DNA of 64,000 nucleotides from Adineta vaga (taxonomy: Eukaryota > Animalia > Rotifera). Below the pieces are notes generated by a model. It had not been told where the DNA came from and searched no databases. It saw nothing but the letters and a program-made list of their open reading frames with translations. This document shows positions 1-64,000 of this stretch, in pieces. The stretch is from assembly GCA_021613535.1 (NCBI GenBank), contig CP075493.1:9176001-9240000 (forward strand), read 5' to 3'. Made by a program: the position numbers and the translations under genes. Each line of letters opens with the position of its first letter. The stretch's first letter is position 1.

Positions 1-132
1 AATCACATTGCTAGCGTCAAGATGTTCAAATGAATAGTTTTTATTTCGACAATACATGAAAACGAATTTTTTTGTATTAGAAAAATATGACAAGTTCATC
101 GATGATCACATATCATGGAAGTATTTTAATCA

Positions 133-864
133 TTATTGTGGACCTAGAAACACAAAGTTTAAACTCTTGAGATGGTGAAAGAGCGAGGAAAATAATGAAA
201 CTCACCACTGCTTAAGTCAGTGACTCGTAAATTAGCTAAATACTGTCTAGTTTCTATTGACTTTTGTGCTGATTTGAAGCCTCGACAATCTGGATCATAG
301 CATTTTTGGTAGTAAACATTTTTAATCGGATCAACAAGTAAATAGACTCGATTTTTCTTATGATTTCGTCGAACATTTTCACAATATCGATAATTTCCTG
401 TGATTTCCACTCTATACAATCCATGTCATTAGGTGGATGAACTTTTCGAATTTGACCACCATGTTCTGCCAGCATATTCGTTAAAAAGCGTTCAATATAT
501 GCATGTTCTCGAGGCATATGTTGATTTGCATCCACGTTTTCATTTGCTGTATGGAATTCTACATCACTATTACAAAGATCATTGCAAGCCTTTTCAGCAG
601 CTGATTGTTCTGCTGCTTTTTTTGATGGAAAATTATCGTTTCCGATGTACCAACGTCCATTTATTTCAACTTCAGCCTAAATGATTTGTGTTTCACTCAT
701 GACGAGAAGGATAGATATAATTCAAGTGTTAAACGTACCTGAAAAGATAGTTGACATAAAGCATTTGATTGTTGTTTAAATCGATAATTAGGCATTGGAA
801 GTTGGTTTTTTTGACAATGTTCTTGTAAACGGTTTTTCCAAGATATTTCAATTCCCATTGCCAT
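133..864 (-). CDS. dsRNA-binding domain fused to a PrimPol/UL52-type zinc finger; 3 exons; 1-nt frameshift near 420-428 (possible pseudogene or sequence error)
   Basis: Spliced read (intron 677-738, second intron about 144-205): MAMGIEISWKNRLQEHCQKNQLPMPNY...FQAEVEINGRWYIG...SKKAAEQSAAEKA is a dsRBM. After a frame change comes YRYCENVRRNHKKNRVYLLVD...YYQKCYDPDC, a C-H-C-C PrimPol C-terminal zinc finger. Confidence 0.75.
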
Positions 865-1751
865 CGTTATTCGTAACTGTTTACTTATATGTTATTTTAT
901 ACACTTACTAGAACTCGATTGATGATATTCAGAGATGTTTCGATAATTTAGGTACGTGTGATTTCGTACGATCAGATCATTTTTTATTTTGTTATTTCGA
1001 AACTGAAGTAGAGTAAATACATAAGATACGAGCGAAAGTGGGTTTTTTTAATGAATCACAATTTATAAACACTTGTTTACTTCCACGTAATCACGTTAGT
1101 TTTCATTGAACGATTGAATATTTTACTATTTAAATGATCCAATAGACATAGTCGATAATTCTTATCTTAATCACGGTAGATATTTTACCATATTGATTGT
1201 TTAAATGAAACAAAACTATAAAATGGCATATAGTATAGAAAACAAGTGACATCTTTTTCCGTTGTTTATGGTTATAGCTTTATTATATTTATTTTTTTGT
1301 TTCTTTGTAAATTTTATTGTTATTTGCAAGAATATAACATTATACTTAATTTAAAAAGCATGACCATTTCATCTTCAAACTCGATATATCGACTATAATT
1401 TCTTTGCTTCCTCTTGCTCTGCATCCTCTCATCAATGCACTATCATAGTTATTTTCGGCTATCTTTCTTTCTCGTAATTTTCTTCGACAGTTTCCTATTC
1501 GATTACATAGAATGCAGTTCCGACTCATTCATAATCGCTAAACGAGAAAAAAGAACGCCGTAAGTCAAAATATGAATTTTCTATTTTCGTCGTAGACATG
1601 TTTTTTTTAATATATTTCACACAAGTCTTATTAGACTATCAATAACAGCGAACAAGAAAAAGTTTTTGACTAATCATTACAGTAATAATAACAACAAGAG
1701 AGACACACATATCCACATGCTATACAAAAATTAACAGAGATCATTGACGAT

Positions 1752-4700
1752 TTATAATCGTGAATTGTCATCTAAAATAGAAAAGAAGAGAGGAGAATAA
1801 ACAATTCATTCTATTCTTTTACCATCCTGAGGAGCGGCACGTTTACGACCACGAGTAGCAGTTGAAGTTCGAGGTTTAGTTCCATGTCCACCGCCTGGTT
1901 CATCATTAAGAATACGACGATAGTTTATCAATGGTTGCCAAGCATCACCATCAATCGTTGCATTATGAACAAGTTTATCCACATGATCATAACTGAAAAG
2001 AAAAACAGCGATAGGTCGAAGAAGATCAATTCTTTCATAGTACTTACATGGCTTTTTTATCTGGCTTGAGAAGTTTCGAGGCAAATTCTGGTAAGACTTC
2101 AAGAAAGAGAATATTTGGACCTGGCTGTGTTGGATCATCATGTTTAAATAATGGTGTTAATGCAAAACGAATACATTCACTGGAAAAGATCAAACTTAGA
2201 TTCTAACAGAAAAATAAAAAAAAATAATTTTAGTATACCGATGAAGTGCAGCAAGTGCTTCTCGTTGTTTAGCCATATCAAGACCAAATGAAAGATTGAA
2301 TCGACGTGCTAATTCCTATTTACAGTACAAAACGCTGACAAACGTATTTGATTAAAATAAGTTTTCTTACTCGTAATGGCGATAAATCAATTGCAACTGC
2401 TTCATCATTACCAGCAGTTTCTTGTGCAGTATCGCGAGCAGCAACACAATCTTTATAAACCTATAAAACAAAGAATAGTTTAAGCCATTCTATAGATATC
2501 GAAAATTGACTTACCGCCATAAGACTGTAAGCCATTGTTTTCGCTGTATGAATTTTCGATATATCTCGAGCACGTGTAAATGTATTTTTGATAATATCAC
2601 CAAAATCATTGCTAAACTAAAGTGTAGAAATTAAAAGATAAACATTTCTTGTCGAAAAAAGAACTTTTTCAATTTACTTTAACATAATATTTTAAAATAT
2701 TCGTTGCAGCTTGAATTGGCAGGACATTATGCACGATTAATTTACAATAAGCAGCCAAGAGATTACGTTTTTTATGAAGAGTTTCAATTTTTGCTTGTTC
2801 ATCTTGATCTAAACGAAAGGTAATCGATGAATTATCAATGACAAATCATTTCTTCATTACTTTTTGGTTCATCAGCAAAAAACACATATGTATTTAAGAA
2901 TGTTAATAATGCTTGTATAAGATTTTCATTGATTTCAATAACAAGTACCTGATAATCAGGATTTTTATCAACTAAATGAGGACTCATGCTAATCAAAAGA
3001 TCACATAATGTTGAATAGGCATAATGACATATTTGAGTATTTGCATGTAACATTAATTTCTGACATAGAGCACATAATTTACGAGATCGTTTAACAAGTT
3101 TTTTCAGAATATCTTTATCGAATTGAATATCTAATTGATACAATCCCCAAAGTAAACTACGATTTGCAATACCAAAACATTTGTCCACAATTTCCGGTGA
3201 CATATCTTCATTATCAATAGCTGCTTTGAATAAGAGATGAATTTTATCCCATAAATCGACATTATCCAAATCATGACATCTACAAAAATCAAACATCTAC
3301 ATTTCTAATTTCAACAAAAATTGATTGTCTTACTGGTGAAAAGCATCTAATTTTCTCAAATTAAGTAATAATGGATATAGATCATCTTCATCGGCTTCAT
3401 CCTAAATCATATATACATTGATAAATCAAACAAGTCGAGCACTATATTGACATACCATTTCTTCGAAAATACCCATTGCTGCATTGAAATTTGCTAAAAT
3501 TTTATCGATAATGTTTCCTCGATGGGCAATAGCACGATTGGATAAAGTAAAACTAACATCACATACACATTCGAAACATTTTGAAACTGCATCAAAAATC
3601 TATACGAGACAAAAGGAGAAAAGTTTCTTCAAGAAAAGAAAATTTTATCAAACAAACTTCAGCTGTTGTATGACGTTGAACAATATCACTTAATGCAGTT
3701 AAATAAGCATCTAAATCACGCTCACGTCGAGTGGTTGTATAAACTTCATAATTAAAATGAAGTGGAATTTGAAGTAGATTAAGTAATTTATCAGCATCAG
3801 CGATATACTTTGAAAAATAATTGAAATTAATATACAAGAATGAAAGAAAGAATGATCTTACTTTGTTCAGTAATGGTGGTAAGGTACTTATAAAATGATC
3901 CGTTAATACTCGTTTATCATCTTCTTTTTGTTTTTGTTCTTTCATTGTTAACTAAGAAGAATAAATAAGAATGAAAAGAATTGATATCGAAAGAATTTAC
4001 TTTTCGATTGGGTTGACCTCGACCGATAGGATATTCACCAGTAGCTGCTTCTCGAACACAACAGACCATGATTTCAATTAAACAATTTTCATGTTGATCA
4101 TCAAGTGCTAAACATTTCAAAATACAAATTGATGCATTTTCCCCAACCGATAAAGCTTACGATCTTCTTCTTGATCTGGCGCTTCAAGTAAAATATCAGT
4201 CATACATTCCCAATCTTTCATCATAGGATGTTGATCCCACATCGAATCAACCAAATACGTCGCATGTTCATGAAGCTATGTAGATGAAAAAAAACATATA
4301 TTTGATTGATAATGAAATTCAGAAACTTACTTCACTTTCAATAAAGAATTGTACAAGTAAATGCATAAAAGCAGTATTTTGACTGCGTTTTTTTGAGGAA
4401 TTTAATGGTTGTTCAGCTTTATGAAATAATTTTTGATTGAGAAATTCTCCGGCTGCTTGTGCAACTTGACGATGTGAATGGTAGACAAGTTCATAGATAT
4501 TTTCACAATCTTTATCTTCAAGTATACGTTCATTAAATCTATTGACAAAAAATTGAAACGTTGATATTTCTTTATTTTATTTTTCAAATTCTTACTTTAA
4601 TATAGCTGTTAAAAGTTTAATGGCTTGAACAGCAACTTCATATTCACAATCCACTGTCATTTGTACAACACGATCCTAGGAAATCGAAGTGTAGATAATA

Positions 4701-6218
4701 AGCTTTAATTTTCTTCTAAAAAACGATGTTTACCTTAAATCGATTGGTAAATAATTCAAGTTTACCGACAAGATCAGTTGTTTGAAACAGTGGAATCAAA
4801 GCAAGTAAACATCGTAAACGACAATCGCCAACCTAAGCATACACGTTTGATTTTTATAAGCAACAAGGAAAACTTCTCTCCTACTTTATCATAAAGAGTC
4901 CAACCGATATATTTAAGATAAATATCATCAAGAAAAACCATCGGATAACTTTTCATCCATTCACCGAGTTCACTCATACATAAACATCGAATATCCGGAA
5001 CAATATCTCTAGAAAAGAACACGAATAACAAAGAAAGTTAGGATGACATTGAATCGAATATAGAATTCTTACCGATAACGATGAATAAAAACACCTTTGA
5101 AGATAAAATTCATAAAACTTTTGATTTCATTTTCATTTCCTTCAAGCTTAAAAGAACAAAACAAAACTCGGTTTTTGAAACGAATGATGTATTCAATCTA
5201 ACCTCCTTTCGTTTTGCTGTTAATGTATCAAGTCGATCAGCTGCTCGTCGTGCACTTGATTTTTGTCGTTCAGCTTCATATTGTCGTTGACATTGATCTT
5301 TTTGAATACTGATTGTCAATGCAATATCTACAAGTGCTGTCATGACTTTTAAAACTAAACGAACAGAAACTTGATTATTTTTAAAATCCAAATAGTGAAC
5401 AGATATTCTTACCAGCTAATGTACCCGTATGACGAAAAGCACGAACAGGTGAATCAGATAAAGCAGTTAATAATGTGACTAGATTATCAATCATATATTG
5501 ATCATAAATAATCGAATAAGATGCTTGTTTAATTAATAAGACAACAAATTCACAGAATGAAGTACGAAATTTTTTATATTGTAAACCAGCCATGATGATG
5601 GGATATTCCGATGTATCCTAAGAATGCGAAATAGAATATATTTTTTTATTTTTCAGAAAAGATTGTCTTTATTACCTCATCAAAATGTTCAGTCATTGCT
5701 CTTAGCATATCGACATGTTCCATTTTTAAATACATTGTTTGTGTTAATTTTCCTTTACAACCGCTTGAATCCAAAAAGAATTGCATTAATTCAATTAATG
5801 CTTCATCACGATTTGCTTGATACGAATCAATCCATTGATCGACTAAAACTTGAATATTTGTTTTTCCAGCTAATAAATGATGAAAATAGCCTTTCTCTTC
5901 TGATTGTTGTCCACCATAAGTTGTATTATTTCCTGTTGTCATCGTCACTGAACCAGTTTCTATTGAATCATCATCTGCTTGATTTATTGTTGCACTAGTT
6001 TTACGTCCACCACGTGATGCTCGTCCACGTCCGCGTCCAGGTGTTGTTGATGGTCGTCCTCGTGAACCTGCTTTTGGCTGAAATTCTTCTCCTTCATCCT
6101 CATCATCGTCATCGACTTCATTGGGCATTGTTGACATGACCGATGCAGGTGGTTCTACAAAATCATCACCAAGTGAACGTTGAACATGTTGTCTCATTGA
6201 ACGTGTACTTCCGTTCAT
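1752..6218 (-). CDS. STAG1/2: Cohesin subunit SA (stromalin/STAG/Scc3), multi-exon
   Basis: Exons encode [82 protein letters not shown] and [10 protein letters not shown]. The last exon ends DDNSRL*. Confidence 0.95.
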
Positions 6219-6617
6219 TGTTATTTATTCAATCTGAAATAAAAATGAAAAGGGTAGGATGGTTTTTTTTGTTATTATTATTTTCATGTGTTTTGTTGTT
6301 GTTCTAATAGAAACATACATAAAATATTGGTGAAAAATAAAAATGACATCGAATCTCTAAAAATTACCAAGACAATAAGCAGGTAAGAAATGAAGAGAGA
6401 GAAAAGTATCACACAAAAATCAAACGGAAGGAAAAATCGGGGATATAGAAAACAAAAACGAATGACTAACAAGAGGAAAAGAAACGCGATCCTTTTGCAT
6501 AGTGATCTAAGTAGTTGATAGAATATATTTGATTTAATAAAAGCTAAAAAAAACCGATTTGTATAGATCTCTTGCTTTTTCTTGCATATAAATAGCTTGA
6601 AGGCATTTGATATTTGT

Positions 6618-9600
6618 TTAATCACTATCATCGGAATGTGAATTATTTTCTGTTTCACTTTGAGACATCGATTGCTCTTTCATATCAATTTCAACAGGTG
6701 CAAATTCTTTTTTTTCTTCTTCTTTAAATGCATATTCAATATCAAGAGTATAAGTAAATTGACTTTTTGGACGTATCCATTTTTCTGGTGTTTCTTCAGC
6801 GCCTGGTACAGCAACGGATCGAATCTATTGAAGAAAAAACAAAATATAGTTTTAATTGAGAAAAGAAAAATGTTTTTACTTGGCAATGTGAAATAAAAGC
6901 TTGTGACATTGAATATTCAACATCTGCAGTAGGTTCATATTTATCTGGTATTGGATCATATGATGGAACTGTTAATTTACATTCAAATATATGAGTTTTA
7001 TAAGCACCTTGATCTCGTTTTGGTAATTGATCAATACGCCAAACGATTGAGCGAAATGCTTGTTCATATTTAGCTACACCAACGGAAGCAGCCATCATCG
7101 CAGCAAGAGGATCACCACGATGAAGCATAAAACGATCAAGACCCTAAAAGGAATGAGCAATCTTCTTCAAACATAGTTAAATAATTTGATTTGTTCAAAA
7201 TTGTACTCGAAATATATCATTTTAATGGATTCTGACTTCAAGCAGAGCTACTGTCATCATCTTCATTGCGTGTCAATATTAATGCAAATTTCATTCCGTA
7301 TGATTTCATCTTTGGTGCTACTAGTCACAACGGAAGTGAGATCTTCGATTTTTTTTACTAAAGAAGCTTTCAAAAAAGTAGAAGATTATCTCAAAGGTCT
7401 TTATCGTTTCCTCTTTAGAGAAACACACACAGACCGTATTCGTGTTAATTATCATGTACGTCAGTTAAATTCGATAATGATTCTACGCATTATTACTCTT
7501 AACATCGTGACATACAATCATTATTCACATGTTACAAAAGAGAACTCCAATGAATCGTATTTCCTTCATCAATTATGTTGAGCTTTCTATTCTTGAATGA
7601 GATCAACAGACACTTCATCAAAAAAACTGAATGAACATATTTGATGTATCTCTTTTTTATTTCAATTACGTCTGCATATTAATCAGTTCCTATCTAATCA
7701 AATTATAGACTTCCTTCTATAAGAAGATTTTTTCTTTCTCTAGAGAATGACATCTGCAGAAATTTTATCGTCCTTACACGATACGACATACTCACACAAA
7801 GTGAACATCTCTCTCTCTCTAATTTACCTTGATTTTTCCTGCTTTACGACGAACACTATGTATTGCTCCATAACGAAAACGTTTTTCCACTCGAAACATG
7901 TAAACCCATGCATCGGGTATAGGAAAACGTATCTGAATGTTTTCACATGGACATTGTTCATCACTGTTATCATCACGTATATTAGCAGTTTTATCATTAG
8001 TTGCCATGGATGATGCTTTCGATAATATACTGATATTAAATGCATTTGAAACAATAACTTCAATACGAATATTAACTTGTCGTTCAATAACCGACATAAA
8101 ACAATAAACCTATAAAAGAAATGAGTATGATTTGTTTTTTGCTTGAAGAGAAAATTTTGATTGATTCCTACCTGTAATGGTAATTCAACATTTTGTTTTG
8201 GACGTGTACGAAAACGCATAATTTCAATTTTTTGACTATCTGGTGGTATTAATTTAAGTAAATGTGTATCTTCATATTCTTTAGCATCAATAATTGTTGC
8301 TAATTCAACTTGTTCTGGTTTAATCCAATATTCTTGTAATGTTTTATTAATAATGATTTCATTTCGTTTATTAATTTCTTTACCATGACGAAACCAATCA
8401 TTCATACCAATTTCAACAACAGGTTCTAGTCCATTGAGAAAAGCTAAGATAAATACACGTGTACGAGATTTATGTTTACAAATATGACGATATTTATCCA
8501 TATGTGCATAGTATTCATCAAGAATTTTAATTGTTACTTCTTCTTTAATATGTTTTTGTAATCGACTACGAGTAACAGGCATTGACCAGAATAAATCATC
8601 TAATACAATTGAAAATTGTTTTAAATAATCATAATTTAATGTGCCAAATTTAACAATTTCTTGTTGAACACAATTTGCATGATCGAGTAAAACTTGTTGA
8701 GCTTTATTTGGTCGAGTAAATTTTCGAAGTAACTTTTCTGGTAATGTTACAAGACGATCCATACGAACTTGAGGAATTTCTTTATAGTTAGCTTCGAAAA
8801 TTTTTAATGTATGAATTTTTGAATAGTGATCATGTTGTTGAAGACTTAATTTGCTTATTTGATACCATGTTTGCAATTCAATTTCAGCAAATGATTGTTC
8901 AGGTGCTTGAGACTGATAGAATCGTAATTTCTTCTCTTCGAATGATATACGAATATAACATTCTTGCCAATTACGTGTTTCACTAAATCTTTGAAATGTA
9001 CTTTTATATAAATCTTTTTGTCGTAATGGTACACGAATTTGTAATTTCCATCCATTTGGTTGTTCAGTTTGTAATTGTTCGATTTCAATATGATACGCTT
9101 CTAATGGCGCACTATCATCAATATCTGGTTCATGTAAATAATAATCCAATGGTGGTGATGGAGGTTTCTCTTGCTAGAAATAAGAAATATCAATTGAAAA
9201 ACTTTCTATGAATCATAACTAAACAACACCAACCTTGTTTACAATTGTAGTAGACAGACAAGACAACATATATACATGTTACAATATCAAAGCATACCCT
9301 GACTGTTTCATGTTGATTAAGCTTCGTTTCTTCTCGTTGCTCATCTTCTGGCCAATCTGTATTATGATTATTATTTTGTTTTTGATTAGTTTTATTTTTA
9401 ACAGGTTTTGAACGAAATGTTGCTAATGGATCAAATTCATCTTCGGTTTCCGATGATGATGAACTGGCATCATCGCTTGCTTCTTTATATTTCTTGGATG
9501 TTGATGGCGAGGGTGGTGGTGGTAATAATGGAACAGGAATATTCATATCATGAAAAGATGTATCAGATTTCTTTTCTGCAATCTTAAAAACCATTTTTTC

Positions 9601-10824
9601 ATCATCAGAATCATCGGAATCATTTCCATTTGCTTTTGCTTTTGCTTTTGCTTTTTTACTATCAAAATAACCATGTGGAACAATATTGCTATCATTATGT
9701 TCACATGTTGGTTCATGAATACAAATTGATGGTACTTCTTCATTTGATGGACGACGTATAATTGGTCGAGGTAATGCAGCTGGTGGAGATGCAACGGATT
9801 CCTGAGCTACTTCTTCTACAGTTGCTAATGTTGATGGTGGGTATTTATAAATACTTCCTAGAAGATCTTCTGTACTTTTTAACATATTGATATCGGTTTT
9901 CTTTGATAGACCACTTAATTTCGGATCGACAGCACACATTAAATCATCCGATTGAGTTAACCAATCGAGAAATTGATCATCAAACGGTGTTGTCGACGTT
10001 GTTGTACCTGTCATAATTGTCAATGCGGTTGCTTGAGCACGTAAAGTACTTGGTGATGTTGTTAGAGCATTCGTCGGTAAAGAATGATACGATGCAGCAG
10101 ATGGAATATTCGATTTTGCAGTTAATGAAGATGTTGGAGATGTTTTCTTTGTGTGATCTAATTTTTGAATATCAGTTAAACTATCACTTTTTAGTACTTT
10201 AACTGGTGTTGGTGATGCATTCGGTTTTTTATTAAGACCAAGAAGATCATAAGAAGATTGAACTTGATCCGAATGTTGTAATGAATTATCAGAATTATTT
10301 GCCGTTAATGTACTTGGATCGACATTTTGATCAAATAGAAGATCAATTGGCGATGCTTGAACAGGTGTAGTTGATACTTCATTTGTAATGGTCGGAATTG
10401 AAAATGGATTGATTAAATTAATACTTTTAGAATGCGTAATATTATTATTATTATTAAGAGATAAATTATTTGTTTTATTTTGAAGATCTTCAAATGGATC
10501 AAATGTTGTTGTTGTTGTTGTTAGAACAGTATTTGATTCATTCTTATTTGTATTCCAGTTAGATGATGATAGAAAAGTATCATTTCCATTTTGTGGTCGA
10601 TCAGATTCATTATTCGTTGTTTCAATTATAAATGGACTATCGTCAAATCGTTGTGAAGATGCAGATAGTTTCATATCAGTTGAAATCCCAAATGGATCAA
10701 TATTTGATTGAGATAAATTTGTATCAGTTGATATACCAAATGCATCCACTGTCGATGATGTATCAAATGGATTGTTTGGGTGATTATCATCTGAACCGAA
10801 AACACCAGCAAATGTACTAAACAT
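6618..10824 (-). CDS. stnB: Stonin / stoned-B endocytic adaptor (NPF/DPF-rich N-terminus, stonin-homology and mu-homology domains)
   Basis: N-terminal NPF, DPF and DAF motifs; GWKLQIRVP...RNWQECYIRI; CENIQIRFPIPDAWVYMFRVEKRFRYGAIHSVRRKAGKIK; GVAKYEQAFRSIVWRIDQLP. Confidence 0.9.
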
Positions 10825-11754
10825 CTTGATGATTATTGAATCGTTCTGATTAAAAAATCGATCATGACGTGATACTAAAACATAAAAATAATATCTATGT
10901 ATATATAGCAAATAGTTATTATTATTAATAGTAGTGATAAAGAGAAAGAAAGAGAATCAGTTTAGATTTTTTTTAGAAGAGAAGAATGTCAAATGACAAT
11001 CCGAACGACGTCAACGCCTCCGCATTATTTTCTTTCTTTAAGGCTGTTTTCTGTTTCTCGTCGCATTCTTTTTTTTTCTCTTCTCCATTCTTTATTTCCT
11101 TATTCAGTTCAGTGCGTTCAACTCGCGCGCTGTTAAGTAAACAATAATAACAGAAAAGAAAGAACGATAAAGACAAAGCTAAAAAACATGTATATACATC
11201 CATTAGCAAACAGAGAAAAAAATGACAAACAAAGTCAGATAGATTTGATTGGTTCAAAGCGATATTTTTGATTAGAATGAAGCTTAAATCATTGAACGAT
11301 TTACTATAGACTGATATACTTTCCTTCTCAAAAAGGAGAGAATTACTGTTGAATAGAGGTCGCTAGTTTGTGTTCATAAAAATATGTGATATTTTGCTTC
11401 CAGAAAAATGGAAAAAATAACATATCTCATTTTAAAAGTATTGACCTTTCGGAATAACATCAACGACGTATGTGAAATCTTAGAGATTGAATGTAATTCT
11501 TTGCAGAATCAACTAATGAATTATCTGAGCATGATCTTGAACTTTTTTAAATGTCGTTTCTTATAGAAAATTAGAGAAACATATTTTTATTATTCAGGTA
11601 AATTTAGCTTTGACGTCCTTAAGATGATCTAGAACAATTTTCTATATCGAGTAAATGAAATAATAGAAAAGAGTAGTCTCTGTGAGTACACACTCATATT
11701 AAACCTTTCCAAAGAGAAAACAATTCTGAATAATCAATAAAACGAGTATAATAT

Positions 11755-11940
11755 CTATAATGAACATTACACGTGCAACTTCATCGTTACGACAGATGAT
11801 ATCTCTATGGGGGTAAAGATGTATGCACACAGTTTCAAGATGACATTTATGAAAGATAGTTACCTGAGAATAATAGAAAACTTTTCATGCATTCTATCGG
11901 AAAATTGATTATTTATTGTTATAAATTGTCATAAAGAATT
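11755..11940 (-). pseudogene. Decayed duplicate of one exon plus flanking intron of the neighbouring CNG channel gene
   Basis: Aligns by eye to about 14785-14990 (acgtgcaacttca, gtaaagatgtatgcac, atgaaagatagt, tgcattctatcggaaaa, gattatttattgt), with deletions. Confidence 0.85.
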
Positions 11941-12243
11941 TAAGTGATTGAGCGAATCTTTACAGAGAGTTACATCATTTCATTTTCACTAATCCCTTCT
12001 TTAATATTCTCAAATTGACATAGAGCACTATCTTTTTAGGACCGAACGTTAATATAAAACAAAATTATTACGATTCAATATTCTAGAGAAAGTATCGAAG
12101 AAACAAAATCGTCGACAATCTTTCGAAATCTTCGATTAAGCGATCATACAAATGCACTTTGAATTATCATAATTATGTGTGTGTGAATTCTAACTATTGA
12201 GATTTATATCTGGATATATAATAGATATTTTGATAATCGCTCA

Positions 12244-12340
12244 AATACGGTGTCCAAAATTGTGTTCGAAAGTATTTAAACGGATAAGAACATCGATGAA
12301 AATTCTATACTGTTCTTATCTTTTTGGTGCACATCGTATT
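12244..12340. mobile_element. Small hairpin / MITE-like remnant
   Basis: Imperfect terminal inverted repeats (aatacggtgtccaaaa / tttggtgcacatcgtatt) and a perfect inner inverted repeat (gataagaaca / tgttcttatc). Confidence 0.4.
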
Positions 12341-12867
12341 CCATCTTAAATTTGATTTTACACTTAAATGAAAAGCCCGATCTTTCAACAAAAGTAAGCT
12401 TTGAACAGAAGAGATATTTAATTTCATATTCATCCTTAACATTAGGCGAAGAGATGATTTAGAAATGTTTTATTCAATTTTCGATTATCAAACAAAAGTG
12501 TGATTGAACACAGCAGAAATAAAAACATTCATTTTTGCCGAATATTTCGATGATTGCCAACTGTGAGAGTACCTTGGTAAATAGATTGCTTTGCTTGCTT
12601 CTAATTTTGGAAGTAATATATCAATCAGCAAAAGAAAAAAAATCTAAGAAGAGAGTAGAGGTCTCTATAATGAATAAATTTTCAGTAGCCAATTAATGGT
12701 AAGTTTTCGCATACCTAAAATTCACTATATTCATACTTCACAAGGACAAATGAGACAAATTTAATGGCAAGCAGCGAATCAATTAGTATTAAAACAATTC
12801 AACAAATGGGTAGAACTACAAAAGAAACATGTGAACGTGCACGTATCAATATACAAAGGATACAGAT

Positions 12868-13372
12868 AGACTTCTTTATCAACGATCTACATCGAACAAC
12901 TAAAGTAAGCGAAAGGCAGTCTAATATCGTTTAACATTTTCTTATCTACCCGTAAGACTCGAGAAGTTTCAATTGATTTTGCTGAACGCGCTGAAACCAA
13001 TCCAGTTTTGGTTGGTATCCTCTTCGTAATGAGAATAGAAATTGGGTCAATCAGCAACACCGTTTGCATCAATTTGTGATCTTAATGCTATTCCGAGTGA
13101 AGATGAAGTGTAAATAACAAACTGTTCGAAGTGAGTTTGATACTTACTAGTGATAATGACAAAGAATTACATACACTGACCGAACTCTATGAGAGGATAG
13201 TTTTCCTAACAAAAATGGATGGTGTAGACTAATTTTAGTACTAATTAAATTGAATCAAAATGACAAGGCTGAGGAGATCTATGAAAAAGCTCCTACAATA
13301 CGGGAACAATCATTATCAGCACATCATCTTTATCTGCCGTGGTATAAAAGTAACCTAAATGAAATGAAAAAG
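12868..13372 (+). pseudogene. Remnant of an ADP-ribosyltransferase (ART)-TPR gene
   Basis: Broken frames give FFINDLHR, KGSLISFNIFLSTRKTREVSIDFA...LVGILFVMRIE, TPFASICDLNAIPSEDEV*, LTSDNDKELHTLTE and GWCRLILVLIKLNQNDKAEEIYEKAPTIREQSL, with frameshifts, stops and deletions. Confidence 0.75.
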
Positions 13373-13782
13373 ACATTTTAATTCGTATCTGTTTTGCTTT
13401 TTTGTATTAAAGAAAAACTATTCAATATACTTGATCAAACGGAACCAGCCAAGCAATTTATTTCTGCAAGACTCTTCTCAACGAAAGAGACAATAATTAT
13501 TGACATCTGAGTAACCAAACGAGAAAGAAACGAGGAAAAGCATTTGACCATGGTATAGTAAATCAATTTCTGTTAGGTATTCTAGATATCTTTATTTTGT
13601 ATTTCATTAGAAGTTTAAATTGACCTAAGTTTTTCTGAGAAAATGTAAAGAAAATTCGAGTATTTATTTAGTTTTTATTGAATAAATGTAAAAATACATT
13701 TTTGAACAAATGAAATAATAAAAAAGAATAGTCCCCGAGAGACAGCCGTTCATTATAGACAGAATTATAAAAGCAATCTGCT

Positions 13783-16700
13783 TCATTCTCCTTCTTCTTC
13801 AAACCAAATCCGAGTTCGATTGAACAGAGTTTTCTATAGACAAGGAAAATGATTTCTTTTTATATTCACCAAAAAAGAATATCTACTTGTAATTTTTGTA
13901 GCTTTTGTTCTAGCAAATTAATTCGTAAATCTTTACGTTCGTTGCGTTCTTGTAATTCTGCAATTTGTTGTCGATAAGATTCTTCAACAGATCGCTAGAA
14001 AAAGAAAGAAATCAAAGAGACTTGTATCACTATTTTTATACCAGTTTATCATTAATCAATAATTCAATATCACCGATTAGATCATTCGAATAAGGACGTA
14101 ATGATTGAACTAGTGAAAAACTCGATGATGATGCTGTTGATGTAATCGGAATGACCAATGCTTGATTTTGATTATCACAGCTAGGATTTTGTATACTAGG
14201 AGGTGAATGTTTTAATTTCGATCTAAACTCTCTAAGATCATATACAGATTCGAGAATAAAGTACATTATTTTTACTTTGATGACAATCGTCGATTTGAAC
14301 GACAGATCGGTGTTTTGTCTGTTTCATTTTCATAAGTTATTTCTTTTTCATTCATCTCTTTTATAGGTGATAATGTTGGTTGCGTAGTTGCAGGTGGATT
14401 TGTTAGACATGACGCAATTGATGCTAATGTATTAAATGCACCTATCACTTGTTCTGCTGCTTCTTTCTTTGCTTTTTCAACACCAAGTCGATTTTGAGCA
14501 TATTCATATAGTTTTCGTTCAGCTTCGGGATAATCTCGACAACCTTCGAGAACATCTTCTTTCGAAAGAGAAAATAATTCTGAATAACCAACACTACGAA
14601 CATCAGCTGTTCGACGATTAGCACCATCGATATTTAGTATCCCAATTTCACCAAAAAAATCACCTGCTACCAAACGTGTAAGAACATCCTTTTTATCGCT
14701 AAAAAATATTTTCAAATTTTAAATGAATTTCAGAATTTCTTTTAAAATTCGATTTACTTGACAACTTCGAGAACACCATCAGCTATGATGAACATTTCAC
14801 GTGCAACTTCACCTTTGCGACAGATAATATCTCCAGGTGTAAAGATGTATGCACGCATTTTCAGAACAAGATCATGCAAAAACTCAGGTTGGCATTCATG
14901 AAAGATAGTGACCTGAAAAGAATAAAAACGAATTTTAATGCATTCTATCGGAAAAGTGATTATTTATTGTCATAATCAATCATGAAGAATTTTCTCAACA
15001 TTAAACTTCTATCATATAAGTACCTTCTTCAATGTTCCTAAATTCACATGTAACGCTAGTTCTGTTTTGAGTTTATCCGGTAAAAGTTTTATTGAATGAA
15101 CATCTCCAGCGCCTGACATTCGTCCACGTGACCATGAATAATCATACCAACGTTGCACTCGTCGTTGCATTTCAGGTGGTACATTATGTGTACGCATATA
15201 TTGTTTCGCACTATCCTATAGAAATAGTAATCAATGAAAATCGTTCGTTTCATATTCATTTTTTTATTCTAACTAGTAAACGTTCAAATTCTAATCGACT
15301 TGCATTTCGATTCGTAATCACATTGCCAACTTGTCCTAGAAGAAGATAAGAAATTAGTTTTTCGACATTTCAAAAAAAAACAATATCTACCTATAATGAT
15401 CGAATAAACAAATATTCCAATCATATAACCACTAATAGCGAAAACAGCCCTCAAAAATAAAATGAATAATAGGATGTGCATCTGTGTATTTTACTCGTTA
15501 AAGACAAGTTTGAAATGATTTCTCAATCTGATATGAATTCTTGCTTACCCACGATAATAGCTATGACGAAAACGGCGAACAAATGAACGCTTATTAGAAA
15601 AGCGTAACTAAAATAATGAAAAGTATAGTTTCAAATAAAAAAAGCAAACGATTACAAAACATTGATTAATATACAATGAAGCATTAATATTTACCGTCTG
15701 TTCGAAAAATTTTTGAGCCATCTAACTTTGACGAATAGAAAGAAAAACAAAACCGAAGAGAGAGAAATAGAAATTAGAAAAACTCGAGCTCTTTCGTACT
15801 TTCTAGAAATTCGAAATAATTCAGAATAAAGAAATCTACTCACTGCCAATTCGTTTCCGGTGGTGGTAAATCTCCGATAGTCGTTAATGTTAATGTTGAC
15901 CAATAGAGACAACGAAGATACATTCTTGCTATTTGAGAAAAATTTCCCACTGGTTTAGGATAAGACCAAAATCCAACAAAACCTTCGGCTTTTGATACCA
16001 TAAAATAAAATGCTGCTAGCCAATGACCCAAAAGTAGAAGTATATGAAGAAGATTTAGTACACGATAAGTATTTGGATAAATAGTCCGTGATTCTTGATA
16101 ATAATACAATTGAAATGTTCGATAGAGTTTAAAAAAACGTGGAAAACGAAGAATTGGTATAGTACCAAATTTAATTTGTAATAAATCTAATGGTGTTAAA
16201 GATAAAATATCCAAAAGAAAATGAGATGAACGAATATAATTCATAGCAAGTTTGGTATTATCATAAACAAGTAAACCTAAAATAGTTTTATTTCTTATTT
16301 CGATTTCAAAATAAATCATGTTAAGATATTTTCTACTAATAGTTCTTTAATAAAATTATTAGTCGAAATACTGGAACGGATTAAACAATATCCTGTTTTT
16401 TTTTTCGGTAGATCATAGCAAAAATATGATTAGATCGTCTCTTGAATTCAGTTATATTTCTCATGATTGAAATAGTCAGTTAATTCTCGTTGTCTCTCTA
16501 TCTTTTTCTTACCTTGTTCGAGATAACCGGTACGAAATTGAATAAAAATATCGAGAAAATACATCGAATCTGCGATATAATCAATAATTTCCCAGATTTG
16601 CTCATAATCAGTTTGTAATGGTTCAAATGCTTGTCGGGCAATTGAAAACCATAAATTATACAAAACAAAAATATTCAATAGGATTAACCAATAGAATAAA

Positions 16701-17691
16701 AAGGATTCATCGGTTGATATGACAAAATAATTACATGAACGAAAGATTCGTTGTAAAAATTCATAACGTGTTTGAATTGGTTCATCTTTTTCACTATTTA
16801 ATCGAAGATTTTGTTTAATAGGATCTTTAAAGAAAACAAATATTTACAATGAAGTTTTCTATGTAGTCTACCTTTAGTTCCCATTCCTCGATAACCATAA
16901 CGATTGGAGAATCTTTGTAAAAATGAATCTTCTCGTGTTAATCCTTTCGTTGATTTACTGATCAGATTTAGCTTTCGATGCGGATGCTAACAGATTGATA
17001 AAGAAAAAAGAGTAACATTTGAATTAAGCAAATAAAACAAGAAGTAAATTTTTCTAAATATAATCACCATGTATTTGATGTGATTGCATTCAATCAAATC
17101 TTGTTTTTTACAAAAATCTAGCTAGCGTAGCATATTTCTTCATTTGAACAATTTTTTTTCGCCTCTTATTCTATCTCTATTTGAAGTATAAGTAAATAAT
17201 GGCAAACAAATGTTGATAATTTTTTTCGAAATTCTCCATCATACTCAATTAGATGAAGAGCAACGAGCGTGATGTGAAGATGATGAAGAAGAGGAAACAA
17301 TAGAATTTTCTTCCTCATTCTATCAAATTCATTTCTATGAGTTTGATTAACGACATAAGACTCATTCATTTACTGACGGACGAAATCATTCGAAAGAACA
17401 TTTATGTTTTAGTTCGGCAATGAAATCTTATTACTAGAAAACTATACTCACATCATCAATTGATGATGAAGTTGGTAATTGATTAGCAACGAGAGATGAT
17501 CGACGCAGGTAATCACTTGTTGTTAATGTTTCACTTGCATTTGATTGACGATGTTGAGATAAATGTTGTGGATATGGTGATGAACAAGCACCTTCTTTAT
17601 TAAGTAAGTCATTTAAAACAGGTGTTATAGCAGCCAATGGCATTTCAATTGCTATTAGAGGATCATAACTAGAATAATCAATGACAGGCAA
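13783..17691 (-). CDS. CNGL: Cyclic nucleotide-gated channel subunit, CNGL-like; alternative S6 exons; exact start uncertain (ATG at 17643 possible)
   Basis: Pore YWSTLTLTTIGDLPPP; C-linker GQVGNVITNRNASRLEFERLLD...RWYDYSWSRGR...LPDKLKTELALHVNL; binding domain GDFFGEIGILN...RRTADVRSVGYSELF; C-terminal coiled coil. Confidence 0.93.
15391..15449 (-). other. Alternative S6 exon B (59 nt), AVFAISGYMIGIFVYSIIIG
   Basis: Flanked by AG (15451-15450) and GT (15390-15389); phase fits both flanking constitutive exons. Confidence 0.85.
15549..15607 (-). other. Alternative S6 exon A (59 nt), YAFLISVHLFAVFVIAIIVG
   Basis: Acceptor ttttag and donor gtaagc; same length and phase as exon B; hydrophobic and homologous to S6. 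Confidence 0.8.
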
Positions 17692-18797
17692 TAAAAATAC
17701 ATCGATTCTCTTCTATATATATATATAGATGACAGTCATCGATGTCATTTCTGATTTAAAAATAACATTTTACGAATGACAGCAGAAATCCAATTAGATA
17801 TTGTTTCACTCAATTATCTTACGAAGAAACGACAAAGTTCCTTTTCGCTCAATTCTCGTCACACAAATATAAACATTAAGATCACTCTAAGGAAATATAA
17901 ATTACTTTCAATTTTTTTTCTATACAAGATAAGTAAAAAAATGACAATTCTCCTATGAATTACTGATATGATTTGAAAAATCTTACCTACAACAGGACAA
18001 CGTAGATGAATAAATCTGTTGATATTTTCTCGAATCGCCTGACGAGATTGCTTTCTCTTTATATAATAAATTAATTTTATGCTCGATATCTCTTCTTTCT
18101 CTTTCTCTCTCTCTCTCTCTCTATCTGTTTTTTCCGTACTACTTCTCTGTCAAGTAATTTTATTCAATCTAAGAGAGCGAAAGAAGATATAGACTATAAA
18201 CTTGTTTAGATGAGACATGCCTGCCTTTTCGACGCATAAATGAACAGAACATTGTGTGACACAAGAAGAAGAAGAAAAAACTAAAGAAGTTTTCTCATAC
18301 TAGATCATATTAACTTCTTTCCTTGAATATATTTTCTCTCTCAGAGAATTTTCATTTGTAGACAATGACAGTTCATCGATTTCTCTCTAACATTGTTATC
18401 CAGACTGATCTAATATCTGAGTCGAAATAAAAAAAATGTTAAACAGAACGAAGGAACGAACCAAACGGAAATTGTCTAGTTAGTCATATATATATATATA
18501 TGAATTATAACAAGCAACAAACCTAATTCAAATTAGAATGTGCATGTAAGTCGATTGAACCGAAGCAATGCCATTTTACATCAAGATTCGCCTAAATAAC
18601 TATGAAATAGTGCAGAAAGAATAGAAAAAAAGCTGTGCATAATCTTTTTCTTTCTAAGAGACATTTAATGAAAGTATAGATATATATTCAGTATAGAATA
18701 ATTCATTATATTTATTAAAAATGAAAGAGTTTCCAATCGAATAAAGTATAGAATAGTTTATTATCCTTGTTGAGAAAGCAAAAAAATACAATAGGTA

Positions 18798-19199
18798 TTA
18801 GATATCACCGACACGTGGACGTAATAACGATTGAGAAACACAAATGCGATAACGTCCTTGAGGTGTTTGACGAATAACTACACGAACTGGACTTGATTCA
18901 TGACTAGTGTCACTAATTGTTGATGTTGTTGAAGAACGCTAAAGTTTAAAGTAAGAAATTAGAGAAGAAAAAAGGCTAGTAAATTATCATTTTCTTACTG
19001 AACTCGTTGGCGTTAATAAAGGTTTGATATCGATATTAAGAAAATTAGTTTCTGATTTGAAGGATTTCTCTGATGATGATGATGTTGTTGAAATTAATGA
19101 ATTTTGTCGTTGATATACCGTGTCAGAGACTTTGTCGTTAGTACTACTATTAATATCACATGGTTTTAGTCCATATAAAAGTACTTTACATACAGTCAT
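18798..19199 (-). CDS. Small two-exon Ser/Thr-rich orphan protein (about 115 aa)
   Basis: MTVCKVLLYG...TPTSS|gtaag...ttag|RSSTTST...SPVRVVIRQTPQGRYRICVSQSLLRPRVGDI*; phase-0 splice keeps the frame open. Confidence 0.55.
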
Positions 19200-21315
19200 C
19201 TCGAACTCTAAAAAAGAAAAGAATAACACTATTTCTTGAATTCATTCGTTCAATAAATCAATAGTTAAACGACTAATCAAACAGAATTTTTTATACTTAT
19301 GATATACAAAAAGAATACGACCTTGTCTGCACTTGTTCTCTAGTGTGTAAAGAGAAAGGGAAGGAGAAGAATGACAAGGGAGAAAAAGCGTTTTATTCAA
19401 TGTTGGGAAAGCAACAGCTTGTTTTAACTATGATGCTGGTGATGATCATGATCAACAATAAAAAAAAATGAAAAGAAGAAAAAACCGACTGTATATTTAT
19501 TCTAAGACTTGATTGAAAGGAGAAGAAAAAGAAAAGAAAGAGAAGAAAAGGGAATAGTGATTTGTTCAATTTACTTCAAAAAAAAGAAAAGAATGAATGA
19601 AAGAAGTAAATTTAAAGCAATTTATGTCATAACAAGAGAACAGTTGTACAATGAAAAAGAAATTTGCTTCATTTAGTTTAACAAATCTCGTATACACGCG
19701 AGGAACATATGTTGTTAGTATGAAATTTAATTGAACAAACTATACTCTTCTCAGACACATTCGTTCAAGGTTCGTCTTTTCTTCTTCTCTCTCTCTCTCT
19801 TAATTTATGCACTGTCATTTACATTGAAAAGTTAAATGCATTTGAAAGCAAGTTATTACTTGTCAATAAAACATGATTGATCATCTTATTGGTATAGGTA
19901 TAAGTAATATAAAACTAAGAAATGTCCGAAGAAAAAGAAAAGATCAGTATTGATGAAAAACAACGAGACACATTATTTTGTCCATATTTGAATTTATACT
20001 TCATTTATTTGTCGTAGTATCGATGTATGTTAATATGTATTTATGTCTATGTGCGTGCGTATGGATTTGATCATTTACATCGTTTATAATGTGAAGGTAT
20101 AGACGAAAATAAAAATCGAAAAGAATATTGCCTTTGTTTGCTTGTTATCATCTCGATCATTTCTAATAAAGTTTATTCGATATCCAAACACATCATGATC
20201 ATTTACGTGTTAAGATTAAACACGTAAACAATTTTCTGTAGAAATACGATCATAGAATCATTAATATTCATAAAGAAAACTTTTTTCCATTAGATTTAAT
20301 TAATCAAATAGTATATACATTATTTAAATCGATCAAATACAAACCTTGATGAAAACATGTCGACAACAAACTGATTTCGTTTTGGTAATTAGTATTAGTT
20401 CTAACTTCTTATTCTATTCAAGGTTATCAGACAAGTAACTTAACCTTCATTGGATTGAATCATTGAAATTTTTTTTTTGTGACGAATATTTTAAGTTAAG
20501 TGTCAAACGAAAGAAAATGTCAAAGTAAATTTTGAGTTTGAAAAAAGAAATCACTCAGACAAATAAAAACAAAATAGTTCAATGAAGATGTTTTATTTAA
20601 CATGACTTTACATAGTGACTAAAATCCTTGAATATGATTTACATTTGTTTGAAGATAACATTTAGAAAGTTTTACGTGTTCTTTCATAACACATAATCAT
20701 AACATTCATATATTCATCATTTAGATAATTGCCATAATAGTTTTATCTTTTCATGGTTGTCAAATGCATTTACAATTTAAGTCTGTCCGTTGTTCATAAA
20801 AAGTAAATGTGATTACTTTTGCACGTTGACTCGGAAGTAATTTATAATAATGATTCATCACTGAATGTACATATATATATATATTAATGAAAATATTTCA
20901 CCTGTTCTCATCGCCAGTGAAAAATCATGAATCTATTACTCATCCATCCATGACAAAAATAGCTTTACACTAAAAATTGATTCTAACTTTATAATTAAAA
21001 TCGTTTGAAATTCGAAAAGTTTAATCTTGATGTTTAGAGGTTTTCAATGAGTCTAGATAAACTCTTTGGTCTATGTACTTACTAACAGATGTTGTTTTAA
21101 TTACATACAGTATCTTTGATTATTTTCTTGTTTTTACGATACATTGAATCCTGTTTTTTTCTCTTTCTCATTAATGAGAAAAATGAGGAAGAGATAATAA
21201 TCATGACCCGGTGAAAAAAATAGAGTACGCATACATTTGTCTATTTCATCTGTAGTTTTTACTCTTTTTCGGGTGCATTTTAAATAACATAATCGATTTT
21301 TAGCTATTATCAACC

Positions 21316-22116
21316 ATGTTGTCTGCTATCGCTTCTCCCATTCCATCGAACAACCGTCGTGGTTTACATCGATTTTATCATACAGGAGGAGTCGATCTTC
21401 GCATGGGTCGACCTAATCAAGAGTATATTAACAGATATACCTTTCGTTTACAAGGTTTTATTCTTGGTGTCTTAATCATCTTCTTTACTTCTGCTTTATT
21501 TTCCACTGAACTTGGCCGTGTTTATACTGGCTCAATTAATCGTGGAAAAAATGATTCCAATGGTACATTTCAATATTTAATTAATCATGATGTTATAGTC
21601 GGTTTTAATGGACATCTTTTAAATCCTAAAGTTGAAAATCGATGGATATGGCCATGGTCAACAGCAACATTATTATTCAGTTTAATCTTATTTACAACTG
21701 GTGCATTGGGTATTCTTAGTGCTGTTCGACAAAGTTATACAACAATTTTAATTTTCGTTATTGGTTTAATCTTATCAATATGTCTAGTTATATTTTTAAT
21801 CATAACCTATGCAACAATATTAGCAGGTTGGAAAGAACTTTATGGAACAGATCGTGATGCAATGCCAAGTTTTGTACGAATTGATAAAGATTTTTCTAGT
21901 GGTTGTCTAGCTATTTCATGTGCATCCGTCGTTCTTCTATTCATAAGTCTCATTATATCTAGTAGAAAGATTCAATTATGTACAGAAAAAAATTATCCTA
22001 TACCAATTCGTGGTTATGAACGTTTACCAATCAATACACCACGATCACATCCAAGAACACCACAATCGCCAAGAACACCTCGTATGGGTGCTTTTAGGGG
22101 ACTGGATGTATCCTAA
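21316..22116 (+). CDS. Intronless four-transmembrane protein (tetraspan / MS4A-like topology)
   Basis: 266-aa ORF with four hydrophobic segments, a C-terminal TPR/SPR phospho-motif tail, and AATAAA after the stop. Confidence 0.75.
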   Translation: MLSAIASPIPSNNRRGLHRFYHTGGVDLRMGRPNQEYINRYTFRLQGFILGVLIIFFTSALFSTELGRVYTGSINRGKNDSNGTFQYLINHDVIVGFNGHLLNPKVENRWIWPWSTATLLFSLILFTTGALGILSAVRQSYTTILIFVIGLILSICLVIFLIITYATILAGWKELYGTDRDAMPSFVRIDKDFSSGCLAISCASVVLLFISLIISSRKIQLCTEKNYPIPIRGYERLPINTPRSHPRTPQSPRTPRMGAFRGLDVS

Positions 22117-22314
22117 ATAATGGAGCATACTGACACCATGTAATATCTTTTTTGTTTATTTGTAGTTAATAAAGCTGATTTAATTTCTTGTTAATACTGA
22201 CATTTGTTACAAAAGCTCTTATATCATGGGCAAAAATAAAATCTCTCCCTCTCTCTCTCCCTCGAAGCCTATTGAAAATAAGCGCGTATCGAAAATCGAA
22301 TTATTTCTCATTTT

Positions 22315-22938
22315 ATGACATTAACTGATGAAGATCGAAATCGATGTAATGAATGTTTACAAAAACTCTACGAAACAAAATCGATGTGTTTACAGTCTAT
22401 TCAGTATTTGATTGTTCAACAAACTGAAATTGATGAATGTATTTCAGATTTAAAAACAACCAAATCACATGCACAAGAAATTAATAAAAAAGTTTCCGAA
22501 TTAAATGATATTTCTTGGTTAAAATTATTTTGTTTCAGAACGAAAATATTTCCATTAGAAACCAATCTTAATGATGAAAATCATCTCCTTATTTTACCAT
22601 TTTCACATGAACCATCGAATATCAATGGTGTGAATGAATTAGAAAATGATTTAGAATTTAAAGAATTATTTCAATCAATGAAATCATTTTCGTCAAAAGA
22701 ATTTTCAACAAAAGATCAATTTGAAAACATTTTATATGAAGAATACACTATGCTTTTTGAATTAGCAAAGAAATTAACTAAATGTATACAAATTCTTCAT
22801 GATACTATTGAATTTCTTGGAACAGATATCAAATCTACATTAGAACATATACAATTAGCTCAACCACGAATGCGACAATTATTACAAAGTAAAGCACCAA
22901 TCGCTTTTGCTCAAGTACAAAAAGATTTAATGATTTAA
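22315..22938 (+). CDS. Hypothetical helical / coiled-coil protein (may contain a short in-frame intron)
   Basis: 207-aa open frame in very AT-rich DNA with amphipathic helical character. Confidence 0.55.
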   Translation: MTLTDEDRNRCNECLQKLYETKSMCLQSIQYLIVQQTEIDECISDLKTTKSHAQEINKKVSELNDISWLKLFCFRTKIFPLETNLNDENHLLILPFSHEPSNINGVNELENDLEFKELFQSMKSFSSKEFSTKDQFENILYEEYTMLFELAKKLTKCIQILHDTIEFLGTDIKSTLEHIQLAQPRMRQLLQSKAPIAFAQVQKDLMI

Positions 22939-22963
22939 GACAAGAAATTCTATCTTTATTTTA

Positions 22964-25005
22964 TCAATGCATATCAATTAAATTATGATGTTGTGTTGTT
23001 GATAACTGTACAACATCACGTATGTTCAGATTTTCCGTCTTGGTTGTAAATTGTACAGCAGTACGTGTTGTTAATCGATATTGTTGAATATCATCCGATT
23101 CAGTTTCTATTTTACTATTTTCATTTTCCAATTTTGTTACAGATTTCATTCGATAACGTTTTATAAAATGATATAATAATATACTAATCACTACTATCGA
23201 GCCATTAACAACACCAATGGCAATACTAATTGGAAATGAAGGTGTTAGGGCGATAGTTTTAATCGTTGTAATAAGCTCAGTTGTAGTACTAAAGTCAATC
23301 GTTGACTGTTTTGTACTCGTTGTTGGAGGAAGAGTTGATGGTATTGTTCGAATTGTTGGAATCTAAAATTCATATTATTATAAATAATATCGAAGAAAAA
23401 AGAATAAAATAATTTTACTGTTCGATTTAGTATAGTAACTGTTGCCGTAGTTATTGTTGTGCTTGTTGTTGAAGTTGTACTAGGTTCTAGTATTGTATAA
23501 AATGTCCAAAAACTACTATCTGTTATGCCCATCGAGTCACGTAAACAAGTTGCAATGGGTAGAAACACGCCTGCATCAAGTGAAATATAAAAATTTTGAT
23601 TTGTACTAAAAACAATATCCGATATGATTTCTAAACGATCTGAATGATAAATAACATTATTCGGTTGTTTAAGTACGTTATAAGTAACAAAATCTACGTT
23701 TGTTGATGCTATTTTAAAACGAATAAAAGCATTAGTATTAGGTCGACTGAACGTTATCCCAGGTGGATATAGTAATACCCAATTAGATTGATATTTTGAT
23801 ACTAGACCAGTAGGAAAATGAGTTGCATTATTAATGTAAAGTGTATTACGACTATCGGAAACTAATTGAACAGTAAAACGAAGACATGTTGAATCACCTT
23901 GATTACCAATTGAATCCACTCCTGCAAAACAAAATAAGTTTTGTCCAACTTGATTGGCAGTTGCTGAATAAAAAACTTTAAAATTGTACAAAGTTGGATC
24001 GTATGGATCAGTGAATGTAGCTGATTGAGTAAAACCATTTGGATAGACGGCAATAATATTTGCTAATGTTGCATTGGGACATTGAATACGAATTCGAATC
24101 ACCAATGTCATGACTTCACCAGGTTCAACAAAAATACATTGATCAGCAGGTGCATCTCCAATATATAGCGGTGGTGAAGAACATGTGATATTCGTATTCC
24201 AAACATTAAAAACAAATTGAATAGGAACACGTGAAAGTGGCACAGTACTCGTATCATTTTCATAATCAAGTACTGTGAATGCTACGGCATAGAAACCTAC
24301 TGTAGCAGGAGTAAATCGTAGAACACAACTTGTTTCATTGAGATATGTTGAAGCAGGTAAACTTAGTAATGATCGACATATTCCACCGCATTCTTCAGTT
24401 GTATTTGCCCAAATACATGTATAACGATCAAAATCGTTATCAGCAACATTTATTTTGATATTATATGTAAGAGAACGACGAAGTCGAATGATTGGCAACA
24501 TGGTTACTATTGGGGCTTGATTGTATCGGCCATTGGATCTGAGAAAAGTATTAATTTCGACTGCAATTGACCAAGCACCACCGCCAGTAACCAAAGCAAA
24601 CCAATCATTACCAGTAAATATTGCTCGAAAACGATAATTTGGTGATACTTGAAATGTAAATCGTCCCTCACCATTAACATATTGTTCAATTTGATTGTAT
24701 CCAGTACATGGAACTGTTACTGCACTCAAGGTACTAACATTCGGTGGACATGATGACATACACTTCAAATTTCCCGAACCAATCATATAATTTCCAGCAA
24801 TTATCTGTGGATTCGTACATGGCCACCATGCATAATTCCAAGCATGACGTTGTAATACTTCAATCCGAAGTGGATTTGTCGTTGAATTGATCACACGCCA
24901 TGTTACCATCGATCCACGAAAATGAGCATTGAACACCGAAGTTATCTGTACCAAGAATATCAAAAAGTAGAAAGTGTGCCTGATTTGACCTTCCATTTCT
25001 TCCAT
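22964..25005 (-). CDS. Type I membrane glycoprotein: signal peptide, HFRG-type Cys-rich ectodomain with Ig/cadherin-like repeats, Thr-rich stalk, TM helix
   Basis: Signal ...VFNA then HFRGSMVTWR; NQAPIVTMLP; INVADNDFDRYTCIWA; an intron at about 23363-23416 joins the Thr-rich stalk to the TM segment ISIAIGVVNGSIVVISILLYHFIKRYR. Confidence 0.8.
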
Positions 25006-25463
25006 CTAATTCAAAATTATTTTTTTTCTTGATTGAGAAGTACGAATAATTGTAAAAACTCTTCTCTACACATTATAACAATGAAATATGTATGAAAAAT
25101 TAGTTCTACGATTTCGATCCTCGTGTCGAGAAACGAGTAACACGCGATACATATTTGCAAATCATCGAGTTCTTGTTTTTTATTTTCTTTCATTTCAAGA
25201 GCGATACCAAAAGAATGTCATTATACGATCAAACTTCGCAATGTAATTTGCATAGAAAATGAAGAAATATTTACTTTGTACTTTTATGAAAATCATTGTT
25301 TTATTTACATGAAAAGAATATTCCATACATACGTTGATGGAATGTTAGTTCATAGAAAGATAGAACAGAAAAAGTAATAAAATACGTAGAAGACAAAACT
25401 TTTGCACATTCAATCATGTGAAGCGACAATGAGTTATAAAGCTAAGCTGCTAAAAATGAGTCT

Positions 25464-26659
25464 TTATTCTTCCTTCACCGGCTGTTTTCTCTCTACATGA
25501 AATAAACGAATACCTTCCGTATAGAATAGTTCATTGTCCACATCCTTATATGAGATTATAAATGGTAATTGTTTAATTTTGACATATCGTTCGTTATTAA
25601 TTGTATGTTCATCATTTATTTGTTTAATAATAATTGTTAATGCTGCTTCAATTATTGCTGGTGACAATAAACTGGTTTTCATTTGTGTATCTTTGAACTG
25701 AGCTGCAATAATATTGGTTTTCGCATTATGCCTGATTCTAGATAAAAATTCATCATTCTCTAAATAATTTTCTAAGACTCGTGCTACATCATTGAGAATT
25801 TCATCAGTTATCTGTAATTCTGTTTGTTTATTTGGTAATCGATCAAATTCAGCTTCATCGAAACCGAGTGTACCATTTGCAGTGTTCTGTGCTATTGTGT
25901 TTTTGTAGATGAAACGTGAAATATATTTTAGATTCTCAGCAGAATTTTGCTCTACTCTATCGACAGTTAAGATCGGTTGCCTAACATCGGTCGCTCGTTG
26001 TCTATTAAAGAAAAACGTAGTTTTGATTAGGTTCTGATTGACATGCCATGATGATTTAATATTGAACGATCTTTTGAACATTTCACTTACCTACAATATT
26101 CAAGCAGATCAACAATTTCTAGAAACTCATGTTCGTTGAATGCATTGGTACCACGTGCTCGTTCGATGGCTTTCGTCAGATACAGTTCAGCTGTTGTCCA
26201 ATCTTTTTGGAACATGTAACTACCTGCCAAATTCAAGTAAATCGAGATGATATTTTTATGATGTGTTGGTGTATGTTTTATAACAATGAATAATACTAGT
26301 TGACGTGCTTTAATTGATAATTCACATTCATTACATTCAAAAAGAAGCGTTGACAATGTATTATACAGTTCATAAAAGATATAGTGATCTTCGCAATCGG
26401 GTAAGAGTATTTTTAAACTTTCTATTGCTTGATATTCACTTACCAAAGCAAGTCTATATTGTTCTAAGTTCATAAAACAAATCGCTGTTAAATGAACATT
26501 ATAGGCTTCAAGAAATGATCGTGCTGGTAGACTTTTTATTTCTTGTTGACAATGAAGGGGTAGTTCAGAAACAATAGTTTGATAAGCTACTTTTTCCAGT
26601 GGACTGAGAGTTGACAATGAAGGCTCTACTACATTTGAAGAACTTTCACAACAACCCAT
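25464..26659 (-). CDS. TPR-like protein with lipidation-type N-terminus (MGCCESS) and an unassigned C-terminal domain; paralog 1
   Basis: Two exons (donor gtaagt near 26089, acceptor near 26002). TPR-like helices YLNLAGSYMFQKDWTTAELYLTKAIE; homologous to 27014-28151. Confidence 0.75.
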
Positions 26660-27013
26660 TGTAGATCGATACAATACTTGTTGTTATATGCGACGATGGG
26701 ATAAAAATCTGTAAAATGTTTTTTTTTATGTTTGAGAACAAGAAAACTGTCAATATCAATGTTTTCATTTGATAGGTAATCCAAGAGAAAAACTAATAAA
26801 TGCCAAGTTTAGAAGAAAAGTCACGTTCATATTCTGAATCAAACTGATTAAATCTATATAGAAATCATGTTAACGGTGACATACATACATATTTTCTAGA
26901 AACATCCGCAATGATTAATTATAAGTTGGCTGACAAAGAATATAAATGCTGTATTGATTGTTTTATATTTATTACAAAAATAAGAAATACTAATAAATGT
27001 TGATGAGAACAAA

Positions 27014-28151
27014 CTATGACATATCATCTACAACCAATAAAATTTTTCCTTTGACCTGAAATACACGAACACCTGGACTACGACATTCATCATTATCCGT
27101 ATATGACAGTGTATATGAAGATTGTTTTATTGTAGAATATTTCTCATTATCCAAAGATACTTCATCATTTATTCGATCAATAATTATTGTTAATGCAGCT
27201 TCAATTATTGCTGGCGACAATTGACTAGTTTTCATTCGTGTTGCTTTGAAATAAGCTGAAATAAAACTGACGCAACCACCTTTTGAACTAAATTTTGATA
27301 AGAATAAATCTTCTTTTAGATATCTATCTAAACTTTTTAATACATCTTGAAGTATTTCATCAGTAACTTGTACTTCCGTTTGTTTATTTGGTAATCGTTC
27401 GTATTCATCTATATCAATTTTTAATGCACTTACATCATTATATCTTGGAATCAATTCTTCAATTGTTGTTCGACGTAAATAATCTTCTTGACTTTCATAA
27501 GAATCCGGTGCAAATGAATAAATCAATGGTTTTTGTCGAGAATTCTCTAGAATTCTTTGTCTAATATAGAAAAAAGTTTAATCACGAAGAAAATAATTAT
27601 TTCTCTTCTTACCTAAGAGACGAAAGAGTTTCTTCAAGTTCTTGAGTATAAGAATGTGTTAATGCTGTACTTGATTGTGCTTTATCTATCGCTTTCATTA
27701 AACATTCTTCTGCTTCTTTCCATGTACCTTTTACCATACAAATGAGACTTAAACGAAAATATTGTAAACTAATTTCAGTTGCATCCATTGGAGTATGTTT
27801 TATTCGAATATTTAGTGCCAGAAGACTTCTTTCAAAAGCTAATTCAATACTTCCCATTGACCAATAACAAATTGATAATAATTTATTCATATCAGCAAAA
27901 ATAAAATGATCTTTTTGATGATTTAATAAAGATTCTAAACCATAAATTGCTTCACATTCATTTGTAATGGCTGCAAGATATTCTTTTTGATCAAGATGAG
28001 TTTCAGCATTCATATGTTTACCATAAATAGTTAGAAATTGTTGTTCAGGAATCTTTCTAATATCTTGTTGACACTGTGAAGGAATACGTGACAGAACATA
28101 TTCATAGGCCATTTTATCCATTGGACTCAACGATGATTGTCGAGAACCCAT
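27014..28151 (-). CDS. TPR-like protein with N-myristoylation-type start (MGSRQS); paralog 2
   Basis: Two exons with the same intron position as paralog 1; shared motifs LSP(L/M)(E/D)K, RLPNKQTE.Q.TDEIL, MKTS.LSPAIIEAALTIII. Confidence 0.75.
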
Positions 28152-29275
28152 TATACGTAAGAGTAACTAATCTAATTTGGTCAGGATAAGACTAAAAATA
28201 AGATGTTATGCTATACAACTGCAGTCATTCGATCATAAAGAAATAGCCCGATGAAATCACCTGAGAAGAGTACTCAAATTCTAATAAACTCCTACTTTAT
28301 TCTCTTCGATTTGATATGGTCATCTTGTCAACTCTTTATGTGATAATAGTTTTGTATAATAAACATACTTTGAAAATTTAGTGCATATGAAATGATTTAT
28401 TTCTTGAAATGACTGAATTTAATACCATAGTCTGCTGCTAAGTGGGAGGTTAATTCCGTTAGAAAAAAAATGCAAATCTGTTTCCGTAAACTTTAAAGTT
28501 AACAAATCTCTTTTATCATGAATAATCTCTCACTGATGTCAATCTATTTACTAAATTGTCGTTCAATGTAATGGAACCACCAGTATGTTCCCACTTTCTT
28601 CTTCTTCTTCTTCTTCTTTTTTTTAAATAAAATGTGCTCAAGAATTGCTGGCAAACATTTCCATAACATAAAATAGAATATACCAATAAAAAAAATACAT
28701 CAATCATAATTCATAAATTTGTATGAGATATACAGATAGAATACGAATGAAAGTTTATTGTACCTGTCTGTTCGTATTTGATTAACCTATATGTCAAAAT
28801 GCCCATTCAATATTCGATCAACTCAATTGAATTTCGAGAGCTTTTTAATTATCATTTTTCTTATATCATTGATCTCAACTTTGTTTGTATCAAATGTCAC
28901 TCATAGCCCATTAAAAGTAACGTATAGTATATAAAAGAATTATCATCTCAAATAAATCGTCAATTCGTACAAACAAACACACAAGTTTTTCTTTTCCGTA
29001 ACAACAAGAATAAATGAACAAAAGAAGAAAAAAACTTAAATTAGACGCATGTTCAATACAATAAAAAGAGACGCGAAAAGAAAAATAAACTAAAGTGTAA
29101 GAATGACCTTCAACATGATTATAATTCTCTGTTGCGTATTTCAGATCAATTAGAGGTCAAGACAGATGAAAAGAAAAGAACCTAATGAATTAATATAACA
29201 ATGATAGTTATTGATGTGTTTGCTTAGATGGAATGCGACAAACAATTTGAGACATATTTGTATATCACATATTCT

Positions 29276-32200
29276 TCATTCTTCATTGAGCAATTCATTG
29301 ACATCATCATCATTGAATTCAAGATCCTAAAAGAATAATGACAAATGAGATTAAAAATGTTTTGTTTCATAATTTAGTGCATTAACCAAATGTGCAAGAA
29401 GCAAAGAATAAGAAAACATGCAAGTATTAACAAACGTGCAAGAAGAACGTAACCATTTTTACCTCATTCTCATTAGGAGACTTTTTAGAAATTCCTTCGG
29501 ATATGTCAGTGCCGTTTTTTGTATCGCTTACATCATCATCAACATCGATATCAAATTCTTCCAATTCTTTTTCTAGATCAGTCAACGATGTTCGACGACC
29601 GGTACCCGCTGTTGCTGTTGTTGATGTGATACTTGATGCTTTGGATGTAACAGATGCTTCTCTACTAATAAGTGATGCAATGGCTGATTTATTCGATTGA
29701 GGATTAGAATTATTCATTGGAGATTGTGAACGAGATTGATCAACACTGACTGGTGGAATGAGTTTATTCGATACAGATGAACTTGTTATTGGCTAAATAG
29801 AAGAATTTGTTTAGAATATGTTGCTTCAAGACACAGTATCTCGTTCATTATATTGTGTTGTAATCTATACGAACCTTATTGTTTGTTTGAATTGGTGTTT
29901 CATTGGCATCATCAAAATTGTCATTCTCGTCATCATCATCATCATCATCAGCTGTTTTTTTAATAAATTGTGTTGGATCAAATGAAAATTTTCCATTCTC
30001 TTCTGCTTCTTTCATTTCTGCTATTGAATTCTTTTCCCAATTAGGCTAAATGATAGAAACAAACTTCGAATTAGATCTTTATTGAAAGAGAGAAATCATT
30101 CATTATACCGTGATCGTAGAATATTTTCCAGCTGGTAATGTTTGTTGTTGTTGTTTTAGAAATTGTTCAGTTTTATACGTATCAACTAGACCTGGAAAGA
30201 GATTTTCATAATCTGTTGGATTTGCTAATGCATGTGCTGCACGTTCCATATTCATTTGTTTCAGTTTTTCTCTCCATAATCCTACAACATCATTGATTTT
30301 TGATGGAAGATATGTTCGAGCAAAGAATGCTGCTTCAGGTAAACGTTGATTTTCAATGAGAATATTTAAACAATCATCTAATTTTCCCAAGACAAAGTTT
30401 GATAGAAAAGCGATATTAAATTGTCCATTTTTTCGCGATTTATTTCCTATGGTAGCCATTAATTGTTTATCACTTGAAGCACTTGCAAGAAGAATCAATG
30501 AACCATATGATTGTGCACGTGTTAAACATTCTTGAACTAATTTGATATCACCTTGTTTTGTTGCTACTTCCGATAATTGTAACCATTTCTGTTCATTTTC
30601 TAATTCAACAGCGAGTTCATAGCATACTTGTAGATTTCCTATTTGAAGTGCTAACTCAAATTTATGTTCATTGTCTAATGTTACAGATAATGCTTGTTGA
30701 CGATAACCCTACAATTCGAAAATTACTGTTGATAGTAAAAGATCAAGAAATCGAACAAACTTGTTTTTCCAGAAAATGAGCAACGCGTGTTCGTTGTTCT
30801 TTAGCAATTGTTGGAAGAACTTGATCAGCTGTTTCAAAATCTTTTCGCATTACAGCTGTTTGATATTCCAAAACGGATAGTGATAATTCAAAAGATACAA
30901 TAGACATTTCTTTATCGCCCAAATATAAACGATTTTCATTTGAAACATAACCCAATAGATACATTACTCTAAAAAAAAAGAACGAACTTACGTAACATCG
31001 GATTGATTTCTTTCGTATTTTCTTACCTGTCTAAATGTGAAACAGTAACAATTTCTCCGCCGACATAATAATTAATTCGATTGAGTGAATTTGTGTAGAT
31101 AAAACAGTCACCAACCCATACACCAGTTTTAACACTTTCAGGAATTTCACTTAGAGCCTAAAGGAAAAAGACATAAACGATTTGTTTTCTTGAAATAAAA
31201 CATGAATTACATCGAATGCATCTTCAATCCCATCTTCAGTAAGAAGATCTTTATTAGCTTGGGCAGCAGTTACTGCTTGAGGCTTATAACGAAGTACATA
31301 ATAAGACTCTTCTGTTGCAATACATACTAATTCACCATTTTGACTCCAGATAATCTAGGAATAATATGAAATGACTTATAATAAGAAGTAAAAACTAAAG
31401 TTAAACATACAGTTTTTGGTACAATTTCAATACGACGTACTAAACTCAATGTATCCCAATCGTAGAATGTTAAACCTGAATATGATCGAACACCCAAAAG
31501 ACTACCACCAAATATACCTAGAAAATTTGATTTATTTCACCTCGTTGCAATATAGAATTCATTTCAATCGTACCTTCTGCTCCTGCTTCTGGTTTGAAAG
31601 TTTTCTTTTCTTTGAAATTCTTGAAAATTTTCACCATATTTCCATCACGTACAGCGTATTCTGATGAATCTTGTGACCAAACAAATTCCATTGCATTTCC
31701 ATAACTTTTATTTCTTAATGTTATTGCTGTATAAATAATATATTCACCATCACCACAAACAACAACAAATCTAGAAAGAAGAGAAAAATCTTTCAATGAA
31801 TATAAATCCAGTCATTTTCTTTTGCTTATTACCTTCCATTTGGTGAATGAGATAATGTTTGTGGATAGATTTCACAACTACCTAATTCTTTGACATTTAA
31901 TGGAACTTTTTCTCCATCTTTTAATTGTTGATCACTACTCAATTGTTTTAAATTAACTTGTTGAATTTCACAATGTTTTGCCCAAACAATTTTACCCGTT
32001 GAAGCATCCATTGACATTGCTGGTTCTTCTCGACCCAACTATAACAAAGAAAAACAGTTCATATTCTTATTTCTTATTGATTTAATCCACATACTTTAAT
32101 CATCATGCTTCCCTCATCATAACCAAGTGCAACATTATTTGATCCTTTCATACATGCGATGGCCCAACATCTTTCCAAACCATAATTAAGTGTTGATTCT

Positions 32201-33333
32201 AAACGATATGTATTTGAATGCCATAGTTTGACTGTACCATCTTCTGATCCACTTAATATTATAGGTAATTCAGGATGAAATGCAACACAACCAACATTTT
32301 GAGAATGTCCTTCCAATGTTTGTACACAAGTTTTATTCTATATTAAGAAAAACATTGGCATTATTGATTTCTCATTTGAAAACAAAAATACTTACTTGAT
32401 AATCCCAAATTTTTACTAGACGATCATCACCACCAGAAACAAGGTATGGTTTATCTCCACCTGAATAATAATCCACACAATTAACACCTTTTTCATGTCC
32501 TTCAAGTGTAAAATTTGGATGACTGGATCCTAATTGCCAAACCTATGTATTCAACATAAAAAAAGAAAGGAATGTATTACAAAATTATATTACTTTAACG
32601 GTTCGATCAAGTGATGCTGATGCGAAGGTATTATTATCTTTGGGATTAATTGCAATTTGCATTACATAATGAATATGTCCTTCAAACGTTTGTTTTAATG
32701 CCCATTTTGCATCCCAATCCCATAGTTTGATTGTCATATCATCTAAAGAGACAACATATGCATAAATAATCAAGCTACTCATGTATGTTTTTTTTATCAG
32801 ATAATTACCACTACTAGTTAATATATATGATTGTGTTGGATGAATAGCAAGTGAACGTATATAATCATTATGTGCTTCAAATTGATGTAAACGTTCGAGA
32901 GTATTGTAATTATAAACACGTATAGTCATATCATCCTAGAAATAAGTATCATAGAAAAAGAAAATAGAATCAAAAAAGAAAAATTTTACCGATGCAGTGA
33001 TTATCCAGTTTTTTCGAACGACAAATTTACCAGCACGAACTGGAACATCACATACTTCGAAACTTTTAATTGATTGCTAAATAAAAGACTTCATTCATCA
33101 AAAATATATGCATCGAAAGATGTATTTACTTGAGTTTCATGATTATAGATATGTGCATGACCATTAAATAATGTCACTAACAACCATGGTTCATTGGGAT
33201 GAATATCAACACATTTGACACGATCTGATCGAACTGATAATTTGCGCTTGACATCGAGGCGCAAAGGCTAAATAAATAATATATATAAATATGATTATTT
33301 CAAATGGAAACTCTTTAACACAAAATATACCAT
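29276..33333 (-). CDS. COPB2: Coatomer subunit beta'
   Basis: ATG|intron|[24 protein letters not shown]; [28 protein letters not shown]; [15 protein letters not shown]; [15 protein letters not shown]; acidic tail. Confidence 0.97.
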
Positions 33334-34246
33334 GTTTTAACAATAGGAACAGGATGAACAAATCAACGAATAGTTCTAAAAAGAGATTACAATAATAATG
33401 ATTCAAATTTAGCATACGTCAACATGCCAACGGAGAAAAAAACGAGAATCTGTCCACGTCTGATGGATTCGGTATTTTACAATTGTTTAAGAACCAATTA
33501 GATTACTCGTTTAGCTATAGCTTCGATTGCTACTGAGAATCAGTGGAATCAGTACCTGTACAGATGGAGTTAGTAATCGAGAACAGTCATACAATGTGAG
33601 ATCACAATACAATGACGTCGTAATGAGTAATATCACATTGATATTTTCAAAAAGGATTATACACTTATCAAAACTACATTCAATTGTAATGCTTTGTAAT
33701 ACTTTTATATAACGATAAAATAATTAGCATCAATGATTTCTATTCTTATTGAACTGAGATAAATATCTGTCATAAAAGACGTTATTTTTGATTTCCGAGG
33801 AAAATAGAGATATGTCATAGATATGGAAATTAAATAGATTTCAAAAAGAACATCTAGATGACATATAAGAACTGAACAAATCATGGAAATAGAAGCATAT
33901 GGTGACCTTATTCTGACATCTAAAGTTCTCTCCGGTTAATACGTACGTTATTTAACAGAGTATAACTTACTGACATAATTAGAAAATACGGTTTCGTGTA
34001 AAATATGAAAAACAGCAATCATAATTTTTTCAGGATGAAGATCGTATAACATTTGATCATTATTTCAAACGACTAGTGATATAACATCAATACTGTTTCG
34101 TGAGTGAATCTATGATTGAAAGTAAATAACTCTGAGAAAAAGATAAGTATTGACAGAATTTGATTAAATTGTATTTAATAAAAATAAAACGACATTAGTG
34201 ACAAATCAATTAAAAATTATTCACTCAAATAAAATAGATATAGTCT

Positions 34247-35568
34247 CTATGAAATCCAATTCGGAGGATTCTTCTCACCGGACAGTTTAAATTCGGAAAA
34301 AAATTTAAATTGATAATGATTCATTTGTATATCTCGATCTGGACATAATGGTCGATTGTGTAATGCTTGTGCATTATCAAGATTTCGAATATATTGTTGG
34401 ATTTGATAATTATTTTGTCTCGTTTCTTTCCGTGTCCATTGACATTTACATCGACAACTTGAAATCAATTCACGAAACATCCCATGTAATTCATGACGAA
34501 AGCTTTTTGCAGAAAAACAATAAAGAAAAAAATTGATTCCATGTGATGTGAATTGAATTGAATTGAGTAGAACTTGAATCATATAACGATATGAACGTTG
34601 TGTTCTTGATACGAAATAATTACGAAAAAATACAAAATATATACAAGCTGGTAGCGTTAATACAACGAATGCAAATGTAACAAGAATAAGTAAAGCCGTA
34701 AATTGTCGATATCTTTCGGCACTTTTTCGTGGAACTTTTGCTAATCTTGAATCATTCTGTGTTCGACTCGATCGTACAGTAACAAAAATAATATATGTAT
34801 TACAAATAAACATAATTGCAAATGGACATAAATTATAAACTACTAAATGAACACGTTCCCATTGAGGATAAATATAACCGGGATTGGAACTTGTTGAATA
34901 ACATGTTACTCGACCAGATGGTTCACGATAACCATTTAAAAATAAAACATGACTGTTCATTGTCAAACAAATGGATGTTAAAAATATTATATAATATTTT
35001 GTATATCTTATTCTTCCATAAATTTGTTTCCATTTAGGCCAATAGAGATTCAATGCTCGATCTATAAATATACGACGAAAACTCGAAAAGAATTGATGTA
35101 TTGAAAATTATATTTACCTAAACTAACTGCTGTCAAACACCAACTTGATAATTGTAGAGCAACAAATGTCATAAATGAAATCATTCGACAATGAACAAGT
35201 GAAATGTCTTCAATATTACTTTGATTGGGACTAACATGGAATTTATAGAAATTATTTAAATTCCATCCATACAATGATATGATATCACATATGCTAACAA
35301 AAATTAAATAACGTACAGTAACAAAACGACGAAGCTGTCGTCTCAATGAGACAATGATTGTTAAAAGATTTCCTGTTGTACCAACAATGATTAGTACAAG
35401 CGCATAAATACTTAAACAATGAATAACGAATAAATGTCGTGAATTTTTCACTTGAGAAATCGTATCATTGATTAAATTGTCTCGAGAAATCTAAGAAAAC
35501 AATATAATATAGATATGCTAATAGAAAAGATAATTTTCTAGTCAACTCACCAGAGAGCTTGAATTCAT
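34247..35568 (-). CDS. Class A (rhodopsin-like) GPCR, peptide-receptor-like, 3 exons
   Basis: TM1 GTTGN; TM2 VSICD; SSWCLTAVSLDR; TM5 NLCPF; TM6 FVVLTLP; TM7 HGINFFLYCFSAKSFR. Confidence 0.9.
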
Positions 35569-37831
35569 GGTAAGGAATAATTCTTTGATTAGTAGAAAAA
35601 TCCGATTGTGTGACGGTTGTGCTATGTTTCACCACATTTTATAATGAGCGGAAATAAAAAAAATAGAAAGATATAAAATCTTATCGTGTTTCTTTCCTCT
35701 TGTTCTTTGTGATGTTGATAATTGACAGAAATATACAAAGACGCAAATTTTGTCTTTCGACAATTGACAAACAAAGAGCCAATAGAATCAAAATGATAGA
35801 TAGAATCACGAAAGAAAAACCTAAAAGAGAAAGAAACGAGATCTGGAATTCGAAAAAAACCGATCGTGTTTAAACAAGCTTGTCATTTCTTTAATATTGT
35901 CCTTGCGGCAATCAAGAAAGCTGTCATAAAAGAAAAGAAGAAGAAGAAGAAGAAAAAGAAAATGTCTTTCTTTGATACTATTTATCCTTGACTTGTCGAT
36001 AGAGACTGTCATGTTATCACCAATTCAATTAGAATTCCTAGCCACTTGATGTACTTTTTTTTGTGATTATTTTGACATTACAACGACAAGAAAAAAGAAA
36101 CAAAAAAATTCCTTTGTTGTTCATTCTCATTAACTAGTGTTAATTGAGTCAAAAAATAGAACATAATGATAAACAAAAAGTTCATTACCATAAGTATAAT
36201 CATGTTAAGAGTATTCGGTCTCATTTGTTGTTATAAATAGTTTTTGAAAGCTTTTAGAGCCTGCTGTTCAACGCATGGATTAAAATCATCTCTGTCCTAC
36301 GCAATCAACAACAACAAAAAAGGAATATACTATTTTTTTCGAAAAAATGAGCATTCGATCTACAGATCGAATATACCATACGATCAAAAAATTATTGAAA
36401 TGTATCCTTGAGAAATCATATGCTAAGCAACAGGAAGTAGACGAAGCTTCTTGAGTGAATATTACATTTCTATCGACGATAGATTAATTCAATGGAACAT
36501 AGATAAAAGAAAAACGAAGAAGAAGAATATGTAAAAAGGAAAGTTCTATTAACATCGTTATATAAAGTATGTCTTATATTCTTCAGAAAGATCAGATTAT
36601 AGACTAACCATGGATAATAATAATGCAAAGAAAAGTGTAGATAATGTATTGATTACAATAACAATTCAATTTTCAATGATAATAGAAAAACAAATTTGAT
36701 CATAATATCTATTGGTAGTAAATAGAAATAAATAAGCGAATTAGAATGTTTTCAATTGAGTTATATACGTTCTATTGAATATCGATGCTTGATGTTTTTT
36801 TTTAGATGGAAACATTCTGAAGATGAAAATATGCTCATATCAATTAATAAGTCAATCGGTCTTCATTTCGGTTTTTTTGTTTCCGACTAATTCACTAAGA
36901 TATTAGTTCCGATGATCATGATAGATTGTTTGAGTAATGATATATTGATCAAATATCTTATAGTTGTCTATCTAATATTAGATATTCCTCTCCTTCTTTT
37001 TAGAATTTTTACGTCACATAGATAATCATGCATACTAACACGATAAGTACTAATGTGCATGCAGAGTTTTAGAGTTCATAGAAAACGTTAGTAAGTTAGT
37101 TAAGAGAGTTATACTAAGAAGCAAAATGATTATGAATTACAGCGAGTTGGATTCTTTTCGAGTGACATACTATTGCTCATTATTCTTCAATCATATTACA
37201 CAGAATTGACTCCTTATGATTTGTCTTAGCCATTAAAATGATAAGGTCAAATGTTTTTTTCTTGTTATTATTGAAATATTCATCAACTACAATGCTCGAC
37301 ATTGACTATGGGATTGTCAAGGATCTTTATCTATAGCAACTTCCGACAAAGTCAAGTCGACTTCGGCTAAATCGATTCTATTAGTCTGATATGTATAGAT
37401 ATATGGATGTACAAACATTTGTTTAATGGATTATCCTTCGTATATCACTTTTAATATACAAGAATATCAAGCAGAAAAGGAAAAGATGAGAATCTTTCGT
37501 CCAGAAATGCTGTTAGCAGGCCTCTCTTGTTTGTTTTTTTATTTCCTCTTGGCAAGAATAAATGTACATTTTGTAGCGGAGGCAAATTCTCTCACTCCAC
37601 AAGCAATACAAAATGAAATAGACACTGCACAGTTCTTTAAAAAAAGAAAGAAAGAAAGAAAGAAAGAAAAAGACAATTGAACAAACGCAAAAAGAAGAAG
37701 AAGAAGAGAAAGGAAGAAAAGACAATGAACAATATACACGTAGACACATTTGAAGAAAGAACTACAGAATTAAATAAAAGACGCAGCCGAAAGAAAGTTG
37801 AGATGATAGTAACGAAAGATTTCATTGTATG

Positions 37832-39552
37832 TTACGATGTACTATTCATCGGTGTTGCTGTCGTTACTTTCGATGAATCTTCTGTTGTTGGTGAATCATT
37901 AAGAAAATTGAAACAAAGAATTGTATCATCATGTGAACTAGATACAATTTGAAATTCATCAAATTGTAGACGAAATACTCGTCCTGTATGTTCAGTTAAG
38001 GTACGAATACATAACGAAGATTGAGAACGTGGATCGAGTGCTGCTACTAAATCCCAAACTTTAATTTTACCTATTCAAAAAGACAAATTAATTAAATTAT
38101 CTAACAGTTGAATATGTTCGTACCATCATATGCTCCGGAAACAATTCGTTTGGAATCAAAACGGATACATCGTACTAATTCATCATGTCCTTCAAGGATA
38201 CGTAAACATGCGCCACATTCAATATCCCATATACGAATCGTATTATCCGATGATCCACTAACAACAATTTTATCCCGATATTGTAAACAAGCAATACCAC
38301 GTTTATGTCCAAGTAATGTTCGTACAAATTCACATGTTGTTGTATCCTATTTAAATAAGAACAAAAATATCATTGGTCATACAATTCTATCAAAAATAAA
38401 ACTTACCCAAACTTTGATTGTTCGATCTCCACTTGCGCTAACTATATATTTTTCATCGAAATCAACAACATTAACGGCTGCTCGATGTCCAACCAATACT
38501 CGTCGAATTGTTATATCTGATGGTGAATTCATTTGCCAAACAGCAATCGAACGATCTTTTGAACATGTTACCATTGTTCCATCGCAAAATCGAAGATGTA
38601 AAACGGCTTCACAATGATGTAATAATGTATTGATTAATTCTCCTGTTTTAACATTCCATACACGTACTGTTGAATCCGATGAGCCAGTCACAATAACTTT
38701 TTCATCATATTGTAAACATAAAACACTTCCATTATGACCAGTTAACACTTTTGTACATTCCAGAGTTTTTCTATCCCAAATTTTAATTGTATTATCACGA
38801 AGACCACTAACGATTTTTTCATCATCATATTGTAAACAATAAACACCTTTGCTATTCTGTGATCGACATTGTATTTTTTCAATTTGAAAATTTCCCGTTC
38901 GCCAATTGGTTTCGATTTGATCAATATCTTGCATGATTTTTGGATATAAATTACGATAGAATTCATGTGTCTTAGGAGTTTCACTAGATGTCAAAATTTG
39001 ACGAAAGAGATATTTTGTCCAACCACGACGATTAGCTAAACCTTGCCATAAAGAATCGGATTGAACTTTACGTTCAATTATTTTTTTCCATAACATTCCT
39101 AAAAACAAAGAACATTTTATATCAATCATTGAAAATCATTTATATCAACCTGCAGAGATTACATGATACCATTCACGACATACAAGTTCAGTTGATATTA
39201 ATGATCGATCATCTAAATATCCCAGAATTTTTTCGGCAATATGTTCTAAACTTCGTGCTGATAATTGCCCAATAAAGTCTCTTTGTAACATTGGTAATAG
39301 AAAAGCATTGATTTGTCCATGTTGATGACTATGCATATGTTTAAGGAGATTTTCAACAAAAACTAATTGTTCTCGATCATCCCATGTAGAAAACGTTTCT
39401 AGAAAATGTTCACTTGTTTGTTCATAATCAGGTGTGGAAAATTTTTGCGATTGATTTGTCGTATAAGTGATTAAACAATTGGATGATGATGATGAAGATG
39501 TGAGCATTGGTGAATGATCTTCATTGCCTGAGTTTGACGTAGTTGTATCCAT
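37832..39552 (-). CDS. BTRC/FBXW11: F-box/WD40 protein beta-TrCP (Slimb)
   Basis: D-domain [17 protein letters not shown]; F-box [12 protein letters not shown]; WD40 repeats [27 protein letters not shown] and [28 protein letters not shown]. Confidence 0.97.
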
Positions 39553-40319
39553 AATGTCGTTTTATTTTGGTTTAAAATGAAGTAGAAGTTAACACAAAAG
39601 ATATGTCTGATGAATCAATCTAAACTATGAGCCAGATGTTGTTCGACAAAAAAAGCATCTGAAAAAAAACAGTAAGAATGATTTTGACATTGAATAAAAA
39701 AAGAATGAAAATGGTTGGAGATTTCAGAAGAGAAAGAAAAAGCGTAGTTGTTGTCAAGGTGGTACTTTTCTCGTCAGCTGATGTGAGTAGACAAAAAAAA
39801 GAGAGAAGAGGGTAGGTGTACGGGTAGAACACAAAAAACAATTTAAATGAAAGACGATACGTTTATTTAACGAACAAACAGATGATCATGATAGATGACA
39901 CTACTCACAATGTCAACTAAGACAATCGACTTTTTTTTTTTCGTTTCAAACAAAAAAAGAAATGAATAGAACGATGATTTGTGATATGACTAATTGCTGT
40001 ATAATGATTCATTTTCTATGATTACGATATGGGGAGTAGATGTATGAATAATTATCTAAAATCAAAGAAACATATTTAATATCATATGTAAAAGGTTTAT
40101 TTTTGTTGTTCCAGTAGATATATCATGACGAAAGAAAGAAAAAAAGAAAGAAAATGACAAAAAAATGAGGTAAAGATCGAAAACAAAAACAGAGAAAACA
40201 AACAACGAAACGAACAAGACAACATATTTTTAGCTATGTAACCAATGTAACTGTACAAGCGAAACGTATGAAGAAAAAACAACAAGAGAAGATATTTTCA
40301 TATTAATAACAGAAATTCA

Positions 40320-41697
40320 TCAATCAGATTTCGAATATTTATTTGTCGTTGTTAATGATGTTGAATGGTGATGATGTGTAAAATTTTTATTATTATGTTT
40401 CGTTATCGTTGGTGTTACAAGGGAACGAAATGCATCGATTATTAAATGTGGATTTTGTTTAGTAAAATTTAGCCAATTATTTGTTTTTGATATCGCTAAA
40501 GCATTGGAACGTATAAATGCGAGAATTTGTTGTTTAAGTGTATCATTCGCTTGATCACTAACTTCGAGCATTTCAATAGCATTATCAACTTTTAAAACAT
40601 CTAACATAGTTGATTTAGTTAAATCACGTAATTCAGTTAAATCATATTTTACAGCAGCACGAAAGAGATCAATTGCATTTAGATTATTATGAATTTCATC
40701 ATTAGTCGTCGGTAAATGACCTGTATACATATAGATAAGCATAGCACGAACAGTACATGGCTCGAGATCATCAATATATAAATCAATTGGAGGACATTTT
40801 AAATTATGATTCAAACCATTAGAACTACTTAAACGTATTTGATGAGCAAATGATGAAGATCGTGATATTAAAATTGCTTTATGTGTATGAAATGTTGCTA
40901 ATGGTGTAATATTCGAATATTTGATGTAAGATGTTTGAATATCCATGTTAGATTCTTGATCATGACAAAAACATAAACAATGCTTTGTAGTTGCTGATAA
41001 ATTGGAAGACGATGAACAAGTGTCCGAGGATGATGTCGAACAATCCGAAGAAGAATGACTGATTTCAGATGAACTTTGAGCAATACGTGAAAGTAAGGAG
41101 GTCGTTGAACGAGTCGCTCGACGAGTTAAAGACGGTTGACATGGACTGGAGATAGGAAGAGATACTTCACAATCTTTGGAAATAACTAAAAATATTTAAA
41201 AAAAAAAGATGTATGCATACGAATATAAAACTGATAATTGTTGAAATTATGAATAAAAATCTAGTTCATATCTACCTGATGATGACTGTTCATGTTGATC
41301 CGATATGTGTTCATTATTATTTGATTTCATTTTTTCTGATTTACAATGGCATGATGAACATGATGGATGTTGTTTGATAGACATTCGTTTAATTCGTGGA
41401 CTTTTTCTATGTTCATCATTGACATTTTGTTGTTGTTGTTGTTGTTTGGGTATAACATGAATATGTACATCAGTAAAACGTTCGTCTTCTAAAAGTGTTT
41501 TTATTTGACAGGATAAAAGTTCTAAAGATTTGAAACGTTCTTTATCATCCGTAAATAGACCAGAAACAACTGGAATTGCTGTAGATGAAGCATTTGATGG
41601 ATTGGAATTCATTATTGCTGGCGTGCTAGAAGACGATGCTGATGATGAAGACGTGGTAGCTTGAGTTTTTGGAACAGTACTTGATTGCTGCTGTTGT

Positions 41698-41732
<35 letters not shown>

Positions 41733-42590
41733 TTGTTGCTGCTGCGGTTGTTGCTGTTGAGGTGGTGGAGGAGGTAAAATTGTAGATGAATGATGTTGAT
41801 GATGATGATGATGATGATGATGAGGTGAATAATGTAAATCGCTTGTGATTGTTTCTTTTTCATCAACTAATATCACTCGAACATAAACACGAAGACGATC
41901 ATCCGTTAAAAGATCATTTCGACGAGAATTTAAATAATTTCCATCAAGAAATTCTTCATAGAAGAAAAAGAAAACATAAAAACACGTTAATATGAAATAA
42001 AAAACAAGCATTCTGTTCTACCTGAATAGCCCCAATCGTTTCCTGATGAAAATGTATGAAAATTAGTCGACCGTAACATAACAAGTTCATTATTTCGACT
42101 AATAACACTGAATTCTGCTTTTGCTTTGATTGTTGGCATTGTTCCACTAACATATTTAAGAAATATTGCAATATTATTGTTTGCATGTTGTTTTTCATTT
42201 AAGCCACGTGGATATAATTTTAGACTCCAACGAGTATTTGAATAGGGAGTATTCACAGGTGAGAATGTTTCTGATTGCAGACAAGTTGAATTTGAATCAT
42301 CAATATAGGATGAAAGATAACTAGAAGATAAATGAAATAAGAAGGAAAGTAAGAGGAAATATTTCTTACTTGATAATCCATAAATGAGAAAATGAACACA
42401 AATGTCGTTCAGTACGTGATGATGAATCGGATTCTGAAAAAGTTCGTTTATGACTTTGTCGGTTAGTTGATGTTGAATTTGTTGTTGTTGATGATGATGT
42501 CGCTGTTGTTGTTGAAGTCGAATTTGTTGTGGAAGACGAATTTACATTACCAATTGTTCGATTATTATTATTATTTGTATTTTCCATCAT
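40320..42590 (-). CDS. SPOP-like: MATH-BTB-BACK protein, SPOP/Roadkill-like, with low-complexity insertions
   Basis: MATH: RWSLKLYPRGLNE...IFLKY...KAKAEFSVI...DWGY...LLTDDRLRVYVRV. BTB: FTDVHIHV...FHTHKAILISRSSSFA...AMLIYMYTG...AAVKYDLTELR. Confidence 0.85.
41686..41823 (-). repeat. Coding CAT and CAA/CAG trinucleotide repeats (poly-His, poly-Pro, poly-Gln)
   Basis: (tga)n and (tgt/tgc)n runs on the + strand encode HHHHHHHHQHH, PPPPP and a long Q tract. Confidence 0.95.
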
Positions 42591-42749
42591 TATTTATCAT
42601 AAAATTACGGATATTCTCATATTCGAAATGATCTAAAACAAATTTGCGAAAACGGTTGATAACTTTAACTTAACATAACAAACAAAAAACATCTTTTGTT
42701 TTAAGGAATTTTTTTTTATTATCGTCTATGAACGGAATGATTTCGAATT

Positions 42750-44398
42750 TCAAACAACAAATGTAGCTGGATCAAAACTTGGTTTATCTGGAAAAGTACA
42801 GCCAGATTGTTGAATACATTCGAATGCACAATAGGAACCAGCTTGAACTGCTTCTTCATGGCTTTTACCAAGAGCGAGATAAGCAAGAAAACCTAAAGAT
42901 ATTAAAATACATTAAATCGATTTTATTCAAAAATAGTATATACCTCCAACAAATGAATCACCAGCACCATTGGTATCAACAATGTCCAATGGTTTTCTTA
43001 CCGGAAATGCCTTGATTTCTTGACCAGCTAAATACAAGAATTGATTAATGAACTATAGAAATTTTGAGATTAAGAACGTACCAATTGCGAGAACTGTTGG
43101 ATCCGAACCTTGTGTAATAACAACTACTCGTGCCCGTTTGGAATTCTTTTTTGGAAGGTCACTGATGGCTTTAGCAATTGCACTAACATCTTCAGTCTAG
43201 TGAACAGCAATTCAATATTTATATGTTTAAGAAGAAAAAAAAACAAGATTCTAAACTTACATCTAATTTTAATTGATGTTTACCAAAGCTTCTTGCTTCC
43301 TAGAGAAAAAGAAATCATCATTTAGAATACTTTTTCTTTAGAAATATCTTTAACTTACAGTTTCATTTCCAAATAAGTAATCCACATATGGCATTGCGTT
43401 CATTAATTTATCACCGAAAAATTCACATATGAATGGTGCCGATAAATTAGTACAAAATATTTTATCATGTGTATCAGCATGTTCACATATGCGCATCACA
43501 GCAGGTGGACAAACAGTATAAAAGAATCCCTACATACAAAAGAAAATGAATGATTTAATCAACAAATGTAAATATGACTATTTACAGCAGTATAAAATAT
43601 TTTTGCTTTTTCAATCAATTGTTTGTTTTTTGGGTCATCTAGATGTTGAATAGTAAAATGATTTGCAGCACCTAAATTTGCTACTAATGATCTATAACAA
43701 AAGGAAATATAAAACAAACAAACAAACAAATGAGATTCATGTTACATACCGATTATTACCAGTGATAAGAACAGCACAAGTACCAGTTTGAATTCGTTCT
43801 TCGGAATCAGTTTGAACTTGATAGGATAATATAAGACCTGCTTTACTTGCTGCATCATGTAGTAACTGATGGTATTTATCTTGACCAACACAACCCATAT
43901 AGACACTTGTATTAGGTTGTTGAAGTAACCACTAGAAGGAATGGATGATTGATAGATATAATGACAAGAAAAGTTATATACTGTCGCTGCACGCATAGAA
44001 TTTTGGGTGGCACCACCAGCAACAAATTGATGATTTGGATAATCACGAAGTAAACTTTCATTTCTATGAAATTTCATAAGAAATGTCATTCATTCAAATT
44101 AAAAACAAACCACTTACAATCCTTTATGATCATCGCCTGCTAAAATGGCATCATTAGCATTTAATTTATAACTAAATTCAAAGAAAATTTTCTTCAATAA
44201 AAAAGTAATATATCGACATGTATCTACATACCCTTCAAGAAATGATACTGGAACTTCAGCAATAATATCGAGTAATGGATTTCCGATTCCAAAAATAACA
44301 CCCTCACTAAATAAAACTGTTCGTTTTTCAATTTCATAAAAGAAGTTAATTTCTCTAACAGACCTGAGTTTTTTACTATCTGATGTTTCAGTTGACAT
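42750..44398 (-). CDS. ADK: Adenosine kinase
   Basis: GIGNPLLDI, AGGATQNSMR, TGTCAVLIT, RSLVANLGAAN, PYVDYLFGNETEA, VDTNGAGDSFVGGFL. Confidence 0.96.
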
Positions 44399-44485
44399 TA
44401 TCTAGAAACAAATGGAAAACGTCATTAAAATTAAAACCGAAACGTACTAAGCAGTTCAATGCAAAAAAAAACAAAAACAAACAAT

Positions 44486-45048
44486 CTATGAACGTATTTT
44501 TTTTCCTCCTGAAGCGCTTCCTCCAAGTCTTTCTTTGAATTGTGTTTCACATTCGCGCATTTGTTTTTCCAAATATGTTTTTGTTGACTAGAACAAAGAA
44601 ATAGGAATTAAATAATTAAGTACTTCTTTGTATGAAATTAAATTCTTTACTTCTTGTTTTTTAATATCATCTTCACATGTTTTGATTTTCTTTTCAATTT
44701 GTTCACGAACTTCCCCTTTTGTATTTAATACAAACCTAAATGATTCTCAGTTAATTCGAGAGTATTCAATTGGCAAAGAAAAACATTACATTCGACCAAC
44801 TGAACTATACATTCGTGTTTCAGGTTTTAATGTATTAATTTCTTTATCAGTTAATTTTGAACGTTGAATTTCTCGTTTAAGCCCTTCGATTTGTCCAGTT
44901 GATTTTTTTAATGATGTTTGAATATCAATCATTTTCATCTGTAATTGACCTAACAACTGAAACAAAGACATCATTCTGACTTTAAAATGTACAGTAAAAA
45001 AAAATAACATACATTTTGAGCTTCTTCTTCGCGTGATGCAGCACTCAT
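44486..45048 (-). CDS. PFDN1: Prefoldin subunit 1
   Basis: LQMKMIDIQTSLKK...SKLTDKEINTLKPETRMYSSVGRMF...KTYLEKQMRECE; 4 exons. Confidence 0.9.
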
Positions 45049-47454
45049 TCTCGCACGTGCAAATTCCTTTTCAAATTCTTATTTAGATTATAAACTAGAA
45101 TAAAAAAGAATATAATAATTAAATAACTTATAGAAAAAAAAACGAAATATTCAATGATGTGTGAATGTATATACATTTGTTTTAGTTTATTGTTGTTCTG
45201 TTGTGATGTGCCGGCAATCAATAAGAGATTTCATTGGTTATCACCTGCCATTTCTAACTATTAGTACACCTTTTTATTGATATGACGATGAAAATATTTG
45301 CGACTTGATTCACTCGAAAATGTTTTATTTATATACTATACTCAATAAAAAGATTTTTTCAAAAGAAATGATAAATCATGACGAGAAGCGACATCTGTTG
45401 GATATAATTGTTAGAATGAATGTAAACAAAGAAAGCTTTCTCTATCTCTTGTCTTGTTCACAAATTCATCATCAATTCTATCTTTCATTTCATTTTCACA
45501 CCTATGGTTGATCAATTTAATATTTATATGAAGATATATGCATGCAGTATAGTTAACATTTACTATATAATCTGTATCGTTCGATCTAGGTCGTGTTGTA
45601 CTAATTTTCTTGTGAAATAACATAAAAAGGTGATTGATACTTTGGAAATTCAGTTTGCCTGTAATAAGTCATCGAATGAAATAGTTTCTCATTCGATTTA
45701 ATTGGCAGTCAAAATGATGATGTAAATATCAATGTTTGCAAATAAGAGATGCTTCTATTCATAGCCGCATTCATGATGAATATGGTGAAAATTTTGATAG
45801 AAATTCATTGTAAATCACATCAGAGTCTTGTTTTAAGAAGATTGTTTAGTACTTCATTAAAAAACTTTCCTTTAATAGACACTTTATTATCCTCTTGTAA
45901 AGCATAAACAGAGAAAGAAATGTCCAAGAACTCAAACTATGAAATACAAACGAAGCAGTCAATTTATTGAGATTAGAAAATGTTTGACCAATCAATCAAA
46001 TCATGTATCTTATCACACTAAAAGTTCGGAAGAAATTACATAAAATTGGTTCGTTATGAAAATATATTAGATGCATACTTTGCTCTCTTCTACAGTCATA
46101 TATACGTGATACTAAAGTCGATTGAAAAAAAATAGTGAGAGGAGTATTCTTTCTTTCCAAATGAAGAAGAAAAACGGATAGAAAAATTGATGTGGAAAAT
46201 GTAATTGCCGTTAATAACAGTGCTTACTTCATTATTCTTTGAAATGTATTGAGCTTTGAAACAGCAAACGTGTATCATATCTTCATATGTATCTGAAAGA
46301 ATAGTTTGTACGTGCGACCAGAACGAAACAAATTCTTCTTCAGCAAGATTGTCATGGATGTTATCAATGTGGAAGTTACATATTTGTTCACTTTCACTTT
46401 TTCTATTATCATATCATGTACATGAAAAATACCGCATTCGAATCTAAGTTAAAGAAAAGAAAATAATATGGTAATTGCAAGCATTCTTGAGCTCTCACAC
46501 GTACTGGTTTTGCACGAACTATTATCATATTTCTCAACCAGTTCTTTTTCAGATATATGTTAAATAGAGGAAAACGTGTAGATCGACTAAATATATATAT
46601 ATATATATATTAACGAAAGACAAGTGCGATATTCCGAAAAATAGTCAATAAGACACAATTCATATCAAATGAACGTATATAGAATAAAAAGAAACGGTTA
46701 GAGAGACGAAAATATTATTGATCTATCATATAGAATCATTTCACAAGGATATTTTCAACAGTTATAGGAGATATTGAGTATTCAAGTAGAAATATTAGAT
46801 CTTCTTCTTTTACCAAAGTTTGCCTCCTCAATACATATATGAGAATGATTGTTAACAAAAAAAAATAGATATATATTTATACTTATATCTAATAAGTTCT
46901 CATAATTGTTCGTAAGAATCATTGACTGAATTCACATGTTATCTATTTACAATAGTACAATACAAATCAAATAATGAATTGAATTTTACCGAATTGTGGT
47001 AAAGATGTAATTGATTTATTTATTTTAATAATAACAACAAGAAAATAACAAACAACAGAAAAGATGAATATCTCCTTTTTTTTATTTTTGCTTAGCACAA
47101 AACAAAACATTGTCTTTCTTACAAAATGAACTAAAGTCATAAGAATTTTTTAAAGATTAATTTTTGAGAAAGATTATGATAAATAAAAGACAACAACAAT
47201 AAAGACGATGACAAAAGAAAACTTTAACATTTAAGGAAGAAAAACAATTAATAATCAAATAATCAGATCATAAGTCATAATTGAAGAGAATCAAGAAGAA
47301 AAGAACGAAAATCAAACTACAAACACACAACAACCAATAACCCCATTCGATGAATTGCAAGAAATTATTCTTGGATAAGAAGACCAGCACACACAAAAGG
47401 ATAAATAAATATGAACAGAAGTCAGGATGAGAAAAAGAAGAAGAAAAGATTCAT

Positions 47455-48415
47455 TCAAGCTCGAAAGAGAATTTTTGATGTTGCACCACGTTTTGATTCT
47501 TGATCTTCATGACTCTAAATAAATTTATTCATTTATATTTCTTGCACATATCAATCTTAAAATGTTTACTTCAAAAACCAATGGTAAATTTCGAGGAATA
47601 TCGGCTACTTCGCGAAATCGAGTTCTAAGAAAGAGACAAGAAAACTTGAATGAAAATAAAATGATTCTCCTAGACAACTACTCACCCAATCCGTTTTGTC
47701 ACATCAGCATTTTTCCAATCTTTTGTCCATAAACTAATTCGGTCACCTTTACTTCGTATTGACACAACACAACCATTGACATGTTGAGCATCTTCAGTGT
47801 ATTGATCACCAATCAATGATAGCAACTGTAAAGAAGTAAAACAAAAATATCAATCCGTAAGCAATCTCGTTTATAACATACAGTAAAAAGCCAATATTTG
47901 TCAAGTTCAGTTGTACGTTGACCTTTATTTAAATTCAAAGACCATCGACCACCGGAACGATTAAATCGATCTTCCCACATTGGTTGCTAAATAGAAAAAA
48001 AACGATATCAAGAAGATGTGAAGCATAAAAGAGACGGCTATCTACGTACAATATGTGTTTTGAAAAGAAGATAATCGCAACCTTGACCTAATCGACTAGC
48101 TACTTGTAAATGATTGTAAACAGACCAGAAACTTTCAACTGTTGATACAGTCGTTATTTGTATAAGATTATCTTTCCATTCACATTGTCGATCGTTTTTA
48201 AAAAACCAAAATGCCCAGGAATCTTCTAATGGAAATGTCAAATCATTGGCTGATTGAATCATTGATGCCATTTCATTAGCAGAATTTTCTTTTTCACATT
48301 GTTCATTTGGAACAGGTGATTTATCTTCTGGTGATAATGGACTAATTGGTGTTGTATATGTCTCATCTGATTGATTATCAGTGGTATCAATTTTGATATT
48401 ATCAGTGACTGACAT
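47455..48415 (-). CDS. EIF4E: Cap-binding translation initiation factor eIF4E (class I)
   Basis: PLEDSWAFWFFKND...W...TVESFWSVYNH...GCDYLLFK, QPMWEDRFNRSGGRW, GCVVSIRSKGDRISLWT. Confidence 0.95.
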
Positions 48416-48568
48416 AATTTCTAATGATAAATTCCTATCTAAAAAAGAGCGAAAAAAAAAGGATTAATCAATTGCATAAATGAAAGAATGATTAATTATC
48501 ACAAATATACAAATATCACAAAGAAAATACTGTTGTGAAAGACAAAAAAAAGGAAAAAGAAATCGTTG

Positions 48569-50732
48569 TTAAATATCTGATTGATAGAGTGTTTTTAATT
48601 GCATATTTTCATCTTGTAATTGATCAATTCGTTGTTTTAATTGAAGATTTTCTCTTTCATATTTTAAACGATCTTCTTTAAATGTTTTAGTTACATGATT
48701 AAGTAACATTTCTTTTCGATCAATGATTTGTTTTAATACACGTATTTCATCATGTAATGTTTTGAAATAATCTGGTAATGGATTTGAAGGACATGATGAA
48801 ATATTCATTGTACTTGTATATTGAAGATTATCTGTAGAAGTAAATTGAGGATTAAATGCTCGAGTCATGCTTGTTTTAAAACTTGATAATGATTTACCAA
48901 ATTTGTTGGCAAATGATTTTTTCGTCGTTTTACTAACTGGAGATGAAGCATTGCTATTACAAATTATCTGAATGGGAATATCTATAAAAAAAAACGAAGA
49001 TTTTGATTATTCATCATAATGTGTGAGTATAAAACTAAATTCTTACCTGATCGATGCTTTTTTTCAATAATCATTATCTGATTTTTTGTTCTCTCTTCAT
49101 CGTTAATTGCACCTGCACAAGAGAATCGTTTTGGACGAAGATAAACTTGTTTTCCGATGTTTTCCTCTTCTCTTTCACAGCATGTTACAAATGATTGTTC
49201 ATTATCATTGATCGATTTATCGATTGTAAATTCTGAACAATATTGTGTATCAGTGTTGGTATCTAAATGATCATCCGAACTCAAATTTGAACTATCAACG
49301 GATGAAAATGTAGTAAAACGTATGGAAGGCATGGATGATGAACGTGAATTGATTTTGATCGGTTGTTCATTATTTGATAAAAGTGAAGAAAATGATGAAA
49401 AACCACTAGATTTAGCAATCGATTCATTGTTTGGTTCACATCCTTGATTTGAATTAAACTAAGTGAGTGAGAAAGAAAAAAAGAACAGAATTAAATTGAA
49501 ATTTTTATGAAAATTTCATATATACCAAAAAAAGATATTCACTATGATCGATGAATACTTTAATCAATGGAAATAAATTATAACTGAAAGAAACAAATAG
49601 ATTTCTTTTACCAAATAATCCAAATCTTTACTTATGTCCTTTGATCATATTAAGGTCAAGTTCTTCAGCTGGTCTAATAAGATTATTTCCAAAAGTAACA
49701 GCTAAATTATCTGTATCCATTTTTGTTTCATGAGCATAGTTAGTTAATTTTTTAAGAAATAAACACAAATAAGCCAGAAGTGCATAATTAATACCTGATA
49801 ATGTTCTTTCAATTAATTGTTTTAAACGATCAATATCATTTGTTTGATTATATTTAAATCGTGAACCAAATTCAAAGTATTCATCGAAGTTTTTTACAGG
49901 AATTATTGGTTCAGGTAATGAATGTAAATAAAGTTTTAATAGAGAAGAGATTGTCGCTGGTGAATACGAATTATTTAATTCAATGACAACACCACGATCG
50001 TACATATCACGTAATTCTTTTATTGAAGATTGTTTACCTGGTATTCTAAGACAGAAAAAAAAGATCGAGAACTAATGAATGTTAATTTACAATAGAATTC
50101 TTACCGAAATAAACCAACAAATGTTGAACCATATTCGAGTAAAAATTCACAACATTGTCGAACAATAAATGGAACAGAAGATGATTTATCATGAGAATAT
50201 TTGAATGTATTTTCTAATGATTGACCAAAAATACCTAATCAAAAAAAGGAAAATTAAATCCTATCTAACCCATCATTTGATTTACATACCGCCACCAATT
50301 CGACTGTAGGCTGTTCGTTTCAATGCTAAAAACCAACAATCATATTCATCTTTTGATTCCGTTTGTAACAAATGAATTTCATCTAAATAGCATTTAAAAA
50401 TAGAACAAAACATTTTTTTCATATTTCATCAAATCGATATCTTACTATCTAATTTAATTTCAATTGTATTATCAGATGAAGATTCACAATCATTCATCAA
50501 AATATTCGGTAAAAGTTTTATCCATTCACGATAACGTCTATCTATTTTTGAAGCAATGAATAAAATAGCTTTGTCCCAATCTATGATACAATATCGACGA
50601 TGCCATTTTGAATGCGAGTGTAATTTAACTTTGAGCCATCCTAAATATAAATTTTTCCAATGATAATAATCGAAAAAACATAATCAGTAAATAACCTTGT
50701 TTAGGATTAATATCTAAATCATCGTTCGACAT
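48569..50732 (-). CDS. PH-domain RhoGAP with C-terminal coiled coil (ARHGAP22/24/25-like)
   Basis: PH: KQGWLKV...WHRRYCII...WFLALKR. GAP: GGGIFGQSLENT, VPFIVRQCCEFL, GLFRIPG, SSLLKLYLHSLPEPIIP, KMDTDNLAVTFGNNLIRP. Confidence 0.9.
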
Positions 50733-51476
50733 TGTATCGATTTATTGGACAGAGGATTTTTTTATATCGACATGAGAAAAATCAATGTATATTTGCTTTT
50801 TTCTATCCAATCATTGATTAGAATCGTAGAGGATCAAGGACTAAATCTGATTGGTTCAAATAGAAGAAAGACGCATATAAGGGCGTGAGTGAGAAACAAT
50901 GAATCGAGAAAAAAAATGAACTATGAATTACGTCCATATCATAATGAAAATATTCGAAATATCAGATTTGAATCACTTTTTGAGTGCAAGAGAAACCATT
51001 AATACTTTACCTACTGTTATTTATAGTTATCGATATTGAATAAGAATTTATGATGTATTTTAATCAAAGAAAAAGAAAGCATCATCATTTTTTTATGTCT
51101 TGTTGAGATTGAACTGTCGTAATAAATAGAATAAAGAAGAAATTTGTCTTGCTTATAAACGATATGTTTCTCAAATGATATATAACGTCGTTTGATTCTT
51201 ATCATTAAGAGGTACGTTTCAGTTAGTTATCGAAGAAGATTCGTGTTTTACAAAGACAGTAACATTTTACATGGTACATTTTCCGTGACATGAATTGTTT
51301 GAATTGATAATTGAAAAAAAAATCACAAGTTTCTCTTGTTTGAACTCAATTTCCTAGCTTTCTATTTGTACTTTCAAATGAACTCTAATTTCTCCATGAA
51401 CACCGCACATAAACATTCAGTTCTATGTGTTATAAGTCAATTCCATATATTTGAATTTAAAAAAGAAAAGATGTTT

Positions 51477-51492
51477 AGCCCTAAAGAGGGCT
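51477..51492 (-). terminator. Histone 3' stem-loop of H4 (AGCCCT-CTTT-AGGGCT)
   Basis: 6-bp stem and 4-nt loop, preceded by AAAACCCAAC; identical in all four histone genes. Confidence 0.95.
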
Positions 51493-51577
51493 GTTGGGTT
51501 TTAGTGGATTTTTTTTTATAGTTTTATTTTGAGAGTGATATTATTCATCTCAACCGGCCAAGCAGTAAACAAACCGC

Positions 51578-52731
<1,154 letters not shown>

Positions 52732-52807
52732 GTGTGAAAAGCTGAAAGATTAGATTTGAGATGAATCACATCACTCTCAACAAACAACAAAATATTTAAA
52801 ACCCAAC

Positions 52808-52823
52808 AGCCCTCTTTAGGGCT
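52808..52823 (+). terminator. Histone 3' stem-loop of H3
   Basis: aaacccaac-AGCCCTCTTTAGGGCT. Confidence 0.95.
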
Positions 52824-53520
52824 AATACATTTTATATTCAAATATATGGAACAAAGTTATAAAAACACATTTTGAAATTGTAAATCAATGAACTTTTGTT
52901 CTTTTTCTCGTGAAGAATGAAATAGAAGAATGAATGAACTTTCATAGGAAAAAGACCAAAATAGATACATCTATACATTTAATGATGATCTGATATTTTC
53001 GAGAGGCTTCTTATCGTTTTCGATTTGTGTTATTAATTGAAGAAGCAAAAACAAAACAACGAAATATATAACATAAAATGTTCAATGCTATGGTCATATC
53101 ATATGAATGGAAGAACGAAACAAATCAATGAGGTCATAGGTTACGACGGCTGCATTTTCATGCAAATATCATCTTCTTTCTTTTCATAGAACGACTCAAT
53201 CGTATTGGCGAGATAGGAAATCTTTTGTTTTGCATAGAATCACATCTTTTTTGAATTATCCAATACGAAATGCATTTTCTGTCTCAGCCGTATTCTTTCT
53301 GCCATTGTGAAAAACATTTAATCATCGACATTCTATTTTTCTTTTTTTGTAAATAAGTCAATAAAAATCGTTTATGATTGTTGAAAATGAATTGAACCCA
53401 ATTTTATTTATTTATCTATTGAATGAATATCTAAATCTACCATACAAGAAGAAGACAGCAACAAATTCATGAAAACGTATTTTGACGACAAATCCATATT
53501 TTTTAAATTTAAGATATATT

Positions 53521-53536
53521 AGCCCTAAAGAGGGCT
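53521..53536 (-). terminator. Histone 3' stem-loop of H2B
   Basis: Reverse complement of AGCCCTCTTTAGGGCT with the same 5' flank. Confidence 0.95.
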
Positions 53537-53600
53537 GTTGGGTTTTAAGGTTTCTTTTTAATTGAGAGTGTTGGCAATCATCTCATTATCAAGTCACCAT

Positions 53601-54049
<449 letters not shown>

Positions 54050-54315
54050 AATGAAATTGTTGTATTAATCGACTTTGTTGACGAAGAATAGATGAATATA
54101 TGAGAGTGAGTATGAACGATTGTGTATTCTTATATAGACCAGTTCACTGACAACATTTTTGAACGAATAGGAACGCATCTTTCTTCAGTTCCTATTGGTT
54201 CATTTGTATGTCAATATCAAATGTCTATATATAGACAAAGAAAAAAGGACGCTCAGTTTATTCTACACGTTCATCAACAAGCTTTTTTAAATTCTATTAA
54301 TTAATAATTAAAATT
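54050..54315. promoter_or_regulatory. Bidirectional H2B/H2A promoter
   Basis: Divergent ATGs, tatatagac boxes on each side, a CCAAT (attgg) box and a central inverted repeat aataggaac/gttcctatt. Confidence 0.65.
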
Positions 54316-54848
<533 letters not shown>

Positions 54849-54893
54849 AGAATGAAAAATTCAAATTAGAAAGCAATTCAAATAAAACCCAAC

Positions 54894-54909
54894 AGCCCTC
54901 TTTAGGGCT
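54894..54909 (+). terminator. Histone 3' stem-loop of H2A
   Basis: aaaacccaac-AGCCCTCTTTAGGGCT. Confidence 0.95.
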
Positions 54910-56254
54910 AAAACATATTTTAAATTCATAAAATGTTTGATTTTTGTTTATTCATACGAACAGAAATAAATTGTATATTATTTATTGAATCTAATAGCCT
55001 TTGTTTTTGCTTAACAAGAAGTTCATTGTATAGAAATTGATCGTCTCTGATATGGATACTCACTATTTTTGATAAAACTCATGATTGAAAAAAGAATTTC
55101 TCTACTACATACCACACATACACAGAATACTTGCATTTACTAATTTATATTCAATGATATCGATAAGATAAATGAGAAAACTTGTGAAATCTCACTGCTA
55201 TTAGTAGTTGTCTGGTGTGTTTGTCTTATGACTCATCTATAACTGTCTTTAAGAAACCAATTCGTGTAAACAGCGCTACAATCAATGATAACTATTAATT
55301 AATTCGAAAAATTTCTATTTTCATTATAATTAATATTTTCATGGCTAGAATTAGTTTTGAGGTAAAAAAATTAACTTTTCTTTTCATCCTATTTGGAGGT
55401 CCAAAAACCGATAAAATTCGATTATATCACAGAATGGCTGCCATATCGAAAAGGAAAAAATAAAATAATATCTAAAGTCAATGTATTTCGGATAGTAATG
55501 AAAATCTATCATCCGTAAGTTGAATTTTCGTTTGAAAATAGATTTATCATAATGAATTCTCTTAGGAAAAAGTTATTGAGCAAAAATCAACATCTATGAA
55601 CGATTTGCGTCCTTATCGAAGCCATTAATCAATGTGGCAAATGTCGAAATCGATTCTTTGTCGAATGTTAACGATTGTTTTGGCAGTAAAATGTTTCAAA
55701 AATCAACTACGCTCAACTCACAAAGTAATGAAGAATTGTGAAAAATTCAATCGCTTCGAATGTTGAAAATCTGTATACATCTCACCCACAGGCATGTAGT
55801 TGTATCTTTGATCATAATATTCAAGAATCTCATTCCACGATATACTTCCGAAAAGTAAACAATCGAATAAAGACAAAGAAAAAAAAAACTAAACACGATG
55901 AAGACTATCCACAGGTGGGAATGAAAACATTCATTTATCTTTATTGAAATCTTCTTTTCATTTAGAAAGTAGATGATCACATAATACCGTCATTACTTCA
56001 AGTAAATTATTTCATTTACATATTTTCAGTTTTGTTCTAACTTAATCGATTCTTTGGCAATGAAAGTTTATGTCAATCATAGTATGAAAATAGATTACTA
56101 TTATCATGCTTTCATGACAACATTCAGATGAGTGAATGAATGAGAAATATGAAATGAAACAGAAAAATCTTTTCATGTTCGAATAATTTTAATTTGTCGA
56201 TCTTCTTCTAGATAAAATTTTATTGAAATAGTATGTATCATCTACGTTAATCGA

Positions 56255-57874
56255 ATGTTGCGTTCAATAATTCGTCCAAGCACATGTGTGCGATGTTTAA
56301 TCAATCGAATTCAATACAATAGTACCAATAAAAGTTTGTATTCAACATTTGGATGGCAAAATTTGAATAGAAAATTATTTAGGTAAATCTGAAACTGATC
56401 CAAGTGCAGTATTTATTCGGAAAGATGTTCAAGATCTATTAACAAATATCACTGGTTTTGATCTTTCACGAATATTTCGTCAACGAACGAATAAAAGTCT
56501 CGATCGAATCGTTTATAAATATTTAACAGATAAACAACTCAAAGAAGTACGTATGTATTATTCGAATATCTTTTCATTCAATTTATTTGATTTGTCATAG
56601 GAACAAGACAAAACGATTGAACGAGGTCAAGCAAAACTTCAGATGCCACCCATTCTATCCGAAGCGAAGGAGAATGTTGAAGTTTTGGAAAAAGATGAAA
56701 TGTTAAGTGGATTTTCGTCGAGTAAACATCTATTTATTGATATATCACTTGGAATACCAATACGAGTATGTTTAGTTGTTTTGTTTCATCATAAAAAAAA
56801 AATAAAGTTTTCTTCGATTAGAATCGTTTAATTGTTGCTCGTGATGTTGATGGAACATTACGAACAGCAACATTGGATGAAAAACGACGAATGAGACAAA
56901 TCTATTTTCCTATTTCAGGAAGAGAACTAGTTATGCCAAAAATGTTTGAAGAAGAATATTTAGAAGTAAGAAAACTTACCATCATTTTTTTTATATATCA
57001 AAAGATTGAAATTTTTCTTTTTTGTATTTTATTTAGAAAATTTTAGAACGAGGTGATTATGAATTTATACTCGATCGTGCATGCACTCAATTCGAACCTG
57101 ATGATGAAGAATATATACGTGTAAGTCGTTCGATAAATTTTGTTCATAAAACTTTTTAACAAAATACATTTTTAGGTAACACATAGAATATATGAACATA
57201 TTGATCAAACAAATTCTTATAATTTACTTCGATCAACACGACATTTTGGTCCAATGGCATTCTATTATGTTTGGTTTAAGAAAATTGATCGACTTATGAA
57301 TGATATGATTAGCAGAAATTTGTAAGTTTTATTGATTTATTTGATGGTGGGAATATGAAAATTAAGAGTCAATAGTATAGCTCGAATGTACTCTAACTTT
57401 AAATAGGTTAGTTGTAGTGTTGTTTCCAGACCGGAAGTACATTTGATTTGAAGTGCGTCACAATTCATCGTTTAATATCTCAGATACAATAGATGAATGA
57501 TTTTCGATGCAGTGATTGCCTATTTTGTATTCTCACAGTTGTCTATAGATCATATTTTGAATATATGATTATTTATTGTAATAAATAATAACTTTTGTGT
57601 TCGATTTAGAATCAATGATGCTACTGCGCTACTTCAACTCTATGCAATTATGCATCCGGATTCCAAAGTCGCCACATATGATTTTCATGATACGGATCCT
57701 CATCGTCTTATTGAAGTATAAATATTTTCAAAAATTCGAATGATTTTGTATTATCCTTTCTTCTATTGTGTTTTCTAGACATATATCATCCATGAAGCTC
57801 GAATACCCGATTTACTTAATGAAACATTTCGTCAACACATTCGAAAAACTCAGGCAGCTGTGGCGAATAGATAG
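56255..57874 (+). CDS. MRPS22: Mitochondrial ribosomal protein S22
   Basis: VQDLLTNITGFDL, LQMPPIL, FIDISLG...RLIVARDVDGTLRTA, FILDRACTQFEPDD, LRSTRHFGPMAFYYV. Confidence 0.93.
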
Positions 57875-58009
57875 ATTTTTTCACTGTTCTTGTTTGATTA
57901 GCTTTAGAAAGAAAATGAAACAAAAGTTGTTGTTTTTTTTAATGTTGATATACGTTCTCTTTTCAGATCTACGTGTATTTAACATACATACACAGATAAT
58001 TCATTCATC

Positions 58010-58573
58010 ATGGTTCACATGAATGTTCTTGCAGACGCACTCAAGTCAATAAACAATGCTGAAAAACGCCATAAACGTCAAGTTATCATTCGACCATGTT
58101 CAAAAGTCATCGTCAAGTTTCTCACTGTCATGATGAAACATGGTAAAAGACAAAGAGCGATGAAATATTCGTTAAGAAAACTTTATTTATTGCAATTTTT
58201 CTTTTCTTTTCAAGGTTATATTGGCGAATTTGAAATAGTCGATGATCATCGAAGTGGTAAAATAGTTGTTAATTTAAACGGTCGATTAAATAAAGTAGGA
58301 TCAGTTGAAGATTAAATCATGTTTATTTTCTTTCGGTTCAAGTGCGGTGTGATCAGTCCTCGTTTTGATTGTCCAATTCGTGATATTGAAACTTGGACAA
58401 AGAATCTTTTACCATCACGTCAATTTGGGTAGATTTTCAAATCAAATTTGTTTTTTTATTTTTCTTTTCCATCTACTAGATACGTCGTATTAACAACTTC
58501 ACATGGTATTTTAGATCATGAAGAAGCTCGACGAAAACATACTGGTGGTAAAGTTCTCGGATTTTTCTTTTAA
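58010..58573 (+). CDS. RPS15A: 40S ribosomal protein S15a (uS8)
   Basis: [20 protein letters not shown]...[27 protein letters not shown]|CGVISPRFD...LLPSRQFG...[14 protein letters not shown]. Confidence 0.98.
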
Positions 58574-61071
58574 AATCTTCGAGATGATTCAGTATTCGAT
58601 CAACAAACAAAATTAAAAAATAACAACAATTCGATTGATTTTGTTTTTGTTATTGTACCAGCAAAGAATAAAAAAAAGAAAAAGAATCCGAAAAACAAAA
58701 TATACACATATAAATAAGAACTTTCATGTTCACTATTCAAATGTGTCAAATGAACAATAGATACTTGACAAAAAGAATGAAGACTATAATGAAAGATTTG
58801 AAATTCATTCGATCATTTGTTTTTTCGTTGTTTTGTTCAATTACAGTTTAATGAACATACCTTCCGGCTCATTATATCATTCATATATGAATAGATAGTG
58901 CATAGGTAATAAGAGAAAGGAAAAACAGATCATTCCATTCAATTCCATTTTTGTATGTGTGTATGAAGAAAGAAAAGCATCGATGTCAATATCCGATGAT
59001 AGAAAAAGTATGGAAAGATATGTATATACAATGATAATTTCTTCTATCGAACTGGGTTTTTTTCTCTTTGTATATGATCATTCGTCTTTATATGCATGTC
59101 ATTTGGTGTCTTGTCGACATTGGTAATCATCGATCAATGTTCTTTACATTTGTTCAGGAATGAAAAAGAGAAGAGGCAAATTTCATTACTTCATTATCGT
59201 CTCGTCGTTTGTTTTCAAAGAATAAATATTAACTTCAACATCGAGAATAGACATACATATATATATATATATATCTTTTTACATTATCTCGAAAAAAGAA
59301 ATAGTTTTAACTTCTTCGATATAATAGACATTCATAGCAAGAAAAAAGAAAGAAAATGAGTAAATTATTTCTATCGTTGGTAAGTGAAAAAGAATAGCCC
59401 TGGAAATGTTCCCCTCTCTCATTTCCGCTTCGATGATAAAATAGAATGATTGTAGCAAAATAACAGGAAAAAGTCAGTTTAATCGTCTTCTTTCTTTTTT
59501 TTAATACAAGTAAATCTTTCTCTATAGATATGGTACTAATCCATATTAGGAATAAGAAACATTGTATATGTATATTTACTCAATACACTTGTATTACTTC
59601 AATGGATTATGCACGAACATGATTATTAGCATATAACAACAAAAGTCTGACGAATAAGTATAAGCTTGAAAGAACTTCGTTTCTCTCTCTCTCTCTCCCT
59701 CTCTTTCTGTTTGATTCTCATATTTGATGATGAGTAGATATCATTGATTATGTAATAGGTATGTTGAAGAAGGACAGGCGCGTTTATATTTATTCTTGAT
59801 ATGTGTGTGTGTGTATGTGTATAAATGATCGTATTACGGCGTGATAAGAAACATTTATCCAATACTATTGACAACTTTGTTTATTTTTAATACTCAATTA
59901 TGATTATCAGACGGACACATAAGTGAGATTAACGAGTATTGGTTTTATCGAAACTCTAAGTGATTCAATTACAATCATGCTGAGAATGTTTCATGTTATC
60001 TCTTCTTTTTTTTTTAAGTTACTTTGTTTAATGTACTACTAATCTTAAAGAGATATTAGATGGCTTTTCATTTCTAATTAACTTGTAAAAATGAAAGAAA
60101 AAGATGATTACTTGTTACCTTAAAAACTACTTGAGAATGTTAGGAGAGAAACTATTTCTAGCAATTGTAACATTTTAACGTTTGAAACATTTTGAATTCG
60201 TGCACTGATATAAACATAGACGCATAAACACATAGATAGGCATAGTAATAAGAGACCTATATCGGCTGAAAGCGATGACGATGACTCTTGTTACTCGATA
60301 CAAACTACAAACATACATAAATATGATTGTATTAGTCGTTGTTCGATAAGGATAAGTATAAACATGACACATGCGTAATGAAGAGAAAGAGAGCGAGAAG
60401 TAATTGTATTTATGCCTCACCGACAATGAAACCTTATCGATTTCTTTTGCGTTCATATTCAAATGATAGATTTTTCTTCTTGTTTCACTAGTTGATAATT
60501 AAAAAGAAAAGAAGAACTTTTCGTGTTACTTATACTGTTCATCTACATTCTTTCTTTTCAAGAGACATAAAAAGAAAAGGAACGGTAGAACATTGATTAA
60601 TTCAAGTACTGCGTGCATCTAAGCATGAAGTAAAAGTAAAGAAGATGAACTGTCGTTCTTCTGTTAAATTAACCGTAGGTCTATGTGACACAATGGATCT
60701 ATTCTAATCATTAAGTTTTTTTTCACAGAGAATGAGACACACTCTCTCGTTTTTTTTCTCTTCTCTTCTCCTTCTTTACTAAACATTAAACTATAAAGAG
60801 TAACATACTGATCGGTCGACAACGGAAAAATTACGTGACATTATTATTTTCTTTGTTATCGTTTTCTTTCTAAATTGTATTTTATATATGCATAGATGTT
60901 AACAGATCAATGAATCGTATGTCATTAAAGTGTTGATAATGCCTCTTTCTCTCTCTCTCTCTCATACAGTTTTTTTTATCGCTCTATTTTCAGATCTTTA
61001 TGCTTGGCAATGTAATTTAACATTAGTTTGCATAACTGATTTGTATATGTAAAAATCGGTTTTATTTTACA

Positions 61072-64000
61072 ATGACATTGTATGCAAAAGAAAAACATTC
61101 GATTCGATCATCATCATCATCATCATTATCATCATCGGCATCATCTTTGATAATTCATGAACCATATCATGGAAGAAAATCTCTCTTATTATCATGTTGT
61201 GGCTGTAATCGAACACGGCAAATAGTAACAAGTGAAGACAAAACTAAACAAGCTAATCTACAAAATGGATTTTTCAAACGAATTCAAATTTTCAAAGGTT
61301 TTGAAAATGAATTTTTTCAAATTTTGTTAGTAAAAAATCTTTCTTTTATCTATAGCACAAAAACGACAAAGTTCAGTTCGTAAACAACAGTTAGTGACAA
61401 TAGCAACTAATGGTCATCTTTCAAATGAAACCGAAAAATTATCCAAAGATATTAAAGAATCTGATCATATTGAAAATTTTCAACCAAGTATTGATTCACG
61501 ATCATTGGCAGATATTGAAATTGCCTCGTCGGTTCATGATGATAAATATCATCATCGGAATTTAAGTATGACACCGAAAAGTATTTCAACACATAAACGT
61601 TCATCAATAGCAACGAATCTCTCAGCATATTCAAGTCAAACTTTACTTCGAAAATTACGTGATAAAGCTCAAGTTCTAGATGAATATTATCAAGATATAT
61701 CAACCAAACTAGCTCATCGACCTGTTTCATCTCTTTCCTCATCATCATCATCACTTCGCGATCCATCAGGTGCAACACCACGTTTATTTCTCTATCATCA
61801 TCGTTCTAGTGATAGTATGAAAAAATCTCAACGAAGAAATTATCGACAATTACATAGTGCTGTCTCGTCGGATAGTTCAAGGTTTGATTTATATGATGAT
61901 GAAGATAATATTTTACGAGAATTAGTTCGTTTTAATAATGATATTGATCTAATTTTATCACGTTTGGAAATGGAAGGTGAAACGTTACCTCAATTACAAA
62001 CGACAGATCTTCTTTTATCGGAAGAAGATCAAATTAAATCATCAAATATGAATGCCACAGATGATTCTTATTTTGATATCAATCCAAAAAATAACAATAA
62101 TCAGTATGTTCTTAGTTTCATATCTTATCTATTGAATAACATTGATTCTTCTTGAAAGTGAGAGAATATATAAAAATCTCATTGAATAATGATAGATCGG
62201 TCAGTTACACACAGCAAAAATATGACATGTTGAAACTGTTAAATCAATATTTGTCTCTCATTGACAACAAATCGAGAGCGCAAAAGAGAATTCATTCTAC
62301 AATCATTTATTTTGAGTATCAGTTGTCATCAACAACACAATCGACGAGTGTTCTAGCAGCAATAAGCAAATATAAACACGAATTACCTGCAGCTATATAG
62401 AAAAGAAATACTTCAGACAAAAAAAACTGCTACTTTTATAACTCAATGAGTGTGGCATATTTTCTCTCTTCTTCTATTTCGTTTCTCTCTCTCTCTGTCT
62501 TACTTATTTCAAATATTCTAATCATTGTCAATATATTTCCTGTATTATTGACATGATCTTTAGTCACATTAGATTTCTTGATAACCTTGCTATTGGATAT
62601 CTATCAATAATTGTAAAGATTTTCTATGTAGATAATCGACTATGTTACCCAAGGTTGGTCTTCTTGGTGAAATTTATCATGAATATTTTCTATTTTCCTT
62701 TTTTTTGCCATTAACAAATGAGTTATTCATTCTTGAAAGAGATATATGTAAGTGAGAAGTATAATTCGTTGTTTAGAATTGTTATTTTCCAATTAATTCA
62801 GTGAGATACTATGATGAGAAGAAAAGAAATAAACATTCGTTATTGAGCGACAGTTTGACTTAGAAAATTATATTATCATAAAGTGTATATTCTCAGTTAT
62901 GGTAATTTTTTTTATGTTATTACTGTTGTGCGAGTCGACAACGACGAATTTGAAGGTAATATATGCCATAGACAACGACCTCAGTTAAGCACGTACGCAC
63001 ACATGTACATAACAATTTAGGTTTCTCTCTCTCTCTCTCTCGCTTGCTCGTTCGCTCTATGGTACTGATGACGTCTTTCAGTTGATCGGGTATGCGTGCG
63101 CAATTGTTGCGTCATCAAGATCTGTCGTCAGTCGATAAAGAATGATGGAACAAATTTTCTTTTTCTCTTCTCTTTTACTAATATTCTTGATCATCAAGAT
63201 GTTCCTATCTTCAGTAGTTGTATAATTATTCCAATAGGAACAGTTACTTTCATTGATTAAGAATGGAATTTTTTTCTTAAAATATGAATTCTTGTCCTTC
63301 GTGTCTGCTTCGCTTTTTTCTTCATAAGATAACCTTCAAAAGATACGAATCCAGAGGCCTCCTTCTGTCTGAACAAACAAGGTCAATGTTCCGATGCAAT
63401 CGACTTTTTTTCTCTCGGTTTTCTTTTTGTTCGAATTAATTTTCAGTCGTCTTTATATTTGACATTCGACATATTAGATATTTGTTTGTTTGCAGAGAAG
63501 AACTTGATCAAACGAATTCAAACGATATTTTAACAATGCGTACGAATACAAATGAATTAAATATTCATTTACTTCTATCGAATGATATCGATCGAATACG
63601 AGAACTAGGTAAATAAAAACCATAATCTATTTCTATCACCAACATCAAATGTTTATCTTTTCAGCTCTATCGAATTTATTGAAGATGACTGAAGAAAATT
63701 GTACATTGGAAAATGTACATAGTTATGAAGCAATGTAAGTACAAACGATGGCGATCTTATGGTTGACGCAAAATAATTTAATTTAGAACTTTGACAAAAT
63801 TAAATAAACTTCCGAAGTCAACAACATGGAAAGGCAAACGTGTCTTTGGTGTTCCATTACGTGTTTATCAACAAACAACTGGGCAAATTCTACCCATCCC
63901 AATAACGAATGCATTACAATACATTCGCCTACATGCTGGTAAATGCGATGGATTATTTCGTAAACCAGGTGTTAAATCAAAAATTGAACGTTTACGTTCA
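61072..64000 (+). CDS. DLC1/STARD13/crossveinless-c-like RhoGAP, 3' part outside the window; linkage of the Ser-rich 5' exons is inferred
   Basis: The last exon (from about 63787) reads KRVFGVPLRVYQQTTGQILPIPITNALQYIR...GLFRKPGVKSKIERLRS. Ser-rich ORFs lie upstream at 61072-62155. Confidence 0.75.

Follow-up and report, generated by a model that had tools for sequence, protein, structure and literature searches.

Organization of the channel gene

The window, i.e., the whole stretch of 64,000 nucleotides from Adineta vaga that was analysed, harbors on its minus strand a gene which, judged by its domains and motifs, is a CNG cation channel of this bdelloid rotifer. Thus, the Ion_trans domain (PF00520) matched two exons, with E=1.8e-12 for the pore exon and 4.8e-8 for the other one, and the cNMP_binding domain (PF00027) was likewise found in two exons, one of these matches lying above the curated cut-off. 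The finding of both domains in the exons of the gene bears out the assignment as a CNG channel made in an earlier note on this DNA. Furthermore, the gene contains the filter motif TLTTIGD with PPP after it, and its C-linker sequence recurs in orthologues whose full length aligns to the structures of CNGA3 and CNGA1 (E about 1e-118). The best matches outside rotifers were insect proteins of 1,400-2,200 aa as well as mollusc and annelid proteins, which share the sequences TIGDLP.PETN and QVGNVITNRNA, and the gene presumably belongs to the Cngl-type clade, named after Drosophila Cngl. The channel gene is flanked by two long ORFs of about 586 residues each, both on the minus strand (23248-25005 and 9193-10956), one of which opens with a signal-like hydrophobic stretch, the other being rich in Ser, Thr, and Asn.

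Read along the minus strand, the region in question starts with the pore exon (15844-16276), which encodes the later transmembrane segments and the P-loop and is covered by RNA contigs. Its acceptor is ttttag followed by G (16277/16276), and it ends with ...TLTTIGDLPPPETNW plus CA, followed by the donor gtgagt (GT at 15843-15842). Between the pore exon and the S6 exons lies a micro-exon of 27 nt (15695-15721), which is in frame and adds nine residues to the outer loop that leads from the selectivity filter to S6 (QWLKNFSNRR across the junctions). It is followed by exon A (15549-15607; acceptor ttttag, donor gtaagc) and exon B (15391-15449; acceptor tttgag, donor gtagat), both 59 nt in length and separated by an intron of 99 nt (15450-15548). 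The subsequent C-linker exon (15274-15335), encoding (G)QVGNVITNRNASRLEFERLL, offers an acceptor common to A and B; it is conserved in all loci, and RNA joints lead into it. Re-reading of the minus strand thus confirmed the two 59-nt exons at 15549-15607 and 15391-15449 in all respects, including their AG/GT borders and their common phase. The neighboring borders given in the earlier note have to be shifted by one base each, as the last base of the pore exon is 15844 (not 15843) and the first base of the C-linker exon is 15335 (not 15336).

Exons A and B are alike in being entered in phase 2 and left in phase 1. In each of them, 19 codons are framed by two single bases, of which the first ends a split codon and the last opens a Gly codon finished by the C-linker exon, and the translations, (H/R)YAFLISVHLFAVFVIAIIVG for A and (Q/R)AVFAISGYMIGIFVYSIIIG for B, each comprise a whole S6 helix. 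Either exon alone leaves the frame intact. Joining A and B leads to a TGA stop within B, and leaving out both leads to a frameshift (59 mod 3 = 2), so the statement of the earlier note that inclusion of both or neither disturbs the frame holds. In a scan of open AG-59 nt-GT exons on both strands of the 64-kb window, A and B reached S6-peptide scores of 95 and 78, respectively, compared with 31 for the next-best candidate. The pair is not a chance match, and no third S6 copy was found in the window.

Gene copies in the genome

A search of the genome (6 contigs, 100.8 Mb) revealed an ohnologue of the gene on contig 4 (L002), with a protein identity of 84% in the pore exon. Pairwise alignment of the window with this ohnologue resulted in 24/27 identical positions for the micro-exon, 55/59 for exon A, and 46/59 for exon B, and the introns showed an identity of 53%, which is about chance level. 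Further CNG paralogues with a single S6 each were detected, namely at least two pairs (L003/L004 and L006/L007) as well as L005 and L008. In addition, the genome encodes a CNGB-like paralogue (L009; contig 2, about 2144483-2147896), likewise with a single S6, which is followed by a QIRDV motif.

RNA evidence for both exons

Contigs from four RNA runs of one study (X1-X4) were placed on positions 13800-17800. They were taken from Logan, where rare variants are dropped, and their depth was only 3-8. Since their joints form a GT..AG chain on the minus strand, the four runs represent RNA. Joints from the pore exon to the micro-exon (15844 to 15721) and from the micro-exon to exon A (15695 to 15607) were present in X1 and X4, the copy in X2 belonging to the ohnologue, and exon A was joined to the C-linker exon (15549 to 15335) in X1, X2, and X3. 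The chain of pore exon, micro-exon, exon A, and C-linker exon is thus documented in RNA, and the direct connection of the pore exon to A assumed in the earlier note, in which the micro-exon had been missed, has to be replaced by a path through the micro-exon.

Exon B was joined to the C-linker exon (15391 to 15335) in X1, X2, and X4 and also in the ohnologue, and the contig depths of the A and B joints to the C-linker exon were similar (3-6). Since the RNA letters between the joints correspond to the micro-exon and the end of exon B of L002, both gene copies express the form with micro-exon and A as well as the form with B joined to the C-linker exon. RNA from which the intron between B and the C-linker exon has been removed can no longer turn into the A form, so B is part of a sizeable share of the transcripts. 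Of the junctions named for checking in the earlier note, those from A and from B to the C-linker exon were recovered, and direct joints from the pore exon to A or to B were absent among the 15 of 18 joints listed. Within the same 15 of 18 joints, none led into the B acceptor (15844 or 15695 to 15449), and none connected A to B, an absence that contigs cannot prove. Hence, exon A was spliced in RNA at both flanks, and exon B, among the listed joints, at its donor side only. The interpretation given in the earlier note was accordingly upheld in part: A and B are each spliced to the C-linker exon, but no listed joint enters the acceptor of B, so a productive B mRNA and strict mutual exclusivity are inferred.

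All listed contigs containing B kept the A-B intron unspliced, in three runs (X1 rec2, 15390-15577; X2 rec6, 15390-15608; X4 rec18, 15390-15546) and in the ohnologue (loose end at 15544), and RNA retaining this intron meets an in-frame stop just past A. These contigs, the missing joint into the B acceptor, and the weak GAG type of this acceptor in every locus would all be in line with an exon B that occurs only in unproductive "poison" transcripts, in which retention of the intron or inclusion of A plus B leads to a premature stop and decay and thereby lowers the channel output. We regard this explanation as unlikely. Other introns were retained in the same libraries, e.g., in X1 rec3 (15695-15873) and in the ohnologue after the C-linker exon, which indicates that pre-mRNA is present and that retention is not peculiar to the A-B intron.

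In the 5' part of the gene, the RNA contigs skipped 466 bases at 16986-17451 on the minus strand. The ends of the skipped stretch read GC..AC on the plus strand, and the joint contains one additional letter, which could be due to a non-canonical or shifted splice site or to a strain difference.

Conservation of the exon pair in bdelloids

Bdelloid DNA was collected from contigs with near-identical pore exons and by a metagenome scan, yielding about ten distinct loci or sequences from Adineta, Rotaria, and metagenomes. Among the loci were those of Rotaria sp. Silwood1 (L010) and the metagenome contigs L011 and L014-L017, as well as L021-L032 and L074. Every bdelloid locus covering the region harbored A and B in the same order, with 59 nt and AG/GT borders each, and the micro-exon was present in every bdelloid locus checked for it. 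The exon A protein was identical in nine distinct DNA sequences, which displayed synonymous changes only, and a tenth locus (L021) showed one changed residue. Exon B varied at about seven positions, among them Ser/Thr at position 6, Gly/Ser at 7, Ile/Val/Thr at 10, Tyr/Phe at 15, and Ile/Ser/Leu at 17.

Calculation of dN/dS (pairwise-summed Nei-Gojobori, 9 distinct sequences each for A and B) resulted in values of about 0.003 for exon A and 0.157 for exon B, compared with 0.015 for the end of the pore exon, each at a synonymous divergence of about 0.5, and 0.135 for the micro-exon at a synonymous divergence of about 0.8; as the pairs are non-independent, the figures are descriptive. Exon B evolves faster than exon A. 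By these substitution patterns, B is nevertheless clearly kept as a coding sequence, and both exons are under purifying selection across bdelloids. The conservation and dN/dS check in other rotifers that the earlier note had named therefore turned out positively for both exons, which are intact in all covering bdelloid loci. The concept of A and B as alternative S6 versions is supported in turn, both being spliced to the C-linker exon and both being under purifying selection.

The same data bear on the idea that B acts only through transcript decay. A poison exon needs no open S6-like frame, but B keeps its 59 nt without stops, reaches scores of 62-68 against the family S6 consensus, and shows the dN/dS of 0.157 over about ten loci and the two ohnologues. 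A decaying, functionless leftover of an exon duplication would likewise be more variable than its sister exon, and its upstream junction would go unseen, as is the case for B. This reading of B as a functionless remnant is nonetheless highly improbable, since its donor is used in RNA of three runs and of the ohnologue, and since its splice sites, length, and frame have been kept in all bdelloid loci although the flanking introns have diverged past alignment.

We therefore consider it probable that the S6 exon of this gene was duplicated in tandem and that A and B are used alternatively, with mutual exclusivity enforced by the reading frame, so that two subunits with a different pore-lining gate helix would be made. 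Exclusivity follows here from the frame arithmetic together with the conservation of both exons, and frame plus nonsense-mediated decay would be the simplest way to enforce it. Conserved pairing between introns of the docking/selector type gave no consistent signal when all intron pairs from eight loci were compared with shuffles using RNAduplex. Steric exclusion is unlikely, since the A-B intron measures 90-136 nt across loci and is thus long enough to be spliced.

Regarding the splice sites, the B acceptor was tttgag followed by G in all loci, and that of A ended in tag throughout (ttttag or ttctag). Within the A-B intron, a single block could be clearly aligned across nine distinct loci, namely the motif CAGAT(A/G)CACA(C/T)C (15472-15484, minus strand), which is located about 25-35 nt upstream of the B acceptor and was found in nearly all bdelloid loci. 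It may represent an element of splicing control or an atypical branch site.

Origin of the second S6 exon

Outside bdelloids, orthologues with a single S6 were identified in molluscs, annelids, insects, spiders, a hemichordate, and others, leading to the consensus YVFTIVSYLIGVFIFATIVG. In the metagenome loci L086, L088, L093, and L096, S6 has a 59-nt exon of its own, which is bounded in the same way and lacks a second copy. A second S6 copy was also found neither in the paralogues L003-L009 nor in the non-bdelloid loci L018, L061, L086, L088, L093, and L096. As a single 59-nt S6 exon thus exists outside rotifers, the A/B pair can be traced back to tandem duplication of an ancestral exon, and such a pair has, on the loci compared, so far been seen only in bdelloids. 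This agrees with the statement in the earlier note that the arrangement was not known in CNGL orthologs, since the non-rotifer orthologues with this region covered have one S6 exon.

In gapless alignments against the family S6 consensus, B scored 62-68 and A 48, with a background maximum of 31. The derived residues of A (His 8, Ala 11, Ile 15) were also detected in two non-bdelloid sequences that possess only an A-like S6, namely L018, which is a Logan contig (24% GC, pore-exon identity of 66%, S6 at 3987-4045), and P0318, in which S6 and the C-linker exon are fused. Accordingly, the A type may be older than bdelloids, and B either may have been lost in the lineages of L018 and P0318 or is yet to be found there.

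Differences between A and B in the gate helix

Human CNGA1 possesses the filter T362-I363-G364-E365 and a single gate formed by F389 and V393 (PMC12375067). Counting from the filter, position 1 of the S6 exons corresponds to residue 375 of CNGA1, position 15 to F389, and position 19 to V393, and S6 of the Pecten orthologue aligned to human CNGA3 without gaps. At position 8, A encodes His and B Tyr, the latter being the family consensus, and at position 11 A has Ala and B the consensus residue Gly. At the F389 site, A has Ile, B has Tyr (Phe in other bdelloids), and the consensus is Phe; at the V393 site, A keeps the consensus Val and B has Ile. The difference between the two exons is consequently not limited to Gly and His, as had been described in the earlier note, but extends to both gate positions, which differ more sharply. 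Neither does the exchange of Gly for Ala appear special, as Ala is found at S6 position 11 in other CNG paralogues of the same genome as well (L006, L007, and L009). Helical periodicity would place position 8 on one face of the helix together with positions 15 and 19, so that it may point into the cavity.

The ancestral single 59-nt S6 exon, once duplicated in tandem, would have given rise to two subunits sharing the voltage-sensor-like domain, selectivity filter, C-linker, and nucleotide-binding domain and differing in the gate helix. Form A would represent the invariant rotifer type, following the micro-exon that lengthens the outer pore loop, with Ile at the F389 site and Val at the V393 site, while form B would keep the aromatic gate residue of the family (Tyr/Phe) together with Ile at the second gate position, Tyr 8, and Gly 11. 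Very probably, one gene thus leads to two channels with different gates. Channels of type A and type B would most likely differ in gate tightness, open probability, or block, and mixed tetramers would be expected where both are made. With two versions of the gate helix kept in one gene and the subunit otherwise identical, the locus would offer, in minimal form, an experiment of nature on the influence of gate residues on open probability, leak, and block, one version carrying Ile for the gate Phe/Tyr and His higher up the helix.

Comparison with known channels

Exons 8/8a of CaV1.2 encode alternate versions of IS6 (PMC3060452). These represent the closest analogue, as equal-size tandem exons likewise swap the pore-lining S6 and the gate region within one gene. 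While CaV1.2 is a four-domain voltage-gated calcium channel, the rotifer gene encodes a subunit of a tetrameric CNG channel, so that, unlike in CaV1.2, a swap alters all four S6 helices or leads to a mixture. The choice of exon in CaV1.2 is regulated by PTB. In vertebrate CNG heteromers (CNGA1/CNGB1 and CNGA3/CNGB3), diversity likewise rests on the combination of subunits with different S6 and gate residues, but these subunits are encoded by separate genes, whereas the rotifer would achieve this from a single gene by splicing. Since the rotifer has a separate CNGB-like gene (L009), the exon pair is no replacement for a missing beta subunit, and the mimicry of alpha/beta heteromers through splicing that the earlier note had put forward would be a conjecture. 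In the searchable literature, we found no CNG channel for which S6-swapping exons had been reported, nor did we find a description of a mutually exclusive S6 pair of this kind in rotifers.

The micro-exon and annotated protein models

An optional in-frame cassette was found at the same intron position as the micro-exon in Cngl-type genes of other protostomes. In insects, it comprises 28 residues and is present in isoforms X1, X3, X5, and X6 of Lucilia and missing in X2 and X4, with a similar situation in Acanthoscelides. Cassettes of seven residues occur in molluscs (Haliotis isoform X3 and Biomphalaria) and one of nine residues in the annelid Owenia. Trp is the first residue in the rotifer, Haliotis, and Owenia. 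Judged by position and frame, the rotifer micro-exon is the local version of an old feature, although the protostome genes with the cassette have a single S6 exon, unlike the bdelloid pair.

Among annotated bdelloid proteins, all of which are gene predictions and not cDNA, the model of Rotaria socialis (P0235) has a B-type S6 immediately after the pore exon, and those of R. sordida (P0236), Adineta ricciae (P0237), and A. steineri (P0241) proceed from the pore exon via the micro-exon to A. Two models of Didymodactylos (P0244 and P0248) join the pore exon to A without the micro-exon, and such models suggest that the micro-exon may be optional in rotifers, too. As predictions, the models show only that each of these exon combinations is open and plausible. 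A search of short database proteins with a 125-residue query around S6 of P0235 revealed no spliced ORF joining the pore exon to B, but only genomic read-throughs and single-exon fragments.

These models, together with the RNA joints, raise the question of a coordinated exchange, in which the micro-exon plus A would be used as an alternative to B joined straight to the pore exon, so that outer loop and gate would change together. In RNA, the micro-exon was seen only with A, the sole annotated model with B (P0235) lacks it, the three models mentioned above carry it together with A, and insects and molluscs use an exon at this site as an optional cassette. The two Didymodactylos models speak against a strict coupling, and the upstream partner of B was not among the listed RNA joints, the models being predictions throughout; taken as a whole, we consider a coordinated exchange quite improbable as the explanation of the exon pair, and we maintain frame-enforced alternative use of A and B as the preferred one. 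If both segments were exchanged together, the form with micro-exon and A would combine an aliphatic Ile gate with a ring of cavity-facing His residues, possibly sensitive to pH or metals, and B would provide the canonical aromatic gate. As a tentative extension, which we would sooner doubt than assume, an exchange of outer loop plus gate would give functionally distinct, possibly heteromeric CNG channels, and the cell-specific choice between them would be under the control of the conserved intron motif.

In many phyla, a great number of models of this channel family break off precisely where the pore exon ends, and in Rotaria sp. Silwood1 (L010, 1099-1530) the gene is split into two models after this exon. 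This is likely an annotation artefact, caused by the tiny size of the next exons (27 and 59 nt), and such short exons would thus explain truncated or split automatic gene models in many phyla.
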